From positions 1 to 25,691 of the IMG/VR virus record IMGVR_UViG_3300025410_000081: 25,691 nucleotides of DNA. One strand, written 5' to 3'. Of this stretch, positions 1-25,691 are shown one piece after another. The stretch comes from a virus (taxonomy: Duplodnaviria; Caudoviricetes). Both the position numbers and the translations under genes were made by a program. The notes under the pieces were generated by a model, which was not told the DNA's origin, made no database searches, and saw nothing but the letters and a program-made list of their open reading frames with translations. Each line of letters begins with the position of its first letter. Position 1 is the first letter of the stretch.

Positions 1-329
1 TCAATCATCCGAAAACCCTGAGCCTGAAGGATGTTCCAAGCGGTTCCGGCAATATAAGAACAAAGACCCTGCATACGAGGGTCGTTGTATAGGTTCCCAG
101 TCATCACGACTGGGTAGAGTTGGTTGCCTAACTTGTCGCCGCTTTTCTTCTTTTCCTTTTTAATCGGGGCAATGTTCTCACTGAAAACAGCCCAAGCATC
201 GGCTAAGAACTCTTCTTTCTTGATCGTATAGATTGGGGTCGGGAAGTAGATGCCGGTGCTGAGTTGCTCTTGCGGCTTCTCTTCCTTTACTTCAACATCA
301 CCAACAACTTCGGTATTCGCAGTACACAT
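1..329 (-). CDS. Putative 2OG-Fe(II) oxygenase-like protein (TIGR02466/CHP02466-like), 3' end runs off the window
   Basis: Not in the ORF track; translated by hand from ATG at 329 (AAGGAAG upstream): MCTANTEVVGDVEVKEKKPQEQLSTGIYFPTPIYTIKKEEFL...LYPVVMTGNLYNDPRM...AWNILQAQGFRMI, open to the edge. The N-terminal (Y)FPTPIY motif is typical of this family. The catalytic HxH/HxD part lies outside the window. Confidence 0.6.
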   Translation of the reverse strand, partial: MCTANTEVVGDVEVKEEKPQEQLSTGIYFPTPIYTIKKEEFLADAWAVFSENIAPIKKEKKKSGDKLGNQLYPVVMTGNLYNDPRMQGLCSYIAGTAWNILQAQGFRMI

Positions 330-361
330 GTTCTTCCTTGTTTAGTTAACTGGGAGTTACA

Positions 362-661
362 TTATGCACTAGAAGTAATGACCGAAATTTCAGCGGATGT
401 CAATCCTAAGGCAACCAATTTAGATAAGGCAGAAGCCTTAATCGCTGCTGTTGCTTCTTGACTTGCCGTTAAATTTGATTGATGTGTTGCATATGCGGCG
501 TCCAGTTGAGCCTGTGTGGGCTGTGCGCCCAACTTCTCTGTGTTCCAAGTCAACACTTGGTCTGCTTGGCCTTCAGGCTGACCTGTCATGTAATCGCCGG
601 GAGCAAAAGCAATGTTGTTGACTGTGAGATATGCAACGATGGTGTCGTTAAGTGCTGCCAT
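362..661 (-). CDS. XkdW-like tail-fibre-associated/chaperone protein
   Basis: 99 aa; 'DY...VLTWNTEKLGAQPTQAQL' resembles the XkdW-like W..(LG).QPT..QL pattern; directly follows a fibre gene; AGGA upstream of ATG. Confidence 0.55.
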   Translation of the reverse strand: MAALNDTIVAYLTVNNIAFAPGDYMTGQPEGQADQVLTWNTEKLGAQPTQAQLDAAYATHQSNLTASQEATAAIKASALSKLVALGLTSAEISVITSSA

Positions 662-672
662 GATTAGTCCTA

Positions 673-1482
673 TTAAGATGAAATTCCGTAAAGCGATGCT
701 GAACCAGTAAAAGTTCCAGAACCAACTTGTATTTTTATAGCGGTTAAAGCATTTGTAAAATTTATAGCGCCATTATTAATATCAATCTCATAAGAATTCG
801 CACCATTATAAGTAAATGAATTTCCAGAAAAATTTATTAAAGATAAACTATTTACTCCAGATATAAGTAAATTACCAAACATGCCATAGCCGCCAGTTGC
901 GTAAAAACCCCCGGCTCCAGCAAGAGGAAAAGAACCAGCATTAGTAGAACCTGATGAAATTGTAGAAAGTGCTTTAATGTATTGATATTGATATTGACTT
1001 GTTACATAAGTTGGACTTCCCCCATATCCCAAATAACAAACAAATACAACGCTACTAGTTGATGGTTGTATGGTTTCATAAATTAAATAGTATTTATCAT
1101 ATCCACTTAATCCTGTCCAAGCCAAGTTAGATACACCAGAAGCAGTTTGTGTACTAATCAATGTCATAGCACCAGCACTAGGTGTAGTCCAAGTAGGAGT
1201 TCCTGCGCCAGCAGAAGTTAGTACCTGACCAGATGTACCAGCCGCAGTGAAAGACGTTGCGCCTGAACCTGTTTGGTAAGGAATCACGCCAGCAGAACCA
1301 CTAGCAAGGTTAGTGGCAGTTGTTGCACTTGTCGCCGACCCAACAGAAACAGAACTGAGGCTGGTTTGACCCGTGCCACCGTTTGCTACTGGAAGAGTAC
1401 CACTCACACCGGTAGTCAATGAGACTTGTCCTGATGTATTCAGATTGTCGGCAAATGCGCCTAGATTACGAGGTTGTGTCAT
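673..1482 (-). CDS. Short tail fibre / receptor-binding protein
   Basis: 269 aa, G/S/T-rich; fibre repeats 'GTLPVANGGTG' and 'GTSGQVLTSAGAGTPTW'; C-terminal beta domain 'AMTLISTQTAS...ALTAIKI...FTGSASLYGIS' common in phage fibres. Confidence 0.75.
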   Translation of the reverse strand: MTQPRNLGAFADNLNTSGQVSLTTGVSGTLPVANGGTGQTSLSSVSVGSATSATTATNLASGSAGVIPYQTGSGATSFTAAGTSGQVLTSAGAGTPTWTTPSAGAMTLISTQTASGVSNLAWTGLSGYDKYYLIYETIQPSTSSVVFVCYLGYGGSPTYVTSQYQYQYIKALSTISSGSTNAGSFPLAGAGGFYATGGYGMFGNLLISGVNSLSLINFSGNSFTYNGANSYEIDINNGAINFTNALTAIKIQVGSGTFTGSASLYGISS

Positions 1483-1491
1483 TGTGTTTCC

Positions 1492-1902
1492 TTATGTTGC
1501 GGGTGTAGCAGGAACTACAACCCAAGTACCTTCTTGGTAGTTCCAATAATACTTTTGATCATCAGTAGGCTTGGGCGTGTTGGGTTCCCAAACAAGCGTT
1601 GTTGTGTTCAATGTGACGTTGGGGCCGGGGGGATTGGCTTGGCGCTCTGCAATCAATGCTGCTTTTTCGGCGTCTGTCATTTCAACAGCAGTCCAAACGT
1701 CTTCCCAAGTAACTCCATCAGACGACAGAGCATAAGTGCATTGAGCCGTTTGGAATGGGCTTGTAAGCAATCCGGCAGGTTGTTCTATACGGTTAAACAT
1801 AGCCCAGCCTTGGGGAATCTGCCCGTAGGCTTGGATTAAATTGAAATCGTAAACGGGATGGTTTACGGGTTGACCATTTTGAATTTGAAGAAATAAAGCC
1901 AT
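1492..1902 (-). CDS. Tail-fibre assembly/accessory protein (putative)
   Basis: 136 aa; C-terminal 'WEPNTPKPTDDQKYYWN..GTW' pattern typical of small chaperone-like genes after Gly-rich fibres; GAGG RBS. Confidence 0.55.
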   Translation of the reverse strand: MALFLQIQNGQPVNHPVYDFNLIQAYGQIPQGWAMFNRIEQPAGLLTSPFQTAQCTYALSSDGVTWEDVWTAVEMTDAEKAALIAERQANPPGPNVTLNTTTLVWEPNTPKPTDDQKYYWNYQEGTWVVVPATPAT

Positions 1903-1914
1903 TTTTTACCTCAA

Positions 1915-3507
1915 TTAAGGATTACCAGCGCAGGTTGACGGGAATGAACGAGTGCAACCGGGCCAGATGATGCGAACTGCGCCACCAGAACCCAAAGCTG
2001 AAGTTCCAGCACTACTACCGCCACCGCCACCATAAGCACCCCCAATACCACCTGTATATGTAGCAGTTTGTTTTGGATTTCCACCAACTGATCCACCACT
2101 GCCGCCATTTCCACCTTTAACTGTTGTACCGGAATGGCCGCCAGCCGTGCCTGATGTACCCAACCCAAATAAGCCAACGCCACCACCCCCGCCACCATAG
2201 TTAATAGAGTTACAAGCGTTATTGTATGCTCCGCCACCACCGCCACCGCCACCAGAACCTGATGTGCCACATGAGTATCCAGCACTAGGAGTTAAATTCA
2301 GGCCACCAGCACCGCCGTTACCTGAATAACCTCCTGCTCCACCCCCGCCAACGCTTCCAGCACCGCCATTACCACCGCCTGTACCAACAAAAGTGCCACC
2401 GGTATTACCATTACCACCACCACCTTTAACAACAGCAGTAGATACAAAATAACTATCTCCAGCAGCGCCGCCTCCAGTACTTCCAGCAGCGCCCACAACT
2501 ACAGTGTATGAACTACCCGCAGTAACGGAATAGTTATTTTTATATCCAAGTCCACCACCGCCACCCGAAGCACCGCCACCAACAGCAACTACGCTAACGC
2601 TTGTCACACCGCTAGGAGCAACCCATGTGTAAGTACCGGGAGTTGTGAATAAAGCAGAACCTTTTGTAGTTCCTACGCAAGTGCTTGGGAATTGGCGAGT
2701 TGTACCGGGGCCAACAATACGGACTGCGCCATTTGCGCCTTTATTAGCATTTGATCCCCCTCCACCATATGCGCCGCCAGAGCCATTACCATAAGAATTT
2801 TGACCTCCACTGCCTCCTTGTCCGGGACAACATCTGGTTCCAGTACATCCTTTACCATACAAACCTACTCCGCCCCCCCCTACGCCTCTACTTCCACCAC
2901 TAGCCGTACTACCAGAAGCCGCTCCTCCACTACAAGCATCAGCAGAACCTGCTTGTCCACAACTTAAACTATCTGAGGCTGATCCACCATTACCAGAATA
3001 ACCTCCAGCACCACCACCGCCACCAAAATATTTTTGACTTGTATATCCGCCTTTTCCACCTTTACCACCGCTACCACCACCTGTTCCAACATAAGATGAA
3101 TAACTTCCGCCAAAAGTATTAGGTGCGCCTCCACCCCCTTTGCCGGCAACCGTTGTGCAATTAATAAAATAAGATTGTCCACCTGCTGTGGCGCAATTAC
3201 CACCATTACCTCCAGCACCAACTACTACCGTGTAAGAACATCCTGCGTTTACACTTATATTATTTTTCCAACCCAGTCCACCACCGCCACCACCTCCTCC
3301 ATGAAAATTACAATAACATGGAGCAGAACTTCCACCACCACCCGCAACAGCAACGACAGAAACTGAAGTTACGCAAGCTGGAGCAATCCATGTATATGTT
3401 CCCGGCGATGTGTAAGCGACATCAACAATAACGCCGCCCCCGCCAGTTGCACCAGTAAATCCAAATGCTTTTGCAGAAGCAGCACCTCGTGTAATTGCGG
3501 TTGGCAT
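1915..3507 (-). CDS. Glycine-rich tail/receptor-binding protein with two tandem Gly-rich domains
   Basis: 530 aa; two copies starting 'YTSPGTYTWIAPACVTSVSVVAVAGGG' and 'FTTPGTYTWVAPSGVTSVSVVAVGGG', each ending 'GAVRI..PGxTRxFPSTCxG'. Confidence 0.8.
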   Translation of the reverse strand: MPTAITRGAASAKAFGFTGATGGGGVIVDVAYTSPGTYTWIAPACVTSVSVVAVAGGGGSSAPCYCNFHGGGGGGGGLGWKNNISVNAGCSYTVVVGAGGNGGNCATAGGQSYFINCTTVAGKGGGGAPNTFGGSYSSYVGTGGGSGGKGGKGGYTSQKYFGGGGGAGGYSGNGGSASDSLSCGQAGSADACSGGAASGSTASGGSRGVGGGGVGLYGKGCTGTRCCPGQGGSGGQNSYGNGSGGAYGGGGSNANKGANGAVRIVGPGTTRQFPSTCVGTTKGSALFTTPGTYTWVAPSGVTSVSVVAVGGGASGGGGGLGYKNNYSVTAGSSYTVVVGAAGSTGGGAAGDSYFVSTAVVKGGGGNGNTGGTFVGTGGGNGGAGSVGGGGAGGYSGNGGAGGLNLTPSAGYSCGTSGSGGGGGGGGAYNNACNSINYGGGGGGVGLFGLGTSGTAGGHSGTTVKGGNGGSGGSVGGNPKQTATYTGGIGGAYGGGGGSSAGTSALGSGGAVRIIWPGCTRSFPSTCAGNP

Positions 3508-3516
3508 ACTTTCCCC

Positions 3517-4866
3517 TTATGCAAACTGTGTTTGTGAGGCCAAAACAGTGTACGCAGCACTACCTGTTTTAGTAATGGTGTATGTATAAACGTCAATACC
3601 AGAAGCATTACCTTTAGAGGGTGCTGTTCCGCCCTGCCATTTAGGAGTTACGTTTGTTCCATCAATTTGGAATACGTTTTCGTAGTAAGCAGTAGAACCT
3701 TGAGTAACCATAAAAGCAATCGTTACGGTCTGGCCTGTGGACATTGCTGTATTTAGCGATGTGCCGCTTGAGAAGGCTACGTTTAATGTCCAGTTAGCAG
3801 AAGCATTGCTGGTGTAATACAAAACCGATTGGCTATTAACATAAAAGTTAATTGTGCCTGTTGCGGCAGTAGCCGATACAGTTGTTGTTTCTGCGGCGTT
3901 TAAAAGAACAGCGGCAAAAGTGCTGGACGAGCCATTGAAGGTTTGTGTCCCAGTCCAAGTATTTGCTCCGCCAAGCGCAGTCAGAGTTCCGGATGTAGGC
4001 AAAGTAAGTGATGTTGACCCACTCAAGGTCAAGGTCAAGCCATAGTTACCAGAGAAGGTAATGGTGTTTGATGTGCCGTTAGAAACACCAGTACCACCAT
4101 AGACTGGGCCTAAAGTACCCCAAGTTGGTGAACCTGTACCACCAGAAAGCAGGGCTTGGCCGTTAGTGCCGGCGGCAGAGAAGCCCGTAACACCGGAAGC
4201 AGACTGGTAAGGCAAAACACCAGCAGAACCACCGGCAAGGTTGTTTGCTGTGGAAGCAGTACCCAAACTGGTCGTGTTGTAAGCAATTGTTTCAACGATG
4301 TCACCAGTTGTTGCGCCAGTGGCCAAAACCACCGATGTGCCGCTTGAGGCGGTGTAATCAGAAGCATTTAACAATACGCCATTCAAATAAACTTGAATGT
4401 ATCCAACCGTATAGGTCACGCTGAATGTTGTCTGGCCAGATGTGGCCGTGAATGATGTGCGGGTATAGGTGGAACTTGTTCCGGTAGCAGCAATGGTAAT
4501 AGCGCCAGAACTGTTGGTAATTGTGACGTTAGAACCGGCCGTCAAGGTGGCGGAGGTGTAACCAGTACCGTTGCCGATTAACAACGCACCGTTGGCTGGG
4601 GTTGTTGTGATACCTGTGCCGCCGTATCCAACACCAATGGTTGTGGCGTTCCAAGTACCGGTCGTTACGGTTCCCAGCGTTGTGATGTTGGTTGTACCGG
4701 CAGTTGCGGCCAAAACGGTGACATTACCGCTGCCGTTCTTGTAGAACAGTTTGCCGTCAGCATAGTTAATAGCCAACTCGCCATTAGCCAGATTTGCGGC
4801 TAGTGGAGCATTAGTTGTCGTACCGCTGTTATACAGAACGACTGGGGTGTAACCTGATGCGGCCAT
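3517..4866 (-). CDS. Tail fibre protein with N-terminal attachment domain
   Basis: 449 aa; N-terminus 'APLAANLANGELAINYADGKLFYKN' is a common fibre-attachment module; also 'FTATSGQTTF...IQVYLNGVLL...DYTA' module and C-terminal 'TPKWQGGTAP...IDVYTYTI..YTVLASQTQF' domain. Confidence 0.8.
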   Translation of the reverse strand: MAASGYTPVVLYNSGTTTNAPLAANLANGELAINYADGKLFYKNGSGNVTVLAATAGTTNITTLGTVTTGTWNATTIGVGYGGTGITTTPANGALLIGNGTGYTSATLTAGSNVTITNSSGAITIAATGTSSTYTRTSFTATSGQTTFSVTYTVGYIQVYLNGVLLNASDYTASSGTSVVLATGATTGDIVETIAYNTTSLGTASTANNLAGGSAGVLPYQSASGVTGFSAAGTNGQALLSGGTGSPTWGTLGPVYGGTGVSNGTSNTITFSGNYGLTLTLSGSTSLTLPTSGTLTALGGANTWTGTQTFNGSSSTFAAVLLNAAETTTVSATAATGTINFYVNSQSVLYYTSNASANWTLNVAFSSGTSLNTAMSTGQTVTIAFMVTQGSTAYYENVFQIDGTNVTPKWQGGTAPSKGNASGIDVYTYTITKTGSAAYTVLASQTQFA

Positions 4867-7850
4867 TAGAATGTTCCTCCATTGATGCCACCAGTAATTG
4901 TACTGTTCGTGGCGTTAATTGTGATGCCAGTGCTTGTGTACTGCGGCTGATTTCCGGTAGCCGACGCCGCGTATGTAATGTAGTTTGTAGCCCCAGATCC
5001 GGCGGTCAAGGCCAGATTAGTTGCATTGGTTGCGTTTGTCACGGCTGTTGAGCCGATAACAGCAACCACTTGAGCGGCTGTAGCGGCCGTGAAGGCCGAT
5101 GTGCCGTTGCCATAGGCCAACCCAGTCAGGGTTGCTACACCTGTACCGCCTGAAGAGACCGCCAAAGCAGTGCCAAGGCTAAATACTCCAGATGAACTGA
5201 TTGTGGCCGCATCTGTTGCGCCGCTATTAACCACAAAGTGGATTGCATTGGCCGTTGTCGTGCCGATTGCCAAATCAGCAGTGGTCGCTGTCAAATAGAC
5301 ATTGTTAGGCTGGTTGAATGCACCGGAACCAGTAAACCCAGAAGAGTTCATGCCGAAGTCACCATAATAGGTGGTATCGGTACTGTTTGAGTTATTTACG
5401 ATGTAATCAGTTGAAGCCGTAGCGCCAGTATTGCTGTTTTGAATAATGACTTGGTTGTACGACGTGGCTGAACTTTGTGCTGTAAACAGCGCATTGGCAG
5501 GTGTATAAGTCAGCGTTCCAACCGATACAGACGTGGCTGTCGCTGCGCCGATATTAGGCGTAACTAAGGTCGGCGATGTGTTTAGGACAACACTTCCAGA
5601 ACCAGTTGAAGTAGTTACACCAGTACCGCCGTTGGCGACATTCAATGTGCCGCCCAGAGTAACCGCGCCAGTTGTTCCGGTCGAAGGAGTAAGGCCGGTT
5701 GTTCCAGCGCTGAATGAAGTTACGCCACCAGCGGCTCCGCTAGATGCGGCAGTTATTTGACCTTGAGCATTGACCGTGATGTTTGCGCTTGTATACGAAC
5801 CAGCCGTTACTGCCGTGTTGGTGATACTGAATTGCGTACCAGTTAAGGTCAGGCCAGTGCCTGCGGTATAAGCGCCGGGGCCACCAATTTGCACAAAAAC
5901 AATTGCTGTTGTACCAATTGTGATTGGTAAATCAGTAGTTTGTACCCATTGAGTAGAGGCGTTAACCGTGCCGGCAATAACAAATGTTGTATCGCCGGGA
6001 GCAATCTCGCCGGTTCCAGTACCTGTTTGGTCGTAGTCTGTAGCCCGAGTCAGAACCCAGTTGGTGGATACAGAACCTTGGTTGGTGACGGTATAGATAC
6101 CGTTGTATGCAGCATTTGACTCATTCTTTATTAAAACGCGAACGGCGTTAGTTGCGTCTGTTGAGGTAAATGTATGACCATCAATAACCAAAGCGGTTTG
6201 AGTGCCGGCATTGGTAATCGTTGCACCAACACCAGAAGCGCCATTGTTATAGGTTACCGTGCCAAGATCTGCCGTGGTTGCGTATTCGCAAGCAGCATGG
6301 TAGTTAACGTTTGAAATTGCAGCATCAACATATTGCTTGGTCGCCAATTGCAAGGCTTGCGTTGGATTCTGAGTCACCGTGACCGATGTCAACCCAGCAG
6401 GAGTCAGAGAAGTACCACCAAGCGAGATGGTTGTCGTTCCCAGCGTGATCGAACTGTTGGTCAACGAACTGTTGCCAATGTTGGTCAGCGTATTGGACGC
6501 GCCGCTGATGGTTTTGTTTGTCAGGGTTTGTGCGCCAGTTAACGTCGCAACAGTTGAGTCAATTGCAATCGTAACGGGAGCAGAACCGTTGTAACTTGTA
6601 CCGGTCAGGCCAGTTCCAATGGTAAGAATGTTGGTTGCTGTTGCCGTAATAGTTCCAGAGCCGCCCAAGCCAACAGTGACGCCGTTATAGGTCACCGTTG
6701 AGTTAGTCAAACCCGCGTTGGGAATCGTAGAGACAGCCGTAACTGCACTGGTTCCATTTCCAACCAGATAGCCGGTCAAAGTTGTAGCGCCTGTACCACC
6801 GCTTGCCACACCCAAAGTGCCGGCCAAGGTCACGGCTCCAGAAGTCGCTGTGCTTGGGGTCAAACCAGACAAGGAAGTCTGGAAAGAATTAACAACACCG
6901 CTACCGGAAACACCGATTGTGATTGTTCCAGCGCCGTTAGTGACTGTGACGCCCGATCCAGCCGTGATGGTGGATAAGGTATAACCACTACCATTACCGA
7001 TCAGTAATTGACCGTTTGTGGCTGTTGAAGTCAGCCCTGTACCGCCGTTTGCAGTATTTAGAGTGCCACCCAGAGTAATAGCCCCGTTGGTGGGCGTATT
7101 GGGGGTCAGGCCGGTCGATCCGCCGCTGAATGAGGTAACACCACCAGTCAGGGCAAACTGCGCCCAATTGCCGTTTGAATAGCCTTCAAAGGTCAGCAGG
7201 GTGGAGTTATACCGGATCATGCCGTTCACACCAACAGGTCGGTCGGTTGTTTGGCCGATAGGTAGGGTCAGGCTTGCAGAGCCGGGGATGATCGGGTTGC
7301 TTGCCAGCCCAACTGTTGGGGCTGTGTTGGCATTGGTGACTACAGTCTGGTTTGATACGCCGTAGACTGAGGTCGAGCCGATGTTTGTGCCATTAACAGT
7401 CAACAACCCAGTGCCACTATAGGTGGACAAACTGGCCATGATCCCCGAGAAGGAGAGCGTTGGGTTACCGGTTGAGCCATCTGGGTTGGCAATACTCAAA
7501 CCGTTGCCAGAAAACAGCAGCGAAACACTGGAAACCGAATTGGCACTGGTCTTGACTTGCAAACCGTTACCAGAGGTCACCAAAGACAGCGGAGCGCCGG
7601 TCAAGTTGATTGCGTAAGTGCTACCAGCACCGCCGTCCACCGTGGTCAGGCCAGAGCCAACAGTAATTGCTCGGGCTTGGGTCAATGAACCCTGCGATCC
7701 AACCGTCAGGAACGTGTAATTCAACGCCCCGGCGCTTGCAAGAGAGGCCGTAGTCGTCTGGATCGTCACCCCATTCTGAACAACAGGAACCAGTTCGGTT
7801 CCGGTAATGGCCGAGCCGGTTGGGAGTTGGGATATGGTTACATTAGCCAT
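4866..7850 (-). CDS. Long tail fibre protein
   Basis: 994 aa, T/G/S/A-rich; 'VTISQLP' N-terminus, 'RPVGVNGMIRYN..FEGY', 'ATKQYVD', 'RVLIKNE..YNGIY..WVLTRATD', repeated GGTG units, ends INGGTF; TAATG overlaps with both neighbours. Confidence 0.85.
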   Translation of the reverse strand: MANVTISQLPTGSAITGTELVPVVQNGVTIQTTTASLASAGALNYTFLTVGSQGSLTQARAITVGSGLTTVDGGAGSTYAINLTGAPLSLVTSGNGLQVKTSANSVSSVSLLFSGNGLSIANPDGSTGNPTLSFSGIMASLSTYSGTGLLTVNGTNIGSTSVYGVSNQTVVTNANTAPTVGLASNPIIPGSASLTLPIGQTTDRPVGVNGMIRYNSTLLTFEGYSNGNWAQFALTGGVTSFSGGSTGLTPNTPTNGAITLGGTLNTANGGTGLTSTATNGQLLIGNGSGYTLSTITAGSGVTVTNGAGTITIGVSGSGVVNSFQTSLSGLTPSTATSGAVTLAGTLGVASGGTGATTLTGYLVGNGTSAVTAVSTIPNAGLTNSTVTYNGVTVGLGGSGTITATATNILTIGTGLTGTSYNGSAPVTIAIDSTVATLTGAQTLTNKTISGASNTLTNIGNSSLTNSSITLGTTTISLGGTSLTPAGLTSVTVTQNPTQALQLATKQYVDAAISNVNYHAACEYATTADLGTVTYNNGASGVGATITNAGTQTALVIDGHTFTSTDATNAVRVLIKNESNAAYNGIYTVTNQGSVSTNWVLTRATDYDQTGTGTGEIAPGDTTFVIAGTVNASTQWVQTTDLPITIGTTAIVFVQIGGPGAYTAGTGLTLTGTQFSITNTAVTAGSYTSANITVNAQGQITAASSGAAGGVTSFSAGTTGLTPSTGTTGAVTLGGTLNVANGGTGVTTSTGSGSVVLNTSPTLVTPNIGAATATSVSVGTLTYTPANALFTAQSSATSYNQVIIQNSNTGATASTDYIVNNSNSTDTTYYGDFGMNSSGFTGSGAFNQPNNVYLTATTADLAIGTTTANAIHFVVNSGATDAATISSSGVFSLGTALAVSSGGTGVATLTGLAYGNGTSAFTAATAAQVVAVIGSTAVTNATNATNLALTAGSGATNYITYAASATGNQPQYTSTGITINATNSTITGGINGGTF

Positions 7851-8230
7851 TAGTCATTCACCTGTGGGGGCTGTTGATACTGCGTCGGTGTAGGCGAGGG
7901 AGCCAAGGTGTCCAAATTGCCGTTGTCTTCAGGCGTCTGAGTATTCTGCTCAGGCGACAACTCCCACTGGTTGTACCCAGTTTCGATGATTGCATCGGGC
8001 GTGACGGCCACACTAACGTCTGGGCGAGGAAACCGAAGGTTAATCCTTTCGGTTTTTCTAGCAGGCAGACGGTAAGGGTCTAAGTTGTCACGGCATCCTT
8101 GGTCACACACCCGCAGACCGGGGAAATTGCTGTCAGGCATCAATTGCACCAAGGCGCGCTTCATCTTGCAACGGTCGCATACTGCGATTGCAATTGTGGA
8201 TAAGCCTTCAGTGTCAAGAAATACTGGCAT
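7850..8230 (-). CDS. Small Cys-rich (putative Zn-binding) virion-module protein
   Basis: Start better placed at ATG 8230 (MPVFLDTEG, TAATG overlap with upstream stop) than at 8263; CDRC...VCDQGCRDNLDP Cys cluster; 126 aa. Confidence 0.6.
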   Translation of the reverse strand: MPVFLDTEGLSTIAIAVCDRCKMKRALVQLMPDSNFPGLRVCDQGCRDNLDPYRLPARKTERINLRFPRPDVSVAVTPDAIIETGYNQWELSPEQNTQTPEDNGNLDTLAPSPTPTQYQQPPQVND

Positions 8231-9303
8231 TATTTTGTGTACACGCTGATGTTGGGTGCCCAATAGATTGGGGACTTGTCACGCTCTTCTTGCTCGGCAT
8301 CATTCAGATACTTGGCGGCTTGCATTTCAAGGTATTGCACACGCTTGAGGTCAACTTGAGGCAGTTCTAGGCTCATCCGGTGAGCCAGCATCATCAAAAC
8401 AGCCTCATACCAGCGTTGTGGGATCTCTAATTGGCCGTCCAGTGCGCCAACATCATCAATCTGGCGTGAATACCACACCGTCATCTGTACAAAGGCATCG
8501 TTAGGGACTGGCCAGAGGTAGATTGAGGGCTTAGGAATCGTGCGATCAAACCAAAATTGGTACGGCTGGTTGGCCGTGAAGTTCTGGTTGGGCAAATTGG
8601 TGTAGTCATCGCGGTTCAAGCGAGACATTTGGATCAAACGGGCATTTGTACCGAAGTAAAGTTCACGCAACGACAGCGTAGTGCCACCAGAGGCTACCAT
8701 ACGGTAGTATTGAGCGTTGGCTCCGGGGTCAATGTCTTGCCAGATCCACTCGTTATCAGTCACCGTGACGTTGGTTCCGGTGTAAAGAGTTGTCCAAGTG
8801 GCGTTATCGTTCGACCATTGGAATTGATAACTCCAAGTCTGACTGCCATTGTTTGCGATGTAAGGCAAAAAGCCGATCGACCCAATGTAGTTCGGGTTGT
8901 TTGTGCCGTAATTGACCTCAAAATACCCATTCGGTGACGATTGGGTTAGGTAGGTATTGGTGTTTTGGTCGTAAATGTTGGCGACTTGACCGCCAGTAGA
9001 GGACAACCATTGGCCACTGGGGGCCGTCATCGTTCGATACAGCACATTCAAGGCATCAACTGCACCCGAGGGCAGGGTGTAGATGTACTGATTGGCGTTG
9101 AGGCCAATAACCAGTTTGTTGATGGCCCAGTATTGGATACCAATGTTGGGCAGATGCGACAGCAAGAAGAACAAAGACTCCTTAGCGGACAGCACCTGTT
9201 CGTCTGTCAGTTCTTCGGCGAGTTTCCCGCACCGACGCGCACCGTGATCAATGAGCGTCTGTACCGAGATAACAGTCGTACCAAAGGTTCCTGAATATGC
9301 CAT
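8230..9303 (-). CDS. Head-tail adaptor / tail tubular-type protein with inserted discoidin-like domain
   Basis: 357 aa; 'LIDHGARRCG', 'NQYIYTLP..AVDALNV', 'RDDYTNLPN...QPYQFWFDR..IYLWPVP...EIPQRWYEAV..LA..LS' match podoviral connector proteins; position between head genes and fibres. Confidence 0.65.
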   Translation of the reverse strand: MAYSGTFGTTVISVQTLIDHGARRCGKLAEELTDEQVLSAKESLFFLLSHLPNIGIQYWAINKLVIGLNANQYIYTLPSGAVDALNVLYRTMTAPSGQWLSSTGGQVANIYDQNTNTYLTQSSPNGYFEVNYGTNNPNYIGSIGFLPYIANNGSQTWSYQFQWSNDNATWTTLYTGTNVTVTDNEWIWQDIDPGANAQYYRMVASGGTTLSLRELYFGTNARLIQMSRLNRDDYTNLPNQNFTANQPYQFWFDRTIPKPSIYLWPVPNDAFVQMTVWYSRQIDDVGALDGQLEIPQRWYEAVLMMLAHRMSLELPQVDLKRVQYLEMQAAKYLNDAEQEERDKSPIYWAPNISVYTK

Positions 9304-9822
9304 CTACCACCCCGGACATTTCCAACGTTTTAACGAGGCTTTTGCCCGCTCGGCATCGCCCTTTGAATGCTCCACAACCCCTGACATCCGAGCGCAGAAA
9401 GAGTCCTTGCGTGGGCCTCCTTTTGGCTGGGGTGCTTTGAGGTGCGAACCAGTCTCACGATTGTACTTCTCGCGGCCCTTTTCGGTAAGTCCTGCGCCCT
9501 TAGAAACTGGTAATTTTTCACCGCGGCCAACAGCCAAAGATGGGCCACCCTTTTTCATCTTGGCAGTCTTTGCAGACTCCTTAAATGCTTCGGCGGTAGG
9601 CGCTCCTTTAGAGCCGGGTTTACGCATGTGTTCACCAGAACCGTGGGAAATACGTTCCTGTTTTGCATGGATGTTGGCATAGAGGCCGCCCGAGGCAAAC
9701 TTCTTTTTCTTGTCAGCCTCGACAAATTCTTTGCCAACCTTCTGGGGTACGCCACCAAATCCACCCTTTGTATGAGCGGCGGCCTCCATCAAGCGATGTT
9801 GTGCGGCGGATTTGCTTGGCAT
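9304..9822 (-). CDS. Basic three-module small protein (C-terminal module DUF6321-like)
   Basis: 172 aa, Lys-rich; C-terminal 'GLTEKGREKYNRETGSHLKAPQP..RKDSFCARM...SLKRWKC' recalled as DUF6321-like; modules separated by FASGG and MKKGG. Confidence 0.7.
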   Translation of the reverse strand: MPSKSAAQHRLMEAAAHTKGGFGGVPQKVGKEFVEADKKKKFASGGLYANIHAKQERISHGSGEHMRKPGSKGAPTAEAFKESAKTAKMKKGGPSLAVGRGEKLPVSKGAGLTEKGREKYNRETGSHLKAPQPKGGPRKDSFCARMSGVVEHSKGDAERAKASLKRWKCPGW

Positions 9823-9824
9823 GA

Positions 9825-10607
9825 TTAAGTTCCCGCACCGGTTACAAGATTGTCATTTTGAATCAAGATACCTGTAAGGTTCTGTGAGCAGATCAATGGG
9901 CCACCAATGCTTGCTTTGTACAAGTATTGGATGTCAGTCTTCTCTGTAATCTTACGAGGGATCTGTGTGTAGTCAATCTCAATTTGCTGTACAAAAGTCT
10001 GCTCTTGAACAATCTTTTGAGCGCCAGTCACGTTATCGTTAAATTGCACTTCAAAGTTGATCCAAGCACCGCTTGTAAATCCAATGTTTGCAGTCTTATA
10101 CGAACGCATGATATACAAACTGTAGCCAGCAGGAACGGTATAGATTGAGGCTTGGCTAACACCCAAACCGGGATTGATCTGAGCCAACAAGGTTGTGCTT
10201 TGCTTGAATGTAATCGTGCCCACGTTAGCGCCATTGGTCACGCCAACATTGTTGATACGCAAATACGATTTAACCGATGTAACAGCACTTGTGCCGTTCA
10301 GGGCAATCACTTCGCTAATTGGTGCAAAGTTAGCATCCAAACCTTGGATTTGAACGCTCAATGCGGTTGTATCAGAAGCCGAAGAACTGACGATCGTCAA
10401 TTGGGCTGCTGAAGATGGGAATGGATACAAACCGCCGCTTTGGGTCAAACCTTCCCAAAGAGGGCCAAATGCTGTGTTGCTAACTGCGGCTGAATAGCCA
10501 TAGAGCAAAAAAGGTGTGTGGCCTTGAATTTGTCCACGAGACACTTGCAAATTGAATGGCTCGTATGCGCCTGCGCGCGTAACTGAAGAAACGATACCGT
10601 TACTCAT
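9825..10607 (-). CDS. Virion structural protein (unknown function)
   Basis: 260 aa, beta-rich; 'FNLQVSRGQIQGH', 'VQIQGLDANF..ISEVIALNG', 'IYTVPAGY' resemble conserved phage structural proteins; AAGGA RBS. Confidence 0.6.
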   Translation of the reverse strand: MSNGIVSSVTRAGAYEPFNLQVSRGQIQGHTPFLLYGYSAAVSNTAFGPLWEGLTQSGGLYPFPSSAAQLTIVSSSASDTTALSVQIQGLDANFAPISEVIALNGTSAVTSVKSYLRINNVGVTNGANVGTITFKQSTTLLAQINPGLGVSQASIYTVPAGYSLYIMRSYKTANIGFTSGAWINFEVQFNDNVTGAQKIVQEQTFVQQIEIDYTQIPRKITEKTDIQYLYKASIGGPLICSQNLTGILIQNDNLVTGAGT

Positions 10608-10617
10608 AATCTATCCT

Positions 10618-10646
10618 TTAAAGAAGCGGGGGCCGTAGCCCCCACT
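10618..10646 (-). terminator. Rho-independent terminator
   Basis: Minus strand AGTGGGGGC-TACG-GCCCCCGCT then TCTTT; C(UACG)G tetraloop; directly after the stop at 10651. Confidence 0.75.
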
Positions 10647-10650
10647 CTAT

Positions 10651-12021
10651 TTAACAAGCCATTCCGCCTTTTTTCTTGTAAGACGGGGCTTTTGGAAAGT
10701 CCTGACCTTGATATACATCTTGGTCATACTGAAGGCGCGTATCAGCCTTAGCCTCCTTTACCGCCGGTGCATTCTCCTCAGCATAAATGCCTTGTAGGCG
10801 CTTATTGCCGGGGGCTACCTGACCACCTTTTTTATAAGTGCCAGACAGCATATTGATTGCAACGGGAGGAGCCTTCTTGCCGCTAACGCCTCGTGGGACT
10901 AACGCCACAGGTGAGCCTTGTTTATTAACATTGCCCCCCGTGGCGTAGGCTTTTTTTGCGGCATGCCCTCCATGCTTATAACCACCAGCGTTAGATTCCA
11001 TCACGCCGCCAGTAGCCTTGTGATGAACCTTACCGCCGCGCTTAAAGCCACCAGCATTACCTTCCTTCACGCCACCGGTAGGGCCGTGGACTTTGTCCTC
11101 GTACTCGTCGGTGTGCATCATGGTGTTTTCGTACTTCTTGGCAACGTTTTCAGAAACAGTGCCGCCAACAGCGTACTTGTGGCCGCCTTTAGCCATCTTA
11201 GCCAAGTGCATGTGATGCTCGTGCATCTTTGCGTGGTGAGCAGAGCCACCCTTAGCGTGATGTTGCTCGGCGTGGTGTTTAGCCATAGCCTTGTGGTGGG
11301 CATGCGAACCTTCTGGGTGACCAGAAACGCGATGCACTTTGCCACCGTGGGCGTGGTGAGCCTTACCGCCGTGCTTGTAGCCGCCTGCGTTGCCTTCTTT
11401 GACGCCGCCAGTACCGTGAGCAGTGTCACGCTTGGCAGTGTGCATTTCGGTTTCAACGTAAGGCTTCTCATCATGCTCAATGGTAGTCTTAGTCTCAAAA
11501 GCGTCCAAAGCCTCGCCGGTAGCGCCGCCCTTGGCAAACTTGTGGTGAGCCTTGCCGCCATGCTTCAGACCGTGGTGAGCCTTGCCAGCCTTCATGCCTT
11601 CGTGATGCTTCATTTCCTTCTCAAGATGAGAAAGGCGTTTTTCTTCACGACGCTCTTCAGCCTTGGACTCCATGCCGCCTTCAGCGTGATGATGGGCTTT
11701 GCCGCCCTTCTTCATAGCGCCGGGTTGAGTAGCCATCATCGCGGCGCGACGAGCGGCCATCGAAGGCTTAGCAGGACGAGCAACGGGCGTATTCAGGGCG
11801 GGACGACCAATGAGTGCTGGCGTGTTAGCCAAAGCGCCCATAACGCCACCGTCCATCATGTGCTTCATGTGCTTGTGACCATGCTCTTCCTTGGTCTTGC
11901 CACCCTTGGCTTTGTGAGCAACTTTGCCGCCCTTTTTCAGTTTCAGAATGACTGTAGGTTCATCAGTCATCATCTTAGGCATTTGGCTGAAGCCGCCTGC
12001 ACTTGACTTTTTAGTAGCCAT
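10651..12021 (-). CDS. His/Lys-rich low-complexity protein with about 18 xxxGG repeats (putative internal head protein/polyprotein)
   Basis: True start likely ATG 12021 (MATKKSS; AAGGAG RBS), 456 aa; the ORF-track start at 12099 overlaps the upstream gene; followed by a terminator. Confidence 0.75.
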   Translation of the reverse strand: MATKKSSAGGFSQMPKMMTDEPTVILKLKKGGKVAHKAKGGKTKEEHGHKHMKHMMDGGVMGALANTPALIGRPALNTPVARPAKPSMAARRAAMMATQPGAMKKGGKAHHHAEGGMESKAEERREEKRLSHLEKEMKHHEGMKAGKAHHGLKHGGKAHHKFAKGGATGEALDAFETKTTIEHDEKPYVETEMHTAKRDTAHGTGGVKEGNAGGYKHGGKAHHAHGGKVHRVSGHPEGSHAHHKAMAKHHAEQHHAKGGSAHHAKMHEHHMHLAKMAKGGHKYAVGGTVSENVAKKYENTMMHTDEYEDKVHGPTGGVKEGNAGGFKRGGKVHHKATGGVMESNAGGYKHGGHAAKKAYATGGNVNKQGSPVALVPRGVSGKKAPPVAINMLSGTYKKGGQVAPGNKRLQGIYAEENAPAVKEAKADTRLQYDQDVYQGQDFPKAPSYKKKGGMAC

Positions 12022-12032
12022 GAGTTTCTCCT

Positions 12033-13271
12033 TTAGGCTTGTGTAACGCCAAGCGCACCCTGACGGGTAGCATTGGGGCCGACCATGATGGCATTGCAAG
12101 CAATCGTAATCACCAAGCGGCTAACACCGTTTGTAGAGGACGAAGGCACGAAAGTACCGCGAACATCACCAGTGGTGCTGGTAGCAGTTGCTGTGTCGGC
12201 TTGCACGAAAGTACCGGTAGCGCGGGTAGAGGCGTTTGCCCAGCCCAAGCCAACCAAGTAACCAGCGTCAACCACACGAACGGGCAAACCGATGATGTCG
12301 GTAGTACCAACAGTCAATGCAGTGCCAGTTGCTGCCGAAACAGTGATCGAAGAGACTTGATAGAAAGCCTTCTTACCATTTACGGCTGTGCTAACAGCAG
12401 CGCTAGAGGTGATGGCTTCAGTCATAGCCTGACCGTAGTAGTCATAACCAGACACGGTAACGGTCACAGGAGCGACGCCCAGTGTGTAAGTCAAACCTGT
12501 AGGTGTACCAGCCGTAGTAACAACTGCTGCGCCGGCCGTGGTGGTCAGAGTAGCGGTTGTAGAAGTAACAGCGGTCAAAATATAGGTTGTGGGGTTGGTA
12601 TAGCCAGTAATCGAACCTGTACCGCCGTAAGTGCCGGAGATAGTCAAGCGTTGACCGCTGACCAAACCAGTTTGCGAGGTGAAGGAGATCTGACCACCAG
12701 TACCAGTGATTGCCACGCCAGCCAATGTGGTGGCAGCAGCGGTAGCAGTCGTCACGCTAACAGCGCGGGCGCAATCCAATTGGATCACGGTTGTGCCATC
12801 TGTGCGAGTGAACGATTTGGTCGATGTGCCAGCACTCAGGGTCAAAGCACCAGCAGCGGCTGGAGTTTGTGAGGCAGCGATATTGGCAGCAGACAAGGCT
12901 TGAGGAATCACGTCCCAAACGTAAACGCGACCCATAGGGCCAACGCCTAAGTCCATAGGAGAGGGATCACCAAGCAGCGCATTGCCAGAAGAAAACACTG
13001 TGATTGCACCTGTGGCGCTTGAAGAGGCGCTCAGTGTGTATGTGCCAACACCACCTGTACCGGTAACGAATGCGGTCACATAAGAACCAGCAGTCACACC
13101 AGTACCACCGATGTATTGGCCCAAGACCAATGGATCACCGGAAAGTTGTTGGGTAATGGTTAATGTAGTACCAGACACAGAACCGGCAAACACCGCTTCC
13201 GAGTTGGTAATGCCTGTACCCATGAACGTCTGGGCCGGGCCTAAGAAAAGGTCATCGCTAAATTGAGGCAT
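12033..13271 (-). CDS. Virion structural protein (capsid decoration / head fibre candidate)
   Basis: 412 aa, T/A/G-rich; immediately after the capsid gene; AAGGAG RBS; 'VTVSGYDYYGQAMTEAI...GKKAF', 'ATSTTGDVRGT'. Confidence 0.6.
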   Translation of the reverse strand: MPQFSDDLFLGPAQTFMGTGITNSEAVFAGSVSGTTLTITQQLSGDPLVLGQYIGGTGVTAGSYVTAFVTGTGGVGTYTLSASSSATGAITVFSSGNALLGDPSPMDLGVGPMGRVYVWDVIPQALSAANIAASQTPAAAGALTLSAGTSTKSFTRTDGTTVIQLDCARAVSVTTATAAATTLAGVAITGTGGQISFTSQTGLVSGQRLTISGTYGGTGSITGYTNPTTYILTAVTSTTATLTTTAGAAVVTTAGTPTGLTYTLGVAPVTVTVSGYDYYGQAMTEAITSSAAVSTAVNGKKAFYQVSSITVSAATGTALTVGTTDIIGLPVRVVDAGYLVGLGWANASTRATGTFVQADTATATSTTGDVRGTFVPSSSTNGVSRLVITIACNAIMVGPNATRQGALGVTQA

Positions 13272-13302
13272 CGTCTGCTCCTTGAAAAGTTTGACGAAGT
13301 TG

Positions 13303-13336
13303 AAGAAAAAAGGGGCTGGGTTTTATCCCAACCCCT
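13303..13336 (-). terminator. Rho-independent terminator after major capsid gene
   Basis: Minus strand AGGGGTTGGG-ATAAAA-CCCAGCCCCT followed by TTTTTCTT; begins a few nt after the capsid stop. Confidence 0.85.
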
Positions 13337-13343
13337 GTCGGCT

Positions 13344-14258
13344 TTAAGCGCCGGGAGTACCGTACGCAGAGCGCCAGTCAGTCCATCCGGGGATGTAACG
13401 TTCTGTTGCCTTGTAACGCATAGTGTCAGTCTCGAAGTCGCCTTCCATTGTCTTTTCCAGACGACGGCGCATCAGCAATTTCAGACCTTCAGGAGCGTCG
13501 GTTTGCACCCACCATGCTGTGGAACTGGTCAAACGTGACAGAACAGCAGCGCCTTCGTCCAGCAAGCCGATAGACTTGATGGGGTTGACGTCGTTGTTAG
13601 CAGTGCCAGTACGCAACACAGACTTCAGCAAAACTTCGGCTTGGAAGATGTTACCGGGAGCCACGATCAATTGACGTGGAACCAAGCGGATCTTCTTGCC
13701 GTTGTTGTCCACAGCCTGACGGATCTGGATCAACATTTGCTCAAGAGAGGTTTGCGACAACACAGCAGCAGTAGCCAACAAGTTGGATGCAGTGCCGTTG
13801 ACGATTGGGTGGCTAGTGGTGTTCAATTGAACGCCATCGCCACCAACATACGAAGAGTTGAACGCATTGTTCAAGATGTTCGCGCACAGAGTTTCTTTGG
13901 TTTCAATCAGAGATTGAGCCAAGTGACGTGCGTAAACTTGACCGATGCGGATGTGGTCGCCGTCTTCAACCAACACTTTGGTCAATGCGAAGGCCAAGCC
14001 ATAGACTTGGTACACATAGCGTTGGAGGAAGAGAACGCCGCCTTGCTGATAGGACACGGGGGAACCATCGGGCAATTGGGGCGCAGCGCCAAATCCATAA
14101 AGGACAGGCTCTTCGTGATAGTTACGGGGAATACCGTCTTGTTCGCGGAAAACGCGCGACCATTCATCGGTACGTTGATCATAGACTCCATCGAAGCATT
14201 CGTTGAGGATAGGTTCAACAATACTTCTAAAGTCCGTACTACGCATTGGTGCAGCCAT
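13344..14258 (-). CDS. Major capsid protein (HK97 fold, Mu gpT-like family)
   Basis: 304 aa; 'YGLAFALTKVLVEDG', 'LAQSLIETKE..ANILNNAF', 'PRQLIVAP', 'MEGDFETDTMRYKATERY..GWTDWR..YG..GA'; AAGGAG RBS; followed by terminator. Confidence 0.88.
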   Translation of the reverse strand: MAAPMRSTDFRSIVEPILNECFDGVYDQRTDEWSRVFREQDGIPRNYHEEPVLYGFGAAPQLPDGSPVSYQQGGVLFLQRYVYQVYGLAFALTKVLVEDGDHIRIGQVYARHLAQSLIETKETLCANILNNAFNSSYVGGDGVQLNTTSHPIVNGTASNLLATAAVLSQTSLEQMLIQIRQAVDNNGKKIRLVPRQLIVAPGNIFQAEVLLKSVLRTGTANNDVNPIKSIGLLDEGAAVLSRLTSSTAWWVQTDAPEGLKLLMRRRLEKTMEGDFETDTMRYKATERYIPGWTDWRSAYGTPGA

Positions 14259-14271
14259 GCTTTACTCCTTA

Positions 14272-14859
14272 TCAAACAGCAACCACAGAACCGAAGAACT
14301 GCGATTGTGAGTTAACTACACGGACGATTGTGTACGCGTCACCCCAAGCATTGCCGGGGATTGGAGCAATATCGACCACACGCATTTGTTGTTGGTTATT
14401 AGCACCAGCAGAAGAGCCAGCAGCCAAAGTGGCTTGTGACAATCCAGTGGTAGTAGAACCAGCAGCCAAATTGCCGGAAGTGAACGAGAACTCGCCACCA
14501 AGGGTGGTTTGAGCCATCGAACCGTCGGCTTGAATTTCATAAACGATGTTTTGATCGTTATAGAAATAGGCAACGCAGGAACCAGCAATATAGGAAGTAG
14601 AAGCGGGCCAATAGTTGGACACGCGACGACGACCAGTAGTGTCAGTCCACTCAACGCCATCAAATGCACCAGACCACGCTTGTGAAGTCGTAGTCACGGG
14701 CACGATAACGCCAGCGCCAGTTGAATAAAGAACAGGTTGGCCCTTCAGGATTGCTGAAGAGTAACCAGAGGTGATACCGTTGGCGAGAGCCTGTGCGCGA
14801 TCAAGACCAGAAGGATGATACGCAGGACGCAAACCAAACGGAGCAGAGGTTGCACTCAT
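14272..14859 (-). CDS. Capsid-associated (cement/decoration-like) protein
   Basis: 195 aa; 'APFGLRP', 'GAFDGVEWTD..G', 'DQNIVYEIQAD', 'GSTTTGLS' pattern of the gene usually found just upstream of this capsid type; AGGAG RBS. Confidence 0.65.
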   Translation of the reverse strand: MSATSAPFGLRPAYHPSGLDRAQALANGITSGYSSAILKGQPVLYSTGAGVIVPVTTTSQAWSGAFDGVEWTDTTGRRRVSNYWPASTSYIAGSCVAYFYNDQNIVYEIQADGSMAQTTLGGEFSFTSGNLAAGSTTTGLSQATLAAGSSAGANNQQQMRVVDIAPIPGNAWGDAYTIVRVVNSQSQFFGSVVAV

Positions 14860-14882
14860 TTTTAACTCCTATTTTTGTCCCT

Positions 14883-15422
14883 TTAGCCCTGAAACACAGG
14901 TGCTGGGACAGGTCTGTCAATGTTGCCTAAACCTTCGCCTTCGATCTTTCCGAGGTTCCTGCCGGAACTATCACTTGCCACGTTTTGCTCGGCTTGGCGT
15001 TTGATTTTCTCCGCCTCTTCCAATGGCATTTCGTGGTGAAAGTGCGACATAATTTCCTGATAGTAATCCATCGGGATCTTATACAGCAGCATTTCATTAC
15101 AAGCGATAAACCCGTCATGTTCGCCAGATTTGACTCGGTAGTTCTCAAAGCCCTTTAGTTCATCTGCTTTCACAGGAACGTAGCCGAGACGCATACGCTT
15201 ATCAATACTGTCGTAACTATTCGTAGTCGATAACCAGCAAAGATGCCAACCCGGTAATTCCGGAGTCTTAGGCAATGCGCTTTGTGTCCACTCGTCCTTC
15301 CACATCTTGCGACGCTCTTCGGCCGAAACGAACTTATCCTCCGGAGCCTCTCGAACTGAATCAAGACTCGCGCGATTTTCGCGTCCTCCAGCAGACAATG
15401 ATTTTTTTAAACGTGAATCCAT
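14883..15422 (-). CDS. Conserved head-module protein of unknown function
   Basis: 179 aa; 'PGWHLCWLSTTN..D.I.KRMRLGYVPVKADE...MLLYKIP'; GGAGG RBS; lies between scaffold and capsid genes. Confidence 0.65.
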   Translation of the reverse strand: MDSRLKKSLSAGGRENRASLDSVREAPEDKFVSAEERRKMWKDEWTQSALPKTPELPGWHLCWLSTTNSYDSIDKRMRLGYVPVKADELKGFENYRVKSGEHDGFIACNEMLLYKIPMDYYQEIMSHFHHEMPLEEAEKIKRQAEQNVASDSSGRNLGKIEGEGLGNIDRPVPAPVFQG

Positions 15423-15423
15423 T

Positions 15424-16389
15424 TCAATATCCTCCAGTAGTTCTGTTGCGTGCCTCGGTTGCGTAGCGCTTAATCATCTTCGCTCGCATCTCCGGGTTAT
15501 CCCACATGCCTGCATCTTTCATGGCCCTAACCTGATCGGGGTTGAGGGTAAAGGTATTCTTACCTCCACTACTCGCCGCACTTTCACGTCCGGATGAAGT
15601 TACAAAACTACGTCGTCTACTTTGTGGCTTCTCGTCTGTGTCCATAGTATAGCGGTGGGGCAGGATTCTTTGCAAGCGTTTATCTAACTCTTCCCAATAC
15701 TCTGGTGTTTTTGGGTCATAACCCTCATCAGCCAGAATTTGGTCTTCATTTAACGCCCTGCGTGAATCTGGATCTTTACCGTTGGGGTCGTACCAAGGGT
15801 TATCAGCCATCCACTCACTAGCGTGTCGTTGCAACTGAGGATCAGGGGCGGGTATACCCTGACGCTTTGGTGCTTGGTTCGCTTGATTGCGAATGTGCAT
15901 CAAAGATTCCACGTTTCTGCGGCTTTCAAACCACATTTCCTGTGCGGAAGCGTGGAGTTCACCGTTACCCGTGGCAATAGCCTCAGCCATTTTCTGTTTG
16001 GCGAAGTTAATCTTGGCCTCGCCGTCTTCAATTGCCTTGTTAATGCGGGCAACCTCAGAACCTTGAGACCGTTTCTCCAAAACAGACAGTCGTTCAAGCA
16101 AGTCTTGGTTTTGACGGGTCAAATGGTTGAGTTTGATGTCCTTCTCAATCTCAACTTGCTTGTGATATTCCTTGCGACGCTGGCGCTTCAAGCGTTTTTG
16201 CTCACGCAAAGCCTCAGCATCGGGGTCTACAGAGCCTGTAGCGGCTATTTCAGCACTACGGGCCTTCTCATCATCGTCTTCGTTGGCCTCAGCGACTGGT
16301 GCTTCAACGCCTTCCGGCAAATCCACTACAGCACTACCGTCCAACTCTTCCTTGATGGTCATCTCATCTGGACGTGGTGCGGTACTCAT
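15424..16389 (-). CDS. Putative capsid scaffolding protein
   Basis: 321 aa; acidic N-terminus, long coiled coil, 'WMADNPWY', 'GYDPKTPEYWEELDKRL', C-terminal 'LNPDQVRAMK..G'; ATGA overlap with upstream gene. Confidence 0.65.
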   Translation of the reverse strand: MSTAPRPDEMTIKEELDGSAVVDLPEGVEAPVAEANEDDDEKARSAEIAATGSVDPDAEALREQKRLKRQRRKEYHKQVEIEKDIKLNHLTRQNQDLLERLSVLEKRSQGSEVARINKAIEDGEAKINFAKQKMAEAIATGNGELHASAQEMWFESRRNVESLMHIRNQANQAPKRQGIPAPDPQLQRHASEWMADNPWYDPNGKDPDSRRALNEDQILADEGYDPKTPEYWEELDKRLQRILPHRYTMDTDEKPQSRRRSFVTSSGRESAASSGGKNTFTLNPDQVRAMKDAGMWDNPEMRAKMIKRYATEARNRTTGGY

Positions 16390-16823
16390 ACGAATGCCAC
16401 CACTTCTAACGGATTACCCGTCACTTTAGCGATCACTTCATGGTCGTTCAGAATAATGAACTCGGCTTTATCGTCGGATTTGTCAGCGCCGGGCACTGCA
16501 ACCTCCCACCTATCGCCTGTCCACTTGGGAACTCGCAGGAAATCACCCACTTCACACCATGAACCCTCTGGCCACGGCTCCATTGTGTCGCGTTTCTTGA
16601 ACGCCAATGGTCCAATAGCAATCACTTTACCGACAGGGTTTTGAGCCTTCTCAGTATCGCGTGTTTCTTGGGGCAAAATAATTCCCGATGAAGTGATTTT
16701 CTTCTTAGCCCTGCGTAATTGAACCAATACACGCGCACCTAGAGGAACTGCACCGGGGTCTACAACTGGAAAAGCCTCCAGTAAATCAGCCGAATCAACG
16801 GCTACCGTGCTAGTTGTCGTCAT
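16386..16823 (-). CDS. GroES/Cpn10-like co-chaperonin
   Basis: 'PLGARVLVQ...TSSGIILP...GKVIAIGP...VGD...G...EFIILNDHEVIAKV' follows the GroES signature (PL.DRVLV, T.GGI.LP, G.VVAVG, ILA.V). Confidence 0.85.
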   Translation of the reverse strand: MTTTSTVAVDSADLLEAFPVVDPGAVPLGARVLVQLRRAKKKITSSGIILPQETRDTEKAQNPVGKVIAIGPLAFKKRDTMEPWPEGSWCEVGDFLRVPKWTGDRWEVAVPGADKSDDKAEFIILNDHEVIAKVTGNPLEVVAFV

Positions 16824-16995
16824 CTTTTTCCTTTAAAAGATCATTGAGGATCTCTAAAGACTTGTCTAACCCTTGAAATTGTCCAACCAGACGCTGATAA
16901 GTCTCGAAATTGATGACGTGACCCGCCACCATTGACTCTCTTATCTTGTCTTGCTCCACTTTTACAGCGGAGATCAGGCTGGAAATAATGTTCAT
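16810..16995 (-). CDS. Small conserved head-module protein
   Basis: 61 aa helical, 'FETYQRLVGQFQGL'; coupled by ATGA to the upstream ORF and overlapping the GroES-like start. Confidence 0.65.
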   Translation of the reverse strand: MNIISSLISAVKVEQDKIRESMVAGHVINFETYQRLVGQFQGLDKSLEILNDLLKEKDDDN

Positions 16996-17168
16996 GCGTT
17001 TTTCTTGTCGATAGAGGACTTTTCAAAATCGCCGTGGTCGCTGTTGGCTTCGCTCATAGTCGCTTTAGATTTTTCTTTAATCTCTTGGCCGTCAATCCAA
17101 GCGCCCATCTTCAGGCGTTTTTGTTGACGAACTTGTTCACTCATTTGGTCTTTGTCTAACTGATCCAT
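16992..17168 (-). CDS. Small hypothetical protein (58 aa), absent from the ORF track
   Basis: Hand translation MDQLDKDQMSEQVRQQKRLKMGAWIDGQEIKEKSKATMSEANSDHGDFEKSSIDKKNA; GGGAG RBS; starts 2 nt after the portal stop; TGA overlaps the next ATG, filling the gap exactly. Confidence 0.7.
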   Translation of the reverse strand: MDQLDKDQMSEQVRQQKRLKMGAWIDGQEIKEKSKATMSEANSDHGDFEKSSIDKKNA

Positions 17169-17170
17169 GA

Positions 17171-19696
17171 TTAACTCCCTAAGTTATGTTGAGTTCGTGC
17201 TTCTAGAGCGTTTGCAGTTGCTTCTTGCTCTCGGCGCAACTTAGCCTCATCTACCGTCAACTGCGCCGTCTTCATGCGCTCTTGAGTGAGATTGTTTTCA
17301 GCGTTCATAGCGATGTCAGTCTGCTGCTTATCGAATGCGCGCTTCTGTTCGTTCTGCATCGACTGCATGTCGAGTTGAATGTCTGCCTTGTCTTTGGCCG
17401 CACGGCGTTGGGTTTCGGCCATAGACGCCTGCAAGACGGCTTGGGCTTCTGGATCGGCCGGCTGTGCTTGCTGGGCAGACTGAGCGATCTGTGTGGCCAT
17501 CTGACCGAGTTGCTGAATAGCGGGCAGAACCTGTGCAAAGACCTGCGGCGTGTCCATTTTGACGTGACCGGAGGCCAGAGCAAACGCCTTGTCCACCTGA
17601 GCGGCCAGTTTGTTGGTCTCGTATTTACCCAGATCGAGGTTTGAGCCACCAGTAACGTAGGTCTTCATCTGGTTGGTGTACCAGAGCAGCATGTGTTGCT
17701 TGATGTGTTCGAGAGCCGCAGGGATGAACTGAGGCGCGATGTTTGGATTGCTACCCAACGCAGGATCTAAGGCAAAGTCAATGTGAGTTTGAATGTGAGC
17801 CAATTGATCTTGACGTGGGTAAGCAAAAGCGGGCTTGCCGAGAGCCATAGCAGCATTCTCGTCGGCGGCATCCATCTCCAGCGGCTGGCTGGTCTTGGGC
17901 ATCAATTCGTTGACGTTCGGAACCTTCATCTGCTTGAGCATCCGAGACAGCACGGCATTCTGGTCAAATGACTGAGGGAACTGAGCCATCATGGCCATCA
18001 CAGCCTGCGTCTGAGCCATGCGCTGGGTCTCAGAGAAGATGTGCGGGTCAGAAACGGGAACAATGTCTGAGTTGCGATTGAAGTCAGCCTTAGCAATCGG
18101 CAGATCTCTCACCACGTCACCGCGGCGCTGGTCATCCAAGTACCAGCGGTTGATGCGGCCAAGCACCATCAGGACACGGCGCATGGAGTTGTGCAGGCGT
18201 GTGTGGATGCCAGAGTAAACGTGTGAGCCTTGCTCAATCAAAGCCTGAGCAGTACCCACAGGCATGTTATTCGAGGCGTCAGCGATCTTTTCTTCGGCGG
18301 TTGATACCACGCCCTTGGCAGCGTCGTTAAGCCAGCCAAGGAGCGAGAACAAAACTGGGCTGGGTGCGTTGAACGGCATGGGCATCGCAATCTTGCGGAT
18401 GTCGTCCACACCGGGCGCGCCTTCGATCTCAGTGACCTGTGTGATCTCAACCTGTTGGCTTTGGCCAGAGATCTTTGCGCCCTTCAGTTTGAGCATTGTC
18501 AACGAGTTGTTGACGTGAGCAGTATCAAGCAAAGCACGAAGAGAGCCAGTGAGAGCGGCTGAGAGACCACCGATAAGATGAGGGAGGCCAATAGCGTATG
18601 CACCACGCCAAGGAATAAACTTAAACTCAATAATCCAATCAAGTTTGCTAAAAGTCTCATCGCCTTCTTCCCAGTTGCGGTAGATACCCAGAACCTTGTT
18701 ATCCAGTTCATCGATCATCAGCACATAGGGAGCAGACTCGCCCTTGGTGCGCTTGTCGTCTTCGAGGTCGAGCCAAGTGTAGATGTGGTAGACGGTGCGG
18801 AGGCCATCAATGTTGTCGATGTACTTCTTGCCTTCGATCTTCTCGCTGGCCTTTTCAGAGTGGGTTTGGTCAGGCTCGGCAGTGGCACGAACCAAATCCA
18901 CGTCACGGTACAGACCGCGCTCTACTCGTTGATCGTATTCAAACTGAGTGATCTCCTGCTTCTCAGTCACGCGCTGGGCGGTGTAGAAGTTCACCGAGGC
19001 GAATGGCAGGATCACGTTATCGATAGGAACGAACTCAGCGCATGGGCGCTTCTTCTTCTCGTCGTACCAAAGTTTCAAGAACTGAGAGCCACCCAAAGGC
19101 AATTGGGTCAGCAGTTGCTCGGTCTCGTCCCGGAACTCTTCGATCTGCTCGGTCAGTTGCCAGTTAACCCAGTCAACCTTGCGATCGGCGATTTCTTCCT
19201 TGTCGTCAGTAACATCGCCAAGAATCTTCGACTTGACCGGGCCGTCCGGCGGAAAGAGTTCCTTAATCGCGCGTGCAGCGAAGTCAACGCAGGCCTCAGC
19301 CATGACTGGGTGAACAACCTTAGATGCTCCCATAAAGGTTGCACCTCCGGGGGCATCATCACCCATACCAGTACGGCGGATGCCTTCTTCATATTGCTTG
19401 TCACGCTTCTCACGGGCTTCTTTATCTTTGTCAATCAGGTCTAAATACTTGAGGGCCAAGCCTTCCATGTCCCAACTGTTGAGGGTCTCGGCAAGGTTGG
19501 AATAGAACTCTTCGTCGTCTGCTGGGCCTTTGAAATGATCATCTAACTGGACAATCGCCGAGCCGTCAGGCAGTTCTTGCACATCGGACAACTCGTCAGG
19601 CAGATCAACCGTTGCGCTACCGTCATCGTTCTCTTGGATAGGCATACCGTCAATGTGGCGGTCGTAGTCCTGTTCAATAGGCATTTGTGTCGCCAT
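17171..19696 (-). CDS. Portal protein (podoviral, P22-like with long C-terminal extension)
   Basis: 841 aa; 'GASKVVHPVMAEACVDF.ARA.KELFP..GPVK', 'PL.GSQFLK.WYD', 'FKFIPWRGAYAIGL.HLIGGL', 'PVGTAQALIEQG'; Gln/Ala-rich helical C-terminus; downstream of terminase. Confidence 0.88.
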   Translation of the reverse strand: MATQMPIEQDYDRHIDGMPIQENDDGSATVDLPDELSDVQELPDGSAIVQLDDHFKGPADDEEFYSNLAETLNSWDMEGLALKYLDLIDKDKEAREKRDKQYEEGIRRTGMGDDAPGGATFMGASKVVHPVMAEACVDFAARAIKELFPPDGPVKSKILGDVTDDKEEIADRKVDWVNWQLTEQIEEFRDETEQLLTQLPLGGSQFLKLWYDEKKKRPCAEFVPIDNVILPFASVNFYTAQRVTEKQEITQFEYDQRVERGLYRDVDLVRATAEPDQTHSEKASEKIEGKKYIDNIDGLRTVYHIYTWLDLEDDKRTKGESAPYVLMIDELDNKVLGIYRNWEEGDETFSKLDWIIEFKFIPWRGAYAIGLPHLIGGLSAALTGSLRALLDTAHVNNSLTMLKLKGAKISGQSQQVEITQVTEIEGAPGVDDIRKIAMPMPFNAPSPVLFSLLGWLNDAAKGVVSTAEEKIADASNNMPVGTAQALIEQGSHVYSGIHTRLHNSMRRVLMVLGRINRWYLDDQRRGDVVRDLPIAKADFNRNSDIVPVSDPHIFSETQRMAQTQAVMAMMAQFPQSFDQNAVLSRMLKQMKVPNVNELMPKTSQPLEMDAADENAAMALGKPAFAYPRQDQLAHIQTHIDFALDPALGSNPNIAPQFIPAALEHIKQHMLLWYTNQMKTYVTGGSNLDLGKYETNKLAAQVDKAFALASGHVKMDTPQVFAQVLPAIQQLGQMATQIAQSAQQAQPADPEAQAVLQASMAETQRRAAKDKADIQLDMQSMQNEQKRAFDKQQTDIAMNAENNLTQERMKTAQLTVDEAKLRREQEATANALEARTQHNLGS

Positions 19697-19698
19697 GT

Positions 19699-22491
19699 TT
19701 ATCTCGCTTTAAAGTGAATAAGGCCACCGCGCTTGTTCCCGTCTGACTCTTTAGCCAGCAGGTCAGGGGCTTCTACGCCCATAGCAGCAGCAATAGCGGC
19801 ATTTCGACGCCACGGGTCAAAGGCAGCAAACCTAGAGCGTACATCATCCGGGTTAAATGTTACGCGCTCACGGCCAACATCAAACCCAGAATAACCTTGC
19901 TCTTGGGCCTGTTTGGACATAAGGTCGTTCATCTCACGGGCTGAAAGATTAGGGTTTTGAGGTCTTTGCTCATCCCACATGGCATCGCGCTCAGGCGCTT
20001 TCATGTACTCGCCGCTGGTCACCAGAGGCATATTGCGGGTGTTGTTGGATGCTGGATCAGCATAGATCTCTGCGTACTTTGGACTCTTGCTGCTATAGAC
20101 ACCAGCGCCAAACTTTCCGGAGGCCGATGGCTTGATGGCGCTGAAGTCAACGTCTGCATTGGTGACATGATGCTGAGGAGTATTCAGGTCAAAGCCCATA
20201 GCGGCCGCCCGTTGCTCAGGCGTATTGAATGGAGCCAACCCTAAGCCACCCATGCTTACTGGCGCTGCTGCGCGTTGCTGGGCCAGTCTCATGGCTTCAG
20301 AGTTAGGGCCGGTCACGCTCTCGGCTGGATTCTTCAGATACTCAGGCATGAACCCGTTGTAGTCTGGGCGATTCATCTCAGGCGGCAGCAAGACGCTGGC
20401 CTGCGGTGCGTATTGGAATTCCTCGGTCAGTAAGCGTTTCTTTTCTGCTTTCAAGGCTTGCAGGTCAGGCGTGTCACCGAGGTGGGCAATCTGCTTGATG
20501 CGGTCATCGAGGCCACGCACAGCGCCAAGCACTTCTTGGTTGAGCGGGCTGTAGTTAACCACCGAGTTCTGGCCACGGGTCTCTGCTGACATGGCAGGAA
20601 CGGCCAGAGGGCTGTACATTTGTTGGTGAGCGCCCCAAGCGATCTCTTCACCCTTTGGGCCAAACTGATTGCCGTGGATAGCGTGGCCAAACACGTCATG
20701 CACCGTGCGGAACATCTCGTTTGTGTTCAAGCCGGTCTCAGGATCAACCTCATGCAAGAAGTCGTGGCGGTTGCCGCCTTGGAAGGTGTAGATGTGGCCA
20801 TTGCCGTGGATGTCGGCATTCATGGCCGCGCTGTTGGGATAGTTGCCTTCACCGTTGCGATGGAAGGAGATCTCGTAAGGCAGCGAGTTGAACTGGTCTT
20901 TGGTCTCTTTGGCCAACTGTTGATAACTGGCCTTCAGTAGATCGTCGTAGTTCTTAGCCCCTGTCTGCTCGATCAACTCAGGATGTTGCGCTTGGTAAGC
21001 CTTGAAGACGTTTTCTTTGTAGGCTGGGTTGTTCTCAGCGCCAGCCAAAAAAGCCTTGGCAACAGGCAATTGCTTCTGAGCGCTCGATGGCGGCATCTCA
21101 GGCGTTTGGTAATCCCGCCCGTGGATTGTTTGTGTCTTCTTATTGGCTAACTGCCAAGGAAGGTTTGTCTCTGGGTTGGTTACCGTGTCTTTGAGGGCGT
21201 CATGCGAGAATAGTGCCGCACTTCCATCGCCAGCCTCTCGTCTTGCTCGGGCGTCCGCTGCTGCGTTGGAACCCCATATTTCTTGTCGTGTTGCGCCATT
21301 AACAGACGCGCTCGGTGAAGTGGGTTTGACCCGGTAGAACGGGCCGTCTTGTCGTGTGACATAGTTGCTCTCCAAAGGCTTGATCTTATCAGCCGCGTTT
21401 AATGCTTTGTTAACTTGTGGTACATCTCCAACAAGTTTGATGCTTGCGCCGACAGGCAGTCCTTTGGTCAGTCCAAGCAACGACTCAGGGCCAACAGCCA
21501 TACCGGCAAGGTTGCGGGCGGCTCCAGATCCGAAGTTCTCCGAATGCTGGGCGGTCTTACCAGCGCCAAAGTCTTTAAGGCTTGGCAACCGGTTGGCTAT
21601 CGATTCGCTTGTTGGCAGAACTGTCTCTGGGTTCACCCGGTCAATATGCCCAAGCACTGATTGGCTGGGCGAAACGGCGTTGACAACCGATCGGCCAAAG
21701 GATTCAAGGTCGCCGGGAGCGCCAAGCACACCAGAGACAGCGCCCTTGCCTGCGCCGTAGAGCATAGGTAGCAAGCCTTGGGTCACCGCCTCAGATACGC
21801 TGGCATCCTTGCGAGAGTTGCCACCGGCAGCAAAACGCTCGACATGCTCCTTTAGGTTTGGGTTCAAGAGGCTCAGGTGGATACGGCCACCATCGGCTTT
21901 TGTGATGTCCGGAGTCGATGTATCGTATGTGCCTTGGTTGCCGATGTCGGATTTAATTTTATTTGGGTTATAAATACCAAGGTTCTTTATGCCGTTTTCA
22001 CTTGTGTAGTAGGAATCATGTCCTAGTTGTTTGATTAGCCGCTGGATGTCTGGGTGTTCGATTGAATCCCAGTTATTGAACATGCCGCCGCTATCATCGA
22101 CACCAGATATTGCGTCAAGGTCGTATTGAACGCTTTTGTTGCCGGGGAATTGTTTCTTTGCCTCCTCACGGATTGCTTTCATATGCTCTGGGTTGTCATA
22201 ATCAAATGGATTCTTAACTTGCACACGCACAGGCAGAACATTCGGGCCGTGCATACCCGTCGCGCCTTCAGAAAAATTGCTTGCAAACTCTGGGTCAGGT
22301 GATACAAATACACCCTTGCGCGGTGATATGAACTGGCTAATGTCTGCCTGAGTTCCGTGATACATCCTGCGTGTGTCTTTTGATTCAGCCAAAAACTTAG
22401 CAAGGTTTGCCTCACGCTCTGCGGCAGGGACAACCTTGCTTGCCGACTGTGCGGCTTTCAAGGCATTAGCAAGTTCGGTTAAAGCGCCCAT
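19699..22491 (-). CDS. Polyvalent-type multi-domain protein: ART-like domain, HDxxxH domain, second ART-like domain
   Basis: 930 aa; 'MYHGT...GVFVS...NVLPVRVQVKNP...GHDS...IYNPNKIKSDIGNQGTYD' and 'HHVT...GAGVYSS...YAEIYA...GYSG...ERVTFNPDDVRSRFAAFDP' resemble ART-PolyVal; centre 'NEMFRTVHDVFGH...GEE..W..H..MYS...ETRGQNS'. Confidence 0.7.
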   Translation of the reverse strand: MGALTELANALKAAQSASKVVPAAEREANLAKFLAESKDTRRMYHGTQADISQFISPRKGVFVSPDPEFASNFSEGATGMHGPNVLPVRVQVKNPFDYDNPEHMKAIREEAKKQFPGNKSVQYDLDAISGVDDSGGMFNNWDSIEHPDIQRLIKQLGHDSYYTSENGIKNLGIYNPNKIKSDIGNQGTYDTSTPDITKADGGRIHLSLLNPNLKEHVERFAAGGNSRKDASVSEAVTQGLLPMLYGAGKGAVSGVLGAPGDLESFGRSVVNAVSPSQSVLGHIDRVNPETVLPTSESIANRLPSLKDFGAGKTAQHSENFGSGAARNLAGMAVGPESLLGLTKGLPVGASIKLVGDVPQVNKALNAADKIKPLESNYVTRQDGPFYRVKPTSPSASVNGATRQEIWGSNAAADARARREAGDGSAALFSHDALKDTVTNPETNLPWQLANKKTQTIHGRDYQTPEMPPSSAQKQLPVAKAFLAGAENNPAYKENVFKAYQAQHPELIEQTGAKNYDDLLKASYQQLAKETKDQFNSLPYEISFHRNGEGNYPNSAAMNADIHGNGHIYTFQGGNRHDFLHEVDPETGLNTNEMFRTVHDVFGHAIHGNQFGPKGEEIAWGAHQQMYSPLAVPAMSAETRGQNSVVNYSPLNQEVLGAVRGLDDRIKQIAHLGDTPDLQALKAEKKRLLTEEFQYAPQASVLLPPEMNRPDYNGFMPEYLKNPAESVTGPNSEAMRLAQQRAAAPVSMGGLGLAPFNTPEQRAAAMGFDLNTPQHHVTNADVDFSAIKPSASGKFGAGVYSSKSPKYAEIYADPASNNTRNMPLVTSGEYMKAPERDAMWDEQRPQNPNLSAREMNDLMSKQAQEQGYSGFDVGRERVTFNPDDVRSRFAAFDPWRRNAAIAAAMGVEAPDLLAKESDGNKRGGLIHFKAR

Positions 22492-22494
22492 GTA

Positions 22495-23922
22495 TTACAC
22501 CGCATAAGGATTGACCCGAGTAGGTCGGGTATCGACTAGATCATCGTCATCATACCTTGGGGGCGGATCAATGTCTAGATAACCGATGTCTTTCAGAAAC
22601 CGAATCGCTTGCGTAGCGCTATCCACGTAGTCGTCATGCGTCGAGTCAGGGAACGAGCAGATCTGGCTCAAGAAGCCTTCGCACCAGTCCCGGACATAAC
22701 CCTTGCGGATAGACGACTCAGGCAGCCAGACGCGGCCGGTGGTGAAGATCGATGCAGTGATCTGAAGCCGGGTCATCTTGTCAGCCCTGCCCGGATTCCA
22801 GCCACGCACAGGCAGGTGCATATTGCGGAGTTCTTGCAGCAAGGACAGGCCGCTCGCCTTCTCCTCGATCAAGATCAGGTCGGGGCGCTTCATGCGCTTC
22901 TCGTCCCCGTAGGAGTTCTGCCACTCCTCGATGACCTTTGGGCGCAACTGGGGGAAGGTTAGATGCTCTGCCCAGCAATCAATCAGCAAGACGCTTATAG
23001 GCCCATCCTCAGGCTTGAACACACCCCAGCAGGTCATGGCAGTGGGATCGTTGTATTCTTTGTCTGTGTACGCGCAGTCGTAAGACTGGATGATGTACTC
23101 AAAGACAGGGAACGGCTTGTTGTTCGGCCAGAGTTTGAACATGTCACGGCTGACCACCTTGCCGTCTTCCATGTCAACGACCTCGCCCAGAACCTCCTGC
23201 AAGTACAGTTTGGAGCCTTTGTACTGCTCCAACTGCTTCTGGAAGGCTGGGGCAAGGTTGGCAGCGTTGTCGTAGGTTGAGGCGCGGCTGATGATCACGT
23301 CATCCCCTTCGCGGCCAACCAAGTCAAGGATCAGGTCTTTCGGTCTGGGCGTCGTGGTCACGATCACCCGCGGCTCACTATGCGGCTGGCTGTCAGGCTT
23401 GATACGCAGGCCAAGCATCATGTTATCCCACGCCTCGTTCGGCCCGAGATAGTTGAAGGCGGCTAACTCGTCACACCAGCAAAATGAGGAGTTGATACCC
23501 CGCAGACGGTCGTATGAGTCAGCAGACACTCCACGAATGCGTGACCCATTAGTCAGCCTGATCATGTGGTCTTGCTTGTTGTAGTCCTCGACCAGTTCCT
23601 CAGGGATGCAGGCCAAGAGTCCGGACGGCCCTTCAAAGCAGGTGTTCTTCAAGTCACCGCTCGTTGGGGCTAGAACAATGCTCATGGTCTTCGGGTGACA
23701 CCATGCCCACCACCAGAGGGTTTCGGCTGCCGAACGGGTCTTGCCGGCTCCACGGCCGGCGAGCATACAGAAAACCGTGTACTTTTGTTGTAGGTCTGGG
23801 GCGATCTGGTAAGGATGCGCCTCGGCTATCCAGTTGGCCCTTGCAATCAGGGCGATGCGGTTATGCTCCGGCAGAGTCTCGAACTCGTCCGCTGTCTCTT
23901 CGTCCAGCAGATCAGCCAGCAC
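22495..23922 (-). CDS. terL: Terminase large subunit
   Basis: 475 aa; Walker A 'AGRGAGKT', Walker B 'CWCDE', coupling motif 'VTTTP', nuclease acidic residues 'SYDCAY', 'DPTA', 'HDDYVDS'. Confidence 0.95.
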   Translation of the reverse strand: MLADLLDEETADEFETLPEHNRIALIARANWIAEAHPYQIAPDLQQKYTVFCMLAGRGAGKTRSAAETLWWWAWCHPKTMSIVLAPTSGDLKNTCFEGPSGLLACIPEELVEDYNKQDHMIRLTNGSRIRGVSADSYDRLRGINSSFCWCDELAAFNYLGPNEAWDNMMLGLRIKPDSQPHSEPRVIVTTTPRPKDLILDLVGREGDDVIISRASTYDNAANLAPAFQKQLEQYKGSKLYLQEVLGEVVDMEDGKVVSRDMFKLWPNNKPFPVFEYIIQSYDCAYTDKEYNDPTAMTCWGVFKPEDGPISVLLIDCWAEHLTFPQLRPKVIEEWQNSYGDEKRMKRPDLILIEEKASGLSLLQELRNMHLPVRGWNPGRADKMTRLQITASIFTTGRVWLPESSIRKGYVRDWCEGFLSQICSFPDSTHDDYVDSATQAIRFLKDIGYLDIDPPPRYDDDDLVDTRPTRVNPYAV

Positions 23923-24523
23923 GTTTGGTCATCTCCATGTTGCGGATGATCTCAAAGAACTTCGTGGCCGTGTTGTCCTCGGTCTTTATTGCCGCCCCGC
24001 CGTCAACCCCTTCAACCGCCATGCGTTCGCCGTACTTACGCGGCTTCAACTTAGCAGCAGTCCACTTGCGGGCGTCGATCCTGTTCTTTTGCCAAGCAAT
24101 GAAGGCAGAATCCAGTTTGTGGTCAATGATATTGCCCTCTTTGTCCCGAACCTCAACAACGACGGGCTGTTCATCGGCAATTGCTATGATTTCATCAGCA
24201 TTTGTGTCGGCTTGATCTTCCCGAGCGCGCGTGTATATGTCTCGGAAATCTTCAAACATGATCAACCAACGATAAATGGTCGAACAATGCGGAAGGTGAT
24301 CGCTCTTACAGATTTGGACTAATGACTCACCATTAGCAATCCTCCAACACACTTCGTTGGCTATTTCGTCTGTGTACTCTATTGGCCTACCTAAGAACTG
24401 TGCTGGTTCTTTTACGCGCTTCTTTGCGGGCGTTGGTACTTTGGCCTTAGTTGCGGCTTTTCGCGGCTTGGTGACCTTTGTGATGGTCTTTGTAGCGGTT
24501 TCTGGCATAACCCGTATTCCCAT
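23912..24523 (-). CDS. terS: Terminase small subunit
   Basis: 'GRPIEYTDEIANEVCWRIANGESLVQICK..HLP..STIYRWL...YTRARE...RIDARKW.AAKL.PRKYG' (Sf6 gp1-like HTH); overlaps terL start; alternative start ATG 24508. Confidence 0.9.
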   Translation of the reverse strand: MGIRVMPETATKTITKVTKPRKAATKAKVPTPAKKRVKEPAQFLGRPIEYTDEIANEVCWRIANGESLVQICKSDHLPHCSTIYRWLIMFEDFRDIYTRAREDQADTNADEIIAIADEQPVVVEVRDKEGNIIDHKLDSAFIAWQKNRIDARKWTAAKLKPRKYGERMAVEGVDGGAAIKTEDNTATKFFEIIRNMEMTKRAG

Positions 24524-24542
24524 GAAAGTTGAATTGATTGAT

Positions 24543-24572
24543 AGTCTAATCGATTCGCTTTCAATTCGCTAC
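24543..24572 (-). promoter_or_regulatory. Candidate late promoter / activator site upstream of terS
   Basis: Minus strand TAGCGAATTGA-AAGCGAATCGA-T-TAGACT: 11-bp-phased AGCGAAT direct repeat next to a -10-like TAGACT, with no -35 hexamer. Confidence 0.4.
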
Positions 24573-24578
24573 TAGGTT

Positions 24579-24662
24579 GTTGGCGGCTCACATAAAGCAG
24601 TGTATTTCACACTAAAGAATTTGAATCAACCAACGTCGGCGCTAACCCGGCGCACCGCCAAC
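24579..24662 (-). ncRNA. Candidate small structured RNA (84 nt)
   Basis: Closing inverted repeat GTTGGCGG/CCGCCAAC enclosing two hairpins; fills the XRE-terS intergenic gap; strand inferred from gene context. Confidence 0.45.
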
Positions 24663-24664
24663 GC

Positions 24665-24922
24665 TTAGATTTTACCATCTTTTAGGCCGTTAGTGTGCAA
24701 ACTCCACGCCCCTTGGCCACGCCATTCAACCCGGAAACCAAGCATATCAATGGCCCTCATCAGTTGGGCTACCGTTGCAAGTTGCGGCTTAACAGCAAGT
24801 GTCTCAATTCTGGCTAACGTCGGGACAGATACCCCAGCGTACTTAGCAAACTGCGGTTGAGACCAACCCAATGCGCCCCTCACTGACCTCAATATCGCCG
24901 CGATGTCTTTATCGTTTGTCAT
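24665..24922 (-). CDS. XRE-family helix-turn-helix protein
   Basis: Likely start ATG 24922 (MTNDKDIAAIL, 85 aa); 'LRSVRGALGWSQPQFAKYAGVSVPTLARIE...PQLATVAQLMRAI' is a Cro/C1-type HTH. Confidence 0.8.
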   Translation of the reverse strand: MTNDKDIAAILRSVRGALGWSQPQFAKYAGVSVPTLARIETLAVKPQLATVAQLMRAIDMLGFRVEWRGQGAWSLHTNGLKDGKI

Positions 24923-24931
24923 GTCTTTCCA

Positions 24932-25124
24932 TACTGTCGATGGTGAAATCGGAAGCATAGCAAGCCCATACCGTATCAAAATACAGACTCGCTTTTCTGT
25001 CGCGTGGAGCCATCCTCGCACAGCATCCCAGACTATTCTCAACCACCCGGCTCTAGGATTCGCCCACCGCCCCTGCTTTGGCTTGCTCGTGTCACAGGGT
25101 ATCTCTTGCCCAACCATCGACGTA
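24932..25124 (-). ncRNA. Candidate structured RNA/DNA element with nested long-range stems
   Basis: GTCGATGGT(24936-44)/ACCATCGAC(25113-21), AGCAAGCC(24959-66)/GGCTTGCT(25080-87) and GAGCC(25007-11)/GGCTC(25049-53) are nested. Confidence 0.45.
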
Positions 25125-25140
25125 CCGCATTAGGCTGTCC

Positions 25141-25302
25141 AAAAGCAAAACCCCGCAAGATGCTCTGTGGTCTTGGCTCTTGGCGGGAGCAACAACAAGA
25201 CGATTGAATCAAGTCAAAAGACTCGTCTGCTGTACGACAAGACCACACAGTACCCTGCGGGGTATATCAACCTGATTCATCGCCCAGATGCCACTCCAGA
25301 CG
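25141..25302 (-). ncRNA. Structured leader RNA (C4-antisense-like architecture, tentative)
   Basis: 5' hairpin 25281-25302 pairs fully only on the minus strand (3 G-U); 25-bp imperfect stem 25151-75/25238-62 encloses two sub-hairpins; followed by TTTTGCTTTT. Confidence 0.55.
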
Positions 25303-25307
25303 AAAGA

Positions 25308-25338
25308 ATTATACACAAGGAAATGCAGGAAGTGTCAA
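25308..25338 (-). promoter_or_regulatory. Sigma70-type promoter TTGACA-N19-TATAAT
   Basis: Perfect -35 (25333-38) and -10 (25308-13) hexamers on the minus strand; 19-bp spacer; predicted start near 25301 coincides with the first hairpin. Confidence 0.65.
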
Positions 25339-25439
25339 GAGTGGCCGTCTTTCCGGCCTGTCAAAGTTTGATAAGGCGTACTTCACGCCGATATTACCGA
25401 TCGGATAGGGTTCGCTTTCGATTCGCAACCGATTCGCTA

Positions 25440-25520
25440 TCAGATGAAGATTAGTATAAACACACAAGTAAGAAAGCACAATGACACTGCAATCTTTTCA
25501 AATAAAGTTTCGTCGTTCAT
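25440..25520 (-). CDS. 26-aa hydrophobic peptide
   Basis: MNDETLFEKIAVSLCFLTCVFILIFI; GAGGTG RBS; ATGA overlap with upstream ORF. Confidence 0.6.
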   Translation of the reverse strand: MNDETLFEKIAVSLCFLTCVFILIFI

Positions 25521-25691
25521 GATTCACCTCTTACTCGTATGTATTCAGCAAGTAATTCGTCTGTCGGCGGAACCATCTTTGCGCGTTCATTTCGCTCATA
25601 CTTTGCTATCAATTCAGCAAACCTGATAACCACTGGATCGTCCCAATTGGTATTGTGATTCGGGTTGCGGTTTGCCATTTCCCAAAAATAC
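25517..25691 (-). CDS. Small phage hypothetical protein, 5' end probably outside the window
   Basis: Hand translation ...YFWEMANRNPNHNTNWDDPVVIRFAELIAKYERNERAKMVPPTDELLAEYIRVRGES*; 'RFAELIA..ER...A..IR.RGE' pattern common in small phage proteins. Confidence 0.55.
   Translation of the reverse strand, partial: YFWEMANRNPNHNTNWDDPVVIRFAELIAKYERNERAKMVPPTDELLAEYIRVRGES

Follow-up and report, generated by a model that had tools for sequence, protein, structure and literature searches.

Three late genes of a freshwater phage, all on the 25,691-nucleotide stretch of DNA analysed here (the window), share the pattern [M/F/Y/L/H/K]-[A/K]-x-G-G, five residues of which the last two are glycines, and relatives of the phage have it as well. 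What is such a motif for? A first-pass annotation had proposed that it tags unrelated cargo for release by a protease and/or for packaging into the head. The genes concerned and their parts are as follows:

9304..9822, minus strand: 172-aa basic tri-module protein (modules M1, M2 and M3)
9700-9822, minus strand: M1 of the 172-aa protein, phrog_16759-like
9685..9699, minus strand: motif FASGG at the M1/M2 joint of the 172-aa protein
9559-9684, minus strand: M2 of the 172-aa protein, phrog_16028-like
9544..9558, minus strand: motif MKKGG at the M2/M3 joint of the 172-aa protein
9307-9543, minus strand: M3 of the 172-aa protein, DUF6321
10651..12021, minus strand: 456-aa Lys/His/Gly-rich protein, starting with MATKK, with 17 motifs plus MMDGG
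19699..22491, minus strand: 930-aa polyvalent cargo protein, whose gene occupies the variable terL-portal slot
21928..22368, minus strand: ART-PolyVal domain (Pfam PF18760), residues 42-188 of the 930-aa protein
21886..21900, minus strand: motif KADGG, residues 198-202, closing the ART module
21820..21834, minus strand: motif FAAGG, residues 220-224, second motif of the tandem junction
19723..19737, minus strand: motif variant NKRGG, residues 919-923, followed by a 7-residue basic tail

The counts and coordinates of the first-pass annotation were all reproduced, with 17 pattern matches plus MMDGG in the 456-aa protein, two in the 172-aa protein (FASGG at residue 42 and MKKGG at residue 89) and three in the 930-aa protein (KADGG at 198, FAAGG at 220 and the variant NKRGG at 919). 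Shuffled versions of the 456-aa protein contained 1.0 matches on average and 17 was reached in 0 of 5,000 shuffles; given the 24 GG pairs of this protein, composition alone predicts 2.3 matches. For the 172-aa and the 930-aa proteins p values of about 0.03 were obtained, and the enrichment in these two, taken by themselves, is borderline. The pattern had been fitted to the window, and relatives, minus one locus whose capsid gene is 100% identical, served as held-out set. There, the pattern was found in 127 of 454 unique GG contexts of the terL-downstream slot (20.9 expected), in 534 of 865 for the orthologues of the 456-aa protein (68.2 expected) and in 74 of 227 for the pre-adaptor slot (10.4 expected), in contrast to 6 of 323 in core genes (10.0 expected) and 5 of 543 in fibres (10.8 expected). 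Composition as the cause of the motif is ruled out by the shuffles and the held-out relatives, and its frequency goes beyond what glycine and lysine content would give. The same three gene slots carry the motif across 80 related podophage loci; these loci are closely related, with capsids 89-100% identical, and counts over the 80 therefore do not represent independent events.

Where the motif lies within the proteins is equally regular. Modules of the 172-type family (73 distinct proteins) are shuffled at the motif point; of the shuffled modules in internal positions, 77 of 78 have the motif in front of them and 78 of 78 have GG there, whereas the motif precedes only 1 of 19 shuffled modules at a gene start. 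DUF6321 bears the motif in 40 of 41 fused copies and lacks it in 10 of 10 stand-alone genes, and the start Met of stand-alone genes often aligns with the first residue of the motif (MSKKN-VSLAVG versus MKEGG-VSLAVG). The motif is a junction signal between swappable modules. Because the stand-alone DUF6321 genes do without it, it is unlikely to be the sole packaging tag; of the two uses proposed earlier, processing by a protease is the more likely one, and the most likely use of the motif.

The 930-aa protein is ordered as ART-PolyVal domain, motifs, central module (approximately residues 249-734), an uncertain C-terminal module and the motif variant. KADGG had been placed directly after ART-like domain 1, and the homologous block indeed ends at residues 202-207 in nine of the ten alignments that cover it. 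A second ART-like domain, implied by the wording of the annotation, was not recovered: an HMM built on the first domain gives this stretch 2.3 bits, and the canonical motif is not found upstream of it. Throughout the terL-downstream slot, 114 of 128 internal motifs lie at most 25 aa from a homology breakpoint (52.4 expected), which, with the 172-type counts, bears out a conserved position at module edges. Slot proteins that cannot be matched to the 930-aa protein of the window also bear the motif. Pfam domains in 36 slot proteins were ART-PolyVal (10), PcfJ (7), LPD23 (2) and also ParB-like and GP88; one RadC-like JAB was the sole peptidase family that Pfam recognised among them, many of their regions being without Pfam match.

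The 456-aa gene is a core gene, present in 7 of 7 clade genomes, and is absent from Caulobacter phage RW. If its product were cut at every motif, 19 pieces of 7-53 aa would result, 15 of them net basic. A mere separation of modules would not call for motifs in tandem, spaced by 7-10 residues, or for motifs at the C-terminus ahead of a short tail.

Between and beside the motif-bearing genes lie those of the head module:

13344..14258, minus strand: major capsid protein, motif in 0 of 80 orthologues
14883..15422, minus strand: 179-aa conserved head-module protein, with LSAGG (15384-15398) near its N-terminus
15424..16389, minus strand: probable scaffold protein, 321 aa, judged by position and helical sequence
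16234-16248, minus strand: degenerate site IAATG in the scaffold gene, the motif being complete in many orthologues
17171..19696, minus strand: portal, no motif in the window, motif in 3 of 57 orthologues
22495..23922, minus strand: terminase large subunit, motif in 0 of 20 orthologues

The window copies of terminase, portal and capsid have zero motifs, in line with the earlier statement that it does not recur in these proteins. In scaffold orthologues the motif occurs around residues 35-62, with 20 of 68 matching the pattern (19 unique contexts, 3.5 expected), and the family of the 179-aa protein has LSAGG or LNAGG in 44 of 52 members. The 179-aa protein had been named as a possible partner of the motif, and we found neither protease features nor a clear fold match in it, which makes it a poor candidate for reading the motif. 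As a protease it was rejected, its His and Cys not being conserved in the six distant homologues listed, some of them from motif-free phages; its model (pLDDT 64.9) gave no Foldseek match at E 0.001, a best Z of 4.2 and only unnamed clusters in the Atlas. A prohead protease was recognised neither in the window (Pfam and PHROGs), as the annotation had said of the head module, nor in the complete relative MW202545 (Pfam). The capsid of the window matches protease-capsid PHROGs over the capsid part.

On balance, we favour the view that the motif, which marks module joints, is also a protease site, probably cut between its first and second residues, and that such cutting would free the ADP-ribosyltransferase (ART)-like enzyme and many short basic peptides in the particle. 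A protease acting before [A/K]xGG would separate the modules into individual proteins carried by the particle, into which the cargo would be packaged, judging from gene position and the precedent of polyvalent proteins. We infer both the cutting and its location in the proteins of the clade; the presumed cut position is taken by analogy from pb2 of phage T5 (R1127|AEGG) and agrees with the register of the stand-alone genes. For T5 pb2, intact masses of 121,683 and 9,702, as given in a later restatement by the authors (PMC11937500), place the cut after R1127; the masses that we computed for this cut are 121,680 and 9,702, and the smaller fragment begins with AEGG. R-A-x-G-G is invariant in four of four aligned T5-family proteins, and we found no other mapped cut at a motif of this kind. 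The T5 site is disputed in PMC11937520, where older data are quoted as giving V1148 and R1127 is noted to be tryptic as well. A second RALGG, at about residues 138-142 of pb2, is evidently uncut, so that the five residues alone are insufficient in this protein. Homology between the downstream element of T5 and the GEFV type was not detected (hhalign 0.35%), and what links T5 to the motif of the clade is the five residues and their position. In lambda gpH, a cut at FATGG (733) would give a fragment of 12.4-13.0 kDa, compared to about 14 kDa reported; the enzyme that cleaves this tape measure is called unknown in the pertinent text of PMC12617516. No mapped cut was found in the papers on TM4 and Douge.

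Which protein might read the motif? The candidate is the GE module, or else a host or unrecognised phage protease. This small, unnamed module has the consensus AxGG...G-x-GTG-x-SD-x-I-x-A-x-L-x-x-G[E/D][FY]V and terminates the ejection-type protein of the clade, encoded outside the window, as well as many tape measure proteins. The large contigs of the clade all have it (17 of 17), and at 78 of 80 loci its carrier bears the motif. In the HTVC103P-type phages, a separate marine family, the GE gene has scaffold or capsid downstream (78 of 80) and portal upstream (55 of 80), and the motif is present in 59 of 65 complete GE genes. The module matches PHROG tape measure families with E values down to 9e-8, its tblastn matches are mostly annotated as tape measure, and a profile search located AxGG...GEFV in the tape measures of lambda, JBD30 and Douge. 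The GE profile matches 8ZDO and 8RK3, both of which are outside the profile. In the JBD30 paper the same module is treated as a 'hook', with a speculative cut placed after it. Phages RW and JY27 possess the GE module and no motif-bearing cargo; CRP-901 has similar cargo-type genes, with neither the GE module nor motif enrichment.

A model of the GE module (pLDDT 69.6) yielded no match in the PDB or among solved folds (best Z 3.1), and unnamed phage proteins only in a viral structure library; the nearest named Atlas cluster is crAss cargo protein 1 at 0.84, which serves as a lead only. Two acidic positions are conserved in 12 hand-picked alignment rows. Deep searches returned 4768 representatives at E 0.001, and the matches listed were only close kin, so that conservation of the putative catalytic residues rests on those 12 rows; from the RW-type scan only two alignment rows were used, and a scan of lambda contigs gave identical copies only. 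The GE module is the leading, unproven, reader of the motif, and if cutting occurs, the chance that the module itself is catalytic appears to us a little short of even. Rather unlikely, in our estimation, is the wider proposal that it is a self-cleaving peptidase, acting on its own upstream motif in tape measures, that podophages have repurposed as a trans-acting protease for cargo maturation. In HTVC103P-type phages it would then occupy the slot of a prohead protease, in the clade of the window it would sit on the ejection protein, and the motif-punctuated polyproteins would be cut into injected enzymes and DNA-condensing peptides. Self-cleavage of GE in tape measures would thereby explain the cleavage of lambda gpH and perhaps that of T5 pb2, too.

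Several other explanations compete with a protease site cut before [A/K]xGG. If the motif were a docking tag, its arrays would bind GE module, scaffold or portal, and avidity would recruit the cargo proteins, left uncut, into the prohead. Tandem copies at junctions, the 8-17 copies in most orthologues of the 456-aa protein, C-terminal copies (within the last 40 residues in 26 of 42 slot proteins; in 62 of 67 array proteins), single-module genes with one motif followed by a short tail, and the lack of a solved protease fold matching the GE module all fit such docking. However, one copy per chain would do and yet every joint has one, DUF6321 drops the motif when it stands alone, and T5 pb2 is cut at such a site; we consider docking unlikely. 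Adenain, pS273R of ASFV and SENP/Ulp are clan CE proteases that cut after GG, adenain at (M/L/I)xGG|, and their substrates resemble our proteins in having Gly-Gly within a recurring motif of polyprotein-like proteins. An invariant GG with a large residue before it, and a slight preference for Val two residues past GG, would suit a clan CE or CA cysteine protease of this kind, which the first-pass annotation had in mind. The spacing does not, since the large residue, at P4 in the adenain pattern, here stands three positions ahead of the first Gly, separated from it by A/K and one more residue and thus one position farther from GG, and the T5 analogue is cut before A-x-G-G. Among the 64 distinct proteins of MW202545, Pfam found no clan CE or CA peptidase, although a divergent one could escape and the genome behind the window is incomplete, and the matches were an M15 endolysin and an S74 fibre chaperone; nor was one recognisable in the 25 families common to at least five of seven genomes, as judged by annotations of MW202545 and the window and an HExxH check. 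A weak DA1-like match in MW202545 was discarded as protease, having no HExxH and being present in 0 of 17 contigs. Cutting after Gly-Gly by such an enzyme is, in sum, quite improbable.

Two further explanations dispense with a protein reader. Were the motif a flexible linker, or left over from gene fusion or recombination and retained without a specific reader, this would agree with the flexibility of Gly-Gly, with module shuffling at the motif and with the frequency of Met as first residue (248 of about 1007), which is what fusion of a start codon would leave behind. However, Tyr, Phe, Leu or Lys are as frequent at this residue, synonymous sites in the codons of the motif are variable, and the same motif occurs in non-homologous genes, scaffold orthologues, ejection genes and a separate marine phage family, which makes such a linker or relic improbable. 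The phages of the clade use GGAG ribosome-binding sites (243 of 291 starts checked), and the Val enriched two residues past GG could be GTG, as might be expected if the motif were a by-product of internal ribosome-binding sites (AAA GGA GG encoding K-G-G) or another RNA signal. But codons under the motif vary freely at synonymous sites and GGA is rare at its first Gly (34 of 1007), and therefore the signal resides in the peptide. With an SD-like word in only 44 of 1007 motif contexts, an internal Shine-Dalgarno sequence or start codon was ruled out, GTG accounts for 68 of 377 Val codons at +2, and an RNA signal of whatever type is highly improbable.

Should the motif be a cut site, podophages that abound in fresh water and in the sea would assemble the cargo they inject from mix-and-match polyproteins punctuated by five residues, thousands of unannotated proteins could be divided into their true units by a simple rule, and processing of head cargo would be tied to tape-measure cleavage. 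A small portable tag for cleavage or packaging would be a useful tool. A description of such a motif system was not found in the literature searched, most subscription papers being outside reach.

Known systems share some of these features. For polyvalent proteins, release of domains by peptidases, an embedded zincin MPTase and others, has been proposed (Iyer et al., 2017; PMC5512222), in an article whose main text lacks the word 'glycine' and whose pertinent passages describe no junction motif. Embedded peptidases are common in such proteins, though not universal. Similarly, the terL-downstream slot holds large mosaics with the domains listed above for its 36 proteins, and the gene in this slot sits amid virion morphogenesis genes, flanked by terL and portal, both in the window and in relatives; unlike polyvalent proteins with embedded peptidases, those 36 show by Pfam only the one JAB. 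As outlined in PMC5694885, the prohead proteases of T4, phiKZ and SPN3US are encoded by known genes, recognise motifs ending in Glu (AXE, SXE) and cut capsid propeptides. A single short motif shared by a number of unrelated proteins (presumably internal ones here), repeated sites, core proteins cut small and removable targeting peptides recall those phages, whereas here the capsid is free of the motif and no prohead protease is recognisable. T5 pb2 and lambda gpH undergo one cut in a siphophage tail protein, in contrast to the many sites in podophage head-region genes described here. Like the tape measures of lambda, JBD30 and Douge, the ejection protein of the clade carries the AxGG...GEFV module.

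The window, which is the full extent of the available contig, corresponds to a short-tailed phage's late region, encoded on the minus strand. Here terS and terL are followed by the 930-aa gene, portal, GroES, a probable scaffold, two small genes and capsid, and then by a fibre-like gene, genes for proteins of 456, 260 and 172 aa, an SU10-type adaptor and fibres. When capsids were compared, the nearest annotated relatives were MW202545 (89%) and the Caulobacter phages RW, GB2A, RLK and KcrB (77%), with more distant relatives (CRP-901, HTVC023P and others) at 27-44%. MW202545 (locus L081) also carries a Tad2-like anti-Thoeris gene (L081:15299-15763; Pfam E 2e-22). The features concerned are:

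9304..9822, minus strand, 172-aa protein, slot before the adaptor
10651..12021, minus strand, 456-aa protein
13272-13343, intergenic gap that follows capsid
16386-16823, phage-encoded GroES within the head module, present in all related phages fetched
16824-17170, two short ORFs of 58 and 61 aa that separate portal from GroES, not in the gene list, conserved in relatives, the first motif-bearing in a few loci
19699..22491, minus strand, 930-aa protein, slot after terL

The first-pass annotation had described a motif, [M/F/Y/L/H/K]-[A/K]-x-G-G, in these three proteins, and its counts were correct. The motif matches the 456-aa protein 17 times, compared to 1.0 obtained by shuffling or 2.3 expected from that protein's 24 GG pairs; strict matches number two in each of the 172-aa and 930-aa proteins, borderline if taken alone. 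Because the pattern had been fitted to the window, the motif was tested on 80 related loci, where it occurred, per 1,000 residues, 30.8 times in orthologues of the 456-aa protein (n = 73), 9.9 times in the 172-aa type (n = 74), 3.9 times in the 930-aa type (n = 20), 0.94 times in scaffolds (n = 68) and 0.07 times in portals (n = 57), these counts being non-independent since the loci are close kin. It was absent (0 per 1,000 residues) from 80 capsids, 20 terminases, 66 GroES and 78 proteins of the 195-aa gene and, as had been claimed, does not recur in terminase, portal or capsid. The proposed scan of related proteomes, using unique contexts and excluding the locus identical to the window, confirmed a six- to eight-fold enrichment in the three slots and none in core and fibre genes. 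Genome-wide, seven near-complete genomes contained 13-31 motifs versus 3.9-5.7 expected, and phage RW 5 versus 3.6.

Sequence comparisons indicate that the motif is a junction between protein modules. PHROGs divides the 172-aa protein into three families with edges on its two motifs, and across its relatives five small basic modules occur shuffled in many orders. For the four modules scored, the motif directly preceded 77 of 78 internal copies versus 1 of 19 at gene starts, and it was absent from all ten stand-alone DUF6321 genes. In 9/10 alignments the 930-aa protein's ART block ended at residues 202-207, on KADGG. In the slot after terL, 114 of 128 internal motifs lay no more than 25 residues from a homology breakpoint (52.4 expected), which upholds the earlier placement at module edges; the converse was weaker, with 130 of 400 breakpoints near a motif (59.9 expected).

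Proteins of the slot after terL contain ART-PolyVal, PcfJ, LPD23, DUF7178, ParB-like and GP88 domains, which are stock domains of polyvalent proteins (PMC5512222). One slot protein (related locus L073:588-4616) has a RadC-like JAB domain, the sole peptidase-fold match among 36. Extra genes before the adaptor combine a variable body, the motif and a short basic tail that is Trp-terminal in 17/19; such small genes with unrelated bodies occur in loci L004, L008, L009, L042, L044, L049, L052 and L059. Proteins of the 172-type were Trp-terminal in 57 of 70 complete sequences. The Trp-ending basic tail may be the real address or packaging label, and the motif the release site.

On balance, we favour the reading that the three proteins would enter the particle as cargo and be cut at the motif; cutting would release the ART-like enzyme and other cargo and break the 456-aa and 172-aa proteins down to short peptides, most of them basic. 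The main rival, a putative pure docking tag, is favoured by tandem and terminal motif copies, and we regard it as possible, if doubtful. That the motif is a passive linker between modules seems unlikely to us. A cysteine protease cutting after GG is, if anything, slightly less probable: no clan CE/CA or prohead protease was detected by Pfam among 64 MW202545 proteins, and the gene families common to seven genomes yielded no candidate protease. Codon use places the signal in the peptide and excludes a hidden ribosome site, and we give an RNA signal hardly any credence.

The 179-aa protein did not hold up as a reader of the motif. In MW202545 a further motif-bearing gene is the first of the ejection cluster; at its end is a small module, present in duplicate, that has G-x-GTG-x-SD and G[D/E]YV and is here called the GE module. 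Among 80 loci found with this gene the motif was present in 78, and in 20/78 for the next gene. The end of the second ejection-type gene (L081:18832-20070; orthologues in L085-L164) is often made up of Cys-rich sequence, an AxGG resembling the motif and a GCxST...GxLP-like tail that is conserved; Cys-rich tracts occur in the GE-bearing gene too. In MW202545 (L081:21995-23815) and in 12 related loci, the tail-ejection module contains a ketoacyl-synthase-like gene together with two small genes, possibly for acylation of an ejection protein.

All 17 large clade contigs have a GE module, located beyond the window end. It shares homology with an element close to the tape measure C-terminus, including those of lambda, JBD30 and Douge, and had no match among solved folds. 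Of the phages further removed, HTVC023P (weak match) and psg01 combine the module with motif-bearing late genes, the module occurs without motif-bearing cargo in RW and JY27, and neither was found in the regions fetched for CRP-901, MW202785, QDWS535 and MW202796. The motif-rich HTVC103P gene gp79 (L338:6136-7431) has the module at its end and lies between portal and scaffold, the gene position usual for a prohead protease. In 80 loci (L360-L439) of HTVC103P-type marine phages, picked using the gp79-type gene and many of them incomplete, this gene had scaffold or capsid downstream in 78 cases and portal upstream in 55, with 53 having both; the motif (slightly wider pattern) was present in 59 of the 65 genes that were complete. 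This position is suggestive, no more.

The only mapped analogue is cut before A-x-G-G, since the intact masses reported for the T5 tape measure protein pb2 (121,683 and 9,702; PMC11937500) place the cut, which is disputed, after R1127; calculated masses are 121,680 and 9,702, and the released fragment starts AEGG. R-A-x-G-G is conserved in four T5-family proteins. Besides the dispute over the site, several points caution against relying on T5: the leading R falls outside the residue class of the first-pass annotation, the T5 downstream element has no detectable relation to the GEFV (tape-measure) type of GE module, and a second RALGG in pb2 remains uncut. The uncut copy fits a cut requiring the adjacent module, a point in favour of self-cleavage and against a simple five-letter rule. 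Cutting lambda gpH at FATGG would yield a calculated 12.4-13.0 kDa fragment; about 14 kDa is reported, with no site or enzyme assigned (PMC12617516). The JBD30 authors interpret the GE module as a hook and suggest, speculatively, that cleavage occurs after it.

Among the matches listed in our literature search there was no description of this motif system. The proposed cutting resembles core processing in T4 and SPN3US (PMC5694885) and the way in which large myoviruses process their internal proteins at a motif, and the cargo is of the kind found in polyvalent proteins. In contrast to the large myoviruses, the motif is different, the capsid is spared and the system is without a known protease.
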